Source: Deferribacteres bacterium
GTDB lineage: Bacteria; Nitrospirota; Thermodesulfovibrionia; UBA6902
Direction of reading: 5' to 3'
Length of the DNA stretch: 42,048 nt
Assembly: GCA_013152795.1 (NCBI GenBank)
Contig: JAADFS010000032.1
Coordinates: 1-42,048 of the forward strand
Part shown: one piece after another, positions 1 through 42,048 of the stretch
How the letters are laid out: each line of letters starts with the position of its first letter
Numbering within the stretch: the first letter of the stretch is position 1
Notes under the pieces: model-generated
What the model saw: the letters and a program-made list of their open reading frames with translations, nothing else
The model's database searches: none
What the model was told of the DNA's origin: nothing
Made by a program: the position numbers and the translations under genes

Positions 1-2
1 CT

Positions 3-413
3 TATTATGATGAAAGGGCCAAGGAACGAAAACATGAAACAATAAAGTTTTGGAAAAATGTTTTGCCTGAGTATAAAGTCTATGTGTCGGAAATAACGAT
101 AAGAGAGTTAGAAAATACAAAGAATGAGGCATTAAGAAGGAAATTTAGACATCTTATTGAAAACTTCAAGGTGCTAAAGCCTGTTAAAAAGATTGGGGAT
201 TTAGCTGAAGCGTATATAGATAAAGGCGTGTTCTCAGAAAAATATATTGATGATGCGCTTCATGTAGCTACAGCTTCATACTATGGGATTTCTTATTTAG
301 TGTCCTGGAACTTTGAGCACTTGGTCAAGGTAAAGACAAGGAGAAGTGTAAACCTGGTTAATATGTTGGAAGGCTATAGGGAAGTCGAGATTGTATCACC
401 GCAGGAATTATAA
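3..413 (+). CDS. PIN-domain (VapC-like) protein, 5' end outside window
   Basis: Frame 3 is open from base 3, upstream of the TTG at 63 used by the ORF track. The product (..ERKHETIKFWKNVLPEYKVYVSEITIRELE..DDALHVATA..SWNFEHL) aligns along its length with the ORF at 41709-42048, which shows the missing N-terminus (KVYLETTIVSYL). The spacing of the N-terminal acidic residue, the mid Glu and the D-A-L-H motif fits a PIN fold. The gene is AT-rich relative to core genes. Confidence 0.6.
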   Translation, partial: YYDERAKERKHETIKFWKNVLPEYKVYVSEITIRELENTKNEALRRKFRHLIENFKVLKPVKKIGDLAEAYIDKGVFSEKYIDDALHVATASYYGISYLVSWNFEHLVKVKTRRSVNLVNMLEGYREVEIVSPQEL

Positions 414-424
414 AGAGGTGAACT

Positions 425-637
425 ATGAAAAAGATAGAATATTTTGATTATCTAAAGGTTGCTGAAGAGATGAAAGTGCCTGATGATGTGTTGAAGAAGA
501 TCGAAAAAGAGGTGAAGGAGGAATTCCCAGAGGATAAGATGATGTATGAACTTCATGTGTTAAGGGCACTAAATAGTAAATATTGGCAAAAGGAATATAA
601 AAGGAATATCAGATTAAAAACTGTAAGTAACAGATGA
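425..637 (+). CDS. Small Lys/Glu-rich protein co-transcribed with the PIN gene (possible cognate partner/antitoxin)
   Basis: The ATG lies 11 nt after the PIN stop and is preceded by AGAGGTG. The product is 70 aa. I recognise no family by eye. Confidence 0.45.
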   Translation: MKKIEYFDYLKVAEEMKVPDDVLKKIEKEVKEEFPEDKMMYELHVLRALNSKYWQKEYKRNIRLKTVSNR

Positions 638-676
638 TCTGGTAATTACACCTGGAAGGGCGGAGGAGACCAGGTT

Positions 677-745
677 TTGAATCTTGCAATCCTGAATTAA
701 AATTGAATCTTCAGATTTCATTCCGCCCCCCGACAACTGCCCCCT
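677..745. repeat. X-module repeat, copy 1 (TTGAATCTTGCAATCYTGAATTAAAATTGAATCTTCARAYTTCATTCCGCCCCCC..CAACTGCCCCC)
   Basis: A near-identical ~70-bp copy lies at 4887-4955 in the same orientation. The C-rich end recurs at 3721-3735 and, reverse-complemented, in the G-rich GCAGTTGTCAGGG modules at 5810-5840 and 21925-21945. Confidence 0.8.
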
Positions 746-960
746 GCCCCCTTTGATGAACGTTCATCTTTAATCATGTCGGCAATCCCTTCACTTATCC
801 GATTCAGAGAATTCATTACATCATCAAGAATGAAGCTAAGCCCGAACTGAGAGCAGTCTGAAAACTCAACAGGACATCGATCACTAAAAAAATCCGAAAT
901 AAAAGAAATTTTGGAACGGCAAATATTCAACTCATCTGCCAGCTTGATTAGATGTGACAT
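718..960 (-). pseudogene. HEPN-like gene remnant (C-terminal half only)
   Basis: The product ..SHLIKLADELNI..DRCPVEF..ILDDVMNSLNRISEGIADMIKDE parallels the C-terminal half of the intact HEPN protein at 4126-4518 (..THNLLYLIKLADIKI..TRYPEDF..EEYLKDAERVLKWLKQ). The LIKLAD 6-mer is identical and the R-x-P-x-[DE]-F spacing is similar. There is no N-terminal half upstream, and the 3' end reads into the X-module. Confidence 0.35.
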
Positions 961-967
961 CTCACAC

Positions 968-1033
968 CTCCATGTGATTTTTTCGCTTGCGGGTAGAATA
1001 AAACCCGCAGAGTTGCGAGTGGCTCACATGGAG
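968..1033 (+). other. Nested stem-loop in non-coding DNA
   Basis: CTCCATGTGA (968-977) is the exact reverse complement of TCACATGGAG (1024-1033). The enclosed sequence contains an inner hairpin, TGCGGG (988-993) / CCCGCA (1004-1009). Confidence 0.5.
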
Positions 1034-1304
1034 ACCACCCCGACACCTCACGATGCCAGGACTCTGCGGGTATTGAAACAAAAACACCCCTTTCTCGCAT
1101 CAACTGCGAGGGCCGGGGATAGCCCCCATGTGACTTATTCGCATTTTCAGTATATTCCCAAAGCATCAGAGCTGTCAACCATCAAAAAATATAGGCGGAC
1201 AAACATTTTTTTCTCCCCACTCTCCAGGCCCACCCCCTGCAAGCGGCTCCTCAGTGGCCTATTCCCGGAGCATATCGGCCTGCAGGCTTTTCCTCCAGAC
1301 AAAA

Positions 1305-1373
1305 CTTTACCCTTGCCTTGGGCTAATACTTCTGCTAATATTCTTTATATTAGCAGGGTTCACGTACAGGGGA
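1305..1373 (+). repeat. Long-tail repeat module, left copy (ends AGCAGGGTTCACGTACAGGGGA)
   Basis: About 80% identical by eye over ~69 bp to the reverse complement of 5673-5741. The 22-nt core at 1352-1373 differs from 5673-5694 at one base. Confidence 0.8.
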
Positions 1374-1641
1374 TTTGACCTCGGCTATTTTGCCGGTGTC
1401 TCACCCCATTAGCTCACGCCCATGCCGGGCGTACACAAGGAACTGCTGTGAAATCGAACCAGCATTATTGATTTGGGTTTTGATTATTTTTCTATTAAGA
1501 TCATTCTGATGCATGTTATCATTGTCAAGGGTTCGATTCACTGACTTTGCCGTTGGGCGGGGTCGGAAGAGTGATTAGTGCATTAGTTGGAGCAGTCACA
1601 TTAGGAAAAATCCAATGAAACGACGGAATGTGTACTCGATT

Positions 1642-1670
1642 TTGAGTAGTATCCATTGAGAGCTATAAAT
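1642..1670 (+). promoter_or_regulatory. Candidate sigma70-type promoter for the orphan gene
   Basis: TTGAGT (1642-1647), a 16-nt spacer, then TATAAA (1664-1669). This would give a ~250-nt 5' leader. The call rests on motifs only. Confidence 0.25.
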
Positions 1671-1805
1671 TATCGCCACGTTGTAGCTGCGCAAGTCACG
1701 ACTTGCCGGTCGCGACGTAACGTTTAGACCTTGGTGACTGGGAATTGCCCAGCTAAGGCGCCCTCCGAAGAAAGAGTTTGACTAGGAGGTTCATAAATTT
1801 AACAC

Positions 1806-1888
1806 CCTGCGGTCTCTGCCGCAGGAACCTTATTCGGGGTTTCCAAAGGGGATTACCCCTTTGGTTACTCGCAGGGTAAACGCCCTGC
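1806..1888 (+). promoter_or_regulatory. Three consecutive stem-loops in the leader of the orphan gene
   Basis: CCTGCGG/CCGCAGG (1806-1812/1819-1825). CCAAAGGGG-ATTA-CCCCTTTGG (1843-1864, perfect 9-bp stem). GCAGGG/CCCTGC (1871-1876/1883-1888). All lie within 125 nt upstream of the GAGG-ATG at 1921-1932. Confidence 0.5.
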
Positions 1889-1929
1889 AATGTGATCCGA
1901 CTTTACATCATATACGACACGAGGTAACC

Positions 1930-3462
1930 ATGTTTCTCGCATTACAATTCCCATTTGCAGACCTGCGCGAATTTCTTGGAGATGAGGGCGGGCGACTCCC
2001 ATCTCCGAAAGTGGCCTTACCTAAAAAGATAGGAAGAGATTTTATTCGCTCTTCAGGACTCATAAGGCGTCGCCGTAAAGGGGGAGTCAAGGAGTGGGCG
2101 GGTGAAGAATTGTATTGTAGTGGCGAATTAGCTCTGCGCTTCCCCAATCGCCTTGGGGATATGCAGTTCGGGACTGGTTCTGTAAAAGGGGCTGTGGTTG
2201 ACACGTTCCGTCGTTTCCATTCGAAAGGACCAGTAGCACGCTTCGAAGTCGCTTTTCAGCTTAGAGTCAAATACCGAGATTTTGATGAAGCCTCCGCGCC
2301 AGAGTGGTTCGCGCTTCTGCGGGATGTGCTTCAGATTCCTATGCATAAGCGATACATACCCCAGAAGAGGCTATCGACGAGCAAAATACTGAATCCTTCC
2401 GAGTCATTACAGGGCAGGCAGACGGAGATGCCAACAAAGGTCAATTTGATTCATGCTGGTAATGTCCTGGCACAACATTATCTTGCCGCTACAACAAATC
2501 GCCAGTTGATCCCACAGGTCGAACTTCAACCGTGGTGGTATTGTCCAGGAACGCCTGCTCTTATTGTCGAGATTAAGGAACCTTACTCGCTTCCTATGGC
2601 GCTTCCGCATGCACGAGAGGTACTCCATGTGCCAGATGCATCGGCTTCAATATTCCACGCTTGGCTGGAGTTTGACAATCAACCTTGCAGCGCTTGGTTT
2701 TTTGCCATGGGTGAAGGCGACCCGGACGCGGTTCGGCGACTCCGCATCAACTTGACTCGCCTACATGCCGAACGCGAATGCTTAAACCTTGTTCTCGCTA
2801 ACATCGGAACCACCCAAGGATGCAATATCAAGCTTGGAGATAATCTTAAGCAGTTAGATGCAATTCAGCAATATTTAAATGATGCCTTAGTGTCTATCCA
2901 GAAGCCTAAACGCTTCGGGATAAGTCAGGCTTCTATGTTTGAAGTCGCGCATGATGCTTTTGAAATCGCGATCGAAGGACAAGAAGCAACACTTCAGGAA
3001 ATGGGCTGGCAAGTAGCCGAAAAGGTAGATAACTACATTCGCCGTGCAGAAAACAACGCGAAAATCACTACGGTAATCAAAGGAGATGTCGTGACAACAA
3101 ACATTCAGTTGGATAACGTCTGCATTGGTGGTGACTTCAATGTCGCTACTGCAAAAAATATCGAGAAAAGTTTCAATAGAGTGAAAAAGGCAGAGGTGAA
3201 TAGCGACCTTAAGGAAAAACTAAAACTGCTTACCGTTGAAGTTGCTAAACTTGCAAAAGAGCTTCCGTCTGATAATGCTGAAAAACTTACGAGGGATCTC
3301 GATAATCTTACTTCCGAAGCACTTTCCGCGAAACCTCGCAGGAAATGGTATGAGCTTTCAGCAGAGGGTATCTTGGAAGCAGCGAAGGCCGTAGCCAATG
3401 TGACAGAATCTGTCACCAAGGCTGTAACGGCTGTGGTGGCCACATTGGCCGGATTAAGTTGA
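1930..3462 (+). CDS. Orphan 511-aa protein with no family recognised by eye; alpha-helical/coiled C-terminal tail ending in a short hydrophobic segment
   Basis: This is a long uninterrupted ORF. The ATG at 1930 has GAGG 5 nt upstream, so I prefer it to the TTG at 1861 in the ORF track. Arg codons are mostly CGN (8 of the first 10), whereas neighbouring host genes use AGR (all 4 Arg in the first ~75 codons of cheY). I see no P-loop, nuclease or RT motifs. Confidence 0.7.
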   Translation: MFLALQFPFADLREFLGDEGGRLPSPKVALPKKIGRDFIRSSGLIRRRRKGGVKEWAGEELYCSGELALRFPNRLGDMQFGTGSVKGAVVDTFRRFHSKGPVARFEVAFQLRVKYRDFDEASAPEWFALLRDVLQIPMHKRYIPQKRLSTSKILNPSESLQGRQTEMPTKVNLIHAGNVLAQHYLAATTNRQLIPQVELQPWWYCPGTPALIVEIKEPYSLPMALPHAREVLHVPDASASIFHAWLEFDNQPCSAWFFAMGEGDPDAVRRLRINLTRLHAERECLNLVLANIGTTQGCNIKLGDNLKQLDAIQQYLNDALVSIQKPKRFGISQASMFEVAHDAFEIAIEGQEATLQEMGWQVAEKVDNYIRRAENNAKITTVIKGDVVTTNIQLDNVCIGGDFNVATAKNIEKSFNRVKKAEVNSDLKEKLKLLTVEVAKLAKELPSDNAEKLTRDLDNLTSEALSAKPRRKWYELSAEGILEAAKAVANVTESVTKAVTAVVATLAGLS

Positions 3463-3720
3463 ACTGGAAGCGCTGTGCGGTGAAAGGCGTACGTAATCGA
3501 TTTTTCAAGGCAAAAATAGGGACTATGGGGTGAAATCTTCATAGTTGAGCGTGCCCAGCGAAGGGTACAGCTTACTAACGGGAGAAAGCCCCGAGATGGT
3601 AAAAGCCGGAGCCATGTAGCTTGGATGGCAGGTGGCGATGGAAACGTTGCCTTCTGAAGCCCATCGACAAAAAAGTCGGCGGAAGGCCGGTGAGCGAATA
3701 TCCGGGTTGTAACATATCCC

Positions 3721-3864
3721 TGACAACTGCCCCCTGTCCCCTGTAAACGTTCATCTTTAATCATGACAGCAATCCCATCACTTATTCGATCCAGAGAATC
3801 CATCACATCATCAAGAATGAAGCTAAGCCCGAACTGAGAGCTGTCTGAAAACTCAACAGGACAT
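3721..3864 (-). pseudogene. Second HEPN 3'-end fragment (direct repeat of 731-877)
   Basis: About 88% identical by eye to 731-877 in the same orientation. It encodes CPVEFSDSSQFGLSFILDDVMDSLDRISDGIAVMIKDER. It is cut off at 3864/3865, ~10 bp from the mosaic repeat that starts at 3875. Confidence 0.45.
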
Positions 3865-3874
3865 TGTTGGGTAA

Positions 3875-4090
3875 ACCTTCATTTTGCATAAAGGGCAGGA
3901 GTGCCTGCCGTAAAACCGTTATAAAGCGATAGGATTCTAACAGAACAGGGTGCAGGAAGAAACAAGTCCCCCTCCCGTTGGGAGGGGGTTAGGGGGAGGG
4001 GGCTGAGCTGTTATCCCTGAAGGAATCGCAGATAAAGCTTCTCCGGCAGCCTCCTCTGCCCCACCGGCAGGATTTATGCCACTGTAAGGT
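3875..4090 (-). repeat. ACCTTA-hairpin mosaic element with G-rich cargo
   Basis: Left end: ACCTTCATTTTGCATAAAGGGCAGGAGTGCCTGCC..TTATAAAGCGAT. Cargo: CAGGGTGCAGGAAGAAACAAGTCCCCCTCCCGTTGGGAGGGGGTTAGGGGGAGGGGGCTGAGCTGTTA. Right end: ATCGCAGATAAAGC..GGCAGCCTCCTCTGCC..ATGCCACTGTAAGGT. The sister copy is at 21839-22083. Confidence 0.85.
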
Positions 4091-4125
4091 TTACTTATGA
4101 CCGGTACTATAATAATATAGAGTGT

Positions 4126-4518
4126 ATGAGGAAAGATACGAAAAGTTTTATGCTTTCATCTGAATATGATTTAACAACCGCGAGCCATATGTATAAAACA
4201 GGAAGATATGTGTATGTTGTCTTCATGTGTCATATGGCAATAGAAAAGATGCTGAAAGCTATTGCCGCTGAAGTGACTGGCAAGGCGCCCCCAAGAACGC
4301 ATAACCTTCTGTACCTTATTAAACTTGCCGATATAAAAATCCCGCAGGACCTCTTTGATTTTGTCGCAAAGATAAACAATGCCAGCGTAGTCACAAGGTA
4401 TCCTGAAGATTTCAACAAACTTATAGAGAGCTATCCTGAAAAGGTTGTTGAAGAATATCTTAAAGATGCTGAAAGAGTTCTTAAATGGCTAAAACAAAAC
4501 GAGAAGTTGAAAACATAA
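4126..4518 (+). CDS. HEPN-domain protein (toxin-type partner of the downstream nucleotidyltransferase)
   Basis: 130 aa, with ..PPRTHNLLYLIKLAD.. and ..TRYPEDF.. motifs typical of small HEPN proteins. It overlaps the MNT gene by 34 nt. Confidence 0.75.
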   Translation: MRKDTKSFMLSSEYDLTTASHMYKTGRYVYVVFMCHMAIEKMLKAIAAEVTGKAPPRTHNLLYLIKLADIKIPQDLFDFVAKINNASVVTRYPEDFNKLIESYPEKVVEEYLKDAERVLKWLKQNEKLKT

Positions 4519-4796
4519 TTGAACGTTATAAGGCGGCCCTTCGTGAACTTGGGATAGTTCCCAAGGATATTATCCTGTATGGTTCATACGCCGGGGGTAA
4601 ACCACGTGAAGACAGCGATATTGACTTGATCGTTATCTCTGATGATTTTGCCCGAATGAATCTTCGTGAAAGGCTTGAGATTCTCGGCCTTGCGGCTGGA
4701 AGAGTCTTTGAACCGATAGAGGCTATCGGTTATACAGAGGAGGAATTAAGGGATACAAAAGGCACTTTTCTTGAGGAAATCCTGTCTTCCCTCTGA
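4485..4796 (+). CDS. Minimal nucleotidyltransferase (MNT), HEPN-MNT pair
   Basis: LYGSYAGGKPREDSDIDLIVISD matches the GSxxxG..SDxDL Pol-beta-type NTase motif. 103 aa. Confidence 0.85.
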   Translation: MAKTKREVENIIERYKAALRELGIVPKDIILYGSYAGGKPREDSDIDLIVISDDFARMNLRERLEILGLAAGRVFEPIEAIGYTEEELRDTKGTFLEEILSSL

Positions 4797-4886
4797 AACC
4801 TGCCCTTTTCGCGTCTGTCCCGTGCCTGCTCGTGTCAGGTTTTGACATGATACATATAATCAGAGAAAAGGCCCGAGAATCCGCTC

Positions 4887-4955
4887 TTGAATCTTGCAAT
4901 CTTGAATTAAAATTGAATCTTCAAACTTCATTCCGCCCCCCCGGCAACTGCCCCC
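4887..4955. repeat. X-module repeat, copy 2
   Basis: About 93% identical by eye to 677-745. It sits between the MNT stop and the DUF2059 gene stop. Confidence 0.8.
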
Positions 4956-4966
4956 GGATGTTTATT

Positions 4967-5482
4967 TCAACTGATTGGTGTTTTTTCGGTTAAATCTCTT
5001 AATTCTTTTTGATGTTTTTCCACGAGTGCGTTTATTTGTGGTGTGAGTTTCCAAACTTTCTGCTGGCTGAGTTCCAACATTGAATTTATAAGATAAGGTG
5101 TTTTTTCTACCATCTTTTTCCCGATAGGGCTTTCATAAAATTTTATAAGTTCTTTAATTTCATCAATGGTATAAACGGATAGATAAACGTCAATGTAGTC
5201 ATCTTTGATCTTCTCCCATGACAGCTCTCTTGTAAGAAGATCGAGCAGTTCGGAGTTCTGTTTTTTTAACAGCGGTTTTAATTCCTCTGACATGTCTGTC
5301 TGTTCCACTTGTTTGGAATAAATCTGTTTCAATTGATTTGTGAATTGCTCCATAATCTTTGGGGAGCCCATTAAAATGAGAAGTCTCTCAACATCCCTGC
5401 GATTGTCATCGGTATTATCAGCGAAAACTGTTCCACAACATGCAAGAAGTAATATTGTGAATATACACAGTATTTTTTTCAT
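4967..5482 (-). CDS. DUF2059-like periplasmic protein
   Basis: I place the start at MKKILCIFTILLLACCGTVFA (signal peptide, ATG at 5482) rather than 5536. The C-terminal FYESPIGKKMVEK motif is typical of DUF2059. Confidence 0.6.
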   Translation of the reverse strand: MKKILCIFTILLLACCGTVFADNTDDNRRDVERLLILMGSPKIMEQFTNQLKQIYSKQVEQTDMSEELKPLLKKQNSELLDLLTRELSWEKIKDDYIDVYLSVYTIDEIKELIKFYESPIGKKMVEKTPYLINSMLELSQQKVWKLTPQINALVEKHQKELRDLTEKTPIS

Positions 5483-5672
5483 GCAATACCATCTTAAACG
5501 TCGATTAAATGCATGTCTGAACCGTACAATTACCAATGTAACAACCTGTAAACAATAGAATAATCCACCTCAAAATCAGCACTGCCGACACGTATTCTTC
5601 TATGTACTAAAGGGTGAGCGCCACGCGGAATGGACTCACGAGACTTGGTACCGTGTAAGTATCGGCGTTGAG

Positions 5673-5840
5673 TCCCCTATACGTGAACCCTGCTGATATT
5701 ATTAATGTTACCAAAAGTATCAACACGAGGCAAGGGAAAAAACCACAGGGCGAAAGGGCAGAAAAGTCTGCCGGAAAACGTTATAAAGCGATGGGAATAA
5801 TTACAGAGGGTGCAGTTGTCAGGGGGCAGGGTGCAGGGAG
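5673..5840 (-). repeat. Composite repeat: long-tail module (5673-5741), hairpin/End-C-like module (5751-5792) and G-rich GCAGTTGTCAGGG module (5807-5840)
   Basis: 5673-5741 is the inverted partner of 1305-1373. GGCAGAaaagTCTGCC is at 5757-5772, followed by GGAAAACGTTATAAAGCGAT. The G-rich part overlaps the last codons of the GDYXXLXY gene. Confidence 0.8.
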
Positions 5841-6313
5841 TTTCTTCCCAAGACCCTGAAATCTTCTCCCCGGAGGCCGACGAGAACGCTTTTACCCGAG
5901 GAATCAACTTTTAATTCAGCGTATCGTGCATTCGCATACAACTTCGCATCCCCTTCCTGAAAGAAAAATGACTCTGCGCCAAACCTCGGGCCTCTGCGGT
6001 TGCGATAGAAGAGGAGATGCTCTCCATTTCTCAATGGTTCTCCTTTATGGACTCTCACAAACTTTGCAACGCTGTTGCCATCCAGTGAAACCACGATACA
6101 CCCCTTATCAGCTAATTGTTTTTCGGGGATACTCCCTGCAATGGAATATCGCAGGATCATATAGTCCCCCTGTATAAGGGAACGGGGGTCAACCGGCGCC
6201 AGTCTCAAAAGCATTGTCCGGCCGCCGGCAAGTGTGATTTCTTTTTTAATGATGAGAAAGTTAACAACTATCAAGACAAAGAGAGTTGCTGCCACTAAAA
6301 ATAGTTTTTTCAA
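5819..6313 (-). CDS. GDYXXLXY-domain protein
   Basis: Contains the GDYMILRY motif and an N-terminal TM helix. I place the start at TTG 6313, with GGGAGGAAG 7 nt upstream. It overlaps the upstream stop in a TTGA arrangement, which suggests translational coupling. Confidence 0.7.
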   Translation of the reverse strand: MKKLFLVAATLFVLIVVNFLIIKKEITLAGGRTMLLRLAPVDPRSLIQGDYMILRYSIAGSIPEKQLADKGCIVVSLDGNSVAKFVRVHKGEPLRNGEHLLFYRNRRGPRFGAESFFFQEGDAKLYANARYAELKVDSSGKSVLVGLRGEDFRVLGRNSLHPAP

Positions 6314-7371
6314 ACCGCTTCCTCCCTGCGGCTGAGAAGGTTTGCAATCCACCGGACGATAAGGAGAAGCAACCCGCTTCCGGCCAGTATCCATGATTTG
6401 TATGCAAGGTCGATATTTAATGCATAATAGAACAACACGAGAAAGCCCGGTAAGAAAAGACAGGAGAGACCTGTTAACACGCGGTCTCCATACATGTATC
6501 CCGTCACTAATAAACCGATGGCAACAAGAATTCCCGGGGTGGTGAAAATGCCCAGCAGTATGGTGCAGCCAATTACGAGGATTAACCAGGGTTGCCGGAG
6601 CCTGCTTAATCCCCCCGCCAGATTTATAAACATATATACCATTCCGGCAGATATCAGGACGCTTGAAGGCCAGTCCGGCTCACTGAATCCGGAAATCCGC
6701 AAGTCTATACGCGTAAGGTTCAGAAACAGCAGTGTTGCCGGCAACATCGCTGCGGCCGAATAAACCAGCGGCACAAGAGATGAATGAATCTTTCCGCGTA
6801 ATATCAGTATGCCGAAGAGAATTGTTTCTGCGGCTATTATTACGTGCATCAGATAAGGTATCTGTTCTTTAACGACCCATGCGGTGGCTAGAGCGGCTGC
6901 GGCAAGCGGTGAAAGAAAACGATAAATATTATTGCGGAAAAGGGGATAAACAATTCCGCATATGACAGCCTGGGCAATGACAAATGTCGAAAGACTGAAA
7001 TCCCGGGCAATATCAGGGATGCCTGAAAGGACCAGGATATTGCCTGAAAAAGCCAGTGCAAGAGAAAGTTGGCTGAGAAAGGTGGATTTGCGCCTTCTTG
7101 AAATGATTATTGCAATGCCAAGGAAAACGGCCCCGAATATGGCAGCGCCGATACCGTGTTTTATTAATTCTGATACGCCGAGGAACATGATAATGAAAAT
7201 TGCAGAAAACCAGGCTCCGATACCGTAAAGTATGCGGATGTAGAGGGGATCCCGAGCTTTAATTTTATCATCGAGGACTCTGAATATCTCATCCATTTCC
7301 CCTGGACTCAACATCTCCCTGATTTCCCGGCGCTCGAAAAGTTCCTTAAGAGTACAGGATTTGCCCTTCAA
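6310..7371 (-). CDS. Polytopic membrane protein, DUF4401-like
   Basis: 353 aa with multiple TM helices. It is the middle gene of the recurrent DUF2157/DUF4401/GDYXXLXY trio and overlaps both neighbours by 4 nt. Confidence 0.55.
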   Translation of the reverse strand: MKGKSCTLKELFERREIREMLSPGEMDEIFRVLDDKIKARDPLYIRILYGIGAWFSAIFIIMFLGVSELIKHGIGAAIFGAVFLGIAIIISRRRKSTFLSQLSLALAFSGNILVLSGIPDIARDFSLSTFVIAQAVICGIVYPLFRNNIYRFLSPLAAAALATAWVVKEQIPYLMHVIIAAETILFGILILRGKIHSSLVPLVYSAAAMLPATLLFLNLTRIDLRISGFSEPDWPSSVLISAGMVYMFINLAGGLSRLRQPWLILVIGCTILLGIFTTPGILVAIGLLVTGYMYGDRVLTGLSCLFLPGFLVLFYYALNIDLAYKSWILAGSGLLLLIVRWIANLLSRREEAV

Positions 7372-8378
7372 ACGTTGTCGCCCTCCATTTCATCTGTCAT
7401 TGCCGCCTTTATTTTCCTGAGCCTGACCGCCGCTCCGCTTGCCACACCGAGTATAATAAGTGCAAATAAGAGAGAAGCCGCTGCGTCACTTCCGATAATC
7501 TCAAACAGGAGTTTGCCTGTTAATGCCAGCAGAATAATGCAGACGTTCATAACGATAATAGAAAGCGAAGTCATATCGCGGAGCCTGAAGCGGTAACAGA
7601 TGTATCCGCTTATGGAAGCAGCGGTCCATATGAACGCTGTAAGAATCATGATGATTGTCCTGTTCCTTTCCAGAATCAGAAGAATAGTTGGTACTGACAA
7701 TGGAACAAGAACTGCAAGCAGCAGGGTGATGCGGAGCCATCGGCCCCTTAACCAGTCAAGCCCCTTTATCAGGGCTTTTTCTCTCAGTATGAGAAACAGG
7801 CCGTTAAGTAGAGCAATTGTCATGAAAAGCGTTTCATAAGAGAGGGAATGGTTTGGATAGCCTACCTGCTGCCAGTAAAGAATAATTCCTGCATTAGTGA
7901 TAATCAACCACAGAACCCACAGCGCGGCAAATTCCGAGAGTACAACCCAGGGAAGAATGAGAATCGCCCATCCCCTGAAAAGCTCAAAGGCATCAGCTCC
8001 TGTTTGGTAAATCTGTCCGTATACTGCCAGGAGAACCCCTGCGAGGACAGATGAGCTCAGTATAAGCACCTTGCCGCTCAGCCTGTCTGTTCCGCGGATG
8101 TATGAAACAGCCACGCATGCTGCAATCCCGAACTCAATGAGCCCGAACTTGAGAAATTTCCCCATTGAGGACCAGTTGTAGGCGAAGAAAAAGACTATAC
8201 CGGCCAGTACTAATGTGCTGCCGAAAAAAAGGAGCATATGGTTTGCCCATGCGAACCATGCAGTGGAAGGGCGCAATATCCTGCAGGCTGCATCAAACGC
8301 CTTTTCGTTCAATAATCCTTCCTGGTAAAGCCTGTGGATTGTTCTGATATCAGCTTTTCTTTCCAAAGAAGAGGGCAT
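7368..8378 (-). CDS. Polytopic membrane protein, DUF2157-like
   Basis: 336 aa. A soluble N-terminal ~45 aa is followed by TM helices (..FFFAYNWSSMGKF..). It is the first gene of the trio. Confidence 0.55.
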   Translation of the reverse strand: MPSSLERKADIRTIHRLYQEGLLNEKAFDAACRILRPSTAWFAWANHMLLFFGSTLVLAGIVFFFAYNWSSMGKFLKFGLIEFGIAACVAVSYIRGTDRLSGKVLILSSSVLAGVLLAVYGQIYQTGADAFELFRGWAILILPWVVLSEFAALWVLWLIITNAGIILYWQQVGYPNHSLSYETLFMTIALLNGLFLILREKALIKGLDWLRGRWLRITLLLAVLVPLSVPTILLILERNRTIIMILTAFIWTAASISGYICYRFRLRDMTSLSIIVMNVCIILLALTGKLLFEIIGSDAAASLLFALIILGVASGAAVRLRKIKAAMTDEMEGDNV

Positions 8379-8617
8379 TGTCTGCTTACAGGAGTTTTAG
8401 GCCGGCCTTAATGCCCGGCATTCATTTTTTATTTTTCTCCGTTTCCTCTCAATGACGCTATTAATTTAACGACACCGTCATTCCCATAGAACTTGTATGT
8501 GTGGCGTGTGGCAGACTAAGACAGCCAGGCAAAACCAACAAGAGAGGACGGCTACGAAAAAGACCGCACGCCGACACGTAGTAAGCATACCAGTCTCAAA
8601 CAGATTTGGCAACTTAT

Positions 8618-8682
8618 CATTACAGCGGCATAAAATACCGTCAGGGGGGCAGACTTCTCTGCCTGTTTATGCAACATTAAGC
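8618..8682 (+). repeat. ACCTTA-hairpin mosaic element, minimal single-hairpin copy
   Basis: CATTACAGCGGCATAAAATACCG..GGCAGACTTCTCTGCC..TGTTTATGCAACATTAAGC. Confidence 0.75.
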
Positions 8683-9013
8683 TTATCTGTTTGCAGATTG
8701 CGACTCGCTTTACTTGCTTCTGTCATATCACGCAGATTGGAATCCGCCGGGCAGTTTTTATGGATTACGTACCCGGATAGAAATTGAACTGTGTTATAAT
8801 ATTTTAACTCGGTTAAAGGCATATTCCCGACTTTTCCATAGGGGGCGAATAATCAATGTTTGCAAACAAACGTGAACAGTTGCCGTTTTTCTGTGCTTCC
8901 GGCTTTTGTCCTTGCCGGTGTCGTAGAGCGCGCCGGGATCGTTTCTCAAGAAGTGATTACTTGTGCTTTTGCCTTGCGGGACGGCAGGCAATTGAATGAA
9001 GGAGGAGATTATT

Positions 9014-9217
9014 ATGAAATCAAGAGGACTATGTGTAATTCTGGGTGTGCTTATGATTGCCCTGTTATTTCCGTATTCAGCAGCAGCCGACTGGCAGATA
9101 GAGTGTCTGGATTGTCCGCGTAATTTTGACTGGTTAAGCAACAGGGCGCTGGCATTCTTCCGGGAATCCTCATATTGTCTATACAGGTTCAAACGCTGTG
9201 TATTATGCTTACTATGA
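9014..9217 (+). CDS. Signal-peptide-bearing N-terminal fragment of the repeat protein (out of frame with the body)
   Basis: GGAGGAG lies 6 nt before ATG 9014. The product MKSRGLCVILGVLMIALLFPYSAAADWQIECLDCPRNFDWLSNRALA then turns to nonsense, with a stop at 9215-9217. Confidence 0.6.
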   Translation: MKSRGLCVILGVLMIALLFPYSAAADWQIECLDCPRNFDWLSNRALAFFRESSYCLYRFKRCVLCLL

Positions 9218-11672
9218 CGGCGTTTCCTGGCATATTGAGACAGTGGACAGTGACGGCAACGTCAAAAGTGCATCCATAACCATAGACTCATCAGATAATG
9301 TTCATATCAGTTATGACTATGACTACAACTATGATTATTTTTATAATCGTACGCTGAAGTATGCGACGAATGCCTCAGGCTCATGGGTCTCTGTGGTGGT
9401 AGACAGTGAGGGAGGCGGGTATCCTTCCATAGCCATAGACTCATCAGATAATGTTCATATCAGCTACAGCTCTCCCGGGTTGAAGTATGCGACGAATGCC
9501 TCGGGCTCGTGGGTCTCTGTGGTGGTAGACAGTGAGGGAGTCGGGTATCCTTCCACAGCCATAGACTCATCAGATAATGTGCATATCAGTTATACCTCTT
9601 TTGATAATGGTTTGAAGTATGCGACAAATGCCTCGGGCTCCTGGGTGACTGTGATAGTGGACAGCGCCGGAGGGCTGAATTCCTCCATAGCCATAGACTC
9701 ATCAGATAACGTGCATATCAGTTATACAGATAGTTATCCAGATTACAACCTGAAATACGCAACGAATGCCTCAGGCTCCTGGGTCTCTGTGATGGTGGAC
9801 AGTGAGGGAACCTTTTATTATTCCTCCATAGCCATAGATTCATCAGATAATGTGCATATCAGTTATCTTAGTTATTTAGATTGGGAGTTGAAGTATGCAT
9901 TGAATGCCTCAGGTTCATGGGTAGTCGAGACAGTGGACAGCAGTAGACTGGCCTCTGCAACTGCTTCAGTAGCAGTAGATTCAGCAGATAATGTCCATAT
10001 AACTTACGTTGGCCCTCAAGGTCTGATGTACAGGACAAATGCCTCGGGCTCATGGGTGACCGAGACAATAGACAGCGAAGGAAAATGGGGGCCTTCCATC
10101 GCAGTAGACTCATCAGGCAAGGTGCATATTAGTTATAGCACTTATTCTTGCTCTGTCAGTATCAGTTGCCTGAAATATGCAACGAATGCCTCGGGCTCAT
10201 GGGTGTCTGAAATGCTGGACAGCATGGCTAAATCAAATACATCCATAGCCATAGATTCGTCAGATAAAGTACATATCAGTTACTATGATTCTTTTTTTGA
10301 TGGAAGTTTAATGCCCACCTACCTGCAATATACGACAAATGCTTCCGGTTCGTGGGTGTTTGAAAGGGTGGACGGTGACTATGACATAGATGCTCCCTCC
10401 ATCATAGATACTCCCTCCATGGCCATAGACTCATCAGATAACGTGCATATCAGTTACTCTTTTGCTTATTATAATACCATTGATTGGATGATTGACCACG
10501 TCCAGATGAGATATGCGACGAATGCCCCGGGGTCATGGATTATTGAAACGGTGGACGAGACACAGCCAACTATGTATTATTCCATGTATCCTTCCATAGC
10601 CATAGACTCATCAGATAACCTGCATATCAGTTATAACAATGATTATGGCCTGAAATACGCAACGAATGCCTCAGGTTCATGGGTGTCTGAGACAGTGGAT
10701 GACAATGGCAGTGAGCCCTCTTTCATAGCCATAGATTCATCAGATAACGTACATATCAGTTATAGCGATACCTATCCGGATTACAAACTGAAATACGCAA
10801 CGAATGCCTCAGGCTCGTGGGTGTCTGAGACAGTGGCCATTTATGGAGGCGCGATCTCCATGGCCGTGGATTCATCGGATTATGTTCATATTGTTTATTA
10901 TGATAATAAAGACTATGACCTCAAGTATGCGACCAACAAGCCTTTGCCGGACATCTCGGTAACCGACTCGGTCGATCCCGCCGATGACCTCCTGATACCG
11001 TTTGGTGATATAACAAAATGCAGCTTATCAGGCCGGCCGGTCACCGTAACCAATACCGGAGATGCGAACCTTGTGATTGGATCGGTATATTTAACAGGCA
11101 CCAACCAGGATCAATTCGGCATACGGAATGACACTTGTTCAGGCGCGGCGATATCGCCCTCGGGAACCTGCACAATCGATGTGGTATTCAGCCCCACAGA
11201 GGCAGGGGAGTTGAGAGCTGTCCTTGGGATAGACAGCAATGATCCCGACACGCCGTCTGTTGAGGTGGAACTGGCTGGAACAGGCGTACAGCTCCCCTAT
11301 AAAGTCAGCGGCAAAGGCATGAATCATCCTGCGGCAAGGTCCATGGCCATGATGGCCCTCGATGTCAGTGCTTCCTCTCCGGAAGCGGGCCGGCTCAAGT
11401 ATTATTATAGCCGCCACGGTCACGGCCGCAGAGGCGGACTGACTCTTGAAAGCACGTCAATCACCGGGCTGTCCGTGGGCTGTTACGGAGACGCCGCAAT
11501 TACAGGCACCGGCACAGTGAAAGGAACGGCGGGATATACCTTTACCGCAACAGTAACCGACGGCGGTCCGGACAGCATGGGCATCGAGATTTACAGGCCT
11601 GACGGAACACTTTACTTCAGTGCGGAACCAGAAGCCGTACGTATGGGGGATTTTGTCATAGAGGAAGAATAA
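9198..11672 (+). CDS. Large secreted repeat protein: 13 copies of LKYATNASGSWV..IAIDSSDNVHISY, then a choice-of-anchor-D-like Ig domain and a C-terminal beta-rich domain
   Basis: The frame is actually open from 9138 (..SSGNPHIVYTGSNAVYYAYYDGVSWHIETVD). The GVQ..GDANLVIGSV..FSPTEAG segment resembles ASH/choice-of-anchor-D domains. There is no in-frame ATG or signal peptide of its own (see the frameshift finding). Confidence 0.8.
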   Translation: MYYAYYDGVSWHIETVDSDGNVKSASITIDSSDNVHISYDYDYNYDYFYNRTLKYATNASGSWVSVVVDSEGGGYPSIAIDSSDNVHISYSSPGLKYATNASGSWVSVVVDSEGVGYPSTAIDSSDNVHISYTSFDNGLKYATNASGSWVTVIVDSAGGLNSSIAIDSSDNVHISYTDSYPDYNLKYATNASGSWVSVMVDSEGTFYYSSIAIDSSDNVHISYLSYLDWELKYALNASGSWVVETVDSSRLASATASVAVDSADNVHITYVGPQGLMYRTNASGSWVTETIDSEGKWGPSIAVDSSGKVHISYSTYSCSVSISCLKYATNASGSWVSEMLDSMAKSNTSIAIDSSDKVHISYYDSFFDGSLMPTYLQYTTNASGSWVFERVDGDYDIDAPSIIDTPSMAIDSSDNVHISYSFAYYNTIDWMIDHVQMRYATNAPGSWIIETVDETQPTMYYSMYPSIAIDSSDNLHISYNNDYGLKYATNASGSWVSETVDDNGSEPSFIAIDSSDNVHISYSDTYPDYKLKYATNASGSWVSETVAIYGGAISMAVDSSDYVHIVYYDNKDYDLKYATNKPLPDISVTDSVDPADDLLIPFGDITKCSLSGRPVTVTNTGDANLVIGSVYLTGTNQDQFGIRNDTCSGAAISPSGTCTIDVVFSPTEAGELRAVLGIDSNDPDTPSVEVELAGTGVQLPYKVSGKGMNHPAARSMAMMALDVSASSPEAGRLKYYYSRHGHGRRGGLTLESTSITGLSVGCYGDAAITGTGTVKGTAGYTFTATVTDGGPDSMGIEIYRPDGTLYFSAEPEAVRMGDFVIEEE

Positions 11673-11731
11673 AACGGCTCCTGTCAACTTCGTGGGGATT
11701 ACGCATATTATCTGCGTTTAAAGAGCCCGGT

Positions 11732-13423
11732 TCACCGGGCAGCAGCTTTACCCTGAATCTTCGCCCACGTATCCCGCAGGGTCACCGTCCTGTTGAACAC
11801 CGGCCTGCCCGGCGCGGAGTCCGGGTCAACACAGAAATATCCGACCCTTTCAAACTGGTAGCGGCTGCCGGGCCGGGCATCCGCCAGCGACGGCTCAACC
11901 CGGCAGGACTGCAATACCTCCAGCGAATCCGGATTCAGATGCGCACCGAGGTCATCGCCGATTTCGGCCGGGTCAGCGGTTGTAAACAAATGGTTATACA
12001 GGCGCACCTCGGCAGTGACTGCATGCGAGGCCGACACCCAGTGCAGCGTTGCCTTCACCTTACGGCCGTCAGGGGAATCCCCGCCGCGTGTCCGGGGGTC
12101 ATAGGTGCAGTGGACTTCGGTTATCTCGCCTGTACGCTCGTCCTTCACCACATCAGTGCATGTAATGAAATAGGCATACCGCAGCCTTACCTCCCGGCCG
12201 GGCGAGAGGCGGTAGAACTTCTTCGGGGGCTCCTCCATGAAGTCGTCCCGCTCTATGTATAAAACGCGTGAAAAAGGCACCTTCCTTGTCCCGGCATCCG
12301 GGTCTTCCGGGTTGTTTACGGCATCAAGCTCTTCCACCTGAGTCTCAGGATAGTTGACTATAACGAGCTTCAGCGGACGCAGCACGGCCATCACCCTCGG
12401 GGCCGTCCTGTTTAAATCCTCCCGGATGCAGTGCTCAAGCAGGGCGATGTCAACCACACTGTCCCTCCTGGCCACGCCTATGCGCTCGCAGAAATTCCTT
12501 ATCGAGGCCGGGGTGTAGCCCCGCCTCCTCAGGCCGGATATCGTGGGCATCCGTGGGTCATCCCATCCCCTGACATGGCCTTCTTCCACGAGCTTCAGGA
12601 GCTTTCTCTTGCTCATGACCGTATGGCTGAGGTTTAAACGCGCAAACTCGATCTGCTGCGGATGAAATATACCGAGCCTGTCGAGAAACCAGTCATACAG
12701 GGGGCGGTGGTCTTCAAATTCGAGGGTGCAGAGTGAGTGAGTAATCCCCTCAATGGAATCCGAGATGCAGTGGGCGAAGTCGTACATGGGATAAATGCAC
12801 CACTTGTCGCCTGTCCTGTGATGGGTCGTGTGCTGTATCCGGTAAATAACGGGGTCCCGCATGTTGATATTGCCTGAGGACATGTCGATCTTTGCGCGGA
12901 GGGTGCGGGAGCCGTCTTCAAATTCACCCGCCCTCATGCGCTCAAAGAGATCGAGGTTTTCTTCCACCGTCCGGTTGCGGTACGGGCTTTCCCTGCCGGG
13001 TGAGGTCAGTGTCCCCCTGTACTGCCTTATCTCTTCGGCGCTCAGGTCGCAGACATAGGCCATGCCGGCCCTGATCAGTTCAACGGCATACTGATACAGT
13101 TGTTCAAAGTAATCCGATGCGAAGAAGAGCCTGTCCCCCCAGTCAAACCCGAGCCACCTGACATCCGATTTGATCGACTCCACATATTCGGCCTCTTCCC
13201 TGCTCGGGTTGGTGTCATCAAACCTCAGGTTGCACAGACCGTTGAATTCACGGGCCACGCCGAAATTCAGGCAGATGGACTTTGCATGCCCTATATGCAG
13301 GTAACCGTTCGGCTCAGGCGGAAAACGCGTGTGAACCCGCCCGTTGTTCTTGCCGGCCTTTATATCCTCCCTGATGATATGACGTATAAAGTCTGATGTA
13401 TGTTTCAAGGCATCTCCGCTCAT
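11732..13423 (-). CDS. glnS: Glutaminyl-tRNA synthetase
   Basis: Collinear with E. coli GlnRS: [10 protein letters not shown].., [19 protein letters not shown] (HIGH motif), VMSKRKL (KMSKS motif), [20 protein letters not shown] prefer the start at MSGDALK (ATG 13423, AAGGAG 7 nt upstream) to 13444. Confidence 0.95.
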
Positions 13424-13635
13424 ATGTGCATCTCCTTTCATCATCCCCTCCGGCTCGTGGAGGGGCCTGGATTATGAAACAATTTTACATGAACACCGCA
13501 TAAATTCTCCATAGAATTAAAGAAATCGCCGCTGGTTCCCGATAATAAACAGTAACCGGGATAATGACAGGGGTGGCAGAGGTCTTTTAATTATCGGATT
13601 TAATGAAACCGTTTCCAGGCAAAAGGAAGGCAGAC

Positions 13636-14934
13636 ATGCATCGTGACAACAGCCCCGCGGATACGGAGATGTCCAGGCTTGAGAAGAAGATCTACGTAAT
13701 CGCGGATGAGGTGCTTGATATCCTGAAACAGCTTTCCCGTGAGAACAAGAAGCAGCTCAATGCCAAGCTTATCGCCGAAAAGATGTTCACAAAGGATACG
13801 GTCAAACAGATGCTGGCCCATCCGGCCCGCGAAGAATGCAGGGACAGAAAGGATTTTTCCCCACTCAGGACAATAGCCGACGGTGTGCTGGACAAGCTCT
13901 CCGAGCTTCTCCCTTCATTTATGAACGAGAAATTCAAGGACCTGAAAGACCAGTTCGACGACAACAGTATTCTTGAGGATTCAACACTCTGGCTGAATGC
14001 ATCCATCAGGATCGTCAGGAAATATATCGATTCCATCTCAAACAAAAATAAAGAGCTTGAGCTCTTCATACACCAGACCATACAGTATCTCTCGGAGACC
14101 GAGCAGCGCCTGACAGGCGAACTATCCGCCCACCAGGAAAAATTTAATGCCGACAGGGCGTTCGAGAAGGATATATCCGCGCATATGAGCATGATAGAGC
14201 AGGATTTCAGCTCCGGCGCCGACATCGACGATATCAGGAAGGCCGTCCTGGGCAAGATAGAAAACATCAACAGGAGCATTGAAAAAAAGAGGGAGCAGGA
14301 CATGCTGCGGCTCAGAGAGACGGAAAAGACCCTGCAGGAAATGGGCCGGAGGATTTCGGATATCAAGAGGGAAGCCGATGAGCTGAAAAAAAGGGCGGAG
14401 GAGATAGAGAATGAGTCCTTCCACGACAAGCTCACGGGGCTCAAGAACCGCAAGGCGTATGACGAGGAGATAGTCAAGGCACTGGCCGCGGTGCAGCGGC
14501 ATAATGTCCCATATTCCCTGATGATCTGCGATATAGACCACTTCAAGAAGATAAACGACACCTACGGCCACAAGGTCGGAGACCTGACGCTCAGGAAACT
14601 CGCCGCCCTGCTGAAGGAGAGATTAAGGACAAGTGATTTTATAGCCCGGTACGGCGGGGAAGAGTTCGCCGTCATCCTGTCACATACCTCTCTGGAGGAT
14701 GCCGTAAAAGTCGGTGAAAATGTCAGGAACTTTATCAATAATTCATTGTTTTCATATAAAAACAGGAAGATTCCCGTAACCATCAGCATAGGCATCAGTT
14801 CTTTCCGCAGGGATGATGACGGCACGACGATATTCGAGAGGGCGGATGAGGCGCTTTACCTTGCCAAGGAGTCGGGCAGGAATACGGTAAAGACGGAAGA
14901 GGATGTCATCAGCCACCAGTCGATTATCAACTGA
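13636..14934 (+). CDS. Diguanylate cyclase (GGDEF) with a long coiled-coil N-terminal region
   Basis: Contains RYGGEEFAVIL, and the DIDHFKKINDTYGHKVGD context fits a GGDEF domain. ATG 13636 has AAGGAAGG upstream, whereas ATG 13603 in the ORF track lacks an SD. Confidence 0.9.
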   Translation: MHRDNSPADTEMSRLEKKIYVIADEVLDILKQLSRENKKQLNAKLIAEKMFTKDTVKQMLAHPAREECRDRKDFSPLRTIADGVLDKLSELLPSFMNEKFKDLKDQFDDNSILEDSTLWLNASIRIVRKYIDSISNKNKELELFIHQTIQYLSETEQRLTGELSAHQEKFNADRAFEKDISAHMSMIEQDFSSGADIDDIRKAVLGKIENINRSIEKKREQDMLRLRETEKTLQEMGRRISDIKREADELKKRAEEIENESFHDKLTGLKNRKAYDEEIVKALAAVQRHNVPYSLMICDIDHFKKINDTYGHKVGDLTLRKLAALLKERLRTSDFIARYGGEEFAVILSHTSLEDAVKVGENVRNFINNSLFSYKNRKIPVTISIGISSFRRDDDGTTIFERADEALYLAKESGRNTVKTEEDVISHQSIIN

Positions 14935-15011
14935 ACCTTTAACCTCCCGCATTGCAGGTTTGCCCTGAATTACAGGCAGAAAAACATCCACACACACTCT
15001 CCTTTTACCGT

Positions 15012-15039
15012 TAAAGTAATAGCCGCAAAAATCCGATTG
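15012..15039 (+). promoter_or_regulatory. Candidate sigma28 (FliA)-type promoter for the che operon
   Basis: TAAA (15012-15015), a 16-nt spacer, then TCCGATTG (15032-15039). The consensus is TAAA-N15-GCCGATAA. It lies ~36 nt upstream of ATG 15075. Confidence 0.3.
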
Positions 15040-15074
15040 TAAATCAAACAATTAAAATTGACCCGAGGTCTCAA

Positions 15075-16499
15075 ATGCATACTGCAAGGCTTAAAAAACT
15101 GGTAAAAGATCTCCGCCACCACGACTCCGCCAAAAGGCGCTATGCAGCCGAGGCGTTGTCAGAAGGAGATGAAAGGGCCGTTTATCCCCTGATAAAGGCC
15201 TTAAGGGATGAAAACTTCGGCGTTCAGGACGCTGCGATGCGCTCTCTCATGGAGATAAAGGGAGAGTCCACGGCATACATGCTGCTGCCGCTTTTAAGGG
15301 AAAACGCCTTCCTGCGGAATACAGCCATCATGATTATAAAGGAAATCGGCCGGGAAGCGGTCCCCCTCCTTGCCCCTTTATTGAGGGACCGCGATGATGA
15401 TGTCAGGAAGTTCGCCCTGGACCTCATCCAGGATATCAAACATTGTGATTATCCGGAAAAACTGGTGGACCTTCTCAAGAACGATCCCAACCCCAATGTC
15501 AGGGCCGCTGCTGCGAAGGCCTTGGGCGCATTGAGGTACCGTGCGGCGGAGCAGCAGCTCATGGAGGCGCTGAAAGACGAGGAATGGGTATGTTTTTCCG
15601 CCATAGAGGCCCTTACCGATCTGGGGGGCGACAGATGCCTGCAGTCGATTGAGGCCCTGCTGAGCAGCCCCTCGGAGGCCATAAGATTTGCAGCGCTTGA
15701 AGCACTGGGGAAAATCGGCTCTCCCAAGTCGGTCAAACCCCTTGTTGAGCATATATCAAAGACCGGTGGATATGAAAAAAACGCCGCCATAAAAAGCCTC
15801 GTGCGCATAGGGGATATTCCCTCGATACCCGGCATATCCGACAGTCTTGTTGAAATCATGAGGGATGGTGACTGGGAAGACCAGTTAATAGCGATAAAAG
15901 GCCTGGTTGCGCTTAAGGAGATAAGCGCGATTCCACATATGATCGATATAGCGGGCTCTTACGACACCTCTGTACCGGACAATGAGGAAAAGGTCTCAAT
16001 AATCAAGGAAGCCGTAAAGAGTCTCGACTGTAATGAGTATCTGTTGAATATTCTCAAGGACCGCTCCATGAAGTTCCGTGGAAGGTCCATCGCCGTGGAC
16101 ATAATAGGAGATTTGAAATGCAGGGAGGCTGTCCCCGCCCTTATAGAACTTCTGAAAGATGAATGCAGGGATGTCAAACGCTCTGCCGTGAATTCCCTCG
16201 GTAAAGCGGAAGGAGAGGAAGTAAAAGAGAGCCTTATCGATATGATTAATGAACATGACAGCCACGTCAGGAAGACGGCCGTTATCTCACTCGGCAAGAT
16301 AAGGGAAAAGGCCGCGTTCGAGCCTCTCATGAAATTTCTCCATAGAGAGAAATATCATGATGTTATCTGTGAGTTTGTAAAGGCACTGCTTAATATCAAC
16401 CCCTCTTTATTTCTGTCGCGCATACATGAATACAGTGATCATGTCAGGGAGATCGCCGCAGAATATGTATCGGATATCAAGACGGGGGCTTCATGCTGA
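15075..16499 (+). CDS. HEAT-repeat (PBS-lyase-type) protein, first gene of the che operon
   Basis: Reiterated D..VR.AA..ALG motifs (DPNPNVRAAAAKALGAL, EAIRFAALEALGKIG, HVRKTAVISLGKI). GAGG lies 6 nt before the ATG. Confidence 0.8.
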   Translation: MHTARLKKLVKDLRHHDSAKRRYAAEALSEGDERAVYPLIKALRDENFGVQDAAMRSLMEIKGESTAYMLLPLLRENAFLRNTAIMIIKEIGREAVPLLAPLLRDRDDDVRKFALDLIQDIKHCDYPEKLVDLLKNDPNPNVRAAAAKALGALRYRAAEQQLMEALKDEEWVCFSAIEALTDLGGDRCLQSIEALLSSPSEAIRFAALEALGKIGSPKSVKPLVEHISKTGGYEKNAAIKSLVRIGDIPSIPGISDSLVEIMRDGDWEDQLIAIKGLVALKEISAIPHMIDIAGSYDTSVPDNEEKVSIIKEAVKSLDCNEYLLNILKDRSMKFRGRSIAVDIIGDLKCREAVPALIELLKDECRDVKRSAVNSLGKAEGEEVKESLIDMINEHDSHVRKTAVISLGKIREKAAFEPLMKFLHREKYHDVICEFVKALLNINPSLFLSRIHEYSDHVREIAAEYVSDIKTGASC

Positions 16500-17317
16500 A
16501 CATTCCTCTTGTGGATTCAACATTCAAAGAGATAAGAGACTATATCTATGAAAAGAGCGGCATCTATATAGCCGACAACAAGAAGTATCTGATTGAAAAC
16601 AGGTTGTCGAGGATATTAAAGGAAAAAGGACTGAACAGTTTTGAGGAATATCTTGAGCTCCTCAGGTTCAGGGCCGACACCAATGAACTCAACAGGCTTT
16701 TTGACGCCATAACCACAAATGAGACATATTTTTTCAGGGAGGCGGAACAGTTCTATGTGCTTTCTGACAATATATTGCCGAAGCTGATGGCACAGAAAAA
16801 AAACCCGAAAAATATCAGGATATGGTCCGCGGCCTGCTCAACCGGAGAAGAACCATACACGATTTCAATAATCCTGATGGAGAAGATGCTTAATCCGCGG
16901 CAGATTGAAATATGTGCCTCGGATATAAGCGAAGGGGTGCTTAACTCGGCGAAAAGGGCTGTATACAATTCATATTCAGTCAGAAATATCCCTGAGGCGT
17001 ACCTGAAAAAGTATTTTTTAAACAGTGACCAGTCTTATGCCCTGAAGCCTTCGGTCAAAAACACGGTCAAGTTTATGAACGTAAATCTTGTTGATGACAA
17101 AAAACTGAGGGCATTCCGCGGAATGGACGTTATCTTCTGCCGGAACGTCCTGATATATTTTGACAACAAGGCAAAACAGAAAGCCGTGTCAAATATCTAC
17201 AACAGCTTGAATCCCGGCGGTTATTTGTTCATAGGGTCTTCTGAAAGCCTCCATAATGTTACAATGGCATTCAGACCGAATGTTATAAACAAGGTAATCG
17301 CATATCAGAAGGTGTGA
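16493..17317 (+). CDS. cheR: Chemotaxis protein methyltransferase CheR
   Basis: ETYFFRE, IWSAACSTGEEPYTI and VIFCRNVLIYFD (SAM-binding) motifs. It overlaps the HEAT gene by 7 nt. Confidence 0.9.
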   Translation: MLNIPLVDSTFKEIRDYIYEKSGIYIADNKKYLIENRLSRILKEKGLNSFEEYLELLRFRADTNELNRLFDAITTNETYFFREAEQFYVLSDNILPKLMAQKKNPKNIRIWSAACSTGEEPYTISIILMEKMLNPRQIEICASDISEGVLNSAKRAVYNSYSVRNIPEAYLKKYFLNSDQSYALKPSVKNTVKFMNVNLVDDKKLRAFRGMDVIFCRNVLIYFDNKAKQKAVSNIYNSLNPGGYLFIGSSESLHNVTMAFRPNVINKVIAYQKV

Positions 17318-17319
17318 AA

Positions 17320-17460
17320 ATGATGACTGTAAGATGTAAAAACCAGGATGCAGGACTAAAAGAGGATTTTGAAATATCTGAACCCGGGGTGCTCTATCAG
17401 GCAGGGACTATGTTTTCGGGACCGGGGTTCAGAGTCTTTGCTGGGGGGGTGATTCAATGA
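17320..17460 (+). CDS. Possible 46-aa small ORF that exactly fills the cheR-REC gap
   Basis: The ATG is 2 nt after the cheR stop, with AAGGTG 5 nt upstream. The stop overlaps the next ATG (ATGA at 17457-17460). The product is MMTVRCKNQDAGLKEDFEISEPGVLYQAGTMFSGPGFRVFAGGVIQ. It is below the ORF-track length cutoff. The same DNA also holds an inverted repeat, so an RNA-structure explanation competes. Confidence 0.3.
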   Translation: MMTVRCKNQDAGLKEDFEISEPGVLYQAGTMFSGPGFRVFAGGVIQ

Positions 17461-17840
17461 ATATTCTGGTGGTGGACGATTGCCAGACAACAAGAAAACT
17501 CCTGGGTCATTACCTGAAGACAAGGGGATACCAGGTGGTATTTGCGGAAAATGGTCTCGATGCCCTGGAAAAACTCGGCACACACAAGATAAATCTCATA
17601 CTGACGGACCTGAATATGCCGTATATGGACGGGATGGAATTCATAAGAACACTGAGGGCCGACCCGAATCTCGCGGATATTCCGGTACTAATGGTTACGA
17701 CCGAAAATGACGATGCAGAGAGGGAGAAGGCATTTAACTGTGGTGTGAACGGATATGTTGTGAAACCGATAACAGGAGACGTAATAGCACAGAACATAAA
17801 GAATATTTTAAAGGACATGTTTGCAAAAGGAGGTGTTTGA
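17457..17840 (+). CDS. Single-domain response regulator (CheY-like REC)
   Basis: Contains VVDD, TDLNMPYMDG and VVKP motifs. 127 aa. Confidence 0.9.
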   Translation: MNILVVDDCQTTRKLLGHYLKTRGYQVVFAENGLDALEKLGTHKINLILTDLNMPYMDGMEFIRTLRADPNLADIPVLMVTTENDDAEREKAFNCGVNGYVVKPITGDVIAQNIKNILKDMFAKGGV

Positions 17841-18230
17841 ATGTCTGATTTGAATATAAAAATACTCGTCGTTGACGACTTCTCAACAATGAGAAGGATC
17901 GTCAAGAACCTTCTCAGGCAACTGGGATACATAAATATCGAAGAGGCGGAAGACGGCGCGCAGGCATATTCCAAATTAAAAAACGGAGGATTCGGTTTTG
18001 TTGTCAGTGACTGGAACATGCCCAATATGGACGGGCTTGCCCTTTTAAAAAAGATGAGGAGCGACGAGGAGTTGAAAGATATACCCGTTCTCATGGTCAC
18101 CGCCGAAGCTGAAAAAGACAAGGTCGTGACAGCCATACAGGCCGGCGTCAACAACTACATAGTCAAGCCGTTTACAGGCGAAGTCCTCAAGGAGAAGATA
18201 GACAAGATATTTGAAAAAATCGGTAAGTAA
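17841..18230 (+). CDS. cheY: Chemotaxis response regulator CheY
   Basis: Collinear with E. coli CheY: [58 protein letters not shown]. Confidence 0.95.
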
Positions 18231-18241
18231 CGGAGAAGAAA

Positions 18242-20035
18242 ATGCCTGATGAAATGGAAGAGATAATATCCGAGTTTATTACGGAAGCCGAGGAGTCCCT
18301 TGACAGGATAGAACCCCTGTTTGTCGAGCTCGAGCAAAAGGGCCATGATGCGGATATGCTCAACGATATATTCAGGTCCATGCATACCATCAAGGGAGCG
18401 GCGGGGTTCCTTGGTTTTCAGTCGATAGTGGATGTTGCGCACTCATCGGAAAATATAATGAAAAAGCTGAGGGACGGCGAAATCACGCTGTCAAAGCGGT
18501 TGATGGATGTGATCCTCAAGGCTATTGACATGCTGAGACTGCTCCTTGAGCATTTAAGGGAAAAAGACGGCATAGAAGAGGATGTAGCGCCGCTGACGCA
18601 GGAACTGGAAAATGTCCTCAAGGAGAGTTTATCAGGTTCACCGGATGGTGGAGTTACCGTAGAAACCCGGGAAAAAGAAAAAGATGAAACCTCCCGGCCG
18701 CAGGATGATAATGCAGTAAGTAACGGAGAGCCGGCTCCTTCGCACGGTGATGAAACTCAAAGACACGGTGAAGAGGATAATGCGGAAAAACCCGGCGAAC
18801 CCGCGCAGGTACACAAGGATACCTCCCACAAGGCAAAGGAGGCCGCACAGAATCTCCGCGTGGATGTCGAGAGGATAGACAAGGTCATGGACCTTGCAGG
18901 CGAGATGGTTCTCATAAGGAACAGGCTTCTGAATATATCCCATTACTTTGATCTGAACTACAGCAGCGACACACAGACTGAGACATTGATGGAGGCGGTC
19001 TCGTTTCTGGACCGCGTGACATCGGACATGCAGCTTGCCGTCATGAAGATAAGGATGCAGCCGATCCAGAAGGTGTTCAGCAAGTTTCCGAGGCTTGTAA
19101 GAGACATTTCAGCCTCTGTAAATAAAAAGGTCGAAATAGAGATTTACGGCGAGGGCACAGAGGTGGATAAATCCGTGATAGAGCATATCGGCGACCCGAT
19201 GACCCACATACTGAGAAATTCCATTGACCACGGTATTGAGTCCCCTGAGGAAAGAATCGCAAAAGGAAAACCTGAGAAAGGTAAGATCGTTGTAAACACC
19301 TATCAGAAAGGCAATCAGATCGTCATTGAGATTACGGATGACGGAAAGGGGATAGACATTGAAAAACTGAAGGAAAAGGCTGTTGAAAAAGGCATGTTAA
19401 CAGAGGAGGAAGCCTCCAAAATGTCCGACGAGGCCGCGGTAAATATAATTTTCATGCCCGGTTTTTCCACCAAGGAAACCGCAACCGAGCTCAGCGGCCG
19501 CGGTGTCGGGATGGATGTTGTAAATAACAATATCTCACTGTTGAACGGCTATGTCGAGGTGTCGACCCAGAAAGACAAGGGCTCGACCTTCAGGATATGC
19601 ATACCCCTGACACTGGCGATAATACAGGCATTAATGGTCGAGGTGGCCGGCATAAAATATGCCATACCCCTCTCACCCATAGAAGAAACACTGAAGATAT
19701 CAAAGGATGAGGTAGACAACATAACGGGTCAGGATGTGATAGTCATCCGCAACAAGGTCTGCCCGCTGTTCGAGCTTAACGGCATCCTGGGCACAGGCTC
19801 CAACGGTGGCCACGACAGAGATCACAAGTACGTGGTGGTTATTTCCCTGGGTGAAAAGAAATTCTGTCTTGCCGTGGACAAACTGCTGGGGCAGGAGGAG
19901 GTTGTAATAAAGACCCTTGAGGGAATAGATACAGCATCTTCGTATGTTCTCGGCGCATCCATAACCGGCGACGGCAAGATTGTCTTCATACTGGATGTTA
20001 CGGCGATGTCGAGGAGCCTTGTTGAAGCAACATGA
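18242..20035 (+). CDS. cheA: Chemotaxis histidine kinase CheA
   Basis: An Hpt domain (FRSMHTIKGAAGFLG), an acidic linker, a dimerisation/HATPase domain (HILRNSIDHGIE, DDGKGID, GRGVGMDVV) and a C-terminal CheW-like domain. Confidence 0.95.
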   Translation: MPDEMEEIISEFITEAEESLDRIEPLFVELEQKGHDADMLNDIFRSMHTIKGAAGFLGFQSIVDVAHSSENIMKKLRDGEITLSKRLMDVILKAIDMLRLLLEHLREKDGIEEDVAPLTQELENVLKESLSGSPDGGVTVETREKEKDETSRPQDDNAVSNGEPAPSHGDETQRHGEEDNAEKPGEPAQVHKDTSHKAKEAAQNLRVDVERIDKVMDLAGEMVLIRNRLLNISHYFDLNYSSDTQTETLMEAVSFLDRVTSDMQLAVMKIRMQPIQKVFSKFPRLVRDISASVNKKVEIEIYGEGTEVDKSVIEHIGDPMTHILRNSIDHGIESPEERIAKGKPEKGKIVVNTYQKGNQIVIEITDDGKGIDIEKLKEKAVEKGMLTEEEASKMSDEAAVNIIFMPGFSTKETATELSGRGVGMDVVNNNISLLNGYVEVSTQKDKGSTFRICIPLTLAIIQALMVEVAGIKYAIPLSPIEETLKISKDEVDNITGQDVIVIRNKVCPLFELNGILGTGSNGGHDRDHKYVVVISLGEKKFCLAVDKLLGQEEVVIKTLEGIDTASSYVLGASITGDGKIVFILDVTAMSRSLVEAT

Positions 20036-20057
20036 CAGAGCAGGAAGAGAATCTTTC

Positions 20058-21326
20058 ATGGAAGGTAATCGATCCGAGGAGGTTTCAGTGGAACAGTATA
20101 TAGGATTTAAACTCAACGCGGGTGAATATATGATCCCGATTTTAACGGTTCGCGAGATATTGAAAATGCCCGCTGTTACAGAACTGCCGCAATTGCCGCC
20201 GTATATAAAAGGTGTTACAAACATCAGGGGGTCCATTATTCCGATAATAAATCTGAAAAGCCTTTTAAATGCACCGGGAGACGAAAATACATCCGATACG
20301 GTGATCGTTATTTCCGCCGGAAAGGTGGCCTTCGGTATCATCGTGGATTCAATAACAGGTGTCATCAAGGCCGATGGATCCAGCATAGAGCCGCCCGAGA
20401 GGTTCGCCGGCAACGGTGCAGAACATGTTCAGGGGGTGGCAAAGATAAACGGAAAGCTGATAGTCCTGCTCGATACCGGGAAACTGCTTCCCCTGGACGA
20501 TATGAGCCTCCTGAATGATGCCATAGTTGAAGTATCGGAGACGGACGACGGCGACAAAGTGCAGGTTGTCAAAGAGGTTGAAACCTCCGGAGGGAAGATC
20601 ACGGTCACCGAGTTGCATGACGCCAGGGAGTATTTCGATGCCAATATTGACGAGAACGATCCGAGGCACAATATATTCAAGTTGATGCTGGACTTCATGG
20701 ATGCCCTGTCATCTCACGAATACGACAAGTTGGAAGGAATAATCAACCAGTTGATCAAGGCAACGGACAGCGACCTGTTCAAGGAAGTGGGCAGGATAAC
20801 GAGAAAGCTTCACAATTCGCTGGATGAATTCAAAGGCGCCATAAATCACGGCCTTGAAAGACTCACCAAGACGGATGTCCCGGATGCCGTTGACAAGCTC
20901 CAGTTCGTAATCAAGAAAACAGAAGATGCCGCCAACAAGACAATGGGAATCGTCGAGAGATATTTTGAGGAGTCCGATACCTTTTCAAGGCATATTGAAA
21001 ATATAAAAGGACACGATGAATCAGTGAATTATCTGAAGACATTCAAGGCTTCGCTGGATAATGACATGACGGATATTCTTACGGCCCAGCAGTTTCAGGA
21101 TATCATAGGCCAGACCATCAAAAAGGTTATTCAACTCGTGCACGATGTGGAATCCGAGTTGCTCACATTAATAGGCAAATTCGGGGTCCAGGTCAAAACC
21201 GCTTCGGAAACAGACACCGGAGGTCAGGCTTCAAACCGGGATAAAACGGATGTACATAAGGAGAAAACCGTTGAGAAGATCACACAGTCCGATGTGGAAG
21301 GACTCCTGAACGAGTTCGGTTTCTGA
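20058..21326 (+). CDS. CheW-domain / CheZ-phosphatase fusion protein
   Basis: The N-terminal ~150 aa form a CheW domain (YIGFKL..EYMIPILTVREI..IKGVTNIRGSIIPIINLK..GIIVDSITGV). The C-terminus matches CheZ: TAQQFQDIIGQTIKKVIQLVHDVESELL versus E. coli AQDFQDLTGQVIKR.., and the terminal QSDVEGLLNEFGF versus the E. coli CheY-P-binding peptide QDQVDDLLDSLGF. I place the start at ATG 20058 rather than 19980, which lies inside cheA. Confidence 0.8.
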   Translation: MEGNRSEEVSVEQYIGFKLNAGEYMIPILTVREILKMPAVTELPQLPPYIKGVTNIRGSIIPIINLKSLLNAPGDENTSDTVIVISAGKVAFGIIVDSITGVIKADGSSIEPPERFAGNGAEHVQGVAKINGKLIVLLDTGKLLPLDDMSLLNDAIVEVSETDDGDKVQVVKEVETSGGKITVTELHDAREYFDANIDENDPRHNIFKLMLDFMDALSSHEYDKLEGIINQLIKATDSDLFKEVGRITRKLHNSLDEFKGAINHGLERLTKTDVPDAVDKLQFVIKKTEDAANKTMGIVERYFEESDTFSRHIENIKGHDESVNYLKTFKASLDNDMTDILTAQQFQDIIGQTIKKVIQLVHDVESELLTLIGKFGVQVKTASETDTGGQASNRDKTDVHKEKTVEKITQSDVEGLLNEFGF

Positions 21327-21376
21327 AAGGGGCCGGGTGGAGAGCCTGAAGTAATTAAATGAACAGGAGGTAAAAA

Positions 21377-21832
21377 ATGTCAACTGCAACGGCAGGGGAA
21401 GAGATACTGCAACTGGTCTCATTTACCCTTAAAGACGAGGAATACGCGGTGGACATCCTGAATGTCCAGGAGATAAACAGGATAACCGAGATAACACAGG
21501 TGCCGAACTCACCGGATTATGTTGAAGGGGTAATCAATCTGAGGGGAAAGGTAATGCCTGTAATAAACCTCAGGAAAAAATTCGGCATAGAAGAAAAAGA
21601 GACGGATGATACATCAAGGATAATAATAATGGACATCCAGGGGGTCACAAACGGCCTGATAGTGGATTCCGTGTCAGAGGTGCTGAGAATCCCGGCGGAC
21701 ATAGTGGAGCCGCCGCCTCAGATATCATCCGGTTTGAACAGCAGATTCATAAAAGGCATTGCAAAACTTGACAACAGGCTCATAATACTTATTGACATCA
21801 ACAAGCTCCTGGGTGACGGTGTAGAGGTGTGA
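21377..21832 (+). CDS. cheW: Chemotaxis coupling protein CheW
   Basis: 151 aa. LVSFTLKDEEYAVDILNVQEI..VEGVINLRGKVMPVINLR..GLIVDSVSEV. AGGAGG lies upstream. Confidence 0.9.
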   Translation: MSTATAGEEILQLVSFTLKDEEYAVDILNVQEINRITEITQVPNSPDYVEGVINLRGKVMPVINLRKKFGIEEKETDDTSRIIIMDIQGVTNGLIVDSVSEVLRIPADIVEPPPQISSGLNSRFIKGIAKLDNRLIILIDINKLLGDGVEV

Positions 21833-21838
21833 GAGAAT

Positions 21839-22083
21839 AATCTTAATATTGCATAAACGCGGCAGGAGAGTTGGGGGAACAAAGTTCAGAGTTCAAAGTT
21901 CGGAGTTCAAAGTTAAAGGTTCAGGCTGCGGTTGTCAGGGTGCAGGAAGAAACAAGTCCCCCCTCCCTTTGGGAGGGGGTCAGGGGGAGGGGGCTGAGCT
22001 GTTAGCACTGAAGGTATCGCAGATAAAGCTTTTACGGGAGCCTCTCCTGTGCTGCCGGCAATGTTTTTGTGCCACTGTAGGGT
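21839..22083 (-). repeat. ACCTTA-hairpin mosaic element with heptamer-microsatellite and G-rich cargo, inside the che operon
   Basis: Order of parts: ATCTTAATATTGCATAAACGCGGCAGGAGAG; GGGGAACAA; (AGTTCRR)x6 at 21882-21923; GCGGTTGTCAGGGTGCAGG; the G-module; ATCGCAGATAAAGC; GTGCCACTGTAGGGT. Confidence 0.85.
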
Positions 22084-22110
22084 AAAGGTAAAGATAAAGA
22101 GAAAATAAAG

Positions 22111-23154
22111 ATGATAAAGGTACTGATTGTAGATGACTCGGCGTTCATGAGGAATACCCTCTCCGGCATGATTTCAACAGACCCTGAAATCAGAGTTGTG
22201 GGTACTGCGAGAAACGGGCTTGAGGCCGTGGAGAAAGTCGCTGATCTGAAGCCGGATATCGTAACGATGGACGTGGAAATGCCGGTAATGGACGGCATCG
22301 AGGCGCTGAAGCACATAATGGCGAGGAATCCCGTCCCCGTGCTCATGGTCAGTTCATTAACCACCGAAGATGCAAAGGTGACACTTGATGCACTTGACCT
22401 GGGAGCCGTTGATTTCGTATCCAAGAACCTGTCCGATCTCTCCATCAACATAGTGAAAATCAAGGACATCCTCATAGAAAAAATCAAGGCCGTCGCCAGA
22501 AACGGTCGGGTATCAAAAAAGAGGCCGGATATAGCTTCAAAACCGCTTGATATGCCGAGGCGGGGACTTAAGACAGTTCACAGGAAGATAGGCATCGTTG
22601 CCATCGGCACATCCACCGGCGGCCCTAGGGCATTACAGCATATACTGAGCAGGATTCCGAAAGACTTCCCCGTCCCCATACTTATAGCCCAGCACATGCC
22701 CGCGGCATTCACCGGCCCGTTCGCGGAAAGGCTCAACCAGTTGAGCGCCATTGAAGTAAAGGAAGCGGAACACGGGGAACCTGTCAGAAAAGGCGTGGCG
22801 TTTATAGCTCCCGGTATCGGACATATGGGCGTTACCCGCAGGAAAATAACAGAGACACTGATAACCATATCAGAAGACAATGGAACATATATATATAAAC
22901 CTTCTGTTGATATGCTCATGCTGTCGGCTGTGGAGTACTATTCCGGCCAGGTGCTCGGCGTAATTCTCACGGGACTGGGAAGCGACGGCTCAAGGGGCAT
23001 GAAAGAGATCAAGAACAAAGGTGGGAAAACCATTGCGGAGAGCAAAGAGACGTGCGTTGTCTACGGCATGCCGAAAGCCGTGGTAGAGGCGGGGATTGCC
23101 GACAAAATAGCCCCCCTCGATGAAATAGCCGGAGAGATCATCAACTCTGTGTAA
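22111..23154 (+). CDS. cheB: Chemotaxis methylesterase/deamidase CheB (REC + esterase)
   Basis: REC domain (VLIVDDSAFMR, DVEMPVMDG) plus an esterase domain (IGTSTGGPRAL, AQHMP, GLGSDGSRG). Confidence 0.95.
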   Translation: MIKVLIVDDSAFMRNTLSGMISTDPEIRVVGTARNGLEAVEKVADLKPDIVTMDVEMPVMDGIEALKHIMARNPVPVLMVSSLTTEDAKVTLDALDLGAVDFVSKNLSDLSINIVKIKDILIEKIKAVARNGRVSKKRPDIASKPLDMPRRGLKTVHRKIGIVAIGTSTGGPRALQHILSRIPKDFPVPILIAQHMPAAFTGPFAERLNQLSAIEVKEAEHGEPVRKGVAFIAPGIGHMGVTRRKITETLITISEDNGTYIYKPSVDMLMLSAVEYYSGQVLGVILTGLGSDGSRGMKEIKNKGGKTIAESKETCVVYGMPKAVVEAGIADKIAPLDEIAGEIINSV

Positions 23155-23161
23155 TGACCTT

Positions 23162-23266
23162 ACCTTAATGTTGCATAAACGTGCAGGAGGGTTGCGGACA
23201 GATAAAGCTTTTCCGGCAGGCTCCCTTGCCCGCCGGTGATATTTTTATGCCACTGTACTGTAAGGT
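23162..23266 (-). repeat. ACCTTA-hairpin mosaic element, two-hairpin copy without cargo
   Basis: ACCTTAATGTTGCATAAACGTGCAGGAGGGTTGCGG..GATAAAGCTTTTCCGGCAGGCTCCCTTGCC..ATGCCACTGTACTGTAAGGT. Confidence 0.8.
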
Positions 23267-23355
23267 GAACGTTAAAGGTTTCTCCACTGTCTGCCGATAA
23301 GAAATACAGCAGGATAGAATGACATGAATGTATCAGGAGAAGACAGGAGGTGCAA

Positions 23356-23667
23356 ATGTCAAAACTGAACTGCTGGGAAATAAAAAAATGCGGCAGGGAG
23401 CCCGGAGGGGCCAAGAATCAGGACCTCGGCATCTGTCCGGCTGCCTCGGAGACATCGTGCAACGGTATAAACAGCGGCAAAAACGCCGGCAGGATATGCT
23501 GGGCCATAGCCGGCACCTTTTGCGGGGGCAAAGTACAGGGTGATTTTGCCCAGAAGTCGGTATCCTGTATGTCATGTGAAGTATTGAAGAAGGTCAGGGA
23601 GGAAGAGGGCGTTGACAATTTCACCCTCTTGAGACCCGGACAGGTCTATCAGGCGTCATTCAAATAG
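23356..23667 (+). CDS. Stand-alone two-CW-domain Cys-rich protein
   Basis: NCWEIKKCGREPGG..CPAA..GINSGKNAGRICWAIAGTFCGGKVQG..CMSCEV matches the two-CW pattern known from the N-termini of signalling proteins. AGGAGG lies 5 nt before ATG 23356. Confidence 0.7.
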   Translation: MSKLNCWEIKKCGREPGGAKNQDLGICPAASETSCNGINSGKNAGRICWAIAGTFCGGKVQGDFAQKSVSCMSCEVLKKVREEEGVDNFTLLRPGQVYQASFK

Positions 23668-23683
23668 GATTACAATACGGCAC

Positions 23684-23724
23684 AGCCCCTTCCCCCTGTA
23701 GGGAGGAAGCATGGGGAAGGGGCT
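23684..23724. terminator. Hairpin between convergent genes (two-CW gene / flgE)
   Basis: AGCCCCTTCCCC (23684-23695) and GGGGAAGGGGCT (23713-23724) form a perfect 12-bp stem with a 17-nt loop. There is no clear U-tract. Confidence 0.5.
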
Positions 23725-23744
23725 GATGTCACGACAGGTTTATC

Positions 23745-25070
23745 TTACCGCTTCAGATTGACGAGCTCGTTCAGCAGGTCGTCGGAGGTGGAGACCATCC
23801 TGGAGTTTGCCTGGAAACCGCGCTGCAGTATTATCATCTTGACAAATTCCGCTGCAAGGTCCACATTGCTCAGTTCAAGGGTGTTTGACAGTATCTGGCC
23901 GGTACCCGAATTCCCCGGGGAAGTGACAATGGGCTGACCTGATTCATAAGACTCCGCATAAAGGCTGTTCCCCTGTTTTTTCAGCCCTTCCTGTGATATG
24001 AATTTCGCCAGCACGATCTGGGCGATGTTCTTGGTCTGGCCGTTGGTGAAGATACCCGACATCAACCCCTCGCTGTTTATGGTCAGGTTTTTCAGTGTGC
24101 CCGCTGCATAGCCGTCCTGCTGCAGGTATGACGTTGTGGATGTGGTGCCGAACTGTGTTGTCCCTTCCAGGCCGGTTCCACTGTCATTGGCAATGTCATC
24201 GCCGAAATCAAAGGCTATCACCTGCCCCTGCGTGGCACCCCCCGTAAAATCAAAGCCGCCTGAAGTAAGGGGATATGTGGTTGCGCTCTGTTTATAAAGG
24301 GCACCGTTGGTATTGAACTCCAGTGTGCCGTAGGCCTGTATTTCGGTGTTGCCGCTTGTTGTATCGGATGCTCCGACAACCGCATACCACTGCCATTCGT
24401 TCCCGCCGAGCGCGGGATAACCGGAGGGCCAGCCGTTGGCCGTGGTAATAGCGCGGTTTTTTCTGTAATAAATATTGATGACATGGGCATTCCCCAGTGA
24501 ATCGTACACGGTAATGGTGCTTGTAAAATTCGATGTGGTCTCAGGGCTGCTTATGCTGAATGCGGAAGGTATCGATGACCTTGAGTCAAGATTTGCATAT
24601 ATTGTCGCCGTGGAGGAGTTCCTCGGCTGGCTGTTTATTGATGCAACGTTGATGTCGCTGACCACCGTGGAAGAGGCGCCTGTGACGGAAAACTGGTAAC
24701 CCTGCAGCCTGTAGCCGTCCGGGTTGGTGGCATAACCCTGCTTGTCGATACCGAACTGGCCGGCCCGTGTGTAAAATGTGCTGTTCCCCTTTTTCACCAC
24801 AAACAGACCGTCACCGTCCACCGCAAGGTCCAGGACATTCGGGGTGTTCTCGAACGCACCCTGTGTAAATTCCTGTGAGACTTCATTAAGCAGGGCGCCC
24901 CTTCCGATTCCCAGTGAGCCCACTGTCTGGCTTACTATGTCCCCGAAGACCACCGTGCTTGTCTTGAAACCGTGGGTGTTCATGTTGGCAATATTGTCAC
25001 CCACCACCGAAAGCCCCTGGCCGTTTACATTCATCCCGCTGACTGCCGTAAACATGGATGTAATACTCAT
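23745..25070 (-). CDS. flgE: Flagellar hook protein FlgE
   Basis: N-terminus MSITSMFTAVSGMNVNGQGLSVVGDNIANMNTHGFK. C-terminus LELSNVDLAAEFVKMIILQRGFQANSRMVSTSDDLLNELVNLKR. Confidence 0.9.
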   Translation of the reverse strand: MSITSMFTAVSGMNVNGQGLSVVGDNIANMNTHGFKTSTVVFGDIVSQTVGSLGIGRGALLNEVSQEFTQGAFENTPNVLDLAVDGDGLFVVKKGNSTFYTRAGQFGIDKQGYATNPDGYRLQGYQFSVTGASSTVVSDINVASINSQPRNSSTATIYANLDSRSSIPSAFSISSPETTSNFTSTITVYDSLGNAHVINIYYRKNRAITTANGWPSGYPALGGNEWQWYAVVGASDTTSGNTEIQAYGTLEFNTNGALYKQSATTYPLTSGGFDFTGGATQGQVIAFDFGDDIANDSGTGLEGTTQFGTTSTTSYLQQDGYAAGTLKNLTINSEGLMSGIFTNGQTKNIAQIVLAKFISQEGLKKQGNSLYAESYESGQPIVTSPGNSGTGQILSNTLELSNVDLAAEFVKMIILQRGFQANSRMVSTSDDLLNELVNLKR

Positions 25071-25130
25071 CTATATTCCTCCCTTCCTACTATATTATTA
25101 ACCTTACAGTGGCACGGAGATATCAATGCC

Positions 25131-25784
25131 TTACTCCTCTACTGCCTGGATATCACTGAGACGGACATTCCTGGCTTTATCCAGCACAAGATACGTAACC
25201 CCGTCCCTGAAGACAATGCCCGTGACATTCCCCGAGCTCATGGTTTCCACCTCAACAGGATTGCCCGAGCTGTCAAGCGCTTCTATTTCAAAGGTATAAT
25301 TGCCTTCGGACATGCGGTTGCCCAGCTCGTCCCTGCCGTCCCACAAAAAGCTTCCGTCACCGGCCTTATGAGGGCCGATGTTTTCCGTGCGGATAATCCT
25401 GCCGGTGGGATCGTGAATCAATATCTTTACTGAAGATGCATCATCCGCCAATTGATAGATGATATCCGCCTGGTCGTCAAGATAAACGTTGCTGCCGCTG
25501 ACCCTGACCTGTTTGCCGATCAGGTTTGTGACGGTTGCATTCTGCATCGAATGCTGAAATGCAAGGACATCGCTCAGGGTATCGTTTATGTTATTAAGCT
25601 CTTCGAGAGAGCTGAACTGGGTGAGCTGCACCGTAAACTCCCTGCTGTCCATTGGATTTAACGGGTCCTGGTGGCTTAACTGGTTAAGCAGGAGATTCAT
25701 GAAATCTTCCTTACCAAGGGTCTTTTTGGCAAGCGGGGGCTTTCTGGCATTGACATCAATGGTGTTTACTCCGGATATATTCAT
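25131..25784 (-). CDS. flgD: Flagellar hook assembly/capping protein FlgD
   Basis: LGKEDFMNLLLNQLSHQDPLNPMDSREFTVQLTQFSSLE, followed by a FlgD Ig-like C-terminal half. Confidence 0.9.
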   Translation of the reverse strand: MNISGVNTIDVNARKPPLAKKTLGKEDFMNLLLNQLSHQDPLNPMDSREFTVQLTQFSSLEELNNINDTLSDVLAFQHSMQNATVTNLIGKQVRVSGSNVYLDDQADIIYQLADDASSVKILIHDPTGRIIRTENIGPHKAGDGSFLWDGRDELGNRMSEGNYTFEIEALDSSGNPVEVETMSSGNVTGIVFRDGVTYLVLDKARNVRLSDIQAVEE

Positions 25785-25802
25785 GCTACCTCCAACAATG
25801 AA

Positions 25803-25858
25803 ATCGCTTTATAAAGGTTTTCCGGCAGGCTCTCCTGCCCCACATATGCAACATTAAG
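25803..25858 (+). repeat. ACCTTA-hairpin mosaic element, End-C half copy (between fliK and flgD)
   Basis: ATCGCTTTATAAAGGTTTTCCGGCAGGCTCTCCTGCCCCACATATGCAACATTAAG. A 14-nt End-A stub, ACCTTACAGTGGCA, sits at 25101-25114 between flgD and flgE. Confidence 0.8.
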
Positions 25859-25904
25859 TAAAATCAAACGCTGTACAGTCTCTCGGGCCCTGCATACAAA
25901 TATC

Positions 25905-27575
25905 TCATGCGAAAACACTTATCATGCCGCTGCCGCTACGCGCTGCATTTCCCGCAGGTTCCGGATATGCATTTTCATGCCTGCCGTCAACATCAAAGGC
26001 GTTTCCATTGTCATATGCATACCTGTTTTCACTGCCTTCACCGTCTTTATGGTTCCTCAACCCCACGGAGAATCCACCGACACTGACACCGCTCTTTGCC
26101 AGGGAATCGACTATGTGCTGAATATTGTTCTGAACGAATTCCCTTGTTGCATTATCAGCGGCATTAATGTGAACATTTATTACGCCTTTATTGAGGGTGA
26201 CGTTTATATTGAGCTTCCCGACTGTTTCGTTTTCTACGGTGACGCCGAGCCTGTTATTGCCCTTTGCAATATAAACAATCCTGTCGATTACATCGTTAAA
26301 GGCAGGGGGCCTCGCAGCTTTTGCGGCGTGCTGGATATTCTTCCCCCTTCCGCCTCCGGATGCGATCATACCGGTGTCCGTAAGGCCTGTACCACCGTGT
26401 CCCCGGGCACTGCGTGCAGCCTTTGAGTAATTACTGGAGCCCCCTTCACGATTTAAATTTCCCGCAAATTCAGACACCAGCCTCATGCCGGACAATATCC
26501 TTGCACTGTTATTGCCCGCCGTCGCCGTGACAGCTTCCTGCAATTGAAACTGCTGCCTCATAAGATGCTGTCCCGCGGTATGAACCCCTTTTCCGGAAAG
26601 CTTGAGCATGTCCCTGTCACCTGAGCCCGCATCACCTGAACCAGAGGTCTTTATCTGAATCTGATGCCTGATCATCTCCTCAATATTAATACCCTTTACT
26701 CCCGGCGATTCGTTTGTCTTTTCCTGTAACGTATGGCCTGTCTTTAATCCGTTCTCCATCCTTGCCTGATCACCGCTCAGGGATTGCAGGTCTTTGATCG
26801 CCGCCGTTAACGTGTCTGTCTGTCCGGAATTGCTGTTCTTGGGCATATCCGCCGGGACAGTGGTCTTCAGGAGATTTTTTGCATTGTCAGTCAACCGTGT
26901 GTTTTCTTTGTTGGCTGCGCCTTTACTCCTGTCAATTGCACCTTCAACATGATTGAAAGCCTTCAGGCCTTTTTCAGCCACTGCATCCGCATTACCGGCA
27001 GGCTGCCCGGTTACTTTACCGGTTCTTGCATCAGCAGAGTCATCCGACAGGCGGCCGGCACATTTGAGCAGCAAGCCGGATATTTTCAGCTCATTCGCGC
27101 CATCTTTCACCTGCCGGGGGTTATCCGCGCAGGAAGCGGAATCTTTTTTTACTGTATCTGGATTGTGAGTGACGGTTTTATTGCATTCATCCGCGTAGTT
27201 ATCTTGCTGCCTGTATTCATTGCCGTTTCCCTGCTCTCGGGGGCCGCTGTTCTTTTCCGGTTTTTGCGAGTCCGTCCTGATTTTCTCCGGCCCGCTGATT
27301 TCTGAATCCCGCTGTGCACCGCCGGGCTCCTCTGCTTTACGCATGTATTGCCGGTCATCCGGCCTCTCGGTCTTTCTGGCGGCCTGTTCCGGGAGCCTTC
27401 TTCTTCCGATCTCCTCTGTCATGAAATTATCAATCAGGGAATCGAACATAAAACCGTCAAGGCCGGCTCCCCCTCGAAGGTTCAGGCCGTGGCCGGGATT
27501 CTGCCGGCCGACCCCTTTGGCCTCCATTGCGGTCTGTACATAAACGCTCATGCCGGCCACTGATGCAATAGGCAT
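25905..27575 (-). CDS. fliK: Flagellar hook-length control protein FliK
   Basis: The C-terminal Flg_hook-type segment reads LGVTVENETVGKLNINVTLNKGVINVHINAADNATREFVQNNIQHIVDSLAKSGVSVGGFSV. The N-terminal two-thirds are long and low-complexity. Its position upstream of flgD-flgE also fits. Confidence 0.75.
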   Translation of the reverse strand: MPIASVAGMSVYVQTAMEAKGVGRQNPGHGLNLRGGAGLDGFMFDSLIDNFMTEEIGRRRLPEQAARKTERPDDRQYMRKAEEPGGAQRDSEISGPEKIRTDSQKPEKNSGPREQGNGNEYRQQDNYADECNKTVTHNPDTVKKDSASCADNPRQVKDGANELKISGLLLKCAGRLSDDSADARTGKVTGQPAGNADAVAEKGLKAFNHVEGAIDRSKGAANKENTRLTDNAKNLLKTTVPADMPKNSNSGQTDTLTAAIKDLQSLSGDQARMENGLKTGHTLQEKTNESPGVKGINIEEMIRHQIQIKTSGSGDAGSGDRDMLKLSGKGVHTAGQHLMRQQFQLQEAVTATAGNNSARILSGMRLVSEFAGNLNREGGSSNYSKAARSARGHGGTGLTDTGMIASGGGRGKNIQHAAKAARPPAFNDVIDRIVYIAKGNNRLGVTVENETVGKLNINVTLNKGVINVHINAADNATREFVQNNIQHIVDSLAKSGVSVGGFSVGLRNHKDGEGSENRYAYDNGNAFDVDGRHENAYPEPAGNAARSGSGMISVFA

Positions 27576-27659
27576 GCCTGAATTGGAGAAAATGCGCTAA
27601 CAGATGGTTTTTAAAGGATATTCAGCCAAGGCGGCAAAGACACCTGCGGCGGGATTGCG

Positions 27660-27690
27660 AAAAAAATTCCCCCGCGGGGGAAAGTTTTTT
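27660..27690 (-). terminator. Rho-independent-type terminator (bidirectional shape) downstream of the GT-C gene
   Basis: An A7 run, the perfect 16-nt palindrome TTCCCCCGCGGGGGAA (27667-27682), then AAG and a T6 run. Confidence 0.6.
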
Positions 27691-27705
27691 CCCGTTTGCA
27701 GGTAA

Positions 27706-27920
27706 GCCTTACAGTGGCAAAAATACTGCAAGCGGGGCAGAGGAGTCTGCCGGAAAAGCTTTATCTGCGATTCCTTCAGGAAATATTCCGCACGGCATAT
27801 TGACGTCCTTTTGAACTTCACTTTCCGTTACTTCCTGCAACAGAGACGTATTTCCAATATCTTATCGCTTTATAAAGGTTTTCCGGCAGACTCCTCTGCC
27901 CGTTTATGCAACATTAAGGT
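27706..27920 (+). repeat. ACCTTA-hairpin mosaic element, full copy (End-A, core-B, End-C)
   Basis: About 85% identical by eye to 40304-40520 over ~215 bp. Contains GCCTTACAGTGGCA..GGCAGAGGAGTCTGCC..GCTTTATCTGCGAT, then CCTTCAGGAAATATTCCGCAC..TTCCTGCAA, then ATCGCTTTATAAAGGTTTTCCGGCAGACTCCTCTGCCCGTTTATGCAACATTAAGGT. Confidence 0.9.
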
Positions 27921-27953
27921 AAGCTGTCCTCTTACCTGCAGCGGGCGGATTTA

Positions 27954-29579
27954 TCAGGGGGATTTCAAGTCCGTTTTTTCGGGATGTTTTGCCCGGTAAC
28001 CAGGGAGTTTAAGCACCGTCATGATTTTTGCCCCGTCAATGCTGATTGAATAATATTCCTCTCCAAAGGAATATTCATCCTTATGCCACCGGTAATTGCT
28101 GAGGAAGTATTCCGCCTCATCAGGGTCGTCCACATAAACCAGTCTCCTCCTGTCCGCGGCCGGCAGAATCCTGGCATTCTCCCTCCCCGGCTGGTTGGCT
28201 ACGTAAACTCTTATAACCCTGTCACTGTCGTTTTTCAGGATATACTCCAGCGCCTGCCTGTACGATAATCCCCAGTAGTCCAGCTCGAAGTTCTTTTTTA
28301 TCTCCTTCATGTCCCTGCCTGCCAGTCTGTTGAAATACACATTCTGATAAGGATGATATTCCACCATGATACGGGCTGTATGAATCAGGCTTAAGGCTAC
28401 AAGGCCGATAAAGGCCGATTTCATGACACCGCGGGAAGCACCCTGAAATTTCGCCTCGATCAAAGCGAACAGATATAACATGCCGGTCAGTGAAAGAATC
28501 AGGAACGCGGGATAGATAAAAAACATATGCCGCCATGCATCATATACAACAGAGCCGCTTGCAATCACAACACCCAGGGGCAGAAAGAACCATAACAGAA
28601 ATATAAGGTCATTCCTTTTGGTTGTATAAAAGCGTACCGGATTCATTACCAGTTCCTTTATTGAAACAAAAGAGCCGGCAATGAAAAAGAAGGTATAAAG
28701 CAGTGGAGTGGATATGGCTATCCATACGGGAATATAGTGCCACGGAAGGTCCGTCCCCTTTATATACTCCCCGAGATACAGTATGGTCAGCCTCCATGGA
28801 TAGGCCGACATCTGCCTGAATGCCTCTATGAAATGATAAACCGGATCCGGCCATAAAACCGGCCAGAAGAGGATGGTGAAGGATATAAGCAGAAAAGTGT
28901 ATACAAGAAAACCCGGGATTATCTTTTCGCCTTTTTTCTTCTCTGACCGCGTTATCAGCAGATCGCCTGCAAGGAAGGCAACCGTGAAGAATGGAACAAT
29001 AATTCCCAGTATGCGTATGTCGATCAGAAAGGCGTTTGCCAGCGCATGAACAGACGCCCTGTACAGTGTCCTGTTGTCCAGATACCTGATGAGCGTATAT
29101 ATGCTTATTATAAACAGGGCCAGGAAAGGAATGTCTTTTGAATTATAGAACGAATGGGCGAATATCCTCGGGCTGAGTATCAGGAAAAGGCTTCCGAGCA
29201 GGCCGGCCTTCCAACTCCGGAAGTGGTCCCTGCATAACAGGTAGAAAAAAACCACGCCTGCATAAAACAACAGGAACGTAAGCAGGTGGCGCATGAGAAA
29301 TGTGGCCCTTGGATCATCCGTGAGTTTCAGAATGCTCTCGACGCCCACCAGGAACATTTCAAAGGCCGGGCCGTGGTATCTCTCGTTGTCGCTGAACAGT
29401 GCCCGGTCCCCGTGCACGGCATACATTGCTGCGTATCCCCCGCCGTGTCTTGAAATGGGCTCATCCCACGATATGCCGTAATCTTTGTAGATGCCTGTGC
29501 CGACAGCAAGGAAAACCGCAAAAAAAAGCCATACGAGAGCTTTGTGCCTCTGTTCAATGAATATGCTGAGTCGGGACAT
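27954..29579 (-). CDS. GT-C fold (ArnT/PMT, GT39/83-like) membrane glycosyltransferase
   Basis: 541 aa with ~12 TM helices. The first periplasmic loop has YKDYGISWDEP (D-E motif). Confidence 0.7.
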   Translation of the reverse strand: MSRLSIFIEQRHKALVWLFFAVFLAVGTGIYKDYGISWDEPISRHGGGYAAMYAVHGDRALFSDNERYHGPAFEMFLVGVESILKLTDDPRATFLMRHLLTFLLFYAGVVFFYLLCRDHFRSWKAGLLGSLFLILSPRIFAHSFYNSKDIPFLALFIISIYTLIRYLDNRTLYRASVHALANAFLIDIRILGIIVPFFTVAFLAGDLLITRSEKKKGEKIIPGFLVYTFLLISFTILFWPVLWPDPVYHFIEAFRQMSAYPWRLTILYLGEYIKGTDLPWHYIPVWIAISTPLLYTFFFIAGSFVSIKELVMNPVRFYTTKRNDLIFLLWFFLPLGVVIASGSVVYDAWRHMFFIYPAFLILSLTGMLYLFALIEAKFQGASRGVMKSAFIGLVALSLIHTARIMVEYHPYQNVYFNRLAGRDMKEIKKNFELDYWGLSYRQALEYILKNDSDRVIRVYVANQPGRENARILPAADRRRLVYVDDPDEAEYFLSNYRWHKDEYSFGEEYYSISIDGAKIMTVLKLPGYRAKHPEKTDLKSP

Positions 29580-29726
29580 TTTTGCGGGACAGGTGTATCA
29601 AGAAATCGTTATAAGTAATTCTGAATTATAACACTAAGGGCGCTTCAAATACAAAATGTTTCAAATACCATTGCAAAATGTTATATTTAAAAATGTATCC
29701 GAAGATCACTTGCGCTTTCTGCGTTA

Positions 29727-29791
29727 TCCTAATGTTGCATAAACGGGCAGAGGAGTCTGCCCCGCCGGCGGTATCTTATGCCACTGTAAGG
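29727..29791 (-). repeat. ACCTTA-hairpin mosaic element, minimal single-hairpin copy
   Basis: CCTAATGTTGCATAAACGGGCAGAGGAGTCTGCCCCGCCGGCGGTATCTTATGCCACTGTAAGGT. Confidence 0.8.
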
Positions 29792-29815
29792 TTATAAAAC
29801 ATTCAATAAGAAATA

Positions 29816-31771
29816 ATGAATCCTGCGAATTCTTCTTACTGGAAAATATTCCGCCTCATATTCACGATGTTTTCCCTTTACCTGCTCGGGGATGCGTTTT
29901 TCCGCTGGGACGCGTTCAGATACTATGCGCCGTTCTCTGAATTCCTGCCTGCCGTTGCACTGGCGACCGTGCTCTGGAGCGCTGTATCCGTGCTCGCCTC
30001 GCTGCTGGCGTGGATACCGCTTAAAGTGCTGGAGCGCCTTTTCCCCTCCAGGGCCCGGAGCGATTTGACGGAGCGCTGGATGCTGTTTATATGCCTGTTT
30101 CTGCTGCTGTCAATAACACTCTGGCTCGGCAAGAGGACCTTCTGGGAACACGGCCGGATAACGCTTCAGGTGAAACTCGCAGCGCTTTCAGGCATAACGG
30201 CCGCGGCAGTATTCCTGGCATGGCTCCTCCGCAACAGGGCAGTACAGTGGATGGACGCTGTACAGGACAGGGTCACTCCGCTGCTCTGGCTGTTCGGCGT
30301 CTGTTTTATACTCTCCGTGCCCCTTGTGGCTTATTGCACATGGGGAAAAGAAACGCATAGGACGGCGGTAAAGGAAATCGTCCACCCTGCACCGGATAAA
30401 AACCTGCCGAATATCATACTGGTCACCTTCGACGCCCTTGCAGCCGGGGATATGTCGGTATACGGATATGAAAGGCCTACAACACCTTTTATATCCGAAT
30501 GGGCAAAGACAGCCGTATTATTTACAAGGACCGAGGCTGCGAGCAACTGGACGCCGCCCACCACATCGACTCTCATGACCGGCAAGAGGGTATGGACCCA
30601 CCGGACATACCACGAAAAAGGGACAAAACCCTTCAGGAGCAGCACCGAAAGCCTGCCCCTGCTGCTGAAAAAAAACGGCTACTATAACATGGCTTTTATC
30701 GTGAACCATCTTGCATCGGTTCAGACACTGGGTGTGGCGGACAGTTTTGATGTCGCCCCGCCTGCAACGGCCTTCAGCACGCCCGTATCACTGCTGGAGA
30801 TTGCCGATGCATTTCTGTACGGGCTCTTCGGCGAGAAGATCAGGCTGTATGACTGGGTAATAAAGGAAGATTTCATTCTCAGCAGGGTGCTGAGTGTGTT
30901 GTCCAGTGATTACTCCGTGACCACCGTGCCTCCTTCAAAGGCGTTCAACAGGTTTCTTGAGATCATGGATGACAATCCGCCCACTCGGCCTTTTTTTGCG
31001 TGGATTCATCTCTTCCCTCCCCACTTTCCGTATCTGCCTCCTGAACCGTTCATGGGAATGTTCGATTCTTCGCCGCAATTCAGGACGCGCAAGAGCCAGG
31101 ACAGGGAGATGTGGATCAGCGACAGCCGTTACAACCAGGCAGCGGTCGGGGTTTTAAGGGCGCGTTATGACGAATTTATAAGATACTGTGACAGTGAGTT
31201 TGAAGGTTTCATAAATGAATTGCAAAAGAGGGGCCTGTTGAAAAACAGCGTTATTATCCTTTCCTCAGACCACGGGGAGAGCTTTCAACGCAGGTATCTC
31301 CGGCACGGCGGTGAACATCTTTACGAACAGGTGACCCGCATCCCGCTGATTATCAAAGAACCCGGCCGGCGCACGGGAACAGTCATCAATGCCCTCGCAG
31401 GGCAGGCGGATATCCCTGCCACGATTCTCGCACTGGCGGGCATACCGGTGCCATCATGGATGGAAGGCCGTTCCCTCGTGCCTCTTATGAAGGGTGAAGA
31501 GACAGAGCCGCGGCCGGAATTCTCCATGAATTTACAGACCAATCCAAGCCGCGGCCACCGGATCACAAAAGGTGTAGTGGCCGTCTGGGACGGTGAGTAC
31601 AAGCTCATACACAATCTGAAGGAGAACACGTCTCTCCTGTTTAATCTGAAGAAAGACCCCGGAGAGCTTGAAAATCTTGTTGACCGGGAGCCTGAAACGG
31701 CACGGCGGCTTCTGTTTCTGATTCAGGACAGCCTCAGGAAGGCCAATGACAGGATCAGGAGGGAAGGTTGA
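29816..31771 (+). CDS. Membrane-anchored sulfatase-superfamily enzyme (LtaS/EptA-like, Thr nucleophile context)
   Basis: An N-terminal TM region is followed by NIILVTFDALAAGDMSVYGY..ASNWTPPTTSTLMTGK and SSDHGE motifs of the alkaline-phosphatase/sulfatase fold. There is no C/S-x-P-x-R formylglycine motif. Confidence 0.75.
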   Translation: MNPANSSYWKIFRLIFTMFSLYLLGDAFFRWDAFRYYAPFSEFLPAVALATVLWSAVSVLASLLAWIPLKVLERLFPSRARSDLTERWMLFICLFLLLSITLWLGKRTFWEHGRITLQVKLAALSGITAAAVFLAWLLRNRAVQWMDAVQDRVTPLLWLFGVCFILSVPLVAYCTWGKETHRTAVKEIVHPAPDKNLPNIILVTFDALAAGDMSVYGYERPTTPFISEWAKTAVLFTRTEAASNWTPPTTSTLMTGKRVWTHRTYHEKGTKPFRSSTESLPLLLKKNGYYNMAFIVNHLASVQTLGVADSFDVAPPATAFSTPVSLLEIADAFLYGLFGEKIRLYDWVIKEDFILSRVLSVLSSDYSVTTVPPSKAFNRFLEIMDDNPPTRPFFAWIHLFPPHFPYLPPEPFMGMFDSSPQFRTRKSQDREMWISDSRYNQAAVGVLRARYDEFIRYCDSEFEGFINELQKRGLLKNSVIILSSDHGESFQRRYLRHGGEHLYEQVTRIPLIIKEPGRRTGTVINALAGQADIPATILALAGIPVPSWMEGRSLVPLMKGEETEPRPEFSMNLQTNPSRGHRITKGVVAVWDGEYKLIHNLKENTSLLFNLKKDPGELENLVDREPETARRLLFLIQDSLRKANDRIRREG

Positions 31772-33584
31772 AGAAAATCATGGAGGTCCTGCAGCGATAT
31801 TGAACGATAGATACAGGCGTTACAGTATATGTATTTTACTGATAACAGCGCTCCTCCTTGTGGCTGCGGCTTTCTCCTTTGCCGCCTCATACCTGCCTTT
31901 TCAATGGCTGAAAATCCAGATAGACTCTTATGCCCGGCACGGCACAGCGGATAAATTCACTGTCGAGGTATTTGAGAAAATAGTCTTGAGGCTGAGAATC
32001 ACCGCTGCTGCAATGTTCTTTGCAGCGGGTCTGCTCTACTCAGCCAGGCGGAAGGCGGAGCGGTATGTCTCGGATGCCCTGGCATCACTGGTTTCATTTT
32101 TCAGGTCTCTTGCACACGATATCAGGGATGCGGCAGGAAGAGAAGACTGGATGCATCTCTGTGCATTTTTTATAATACTGGCGGGGGCGATTGCAGTGAG
32201 AGTGGCGGCACTCTCCCGCCCCATGCATACCGACGAGGCATATACCTTTAATGTCTATGTCTCAAAACCTTTATACATCGGCCTTACATATTATTCCGCC
32301 CCGAACAATCATCTCTTCCATACATTTTTATCCCATATTTCATACGTGCTCTTCGGCAATCATCCGTGGGCGATCCGCCTGCCCGCGCTTGTGGCCGGCA
32401 TACTCGTGGTCCCGGCATCCTACGTGTTTATACGCATCTTTTACAACAGGGATGCAGCACTCCTGACGGCAGCCGTTGTCGCCGCTTCTTCGATGCTCAT
32501 CAGGTATTCAGCCGCAGCACGTGGATATTCCATAATATGCCTGATCTTTCTGTCGCTCCTTGCCCTTGCGGCCTATCTCAGACAGGGCGGAAACACGGGT
32601 GCCTGGCTCCTGTTCGCCGTATTGTCGGCAACCGGTTTCTATACGATCCCGATAATGCTCTATCCCTTCGGAATAGTTGTAATCTGGCTGTTCCTGTCGA
32701 TCATGTCTGCACAAAAAGGCGCCGGACGCCGCAGTTCACTGAAAACCCTGTCTGTATATACCGCCGTTACATTACTTTTAACATTAATCCTCTATGCACC
32801 GGTCCTGGCGGTATCCGGCATTAAACCGCTTGTGGCCAATCCATGGGTGGTATCGAGGTCATGGTCCTATTTTGCAGAGAGGTTTCCGCCTTCTCTCGTT
32901 TCACTGTGGAACTACTGGAACAGGGATATCCCCACTGCGCTAAGCCTTGTTCTTGCAGGCGGCTTTATCGTCTCGCTGGTGTTTCACAGGCGGTTAAGCC
33001 CTTACCGCATCCCGGTAGCCGCAGTGGCGGTAATCTGGTGCCTTCCTGTTGTAGCAGCACAGCGCGTGGTCCCCGATGAGCGGATATGGCTGTTTCTGCT
33101 GCCCGTATACATAGGGCCGGCGTGCGCCGGCGCGGCTTTTTTACCGGGCCTGCTCCGAATGAAAAAGGGCAGGTTCCATGCGATTGTATTCCCCATCCTC
33201 GCGGTTGCGCTTTCCTTCTGGTTGAGCTGGGGTGTGCTGCATTCCCAGCGGGCGGATACGGTTTATGATTACAGGCCGGTCACATTTTTTCTCAAGGAAT
33301 ATCTCAGACCCGGCGACAGGGTCATTGATGCCTATGTTGAGCAGCATCCTTCATCGATATATTACCGCAGGCTGTATAATATTCCGGATAGATATTTTTC
33401 CGGTGATCCGGCTTCCGGCAGCCGGATACTGATAATAGTTGACGGCCCGATGAAGACGGCGGGAGGAATTCTGAGGAAGAAGGGACTGTCAGCGGCGGAT
33501 TACACTGACCCGGAGCTCATCCGGCGGTACAGGTTCCTGAGGGTGTATGAGATAAAGAGAAGGCATCAGGGAAAAGAAAGGTGA
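31746..33584 (+). CDS. Second GT-C fold membrane glycosyltransferase
   Basis: 612 aa and polytopic. RPMHTDEAYTF sits in the loop after TM1, and ..NHPWAIRLPALVAGILVVP.. is typical of GT39/83-like enzymes. It overlaps the upstream gene by 26 nt. Confidence 0.65.
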   Translation: MTGSGGKVEENHGGPAAILNDRYRRYSICILLITALLLVAAAFSFAASYLPFQWLKIQIDSYARHGTADKFTVEVFEKIVLRLRITAAAMFFAAGLLYSARRKAERYVSDALASLVSFFRSLAHDIRDAAGREDWMHLCAFFIILAGAIAVRVAALSRPMHTDEAYTFNVYVSKPLYIGLTYYSAPNNHLFHTFLSHISYVLFGNHPWAIRLPALVAGILVVPASYVFIRIFYNRDAALLTAAVVAASSMLIRYSAAARGYSIICLIFLSLLALAAYLRQGGNTGAWLLFAVLSATGFYTIPIMLYPFGIVVIWLFLSIMSAQKGAGRRSSLKTLSVYTAVTLLLTLILYAPVLAVSGIKPLVANPWVVSRSWSYFAERFPPSLVSLWNYWNRDIPTALSLVLAGGFIVSLVFHRRLSPYRIPVAAVAVIWCLPVVAAQRVVPDERIWLFLLPVYIGPACAGAAFLPGLLRMKKGRFHAIVFPILAVALSFWLSWGVLHSQRADTVYDYRPVTFFLKEYLRPGDRVIDAYVEQHPSSIYYRRLYNIPDRYFSGDPASGSRILIIVDGPMKTAGGILRKKGLSAADYTDPELIRRYRFLRVYEIKRRHQGKER

Positions 33585-33664
33585 CGATGTTACGCCGGGC
33601 GGCAGCAAAATCTGATGTAAAAATTGTATAATAGACACCGGCAAATACATATCTGCTTAAATCC

Positions 33665-33738
33665 GCCCCCTTAGCTCAGCAGGATAGAGCACTGGTTTCC
33701 TAAACCAGGTGTCGCACGTTCGAGTCGTGCAGGGGGCG
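33665..33738 (+). tRNA. tRNA-Arg (anticodon CCT)
   Basis: Manual cloverleaf: acceptor GCCCCCT/AGGGGGC, D stem GCTC/GAGC, anticodon stem CTGGT/ACCAG with loop TTCCTAA, T stem GCACG/CGTGC with loop TTCGAGT. CCA is not encoded. Confidence 0.9.
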
Positions 33739-33836
33739 CTTTTTTCATTGGAAACTCATCTTCCCTTTTGCTGAGAATATGAAATTCGATTATCCATGAG
33801 GGTGTTCAGTTCCGAGTGCAAATATCTTGATACAAA

Positions 33837-34907
33837 ATGAGAAAAAAATCCTGGTTTTTCAATTTAATGCTTTTGTTCTCTTCCCTGTTTTTCAGTTTCA
33901 TAATTGCTGAAACCGCTCTCCGTATTTTATTGTTTGGTGATATTGCATTCCTGAATAAGATCCCCATACTGGCCAAACAGAGAAACCCCGCCTATTATGT
34001 GGACGGCAACTCTGAAGAAGAGTTCGGCAAGATGGCCTGTCACCTGAATAAAAAGGCGTGCGGAAAAAAGGACGTTCACCCGCTACTGGGATGGACCGGG
34101 AATTTTTCCCCTGACAACTATCTGCACAACGAGGCGGGTCTTGTCGGTTCACGAAGACCCGTGCTGCTTTACGGAGATTCCTTTGCCCGCTGTGTGGGGG
34201 GCACGACATGTTTCCAGGATTTTCTGGGTGCGGATGAGGAGTTTTCAAAAGATTATTATCTGCTCAACTACGGGGTCATAGGATACGGGCTGGATCAAAT
34301 CTATCTGCTGCTGCATGAATCCGTCGGCCACTATGACAACCCCTTTGTCATAGTAAGCCTTATGACGGAAGACCTCGACAGGAGTTCACTGACATATTTC
34401 AACGGCCAGAAGCCCCACTTCGAAATCGTCAACGGCAAGCTCGTGCTTCAAAGGCCGCTGATGATAGAGCCGCAGGAGTTCTTTTCACAGTATCCTCCCC
34501 GCATAACCTCGTATCTCTACAGGAGGCTACTGTACAGCAATTTCCTCAAAGCCCTTCTGCCGGGGCAGGTTATTTCCTTCCTGAAGCACGATGAGTATTA
34601 TATTCAGAAGAAAATCAGGATTAATGAGAGAATTATTGATAAAATCATAAAAGAATTGAGAGACAGGAAACTGGAGTTTGTGTTCCTGATCTTTCATCAT
34701 CGCGGCAATTTGTATAAGGATGACTGGAGGGATTTATTTATCAGGGAAATGCTGGACAAATACAAGGTTCGCTATATCTGGGCAAAAGATATTGTCAGGG
34801 GATATGACGGCATCGAGAATGACCCTCTTTATATTCCAGACGGGCATCCCGCCGATTTGTACAACAGATTGATTTCAGAGGAGATAAAGAAAGTTGTTTC
34901 CGAGTGA
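33837..34907 (+). CDS. Membrane-anchored SGNH/GDSL-like hydrolase or acyltransferase (tentative)
   Basis: An N-terminal TM helix, LLYGDSFARC (GDS block) and C-terminal IPDGHP (DxxH block). The assignment is weak. Confidence 0.4.
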   Translation: MRKKSWFFNLMLLFSSLFFSFIIAETALRILLFGDIAFLNKIPILAKQRNPAYYVDGNSEEEFGKMACHLNKKACGKKDVHPLLGWTGNFSPDNYLHNEAGLVGSRRPVLLYGDSFARCVGGTTCFQDFLGADEEFSKDYYLLNYGVIGYGLDQIYLLLHESVGHYDNPFVIVSLMTEDLDRSSLTYFNGQKPHFEIVNGKLVLQRPLMIEPQEFFSQYPPRITSYLYRRLLYSNFLKALLPGQVISFLKHDEYYIQKKIRINERIIDKIIKELRDRKLEFVFLIFHHRGNLYKDDWRDLFIREMLDKYKVRYIWAKDIVRGYDGIENDPLYIPDGHPADLYNRLISEEIKKVVSE

Positions 34908-34955
34908 AATTGCCTTGCCAGTTTATGCAATATTAAGGTAAACTAATAGGCAGTG

Positions 34956-35693
34956 ATGTTTATTTTGACGTGTATACTGACAATACTACTCATTCCCTCT
35001 GTTGCCGATGCATGGGGGCCACTCACGCATGTTTACCTGGGTTACCAGGTGCTGGATATCGGCGCCGCCCTTGTCCCTGCGGGGATATACACTGTCCTGA
35101 AGAGGTACAAGAATGACTTCCTGTACGGCAACCTGAGCGCAGACATAATACTCGGCAGGAGATTTCAGGGGGTGGAGAAGAATTCCCACAACTGGGACAT
35201 TGCCTGGAAACTGCTCGCATCCTCAAAGACGGCGCGGCAGAGGGCCTTTGCCTACGGGTACCTGATGCATCTGTGTGCAGACACGGTCATCCATAATCTG
35301 GAGACACCGAGGGTGCCCTTCAGCCATTCACTCCTGGAGGTCAGGTCCGACAGTATGGTCGACAAGAAATACAGGGGCATCCTGAAGGGGCTTGATAAGT
35401 ACATGCAGAAGAAAAACGATATTTTTCTCGAGAAAAGGCTTGAAAGCCTCTTTTTCTCCTTCAAGACCAACAAGAGGATATTCAAGGGCTTCCTCATACT
35501 GTCAAGACTCCCCAACTATACCCCGGTGTCCAATTTTATCGATAACCGGTTTCCGTACGAGATCAGTGTCAGCGACATCAACAGCTTTCAGCAGGAATCC
35601 CTGCTGCGGATGTTCGAGTTGCTGAACAACGGCAAGGACTCGGAAGTGCTCAAAGAGAATCCGCTGGGAAGGTATCAAAGAAAGGCTTCCTGA
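34956..35693 (+). CDS. Zinc-dependent phospholipase C-like protein
   Basis: A signal peptide ending ..SVADA, followed by WGPLTHVYLG. The DFLYGNLSADI and YLMHLCADTVIHN His/Asp motifs resemble the Zn-PLC fold. I prefer ATG 34956 to GTG 34953. Confidence 0.55.
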   Translation: MFILTCILTILLIPSVADAWGPLTHVYLGYQVLDIGAALVPAGIYTVLKRYKNDFLYGNLSADIILGRRFQGVEKNSHNWDIAWKLLASSKTARQRAFAYGYLMHLCADTVIHNLETPRVPFSHSLLEVRSDSMVDKKYRGILKGLDKYMQKKNDIFLEKRLESLFFSFKTNKRIFKGFLILSRLPNYTPVSNFIDNRFPYEISVSDINSFQQESLLRMFELLNNGKDSEVLKENPLGRYQRKAS

Positions 35694-35702
35694 GCTTTTA
35701 CA

Positions 35703-36290
35703 ATGGAAGATAAAGAAGCCAAATCCATTCTTGAGGCCATCCTTTTCATATCCGCCGAGCCGGTTACACTCGATACACTGAGAAAAACGGTCGAGATAGA
35801 CAAGTACAATACCGAGCGGCTCCTGAGGGAGCTTGTCCGAGAATATTCACTGAAGAACAGCGGCCTCCTCATCCTTGAAGTGGCCGGAGGCTTTCAGATG
35901 GTTACAAACCCCGCCTGCGCTCCATGGGTTAAGAAGCTCCTTTCAGTATCCGTACCGAAGAGACTGTCACAGTCCTCGCTTGAGACCCTTGCCATAATCG
36001 CATACAAACAGCCTGTCATCAAGGCCGAAATAGAGGCTGTCAGGGGTGTTAACTCGGACGGGGTTGTCAGGACCCTCCTTGAGAGGAGACTGATCAAGAT
36101 CCTGGGCAGGAAGGAGGTCCCCGGAAGGCCCCTGATGTACGGCACAACAAAAGAGTTTCTCCAGTATTTCGGCCTTAAAGACCTGTCCGAGCTGCCCACG
36201 CTCAAAGAGTTCAGGGAAGTGGATATCCCCGAGCCGCCTGAGCCGGCTCAGGGAGAAGCGGGACAGGAAGAGACCCCGGTCCATTCCTGA
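35703..36290 (+). CDS. scpB: Segregation and condensation protein B
   Basis: ILEAILFISAEPVTL, GGFQMVT and LSQSSLETLAIIAYKQPVIKAEIEAVRGVNSDGVVRTLLERRLI..GRPLMYGTTKEFLQYFGL. Confidence 0.9.
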   Translation: MEDKEAKSILEAILFISAEPVTLDTLRKTVEIDKYNTERLLRELVREYSLKNSGLLILEVAGGFQMVTNPACAPWVKKLLSVSVPKRLSQSSLETLAIIAYKQPVIKAEIEAVRGVNSDGVVRTLLERRLIKILGRKEVPGRPLMYGTTKEFLQYFGLKDLSELPTLKEFREVDIPEPPEPAQGEAGQEETPVHS

Positions 36291-36314
36291 AACGGCCTGT
36301 ATGCCTGCGTGCGG

Positions 36315-37010
36315 CTACCAGAACTGCCAGCTTTCCGTCCTGATCACATAAATCCCGAGGAGAAGATTTGTCACCCCATGGGCGATGACGCAGGCAGGTA
36401 TGCTTTTGGTCCTGTAGAGGAGGAGATTGTAGAAGACCCCGGCCATAATCCCGGCAAGCCAGAGATTGTGCTCGCTGCCGAACAGAAGTGAGGATATTAT
36501 AAAAGATGTCCAAGTGAATGTGCCGATCCTTACTGCCGTGAAATTCTGGCTGATGATATATCTCAGCACAAATGAGCGCCAGAATATCTCCTCGAACACG
36601 GGAACGACCAGGGCGGCACCTGCCAGTCTTACGGCGATAAATGCATAATACCAGGCCTTGCCGGGCAGGAGCCCCGGGTCGTATGTATCCGGTGTCCCCA
36701 CCGTGGCAAAACCCCAGTCCATGTTTATCCACAGGACAAATACGATCGCACCGATTGACAGGGCGGGAAGGATATGGGCCGCCTTCAGTTGGTCCGGGCG
36801 GAGCTCGTCGTAAGACTTCCGGTAAAAAACCAGCAGCGCGGTCACAGCCAGTATCTTGACCGGATAAACAACGGCCGTAAAATTATCGTGCAGCACGCCG
36901 GGGGGGATCAGCGGCTTCACGAGATCAGAGGCGAGTATGAAAAGCATATAGGTTGCAAAAGGAATGACCCTGCTGAACGCGGGGCTTTGCGACAGCGTTT
37001 TTTTATTCAT
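36315..37010 (-). CDS. CPBP-family (CAAX) intramembrane protease
   Basis: EEIFWRSF, FGSEH and HGVTNL motifs in a polytopic protein. Confidence 0.8.
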   Translation of the reverse strand: MNKKTLSQSPAFSRVIPFATYMLFILASDLVKPLIPPGVLHDNFTAVVYPVKILAVTALLVFYRKSYDELRPDQLKAAHILPALSIGAIVFVLWINMDWGFATVGTPDTYDPGLLPGKAWYYAFIAVRLAGAALVVPVFEEIFWRSFVLRYIISQNFTAVRIGTFTWTSFIISSLLFGSEHNLWLAGIMAGVFYNLLLYRTKSIPACVIAHGVTNLLLGIYVIRTESWQFW

Positions 37011-37014
37011 GGTA

Positions 37015-37050
37015 TGCAGACTCCTCTGCCCGTTTATACAACATCAAGGT
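37015..37050 (+). repeat. ACCTTA-hairpin mosaic element, End-C stub abutting the CPBP start codon
   Basis: TGCAGACTCCTCTGCCCGTTTATACAACATCAAGGT. A further chimeric stub, GGTTTCCCGGCAGACTCCGCTATCCCTGAA, lies at about 37781-37810. Confidence 0.7.
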
Positions 37051-37057
37051 TATATTG

Positions 37058-37738
37058 TTAACTGCTGATCTTGACCGAACTGACAAATTCCAGGGAGCAC
37101 AGCTCCGCGAACAGCTTCCTGACAACCCCCCTGTCTCTTGTGGATACACTGAAATGGTATATGATTTCGCCCCCCGTGTTTTTTTCATAGTCCACGGAAT
37201 GGATATGAAATCCACTGCCGGACAGTATGGATGTGACCGTCTCTTCCGCCTGTGCCGTCTTTTCCGTGAGCGGCACGGAGACAGAGATGTTTCTGAAACG
37301 CAGGATTTTGATCTTTTTCTCCAGAATCCTCAGCACCCACAGGGCGATGACCGTTGTTGCACCCGTTACTGTTGCCGCAAGATAAAGCCCGCCGCCGATT
37401 GCAAGCCCTATGGCTGAGACGATCCATATGGATGCCGCGGTGGTCAGGCCCCTGATCGCATAGCCGCTTTTGATGATTACACCGGCGCCCAGGAACCCTA
37501 TGCCTATCAGGGCGCCTGCAGATATCCTTGCAGGGTCTATCCTGAGGTTGGGGTCGGTGTTCGGAATATAGTAGTAGTAGTTTTCAGAGACAATCATGAT
37601 AAGCACCGCAGCCAGACAGACAATCAACTGGGTCCTGAATCCCGCAGCCCTGCCGTGGACTTCTCTCTCAAAGCCTATAATGCCGCCTATGATTGCGCCG
37701 AGGAGTATGCGGGTGATTATTTCATAAAAGGAAATCAT
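37058..37738 (-). CDS. MgtC/SapB-family membrane protein
   Basis: LLGAIIGGIIGFEREVHGRAAGFRTQLIVCLAA.. followed by a C-terminal ACT-like soluble domain. Confidence 0.85.
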   Translation of the reverse strand: MISFYEIITRILLGAIIGGIIGFEREVHGRAAGFRTQLIVCLAAVLIMIVSENYYYYIPNTDPNLRIDPARISAGALIGIGFLGAGVIIKSGYAIRGLTTAASIWIVSAIGLAIGGGLYLAATVTGATTVIALWVLRILEKKIKILRFRNISVSVPLTEKTAQAEETVTSILSGSGFHIHSVDYEKNTGGEIIYHFSVSTRDRGVVRKLFAELCSLEFVSSVKISS

Positions 37739-37875
37739 ATTAAGACATTATAATTAAACGCCGGGAGGGTGTCAAAGCAGGTTTCCCGGCAGACTCCGCT
37801 ATCCCTGAATTTTTTAATTCCGCCGGACTTATGCTAAACTATCACCTACTTTTGACATGTGGAGGAGACAGGAAA

Positions 37876-39255
37876 TTGAGGATTGAAAAAGATACTCTCG
37901 GTAATGTGCGTCTTCCTGACAGCGCCTATTACGGCGCCCAGACAAAAAGGGCGGTACTTAATTTTCCGATCAGCGGCCTCAGGCTTCCGCGGAGGTTCAT
38001 AAGGGCTCAGGGCATAGTCAAGCTCGCGGCGGTCAGGGCCAACGGCTCCCTGGGACTTCTGAAGAGAAAGATATGGAAGGCCGTTGAAAAGGCGGCGCTG
38101 GAGGTGATCAGCGGCAGGCATGACAGGCATTTTGTCGTGGATGTTTACCAGGCCGGGGCAGGGACGTCCCAGAACATGAACGCCAATGAGGTTATAGCAA
38201 ACAGGGCCCTTGAGATTCTCGGCCGCAAAAAGGGGGATTACTCATTCATTCATCCGAATGACCATGTAAACATGGCGCAGTCGACAAACGATACGATTCC
38301 CACGTCAATGTACATCTCCTGCCGTGAGGCTGTTACAGAGGATTTGATGCCCGCCCTGCAAGGGCTGCATGATGCCCTCTCAGCCAAGGCAGAGGAATTC
38401 GACGGGATTGTAAAGGCCGGCAGGACACACCTGCAGGATGCCGTGCCTGTAAGGCTCGGGCAGGAGTTCAGCGGTTTTGCGGAAGCGGTGAAGAATGATA
38501 TGGCGCGGTTGCAGAAGGCACTGGACTCCCTTTTGTATCTGCCCCTCGGGGGCAATGCACTTGGCACGGGAATAAATGCCCATCCCCGCTTCAGGGGCCG
38601 CGTCATCAGAGAGATCAGGGAGATTACCGGCATCAGGTTCCGGAGTTGCAAGAACCTCTTTGAGGGTATTCAGAATGTATATCCGGCCCTTGAACTGAGC
38701 GCCTCACTGAGGGGAATCTCAATAACCCTGACAAAGATAGCCAATGATATCCGTCTGTTGAGCTCAGGGCCGCGCACGGGTTTTGCCGAGATAAGGCTGC
38801 CCGCAGTGCAGCCGGGCTCATCCATTATGCCCGGGAAGGTCAACCCCGTCATGGCGGAGATGCTCAACATGGTATGTTTTCAGGTCATGGGCAATGATAC
38901 GGCGGTTGCCTGTGCGGTGCAGGCTTCGCAACTGGAGCTTAATGTGATGATGCCCCTGATAGCGCATAACCTGCTCTTTTCGATTGAGATCCTCTCAAAC
39001 GGCGTCAACGCCTTTACGGAAAAATGCGTGAGCGGCATCAGCGCGGACACGAAGCGGTGCAGGGAATATGCAGAAGCAACGCTTGCGATGGCAACCGCGT
39101 TGAATCCCGTTATCGGTTATTCGTCCGCTGCCGGTGTGGCCCGGGATGCATACCGGACAGGGAAAACCGTGAGGCAGGTGGCGGTGGAAAAAGGCATCTT
39201 GAGCGAAAGAGACGCCGGCCGCATCCTTGACCCCAGGAGGCTCACGGGGAAATAA
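37876..39255 (+). CDS. aspA: Class II fumarase/aspartase-family lyase, closer to aspartate ammonia-lyase
   Basis: Contains the GSSIMPGKVNP signature. VDVYQAGAGTSQNMNANEV and AEMLNMVCFQVMGND resemble AspA (QGGAGTS; VNQVCFKVIGND) more than FumC (QTGSGTQ). I place the start at TTG 37876, with GGAGGAG 8 nt upstream. The alternative ATG at 37831 lacks an SD. Confidence 0.85.
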   Translation: MRIEKDTLGNVRLPDSAYYGAQTKRAVLNFPISGLRLPRRFIRAQGIVKLAAVRANGSLGLLKRKIWKAVEKAALEVISGRHDRHFVVDVYQAGAGTSQNMNANEVIANRALEILGRKKGDYSFIHPNDHVNMAQSTNDTIPTSMYISCREAVTEDLMPALQGLHDALSAKAEEFDGIVKAGRTHLQDAVPVRLGQEFSGFAEAVKNDMARLQKALDSLLYLPLGGNALGTGINAHPRFRGRVIREIREITGIRFRSCKNLFEGIQNVYPALELSASLRGISITLTKIANDIRLLSSGPRTGFAEIRLPAVQPGSSIMPGKVNPVMAEMLNMVCFQVMGNDTAVACAVQASQLELNVMMPLIAHNLLFSIEILSNGVNAFTEKCVSGISADTKRCREYAEATLAMATALNPVIGYSSAAGVARDAYRTGKTVRQVAVEKGILSERDAGRILDPRRLTGK

Positions 39256-39381
39256 TTTTTTAATCTTAGTTGCGGGTTCAACGGCATGGCATATTTGGAA
39301 GTTTAACGGAGGGCGTGGAGACGGCTCGATGCCGCTGAAAAGACAAAAAGAAAGCCGGCATTCTTTTAATACTGAAACGGT

Positions 39382-39404
39382 AGAAAGCCGGCTTTCTTTT
39401 TCTT
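39382..39404. terminator. Bidirectional terminator between convergent aspA and the cytochrome c gene
   Basis: AGAAAGCCGGCTTTCT is a palindrome flanked by an A-rich 5' side and TTTTTCTT. A near-duplicate, GAAAGCCGGCATTCTTTT, lies at about 39348-39367. Confidence 0.55.
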
Positions 39405-39996
39405 AGTGTTTGTATTTCAGAGGGAAATGCTTATGGGTCTTCTTAAGCCTTTCCTTGAAATTAAACTTGTATTTGGGGTCGACCTTTGCATTGAACGGAC
39501 TGTCGCCGCCGTGACAAACCAAGCACCCTTTCTCATTTTCAGATGGAATTATAAGTCCTGCAGCCTTAACCTCCGCGCGCGTGAATGTCTTCTTCTTTTT
39601 CTTCATGATTTTCTTGTACACGCTTCCGGGTCCGTGACACGCCTCGCACTGGACATTGATTAATTTCGGTGTCTTCTCCACACTCACAAATCCACCTGGT
39701 TTGCCGTAACCGGTTGTATGACACTTCAAGCACTTGGCATCAGTGGTATAGTCTTTGTTCGGGTCCAGATTGGCCTTTTTCTTCAGATCCGCTTTGACTC
39801 CCGGCTTCAGGTTTTCAAAACTGTTCGCCATTTTTGTCTTTTTCCATGACTTGTACTGCTTGATGTGACATGCCTTACACTTTTTTGCCCCTACGTACTT
39901 GGCATTAGCGGCGTCAGCGTTTGACACAGCAAAGAGAGCTATGACAAACAGAAGAGATACAAGTCCGACTATCGCCTTTCTCAAGATCCTGTTCAC
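39403..39996 (-). CDS. Periplasmic tetrahaem c-type cytochrome
   Basis: A signal peptide plus four CxxCH motifs (CKACH, CLKCH, CEACH, CLVCH). GGAGG lies upstream. Confidence 0.85.
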   Translation of the reverse strand: MNRILRKAIVGLVSLLFVIALFAVSNADAANAKYVGAKKCKACHIKQYKSWKKTKMANSFENLKPGVKADLKKKANLDPNKDYTTDAKCLKCHTTGYGKPGGFVSVEKTPKLINVQCEACHGPGSVYKKIMKKKKKTFTRAEVKAAGLIIPSENEKGCLVCHGGDSPFNAKVDPKYKFNFKERLKKTHKHFPLKYKH

Positions 39997-40100
39997 CTCC
40001 TTTCTTTTTTTATTTGTAATATGGCTTAGTTAGTATACCAGGAATAAGTCGCCAAATGTTAAAAGATATTTTAATTTTATTATAAAAATACCTTTTGCCC

Positions 40101-40173
40101 CTGCACTCCGAACTTTCAACTCTGAACTTTGTTCCCCGGCAGACTCTTCTGCCCGTTTGTGCAACATTAAGGT
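40101..40173 (+). repeat. ACCTTA-hairpin mosaic element: heptamer module (4 units, reverse orientation) plus End-C
   Basis: CTGCACTCCGAACTTTCAACTCTGAACTTTGTTCCCCGGCAGACTCTTCTGCCCGTTTGTGCAACATTAAGGT. It is the reverse complement of the left part of 21839-21924. Confidence 0.8.
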
Positions 40174-40197
40174 AAAGAGTAATAAATGGAGTTAATA

Positions 40198-40283
40198 TGG
40201 CGGAGGAGGTAGGATTCGAACCCACGGAGCTTTCGCTCTACGGTTTTCAAGACCGTCGCCTTCGTCCACTCGGCCACTCCTCC
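40198..40283 (-). tRNA. tRNA-Ser (anticodon TGA), CCA encoded
   Basis: The reverse complement folds as a class II tRNA: acceptor GGAGGAG/CTCCTCC, D stem GCC/GGC, anticodon stem ACGGT/ACCGT with loop CTTGAAA, long variable arm GAGC-GAAA-GCTC, T loop TTCGAAT, and 3' GCCA. Confidence 0.9.
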
Positions 40284-40303
40284 ATAATTTCAATTCTGAG
40301 TTT

Positions 40304-40520
40304 GCCTTACAGTGGCATTAAAATACCGCCTGCGGGCAGGAGAGCCTGCCGGAAAAGCTTTATCTGCGATACCTTCAGGAAATATTCCGCACAGCATATG
40401 GACATCTTTTGGAACTTCACTTTTCGTTATTTCCTGCAATAAAGACTTATTTCCGATATCCCATCGCTTTATAAAGGTTTTACGGCAGGCTCTCCTGCCT
40501 GTTTTATGCAACATTAAGGT
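40304..40520 (+). repeat. ACCTTA-hairpin mosaic element, full copy (End-A, core-B, End-C)
   Basis: Sister of 27706-27920. Its hairpins read GGCAGGAGAGCCTGCC and GGCAGGCTCTCCTGCC. Confidence 0.9.
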
Positions 40521-40599
40521 TTATAAGCCTGATTCCGGTATTATCACACCCGTGCAGTCGCATAAAATACCACCGGCTGTGAGAGACCCGGGCATCCGT

Positions 40600-41424
40600 T
40601 CATTTCAATTTGAATTCAAAATTCTTGCTGAAACTTATTACGAGACGGGACGGGTCTGCAGACAGTGGGCCAAGGTCTTTCCCGGTAAGGTCAGACCTGC
40701 CGGACAAGGTTACACTGCCCTGCAACCTGTCGCCGCAACCGCCGGTGATGTTCACCAGCTTTCCCAGTCTCCTGTTTGCCGCTTTCGCGATTATTTCAGC
40801 TTTAGTGCGGGCCTTCCTGTACACATCGGTCGCAAGAGTTTCAAAGTACTTATCCGGATCAACCAGCCCGTAGAATATCGCGCTCCGCTTGAGGTCGAAT
40901 TCAAACGGGAGGTCAAAGAGCCCCTCTTTGTCAAACGCGATTTCTTTCTCGGCCAGGATGTTCATCATCTGCAGGATCTTCTCCGCGGAAAACTTTGTAA
41001 GGGAGAAATAAACGGTCATCACCGTCAGCTTTTTCTTCCTGACCGGAGATTTCGTCTCCGGTATTTCCTCGCCTTTTATAGCCTTGGCCATGCCGGTTAT
41101 AAAGTCTTTTTGATAAATGTCCTCAAAGGATTTACCCTTAGGCTTGTTTTCCACCTGCAGTACACTGATTTCAGGCGTTTCCCCCATCACAGTCTTCAGT
41201 ACCCCGAGCATTTCCGAGATTTTATCCTTCGCCGCCTTGCTTGATATTTCATAGCTCTCCCCCTCACCGGTTATTTTGAGGAAGCAATGTGCGATATCAG
41301 GCCTGACAACCAGCCTTGATTCCCCGCCGACCTTGATAAGGTTTTCCGTATCATCAGCGGCAGCATATGCCGGCGATAATAATAAAAGAGCAATCACTCC
41401 CACCACTGCAAGTTTAAATCTCAT
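40600..41424 (-). CDS. SIMPL/DUF541-like periplasmic protein (tentative)
   Basis: The signal peptide MRFKLAVVGVIALLLLSPAYA starts at ATG 41424, with GGGAGGG 4 nt upstream. IKVGGESRLVVRPDIAHCFLKITGEG resembles the SIMPL N-terminal pattern. Confidence 0.5.
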   Translation of the reverse strand: MRFKLAVVGVIALLLLSPAYAAADDTENLIKVGGESRLVVRPDIAHCFLKITGEGESYEISSKAAKDKISEMLGVLKTVMGETPEISVLQVENKPKGKSFEDIYQKDFITGMAKAIKGEEIPETKSPVRKKKLTVMTVYFSLTKFSAEKILQMMNILAEKEIAFDKEGLFDLPFEFDLKRSAIFYGLVDPDKYFETLATDVYRKARTKAEIIAKAANRRLGKLVNITGGCGDRLQGSVTLSGRSDLTGKDLGPLSADPSRLVISFSKNFEFKLK

Positions 41425-41708
41425 TTTTCCCTCCCTGTTTATGCGGTATTTCAAGGTTAATATAACCCGAAAAATGACTCCCTGCCAAGATGCCGGATAA
41501 AATTTTTCGCCTGTTTATTCAATGTGTTTTGTGACATGCTATACCCGCCTGTCATATTTGTAAAGAAAATTGTAACATAAAACACCGCCAGCGGGGCAAC
41601 GGAAGAGCCGGTGGAAATGAATTGCATATATTGAGTTGTTCGGTGTGACATAACGATTATGACTATGCTAAAGTTGATAATATATTGTTGTTATAAGAGA
41701 ATCAGCAA

Positions 41709-42048
41709 ATGAAGCCAAAAGTATATTTAGAAACAACAATTGTTAGTTATCTTACTGCAAAGCCGAGCAGAGATCTTATTATTGCTGCTCATCAGGAATT
41801 GACTAACGAATGGTGGGAAAATAGAAGAAAGCATTTTGATTTATTTGTTTCACAGCTTGTTATTCAAGAAGCAAAAGCAGGAGATAGAAATGCATCACAA
41901 AAACGTCTGGGTATTCTTGAATCAATTCCTCTGCTTGAGTTAAATGAAGATGTGACTTCTTTAGCTCGCGCCTTGATAAAGGAAAAAGCTTTACCTAAAA
42001 AGGCAGTTGAAGACGCTTTACATATTGCCATTGCCATAAATCATGGTA
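41709..42048 (+). CDS. PIN-domain (VapC-like) protein, 3' end outside window; paralogue of 3-413
   Basis: An open frame runs from ATG 41709 to the window edge, so it is absent from the ORF track because no stop is reached. The product is MKPKVYLETTIVSYLTAKPSRDLIIAAHQELTNEWWENRRKHFDLFVSQLVIQEAKAGD..EDALHIAIAINHG. Confidence 0.6.
   Translation, partial: MKPKVYLETTIVSYLTAKPSRDLIIAAHQELTNEWWENRRKHFDLFVSQLVIQEAKAGDRNASQKRLGILESIPLLELNEDVTSLARALIKEKALPKKAVEDALHIAIAINHG

Follow-up and report, generated by a model that had tools for sequence, protein, structure and literature searches.

The window, the entire 42,048-nucleotide stretch of DNA analyzed here, contains near its left end an intact protein gene (1930-3462, plus strand) and, upstream of it on the same strand, a structured, family-specific 5' leader RNA of ~128 nt (1671-1798). 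An insert (1799-1929) separates the leader from the gene, and a hairpin-rich spacer (961-1670) separates the leader from a divergent 80-aa ORF on the minus strand (718-960). The initial annotation had described a ~970-bp stretch with many stem-loops and no convincing ORF upstream of the gene. This was borne out, as there is no credible ORF in 961-1929 and the region folds far better than its shuffles, with z-scores of -4.2 for 961-1670, -5.7 for 1660-1935, and -7.6 for 1799-1929.

The gene had been called an orphan of 511 aa with no placeable motif. The ORF is real, and its product had no significant matches in NCBIfam, PADLOC, PHROGs, or a copy of Pfam without the PF27061 model, but it encodes 510 aa and belongs to a catalogued family. 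Seventy close, full-length homologues were found, and the start MFLALQFPFAD is common to them and the window protein. A profile search returned 3,143 clusters (50% identity) with a uniform architecture, nearly all of them 470-530 aa in length. A precomputed assignment places the window protein and 70 of the 70 homologues, at full length, in PF27061.1 ("Gasdermin_protease"). The PF27061 family is very large, and its bacterial proteins are stand-alone. Searches of the available literature returned nothing for PF27061 or for "gasdermin protease". A phage origin of the gene was rejected since it had no relatives among GenBank phages or IMG/VR.

The AlphaFold2 model of the protein (pLDDT 84, pTM 0.83) contains an N-terminal alpha/beta domain (residues 1-262), an Arg-rich helix with RRLRINLTRLHAERE, a small beta unit, and a C-terminal helical bundle. 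Seven Arg plus His and Glu are invariant across the homologues; D11, R13, H279, and E281 are among the invariant residues. Sequence searches, and Foldseek searches with the full-length protein and with the N-domain alone, found neither a sequence nor a fold relative in the PDB or among the viral folds of BFVD. Foldseek hints of CoxG, Pol mu, and small alarmone synthetase were discarded as noise (E >= 0.1, TM <= 0.17). The C-terminal tail matched designed PPR proteins in the PDB through composition artifacts, and the C-terminal 140 aa used as a query returned two short fragments only. A HEPN-type Rx4-6H motif at R272...H279 was also rejected, as it lies in the middle of a long helix and no HEPN match was found.

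The gene is nearly always preceded by an undescribed structured leader RNA. In the window, the leader scored 138 bits with covariance model R1 and 126 bits with R2, was the sole match, and is conserved with three other loci (L006, L008, and L009). Relatives in the Proteobacteria, Acidobacteriota, and Actinomycetes carry it directly 5' of the gene. When both strands of 799,659 bases were searched with R2, all 22 matches were on the sense strand, upstream of family genes, and outside the window the 3' end of each match was at most 53 nt before the start codon. No match to the leader was found among 4,227 Rfam 15 families, T-box included. The earlier guess of an RNA-plus-protein system was therefore apt, because a family-specific structured leader does precede the gene, but this leader makes up only 128 nt of the ~970-nt gap. 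Of the proposed undescribed system, the RNA is indeed undescribed; the protein family is already in Pfam.

The leader consists of a long bulged hairpin, P1 (1678-1718), a second hairpin, P2 (1729-1758), which occupies the site of a tRNA-like cloverleaf in some relatives, and a third hairpin, P3, with the arms CCUCC (1762-1766) and GGAGG (1785-1789). In a structure-aware alignment of the leaders, 92% of cells were paired compared to 42-55% in slid controls. Compensatory changes were seen in 23 of the 25 pairs, with the P1 and P2 covariation beyond the close clade coming from model-fitted alignments. These changes argue for selection on pairing. MAFFT followed by RNAalifold, which is independent of the covariance models, also recovered P3, with a U-A to C-G switch. 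We considered P1 as an attC site by comparison with the attC consensus and rejected this reading since GTT...AAC are in the wrong order.

P3 is the C-rich/G-rich core of the leader, in which an SD-like sequence is buried or which is terminator-like. The strict P3 pattern was found in 32 of 62 leaders, with 0.0016 expected per 180 nt, and relaxed variants were found in most of the remaining leaders; a U-run follows many of them. In relatives, the start codon follows the G-rich arm by 5-25 nt, with a distance to the AUG of 5-10 nt in several, and in several of them the 3' arm of P3 is the only SD. The P3 loop keeps its sequence and its position across phyla, whichever gene lies upstream. With a structure that covaries in distant taxa and that overlaps the ribosome-binding site or takes the form of a terminator, the leader is a candidate cis-regulatory RNA. 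A mini-ORF (AUG CUC GNC UAG) is present in the P3 loop of some proteobacterial leaders only; elsewhere, AAG or ACG stands in place of the AUG, so we do not regard the mini-ORF as a coding feature.

In the window, the GGAGG of P3 is 140 nt from the start codon and is not followed by a U-run, and thus the canonical switch may be uncoupled here. Between the two lies the 131-nt insert, which forms four hairpins on the plus strand. It is missing from every homologous locus; there, as noted above, no more than 53 nt lie between the end of the leader match and the start codon. No second copy of the insert was found in the window. Its outer helix, in which ACCUU (1827-1831) pairs with GAGGU (1921-1925), again buries a Shine-Dalgarno sequence, in this case the ORF's own. 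The spacer at 961-1670 is not conserved, having no similarity to any homologous locus. Presumably it holds promoters, at least part of it forming a divergent promoter region; promoter-like sites in it were no more frequent than expected by chance.

Several features surround the leader and gene. As the initial annotation had proposed, a HEPN-MNT toxin-antitoxin (TA) pair is located downstream, outside the module (4126-4796, plus strand), with adjacent Pfam matches to HEPN (E 1.8e-22) and to MNT (NTP_transf_2, E 5.8e-10). Of the PIN module proposed at 3-637, two small plus-strand ORFs are present at 63-637, and the first is weakly PIN-like at an E of 0.0044, which falls short of the Pfam cutoff. 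Two direct repeats were also present as described (728-888 and 3718-3875), ~158 bp rather than ~145 bp in length and ~90% identical. Their proposed origin as 3' remnants of HEPN genes was not confirmed; the pairwise E was 0.046, and copy 1 lies within the 80-aa ORF, which is intact and has its own GGAGG ribosome site. Copy 2 corresponds to the 3' end of this ORF in truncated form. An integron cassette was rejected since the 77-nt repeat found after both TA modules lacks a stable fold (z +1.2 and +0.8). The other neighboring ORFs scanned in the window are DUF2059 and GDYXXLXY/DUF4401/DUF2157 genes and, farther away, GlnRS, che, and flagellar genes.

The codon usage of the gene is atypical. CGN accounts for 25 of its 33 Arg codons, compared to a host mean of 0.34 and to 0/5 and 0/4 in two cheY-like genes, which confirmed the contrast drawn earlier with the AGR codons of cheY. 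Its GC3 is 0.447 versus 0.578 +/- 0.077, and no other ORF of 300 codons or more is as distant in codon usage. The bulk GC, at 0.47-0.49, is that of the window on average, which confines the foreign signal to the codon level. The description of the region as compositionally foreign therefore applies to codon usage but not to bulk GC, and low GC3 is common to the whole left 9 kb of the window.

No recurrent protein-coding partner was found when the flanking ORFs of 60 loci were compared all-against-all, and neither Pfam nor PADLOC revealed a conserved partner family among 144 flanking ORFs. The contexts of the homologues are variable. Defense or mobile genes adjoin some, and the plasmid-borne homologues adjoin methyltransferase, helicase, restriction, and integrase genes; many of the neighbors are ordinary metabolic genes. 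The setting described in the initial annotation is right for the window, where the gene, with its atypical codons, sits among TA genes, dispersed repeats, and an intron fragment. Our best reading is that 1671-3462 is one horizontally acquired, self-contained module, given the codon statistics, the TA, repeat, and intron flanks, and the plasmid-borne homologues.

The explanation we favor, with about an even chance of being correct, is that this acquired module of a leader and a single gene is controlled by the leader acting in cis as an off-switch and that the protein is probably harmful, serving as a conflict or abortive-infection effector. Judging from the sequence, the leader probably keeps the gene switched off. 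The C-rich arm of P3 would pair with the SD-like G-rich arm and hide the ribosome site. Since a U-run follows P3 in many relatives, the hairpin can stop transcription as well as mask the ribosome site. A signal would open P3, and P1 and the P2 or tRNA-like domain may sense or transmit that signal. The PF27061 protein would be harmful if freely made, which would fit a conflict or abortive-infection effector with an Arg/His/Glu-rich N-terminal domain and a C-terminal helical bundle. We infer the cis regulation, toxicity, and conflict role of the module, the toxicity and the role in defense from context only.

Another possible explanation is that the leader is a separate noncoding RNA partner that binds or neutralizes the protein. 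In type III TA systems (ToxIN, CptIN, and TenpIN), a structured RNA directly precedes a lone protein gene, and a hairpin resembling a terminator stands between the two. The same layout is seen here, with U-runs after the terminator-like P3 in many relatives and too little space for a promoter ahead of the gene, and a P3 terminator would set the ratio of the RNA to read-through mRNA. The RNA and the gene are also the only conserved pair, and the invariant Arg, His, and Glu residues of the protein would be compatible with such a partnership. The RNA does not, however, contain tandem repeats (TRF on 600-4200 found two trivial short repeats only), and the protein is three times larger than ToxN-type RNases, has no sequence or structural match to the ToxN/AbiQ, CptN, or TenpN families, and is unlike other known RNases in sequence and fold. 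The relatives in which the P3 3' arm is the only SD fit cis control instead. We therefore consider an RNA partner fairly unlikely. Under its Pfam name, the protein would be a protease whose role is to activate a gasdermin or another pore-forming effector of this kind, and a trypsin-like protease is indeed found upstream of the homologue in one locus (Paraburkholderia, L001). Bacterial gasdermins are ~240-270 aa in size. In their operons, the gasdermin gene is adjacent to a C14, CHAT, trypsin, or subtilase protease (Johnson et al., 10.1101/2021.06.07.447441). The module resembles these operons in its defense-island-like setting and in having a putative toxic effector that would be held inactive. 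It differs from them in that it has no gasdermin and no known protease domain and that its regulation seems to take place at the RNA level. No gasdermin was found beside the window gene or among the families listed for the 144 flanking ORFs, no neighbor recurs in the 60 loci, the homologue alignment contains no invariant Ser/Cys nucleophile or HExxH, and neither the full-length protein nor the N-domain alone matched a protease or gasdermin by sequence or fold. The name "Gasdermin_protease" is thus unsupported by neighborhood, motifs, and fold, and a protease is very unlikely.

Two further explanations concern the tRNA-like elements. ARAGORN identified cloverleaf pseudo-tRNAs with canonical D and T arms and abnormal anticodon loops in the leaders of four loci (L011, L012, L015, and L086), and the pseudo-tRNA of L085 has no anticodon loop. 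A canonical T-arm hairpin was found at -58 to -115 in 7 of 62 leaders, compared to 0.005 expected per 250 nt, and two of the loci with tRNA-like leaders are plasmid-borne. These findings would be explained if the protein binds or modifies tRNA and the leader is an autoregulatory mimic, as in the thrS operator, or if the leader is a substrate for tRNA processing, so that expression would report on tRNA metabolism in infection. The thrS operator and T-box are tRNA-mimic or tRNA-sensing leaders, and like them some of the leaders here have a tRNA-shaped RNA beside a terminator or SD-sequestering hairpin. Unlike them, the gene does not encode an aminoacyl-tRNA synthetase and the leader lacks a T-box match. 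A recognizable cloverleaf is also restricted to a minority of leaders; the window leader has none, as tRNA matches in the window were found only at 33665 and 40201. The fold searches did not detect a tRNA-binding or tRNA-modifying fold in the protein, and we regard both versions of this explanation as decidedly unlikely. The upstream conservation could also be a functionless relic, made up of remnants of tRNA-gene integration sites and the terminators of upstream genes. Genomic islands often integrate at tRNA genes, and real tRNA genes lie a few kb or less away in L004, L021, and L054. However, the anticodons AAC and ACA of the pseudo-tRNAs are not known to be in normal use in bacteria, and the missing anticodon loop in L085, the constancy of the P3 loop regardless of the upstream gene, and the compensatory changes also argue against a relic, which we find highly improbable.

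Beyond the off-switch that we favor, a bolder and rather doubtful extension is that PF27061 and its leader form a widespread, undescribed RNA-protein conflict module, in which tRNA-processing enzymes or the protein itself would read the tRNA-like RNA, and the RNA would couple the state of the tRNA machinery during phage attack to the release of an effector with a new fold. A parallel for the RNA is provided by the DUF3800 motifs, which are Weinberg-type candidates for orphan gene-associated RNAs. In both cases, one uncharacterized family in mobile or defense contexts is accompanied by a conserved structured RNA; the leader motif differs in being absent from the Rfam families searched. The family has thousands of members in several bacterial phyla, no fold relative in the PDB, and its own conserved leader. 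Should the leader sense either tRNA metabolism or infection, a new class of regulatory RNA would be joined to a new effector. If it senses neither, the result would be a clean annotation of a common "hypothetical protein" and a caution on the Pfam name. The P3 hairpin, the pseudo-tRNA, and the four invariant residues named above provide handles for experiments.

A group II intron element, which was missed in the initial annotation, lies between the gene and the second repeat copy (3475-3717, plus strand). It matched the full model of RF02003 at 3576-3717 (87.3 bits, E 6e-18). RF00029 (D5/D6) was not detected up to an E of 5, and neither a reverse transcriptase nor an ORF follows, so the element is a fragment, the truncated 5' part of an intron. 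It starts with GUGCG 12 nt past the stop codon of the ORF and ends exactly at the repeat junction (3717/3718).

The intact ORF predicted at 1930-3462 (+) was confirmed and encodes a protein of 510 aa, but it is not the orphan that the initial annotation had supposed. Word-indexed searching turned up 70 full-length homologues with 27-73% identity, distributed over a Chlorobium MAG, Paraburkholderia, Steroidobacter, Pseudomonas, Lysobacter, and numerous metagenomes. When 1.84 billion representatives were searched with a profile, 3,143 clusters matched at E up to 0.001, of which 1,062 did so at E up to 1e-30; almost all are 470-530 aa long and align from end to end. The start codon was set at 1930 because all homologues begin at the same N-terminus, MFLxLQFPFADxR. 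Invariant residues include D11, R13, R40, R48, W56, E59, R95, W256, R269, R272, R277, H279, E281, Y315, and N416. The AlphaFold2 model was confident (pLDDT 84, pTM 0.83), with a beta-rich N-terminal domain, a long Arg-rich helix, a small beta unit, and a C-terminal helical bundle. An insertion of ~27 aa in the N-terminal domain (residues ~141-169, nt ~2350-2436), modeled with low confidence, is common only to this ORF and its three closest homologues. Every homologue carries the precomputed assignment PF27061, and the protein adds a new member to this catalogued, functionally opaque family.

About 75 related loci were taken from genomes, metagenomes, and plasmids. When the ORFs flanking the gene at 60 loci were compared all against all, no recurrent neighbor gene emerged. 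Scanning 144 flanking ORFs with Pfam and PADLOC gave scattered matches only: a few defense genes (IetA, MzaA, DRT reverse transcriptase, SoFic, AriA, and ZorB), integrases, one resolvase, and many ordinary metabolic genes. Trypsin domains were seen in 2 of the 144, and in Paraburkholderia nemoris (locus L001, 5482-7125) the homologue has a gene for a trypsin-like protease upstream of it. Two plasmid-borne copies adjoin methyltransferase, helicase, restriction, and integrase genes. No relatives were found in GenBank phages or IMG/VR. In Pseudomonas sp. H9, ~107-bp tandem REP-like repeats take up the whole gap before the homologue (locus L003, 7069-7825).

The conserved partner of the gene is an RNA, not a protein. 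By BLASTN, the closest homologues have in common just the last ~120 nt of the upstream region, immediately before the gene, and RNAalifold on four sequences gave three helices (P1, P2, and P3) with compensatory changes in five pairs. A first covariance model was built from these four sequences and a second from the first model's matches. Both strands of 799,659 bases were scanned, and all 22 matches had the orientation of the gene. With the exception of the one in the window, they end at most 53 nt before the start codon, in hosts that include Steroidobacter, Variovorax, Azoarcus, Acidobacteriota, Thermoanaerobaculia, and one actinomycete. In structure-aware alignment, which is biased towards the model, 92% of cells were paired versus 42-55% with partners slid by 1-3 columns, 23 of 25 pairs had changed on both sides, and none of 500 shuffles reached the observed pairing values. 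When ten divergent leaders were aligned with plain MAFFT, P3 alone was recovered, and therefore P3 is a solid helix. P1 and P2 are well supported within the close clade and plausible outside it. Rfam 15 had no match to the leader from the window and ten other loci and, going by Rfam 15 and a literature search, the leader, a motif of familiar type, is undescribed.

P3 is the hallmark of the leader, with the consensus GCRCC-CCCCC-GAUGCUCGNCUA-GGGGG and the variants CCUCC/GGAGG and CCCUC/GAGGG. Of 62 leaders, 32 match the strict pattern, for which 0.0016 matches would be expected per 180 nt, and relaxed versions are found in most other loci. The stem of P3 is long in many loci of Acidobacteriota, Myxococcota, and Bacteroidota type and is followed by a U-run touching the start codon, an intrinsic-terminator shape; in the same loci, its 3' arm is the only Shine-Dalgarno (SD) candidate. 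The P3 loop of six loci (L043, L047, L048, L053, L054, and L012) reads AUG CUY GNC UAG, a three-codon mini-ORF ending in a conserved CUAG, which is confined to several proteobacterial leaders and missing from other clades.

Some leaders also contain a tRNA-like domain. ARAGORN called cloverleaf "tRNAs" directly upstream of PF27061 genes at four loci: L011 (7873-7949; 8-nt anticodon loop), L012 (4629-4700; ACA), L015 (1839-1914; AAC), and the plasmid-borne L086 (5880-5951; AAC). These have canonical D and T arms, abnormal anticodon loops, and imperfect acceptor stems; the anticodons AAC and ACA and an 8-nt anticodon loop are not normally used in bacteria. Another locus, L085, has the same element minus the anticodon loop. 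A canonical T-arm hairpin was present at -58 to -115 in 7/62 leaders versus 0.005 expected per 250 nt. The window has the simpler P2 hairpin (1729-1758) at the position of the tRNA-like domain.

The ORF-free stretch of ~970 nt that had been noticed before the gene is real and strongly structured, with fold z values of -4.2 (961-1670), -5.7 (1660-1935), and -7.6 (1799-1929). Its leader (1671-1798) is the top-scoring covariance match. A 131-nt insert of four hairpins, unique to the window, parts it from the start codon, and P3 itself (1762-1789) is probably uncoupled from that codon here. In the predicted fold, the closing helix of the insert buries the ORF's own SD, GAGG, and occlusion of the ribosome-binding site would therefore be retained.

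We favor control in cis, at about even odds, in which the leader holds the gene off until P3 is opened and the protein is deleterious if freely expressed. The leader would silence the gene by termination and/or SD sequestration, and some trigger would open P3 to allow expression. The protein is probably deleterious when expressed freely, which would explain why the gene is tightly controlled, stands alone, has a patchy distribution by horizontal transfer, and occurs in an island context. It is a good deal less likely that the leader acts in trans as an RNA partner, in the manner of type III toxin-antitoxin (TA) systems. Slightly less likely again is tRNA mimicry, by which either an RNA-binding enzyme would regulate its own expression or tRNA processing would be read out. 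That the upstream conservation is a non-functional relic of tRNA-gene integration sites seems very improbable.

A protease role, as implied by the Pfam name "Gasdermin_protease" returned by the contig look-up, is also improbable, if a little less so than such a relic. In known gasdermin systems of bacteria, the gasdermin gene lies next to one for a C14, CHAT, or similar protease (10.1101/2021.06.07.447441); the 510-aa gene has no such partner anywhere in the window. A profile search of all PDB sequences with the protein family gave no match, and Foldseek against PDB and BFVD reached a best E of 0.09 with the full model and 0.12 with the N-terminal domain modeled alone. NCBIfam, PADLOC, and PHROGs found nothing in the protein except a marginal PDC-M14B tail match, and a literature search found no paper citing PF27061 or the phrase "gasdermin protease". 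The name could not be substantiated.

The foreign composition claimed for the cassette held for codon usage and not for bulk GC, which at 0.47-0.49 is the same as that of the window. GC3 of the ORF is 0.447 versus 0.578 +/- 0.077 in other ORFs, CGN makes up 25 of its 33 Arg codons (host mean 0.34; none in two cheY-like genes), and its codon-usage distance is the greatest among ORFs of at least 300 codons. Atypical composition is not limited to the cassette, since GC3 is low (0.35-0.53) across 1-9200, including the DUF2059 and GDYXXLXY/DUF4401/DUF2157 genes, compared to the che/flagellar part.

The left end of the window is a patchwork of small elements, and rightward of it lie ordinary chromosomal genes (GlnRS, diguanylate cyclase, che, and flagellar genes). 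Of the TA modules said to flank the cassette, the HEPN-MNT pair (4126-4796) is clear; the PIN assignment is weak, as the first of two small ORFs at 63-637 is PIN-like at E 0.0044, under Pfam's cut-off. A 77-nt repeat with ~93% identical copies follows each module (677-752 and 4887-4963), and a fold check of both copies found no stable fold. It has partial inverted copies at 5807-5839 and terminates in CCCCGACAACTGCCCCC, which also opens the second direct-repeat copy at 3718. The flanking direct repeats are real (158 bp, ~90% identical), but their reading as HEPN remnants is weak (pairwise E 0.046). The first lies in an 80-aa ORF at 718-960 (-) that carries a GGAGG ribosome site of its own and matches no family, and just its last ~45 codons are copied at 3718-3875. 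This ORF is probably a genuine small gene and not what is left of a HEPN gene. A group II intron 5' fragment (3475-3717, +; RF02003, 87 bits) opens with GUGCG 12 nt past the stop codon of the 510-aa ORF and breaks off precisely where the direct repeat begins; neither D5/D6 domains nor a reverse transcriptase were found anywhere in the window. REP-/MITE-like intergenic repeats, about 90-92% identical and including the G-rich hairpin CCCCCTCCCAACGGGAGGGGG, are dispersed at 3890-4094, 21936-22044, 25803-25843, 27702-27780, and 40346-40499. A 68-nt inverted repeat, 81% complementary (1306-1373 versus 5673-5740), holds the palindrome CTGCTAATATTCTTTATATTAGCAG.

Follow-up and report, generated by a model that had tools for sequence, protein, structure and literature searches.

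The window analysed here is the whole 42,048-nt stretch of contig JAADFS010000032.1. It carries the che and fliK-flgD-flgE gene clusters, a tRNA-Ser gene and the gene of a PMT_2 protein, and copies of one repeat family are found between its genes; all copies in the window are intergenic. The reference full-length copy is 213 bp long (27707..27919, plus strand) and lies in the 3'UTR of PMT_2, between the PMT_2 stop codon and a strong terminator at 27667-27683 that is separate from the copy and outside it. The target-site duplication TAAG flanks the copy on the left (27703..27706) and on the right (27920..27923). From one end to the other, the copy consists of an A terminus, a left arm, GGAAAAGCTTTATCTGCGAT, a ~92-bp core, ATCGCTTTATAAAGGTTTTCC, a right arm and a C terminus.

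A second full-length canonical copy (40305..40519, plus strand), 87% identical to the reference and flanked by TTTG and TTTA, occupies the spacer between tRNA-Ser and a SIMPL-family gene. Adjoining the same tRNA-Ser is a partial copy composed of a GTTCA-repeat module, the right arm and the C terminus (40101..40172, plus strand). The full-length copy at 3876..4089 (minus strand), 36 bp upstream of a HEPN gene, has a G-rich hairpin module in place of the core. In the cheW/cheB spacer a 242-bp copy (21841..22082, minus strand) has a core made of a GTTCA 8-mer repeat and a G-rich module, the latter 94% identical to the module at 3936-4024. A two-arm copy of ~103 bp, with its core deleted, is located 8 bp past the cheB stop codon (23163..23265, minus strand); its orthologue in the sister genome L033 is a 60-bp single-hairpin form. 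Single-hairpin copies of 65 bp (8618..8682, plus strand) and 64 bp (29728..29791, minus strand) are both flanked by TTAT on either side, and the latter lies 25 bp upstream of the ATG of a sulfatase gene.

Several copies are incomplete. Only the right half (inner arm, right arm and C terminus) is present in the flgD/fliK spacer (25798..25858, plus strand), and we regard it as a 5' truncation because the L023/L033 orthologue retains 87 extra bp including the core. The A-terminus stub in the flgE/flgD spacer (25102..25114, plus strand) finds validation in L023/L033, where the orthologous site keeps a longer remnant, as it does in L034. Other fragments comprise an arm with the right inner arm (5756..5796, minus strand), a C-terminus stub between a 356-aa ORF and a phospholipase C gene (34912..34938, plus strand), a right arm with C terminus in the CAAX protease/MgtC spacer (37016..37049, plus strand) and a 22-nt piece of right inner arm and arm, 91% identical to the reference (37779..37800, plus strand).

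Every one of the 14 copies or stubs listed in the initial annotation was found, exactly as listed or a few bases off, including the short stubs at 25101-25114, 34912-34939 and 37781-37810. Its placement of copies within the che and fliK-flgD-flgE clusters, on either side of tRNA-Ser and near start and stop codons was also borne out. Allowing at most one mismatch, the terminus motif CCTTAMWGTKGCA has 13 matches in the 42-kb window compared with 0.28 ± 0.51 in shuffles, and an inner-arm 20-mer has 4 matches where 0.01 is expected. Copies and stubs make up ~3% of the contig. By our own count they occupy 14 of the 26 gaps of at least 45 bp; the statement that the family sits in most intergenic regions is thus correct by a narrow margin, the occupied share being barely above half. 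No Rfam match at the gathering threshold overlaps any copy, the matches being tRNAs and a group II intron fragment only.

The family is not confined to the window. It is present in at least five Thermodesulfovibrionia-type (Nitrospirota) MAGs and in several metagenomes, with 105 metagenome loci, and whereas the 42 kb of the window hold 13–14 copies, 166 unique two-ended copies were counted in 1.05 Mb. Occurrence in independent NCBI, ENA and JGI assemblies rules out an assembly artefact. Literature searches found no prior description in Thermodesulfovibrio or Nitrospirae. The dispersed repeat family that had been noticed in this DNA is confirmed.

Division of a full copy into End-A, Core-B and End-C, the imperfect inverted arms of ~60 bp and the range of sizes were all correctly described at the outset. 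Copy lengths run from 49 to 362 bp with main discrete classes at ~49, ~62, ~90 and ~213 bp, and element boundaries are sharp in 20 full copies. The termini CCTTACAGTKGCAT and ATGCAACATTAAGG agree at 12–13 of 15 positions but differ consistently from each other (CCTTACAGTGGCA versus CCTTAATGTTGCA), and complementarity runs on past them through arms of ~40–65 bp. The inner arms are nearly invariant, and the arms are the most variable part. The ~213-bp form may be viewed as a long imperfect palindrome in which ~65-bp arms flank a ~90-bp core, and the ~90, ~62 and ~49-bp classes as well as the half copies are most likely products of internal deletion or truncation of this form. Such a deletion is directly visible at one orthologous site, and is suggested elsewhere by the arm fragments that were kept; the ~90-bp class, for example, keeps GGTTTTAC from the right inner arm. 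In a few copies the core has been swapped for other small repeats, and one variant of this sort was copied to a second site.

A small frame (MSLLQELTESEIPKD...) recurs in the core in the favoured orientation. It was considered as a small protein or a transposase relic, and was rejected on the lack of a codon-position signature (codon positions vary 63/53/72), frequent start loss (8 of 19 copies have lost the ATG) and frameshifts. Database relatives of the core-frame peptide are 17 tiny ORFs only, and the database search revealed no long protein sharing the element-borne peptide. The family is non-coding.

The initial annotation had proposed TAAGGT/ACCTTA as a target-site duplication. This sequence turned out to combine the end of the element with a single base of a variable duplication: the element itself is CCTTAC…TTAAGG (CCTTA...TAAGG), and the outermost A...T of ACCTTA...TAAGGT is part of the 4-bp target-site duplication. 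The duplication is exactly 4 bp long, with the consensus T-W-W-A. It was perfect in 18 of 57 copies in a first set (4.0 ± 1.9 expected; 0 of 20000 shuffles) and in 52 of 166 unique copies in the enlarged set, compared with 11.3 ± 3.0 in shuffled pairings, and extended to a fifth base in none of the 52. The commonest duplicated 4-mers are TAAA (12), TTTA (10) and TTAA (9). A perfect duplication is absent from two thirds of the copies, which we put down to decay because many copies match at three of the four positions.

Filled and empty sites were found at orthologous positions. At the PMT|sulfatase site the window reads GCG-TTAT-(64 bp)-TTAT-AAAAC, whereas L033 reads GCA-TCAT-AAAAC, an empty site with a single 4-mer, and three more sites are polymorphic between the window and L033. 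The cheW|cheB spacer measures 278, 259 and 103 bp when filled, compared with 9 and 41 bp when empty. Among its orthologues, L033 has a canonical copy and L034 a 61-bp copy, whereas L035 and L036 have an empty site. Core, flank and duplication (TAAA, TAAG and ATAA/TAAA) are not the same in the three genomes that carry an element here, and these differences could be the result of repeated insertion into a hot spot, not of one ancestral event. At some sites the insertions are older than the split of at least three sister species, and at others they differ between these species.

That copies insert with a 4-bp duplication we regard as demonstrated. The staggered cut of the transposase, 4 bp wide, would fall at AT-rich T-W-W-A sites (TAAA, TTTA, TTAA and similar), and joining of the ends CCTTAC... 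and ...TTAAGG to the cut target would give rise to the duplication. Sites of the T-W-W-A type are common in spacers and near stop codons. One gene in a sister genome takes its stop codon from an element end.

We used the definition of prokaryotic MITEs of PMC11602168, which asks for elements of about 50–800 bp that lack coding capacity. The copies are short and non-coding, have terminal inverted repeats of at least 10–15 bp, carry the duplication, and are dispersed and polymorphic. In our judgement they are non-autonomous, non-coding DNA transposons that depend in trans on a transposase whose gene lies elsewhere or has since been lost, with a probability of roughly 0.85. The family represents MITEs that fill about half of the intergenic gaps in a group of uncultured Nitrospirota; as an element type it is ordinary, belongs to a known kind and reveals no new kind of system. 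The earlier description is supported in that the family is dispersed, modular and non-coding, its terminal inverted repeats are long and imperfect, and the window contains no transposase. From the label MITE/REP-like the MITE part stands, given the 4-bp duplication and the filled and empty orthologous sites, but the REP-like part has to be dropped in view of the target duplication.

REP/RAYT and IS200/IS605-type elements make no target duplication, and the 4-bp duplication found here speaks against the HUH mechanism of the REP-associated tyrosine transposase that had been suggested. A REP/REPIN-like reading, in which a hairpin-recognising RAYT or an IS200/IS605-type HUH tyrosine transposase moves the element in single-stranded form, would account for the GC-rich palindromic segments and REPIN-like inverted pairs, for the compensatory changes in the arms, and for an orientation bias, which single-strand transposition typically shows. 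Such an enzyme would, however, leave neither the exact 4-bp duplications of variable sequence nor a filled/empty pair with a single 4-mer. Furthermore, the family has true terminal inverted repeats of 13–15 bp, its local hairpins are not conserved as structures, its orientation tracks gene strand and not replichore within one contig, and a scan of the main window ORFs gave no Y1-transposase domain. Nor is its unit a conserved imperfect palindrome of 20–40 nt, as in REPs. The target duplication largely refutes this reading, which we consider highly improbable.

The nature of the mobilising enzyme is read from its footprint, because 1.05 Mb of DNA yielded neither a transposase nor an autonomous element with these termini. 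No transposase family was matched by the main window ORFs that were scanned, and the proposed search for a cognate transposase with these termini had no success in the window or in the 1.05 Mb of element-bearing loci. An autonomous parent, with termini 0.6–4 kb apart and matching flanks, was found neither in 316 kb nor, subsequently, in 1.05 Mb of element-bearing DNA. The ORFs bracketed by termini are all host genes, including those of PolA, a NuoF-like subunit, a sigma-54 regulator and a DEAD-box helicase. The one large ORF without an assignment (533 aa, 1861-3462) was rejected as a hidden transposase, having no Pfam, NCBIfam or PDB match and no termini flanking it. The CC ends together with the 4-bp AT-rich duplication point tentatively to an enzyme of the IS1380/piggyBac-like or IS5-like type; both IS1380-like/piggyBac-like traits that were tested, a 4–5-bp AT-rich duplication and CC...GG ends, are present.

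Two hairpin variants had been reported, GGCAGA..TCTGCC at 27706 and GGCAGG..CCTGCC at 40304, and both are there. The covariation ascribed to these local hairpins did not hold up: in 19 full copies pairing is 78.5% compared with 77.7% when shuffled (125 of 500 shuffles), and the local-hairpin model was rejected, its explicit pair count being no better than shuffles. The local hairpins are the least conserved segment of the element, and arms of the ~90-bp class are often without a local palindrome. Pairing of the left arm with the right arm, on the other hand, is 90.5% versus 82.8% shuffled (0 of 500 shuffles; 7 pairs, 30 cells), and the arm-to-arm compensatory changes, seen in two independent alignments, extend to positions that the hairpin model makes loops. 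Because these changes preserve the complementarity of left and right arms, we describe the element as one long stem. RNAalifold, pair counts and folding agree on it, although for the ~90-bp class RNAalifold gave part of the stem only, due to gap scatter, and the structure was then set by hand. The RNA of the reference copy folds into one long stem with a minimum free energy of -89.5 kcal/mol (z -7.4). Long stems are very stable (z -5.5 to -7.4), whereas folding of the single-hairpin copies hardly beats shuffles (z -1.2 to -2.8).

Most of the compensatory signal is due to two or three haplotypes with matched arms, i.e. to few independent events, and selection on the structure, as put forward in the initial annotation, is therefore possible but not proven. 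The arm-to-arm changes may also have a mechanistic origin, either in quasi-palindrome correction (intra-strand template switching during replication or repair) or in amplification from a small number of master copies whose arms matched. It is well established that imperfect palindromes mutate through templated correction. A mechanistic origin would be in line with a signal that resides in two or three haplotypes common to many copies, e.g. CAGAGGAGTC/GACTCCTCTG and CAGGAGAGTC/GACTCTCCTG, and with the arms being the most variable part of an element whose neighbouring segments are invariant. Matched changes in both arms would still have had to arise in the master copies, and the excess of G.T over A.C pairs (31 versus 7; 16 versus 7 after dropping one fixed pair) is unpredicted by pure copying. 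We give a mechanistic origin a substantial chance, somewhat short of even. The asymmetry of G.U and A.C wobbles does not favour the transcribed strand and, if anything, points the opposite way to selection at the mRNA level.

New here is a strong skew in the orientation of copies relative to neighbouring genes. In spacers between co-directional genes 63 of 68 copies are transcribed from the C end to the A end, compared with 5 in the opposite direction (p ≈ 8e-14), and this applies to all size classes. The first estimate was 48 versus 13, and a manual count in the window, using Pfam-checked genes, gave 9 versus 2; the stub at 34912..34938 is one of the two window copies transcribed from A to C. 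Within this one contig the orientation switches with gene strand. Copies are probably co-transcribed with the neighbouring genes, and the transcript would form a long double-stranded stem. When read from A to C the stem is directly followed by G/C-UUUAU, with terminator-like matches at 8642+ and 40484+, whereas the favoured reading from C to A gives weak 5-bp terminator-like hits only (40339- and 29757+). The rare reading could present a stable stem followed by G-UUUAU, which is terminator-like, and the common reading a stem followed by a GC-rich spacer; between co-directional genes only insertions compatible with read-through would survive. An intrinsic-terminator role of the copies, for which the scan gave weak matches in either orientation, is retained solely as a hypothesis for the orientation bias, and the U-tract behind the terminator explanation is weak. 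The orientation bias is best explained by purifying selection, and the read-through step of the selection model is one that we infer with modest confidence.

Orientation might instead be set at insertion, if the transposase complex recognised a target without symmetry or some feature linked to transcription. With respect to the element, the duplicated 4-mers are asymmetric (TTTA 16 versus TAAA 5 in the A-to-C reading, p = 0.027), short core-less copies are as biased as the others, and the two termini differ consistently (CCTTACAGTGGCA versus CCTTAATGTTGCA). A 3:1 target asymmetry, however, is far below a 13:1 orientation bias, and may itself come from sense-strand composition (a TAA stop followed by A gives TAAA). 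We know of no DDE transposase acting on near-identical inverted ends that senses the direction of transcription. Orientation set at insertion seems unlikely to us, and purifying selection is preferred.

A further possibility is co-option: the family, or the majority of the copies that survive, would serve as a functional structure at the RNA or DNA level, e.g. as an attenuator, a 3'UTR stabiliser, or a processing or insulator site within operons, with positive selection keeping complementarity and sense orientation. In favour of this can be mentioned that 93% of copies have one orientation to transcription in every size class, that compensatory changes between the arms appear in two independent alignments, that the stems are very stable (z -5.5 to -7.4), that the inner arms are nearly invariant, and that the same che/flg spacers hold copies in three species. 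There are precedents in the Correia elements (RNase III) and ERIC (RNase E) (PMC10969869). Orthologous copies nevertheless decay freely, into half copies, stubs, forms with swapped cores and differing size classes at one site; single-hairpin copies (z -1.2 to -2.8) fold hardly better than shuffles, the covariation stems from few haplotypes and the wobble asymmetry does not favour the transcribed strand. Moreover, the sister species L035 and L036 are without copies at the same spacers, and no essential function can therefore be tied to the copies. Co-option has a low probability in our estimate. Equally doubtful is the joint reading in which Thermodesulfovibrionia-type Nitrospirota keep the MITE in one sense orientation, either because its transcribed long stem serves RNA processing or insulation inside operons or because the opposite orientation is a potent terminator, and in which a piggyBac-like (IS1380-type) transposase mobilises it; if true, it would make the family a bacterial counterpart of TTAA-type MITEs.

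The copies will mislead the prediction of promoters, terminators and sRNAs during annotation, and they can break MAG assemblies. For the sister species of a lineage that has not been cultured, the family also provides a dated record of how elements transposed and decayed. The link between element orientation and transcription direction is unusually strong, and offers a simple, testable case of the filtering of mobile DNA inside operons by selection or by the insertion step.

Among known systems, IS1380 and piggyBac with its MITEs share the 4-bp AT-rich duplication, including TTAA, and the CC...GG ends. The IS1380-family traits used here (duplication and ends) are in part those of ISfinder, and IS5-group and IS701-type enzymes also make 4-bp duplications. 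The target of the present family is looser than TTAA, and no IS1380-like or other transposase with these termini was found for it in 1.05 Mb. PiggyBac has been paired with IS1380-like bacterial transposases (PMC5718144) and has a TTAA duplication and CCC/GGG ends (PMC10140906); 5-bp duplications are made by IS1247 of the IS1380 family (PMC3281130). REP/BIME/REPIN sequences resemble the family in their GC-rich palindromic units, inverted pairs, mosaics, extragenic location and the compensatory stem changes reported for them. They are tied to RAYTs and are without such terminal inverted repeats or target duplication, whereas the family here has exact 4-bp duplications and DDE-type ends.

The Correia elements of Neisseria (CREE/NEMIS) are likewise short non-coding MITEs with terminal inverted repeats, dense in intergenic DNA, with discrete long and short classes through internal deletion and, as is probable here, co-transcription with their neighbours. 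Correia elements duplicate TA, whereas the duplication in the present family is a 4-bp T-W-W-A; there is no sequence similarity, the arms here are much longer (~40–65 bp) and the phylum is another. To our knowledge no comparable orientation bias has been reported for Correia elements. Their inverted repeats form an RNA stem that is cut by RNase III in Neisseria (PMC10969869). ERIC/IRU elements of enterobacteria are also imperfect palindromes, of ~100–130 bp, in transcribed intergenic DNA, with variants from internal deletions or insertions at set positions. They differ in sequence, host and duplication length, and their effects on mRNA are orientation-dependent and involve an RNase E site (PMC10969869, PMC3049150), whereas the orientation bias in the present family is observed as a census skew.

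BOX/RUP/SPRITE elements of Streptococcus pneumoniae share with the family a modular build (boxA-B-C) with variable internal modules, nested insertion into one another and clustering. The modules here are best explained as deletions or replacements in one palindromic MITE and not as separate boxes in a string. SPRITE is terminator-like, with a distribution shaped by selection (PMC3049150). BOX, RUP and SPRITE follow the coding strand at 60–63% (PMC3049150), compared with an orientation bias of 93% in the family described here.

Reading the sequence confirmed the observation made in the initial annotation, whereas its interpretation is partly supported. The described ends, arms and hairpin-like segments can be seen across the 14 listed copies or stubs and in the reference full copy at 27707-27919. 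A repeat finder places the window copies in families D6-D9, D13 and D16, and in many inverted pairs. The window contains 13 matches to the terminus motif CCTTAMWGTKGCA (at most one mismatch), for which shuffles predict 0.28, and four to an inner-arm 20-mer, for which the expectation is 0.01. An HMM built from 19 full copies recovered 13 non-overlapping pieces, totalling 1257 bp or about 3% of the contig, whose full 42,048 bp make up the window. According to the gene map every window copy is intergenic, with copies inside the che cluster (between cheW and cheB, and after cheB), inside the fliK-flgD-flgE cluster and on both sides of tRNA-Ser, as had been noted. Copies also lie within tens of bases of start or stop codons, and by our own count a copy or stub occupies 14 of the 26 gaps of at least 45 bp, just over half.

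Twenty full-length copies align with sharp boundaries, and a 4-bp direct repeat is found in the flanks once the outermost A...T is counted as flank. The reference copy reads TAAG-CCTTAC...TTAAGG-TAAG, and the copies at 8618 and 29728 have TTAT on both sides. Perfect flanking 4-mers were found in 18 of 57 elements in a first set (4.0 ± 1.9 in shuffled pairings; 18 was reached by none of 20,000 shuffles) and in 52 of 166 in an enlarged, de-duplicated set (11.3 ± 3.0), where the match never reached a fifth base. TAAA, TTTA, TTAA, TTGA, TCAA and similar 4-mers are duplicated, giving the consensus T-W-W-A; with respect to the element they show a mild asymmetry (TTTA 16, TAAA 5). A variable spacer is present inside the terminus on the A side only. 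Next inward follow the variable GC-rich arm segment previously described as a hairpin, the nearly invariant inner arms GGAAAAGCTTTATCYGCGAT and ATCGCTTTATAAAGGTTTT, and a moderately conserved core of about 90 bp. The sizes are discrete: 40-59 bp (n=22), 60-69 bp (n=27), 80-99 bp (n=42) and 210-219 bp (n=48). The ~90-bp class consists of an arm, a GGTTTTAC turn and the complementary arm, so that part of the right inner arm is retained; copies of ~62 bp have a single hairpin, and those of ~49 bp two termini with little else.

Searching one genome per bacterial species for the arm-plus-C-terminus motif returned 32 loci, almost all in two MAGs, JALSHG01 (“Thermodesulfovibrio sp.”) and WFVK01 (“Nitrospirae bacterium S140_38”). 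Matches were also found in three further Nitrospirota-type MAGs, and a single Gracilibacillus match is probably due to chance. Scanning metagenomes for the C terminus added 105 loci. The family is therefore neither a local oddity nor an assembly artefact confined to the window. No description of such repeats in Nitrospirota was found in the literature searched, and no Rfam family matches the copies; the family is new, the kind of element (MITE) already known.

Four syntenic loci of sister genomes (L033-L036) were obtained through CheB orthologues at 93, 91, 87 and 77% identity, and L023/L033 is collinear with 19.1-26.8 kb of the window at ~88% DNA identity. Between cheW and cheB, the copy in the window is 242 bp long and its core is foreign; L033 carries a canonical 214-bp copy flanked by TAAG/TAAG and L034 a 61-bp copy flanked by TAAA/TAAA, and L035 and L036 have empty spacers of 9 and 41 bp, respectively. 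The copy following cheB is a ~103-bp form in the window; in L033 it measures 60 bp and abuts the stop codon. A terminus stub is found between flgE and flgD in all three species, and the window copy between flgD and fliK lacks 87 bp kept in L033. Occupancy differs between the window and L033 at four further sites. The cleanest lies between the PMT and sulfatase genes, GCG-TTAT-[64 bp]-TTAT-AAAAC in the window and GCA-TCAT-AAAAC in L033. A G-rich replacement core common to the window copies 3876-4089 and 21841-22082 (94% identity) was seen in no other fetched locus; its presence in two copies implies that a rearranged variant was itself copied. The site comparisons show that elements inserted with duplication, stayed in place for a long time, and underwent truncation, internal deletion and replacement of the core.

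At L033 19742-19829 an insertion replaces the 3' end of a sulfatase gene (gene end 19747); the product is 634 aa, compared with 651 aa in the window and L035, and its stop codon comes from the terminal CCTTAA of the element. The G-rich module (3936-4024 and 21936-22014) holds a 9-bp perfect hairpin, CCCCCTCCC-N3/4-GGGAGGGGG, and its minus strand is flagged as terminator-like. Runs of 8-nt units (GTTCARRG type) replace the canonical core at 21874-21920 and 40105-40137, and ~145-bp copies in another MAG (L024 751-892 and 3637-3786) are filled by similar CCCTGAAC runs.

Other features were observed in the same sequences. A group II intron D1-D4 RNA motif (Rfam RF02003, 87 bits) lies at 3576-3717 (+) with no reverse-transcriptase ORF beside it, just downstream of a 533-aa ORF at 1861-3462 (+). 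A second, unrelated repeat family is present as three direct copies (677-890, 3722-3864 and 4887-4955; 90-93% identity), the first overlapping an 80-aa ORF at 718-960 (minus strand), plus an inverted pair (1306-1373 and 5673-5740, 81%). Within the region that these repeats bracket lie the ORF of unknown function, the fragment of the intron, a single MITE and the paired HEPN and nucleotidyltransferase genes. An 824-aa ORF at 9198-11672 (+) is built of 11-12 tandem units of ~126-147 nt (42-49 aa), and its Pfam matches are weak Ig-like (ASH/HYDIN) only. Directly after cheB, 23350-23667 (+) encodes a ~103-aa two-CW-domain protein (NF045718) conserved in all five syntenic genomes. Further small repeats occur between genes in the sister genomes L035 and L033. 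In L035 (9309-9535), 227 bp containing three GTCAGGC-N5-GCCTGAC-type hairpins are inserted between cheZ and cheW; in L033, three spacers (11045-11353, 15639-15850 and 17480-17842) hold a ~100-bp repeat (...TTTTGGTATC..GATGA.TTATAAGAC.TCTCTC...CCTTTGCAAGAG...).

The covarying local hairpins of the initial annotation were not upheld. RNAalifold of 19 canonical copies predicted one long stem between left and right arm, not two local hairpins. In the local model 78.5% of cells paired against 77.7% when shuffled, with 125 of 500 shuffles as good and a covariation score of 0.122 against 0.118. Arm-to-arm, 90.5% of cells paired against 82.8%, changes on both sides occurred in 7 pairs (30 cells), and the score was 0.270 against 0.136; none of 500 shuffles reached any of these three values, and each slid register paired at most 54%. 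The covarying columns include 39/210 (AU 9, GC 7), which are loop positions in the local model. An independent alignment of 35 copies of the ~90-bp class gave an outer 12-bp helix with 86% pairing, seven compensated pairs and a score of 0.142 against 0.112 (0 of 500 shuffles), and no support for pairing of the inner turn. Predicted folding agrees with the long stem (-89.5 kcal/mol and z = -7.4 for a full copy; z from -5.5 to -6.1 for the ~90-bp class and only -1.2 to -2.8 for single-hairpin copies). Most of the arm signal is supplied by two or three matched-arm haplotypes, and therefore reflects few independent events. As a test of RNA-level selection, G.T pairs outnumber A.C pairs on the A-to-C strand 31 to 7 (16 to 7 minus one fixed pair), an excess favouring the strand that is usually not mRNA. 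Arm complementarity may be kept by selection, or by templated correction and inheritance from master copies.

Between co-directional genes of the window, the transcript crosses copies from C end to A end in 9 of 11 cases. Copies change orientation where the genes change strand, so that orientation tracks transcription, not replichore. With crude ORF-based gene calls the first loci gave 48 C-to-A against 13, and two-ended copies of the enlarged, de-duplicated set 63 against 5 (p = 8e-14). The bias holds in all size classes (full 21:4, ~90-bp 18:0, at most 75 bp 24:1), placing its determinant in the arms or termini, not the core. What distinguishes the two readings is mainly the sequence after the stem. 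G/C-TTTATGC directly follows it in the rare A-to-C reading, flagged as terminator-like at 8642 and 40484, whereas a GC-rich spacer CGCCGGCGG precedes TATTTTATG in the common one. A strong, separate, bidirectional terminator-like hairpin (TTTCCCCCGCGGGGGAA, flanked by T-runs) lies at 27667-27683, just outside the reference copy; the copy sits between it and the stop codon of PMT_2, and thus within a 3'UTR. We propose that copies are co-transcribed and fold into the long stem, and that insertions placed A-to-C between co-directional genes would be lost because, read as a stem plus U-tract, they would stop the transcript. With modest confidence, such loss best explains the bias; the main alternative is an orientation-specific insertion step.

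Termini, duplication, and filled and empty sites are observed directly. The family is most likely a non-autonomous DNA transposon, which a DDE-type transposase acting in trans would mobilise by cutting T-W-W-A sites with a 4-bp stagger. Decay by internal deletion is seen at one site and is likely elsewhere. Each arm contains GGCAG...CTGCC, and the short direct repeats thus shared by the arms would favour slippage. A search for an autonomous parent, as terminus pairs 0.6-4 kb apart with matching flanks in 1.05 Mb, bracketed only ordinary host genes, and the mobilising enzyme is therefore known by its footprint only. The 533-aa ORF at 1861-3462 (+) was rejected as transposase, having no Pfam, NCBIfam or PDB match and not being bounded by the termini. 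A small frame (MSLLQELTESEIPKDVDMPCGICPEGIADKAFP...) recurs in the favoured C-to-A orientation of full-length copies, e.g. 40305-40519 (minus strand). It was rejected as a real protein: its variation is even over codon positions (63, 53, 72), its ATG is missing from 8 of 19 copies, six or seven copies carry a frameshift, and a search of 5.8 billion proteins yielded nothing long, the sole matches being 17 ORFs of 46-81 aa. These public “hypothetical protein” records probably stem from mis-annotated MITE copies.

The CC...GG ends and the 4-bp AT-rich duplication, including TTAA, resemble IS1380-like elements and piggyBac (PMC5718144, PMC10140906). IS1247 of the IS1380 family, however, makes 5-bp duplications. 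Other IS families likewise make 4-bp duplications, and an IS1380-like parent family is a lead, not a result. The REP-like reading failed on two defining features of REP/RAYT elements, which repeat a conserved local palindrome and leave the target unduplicated. Closest in behaviour are Correia elements, ERIC and the pneumococcal repeats, which are likewise dense intergenic MITEs; they too show internal-deletion size variants and nesting, and their transcribed stems have effects that depend on orientation (PMC10969869, PMC3049150, PMC11602168). In the pneumococcal families BOX, RUP and SPRITE, agreement with the coding strand is only 60-63% (PMC3049150). Two features of the present family are noteworthy: its near-absolute orientation with respect to transcription, and its matched-arm haplotypes.
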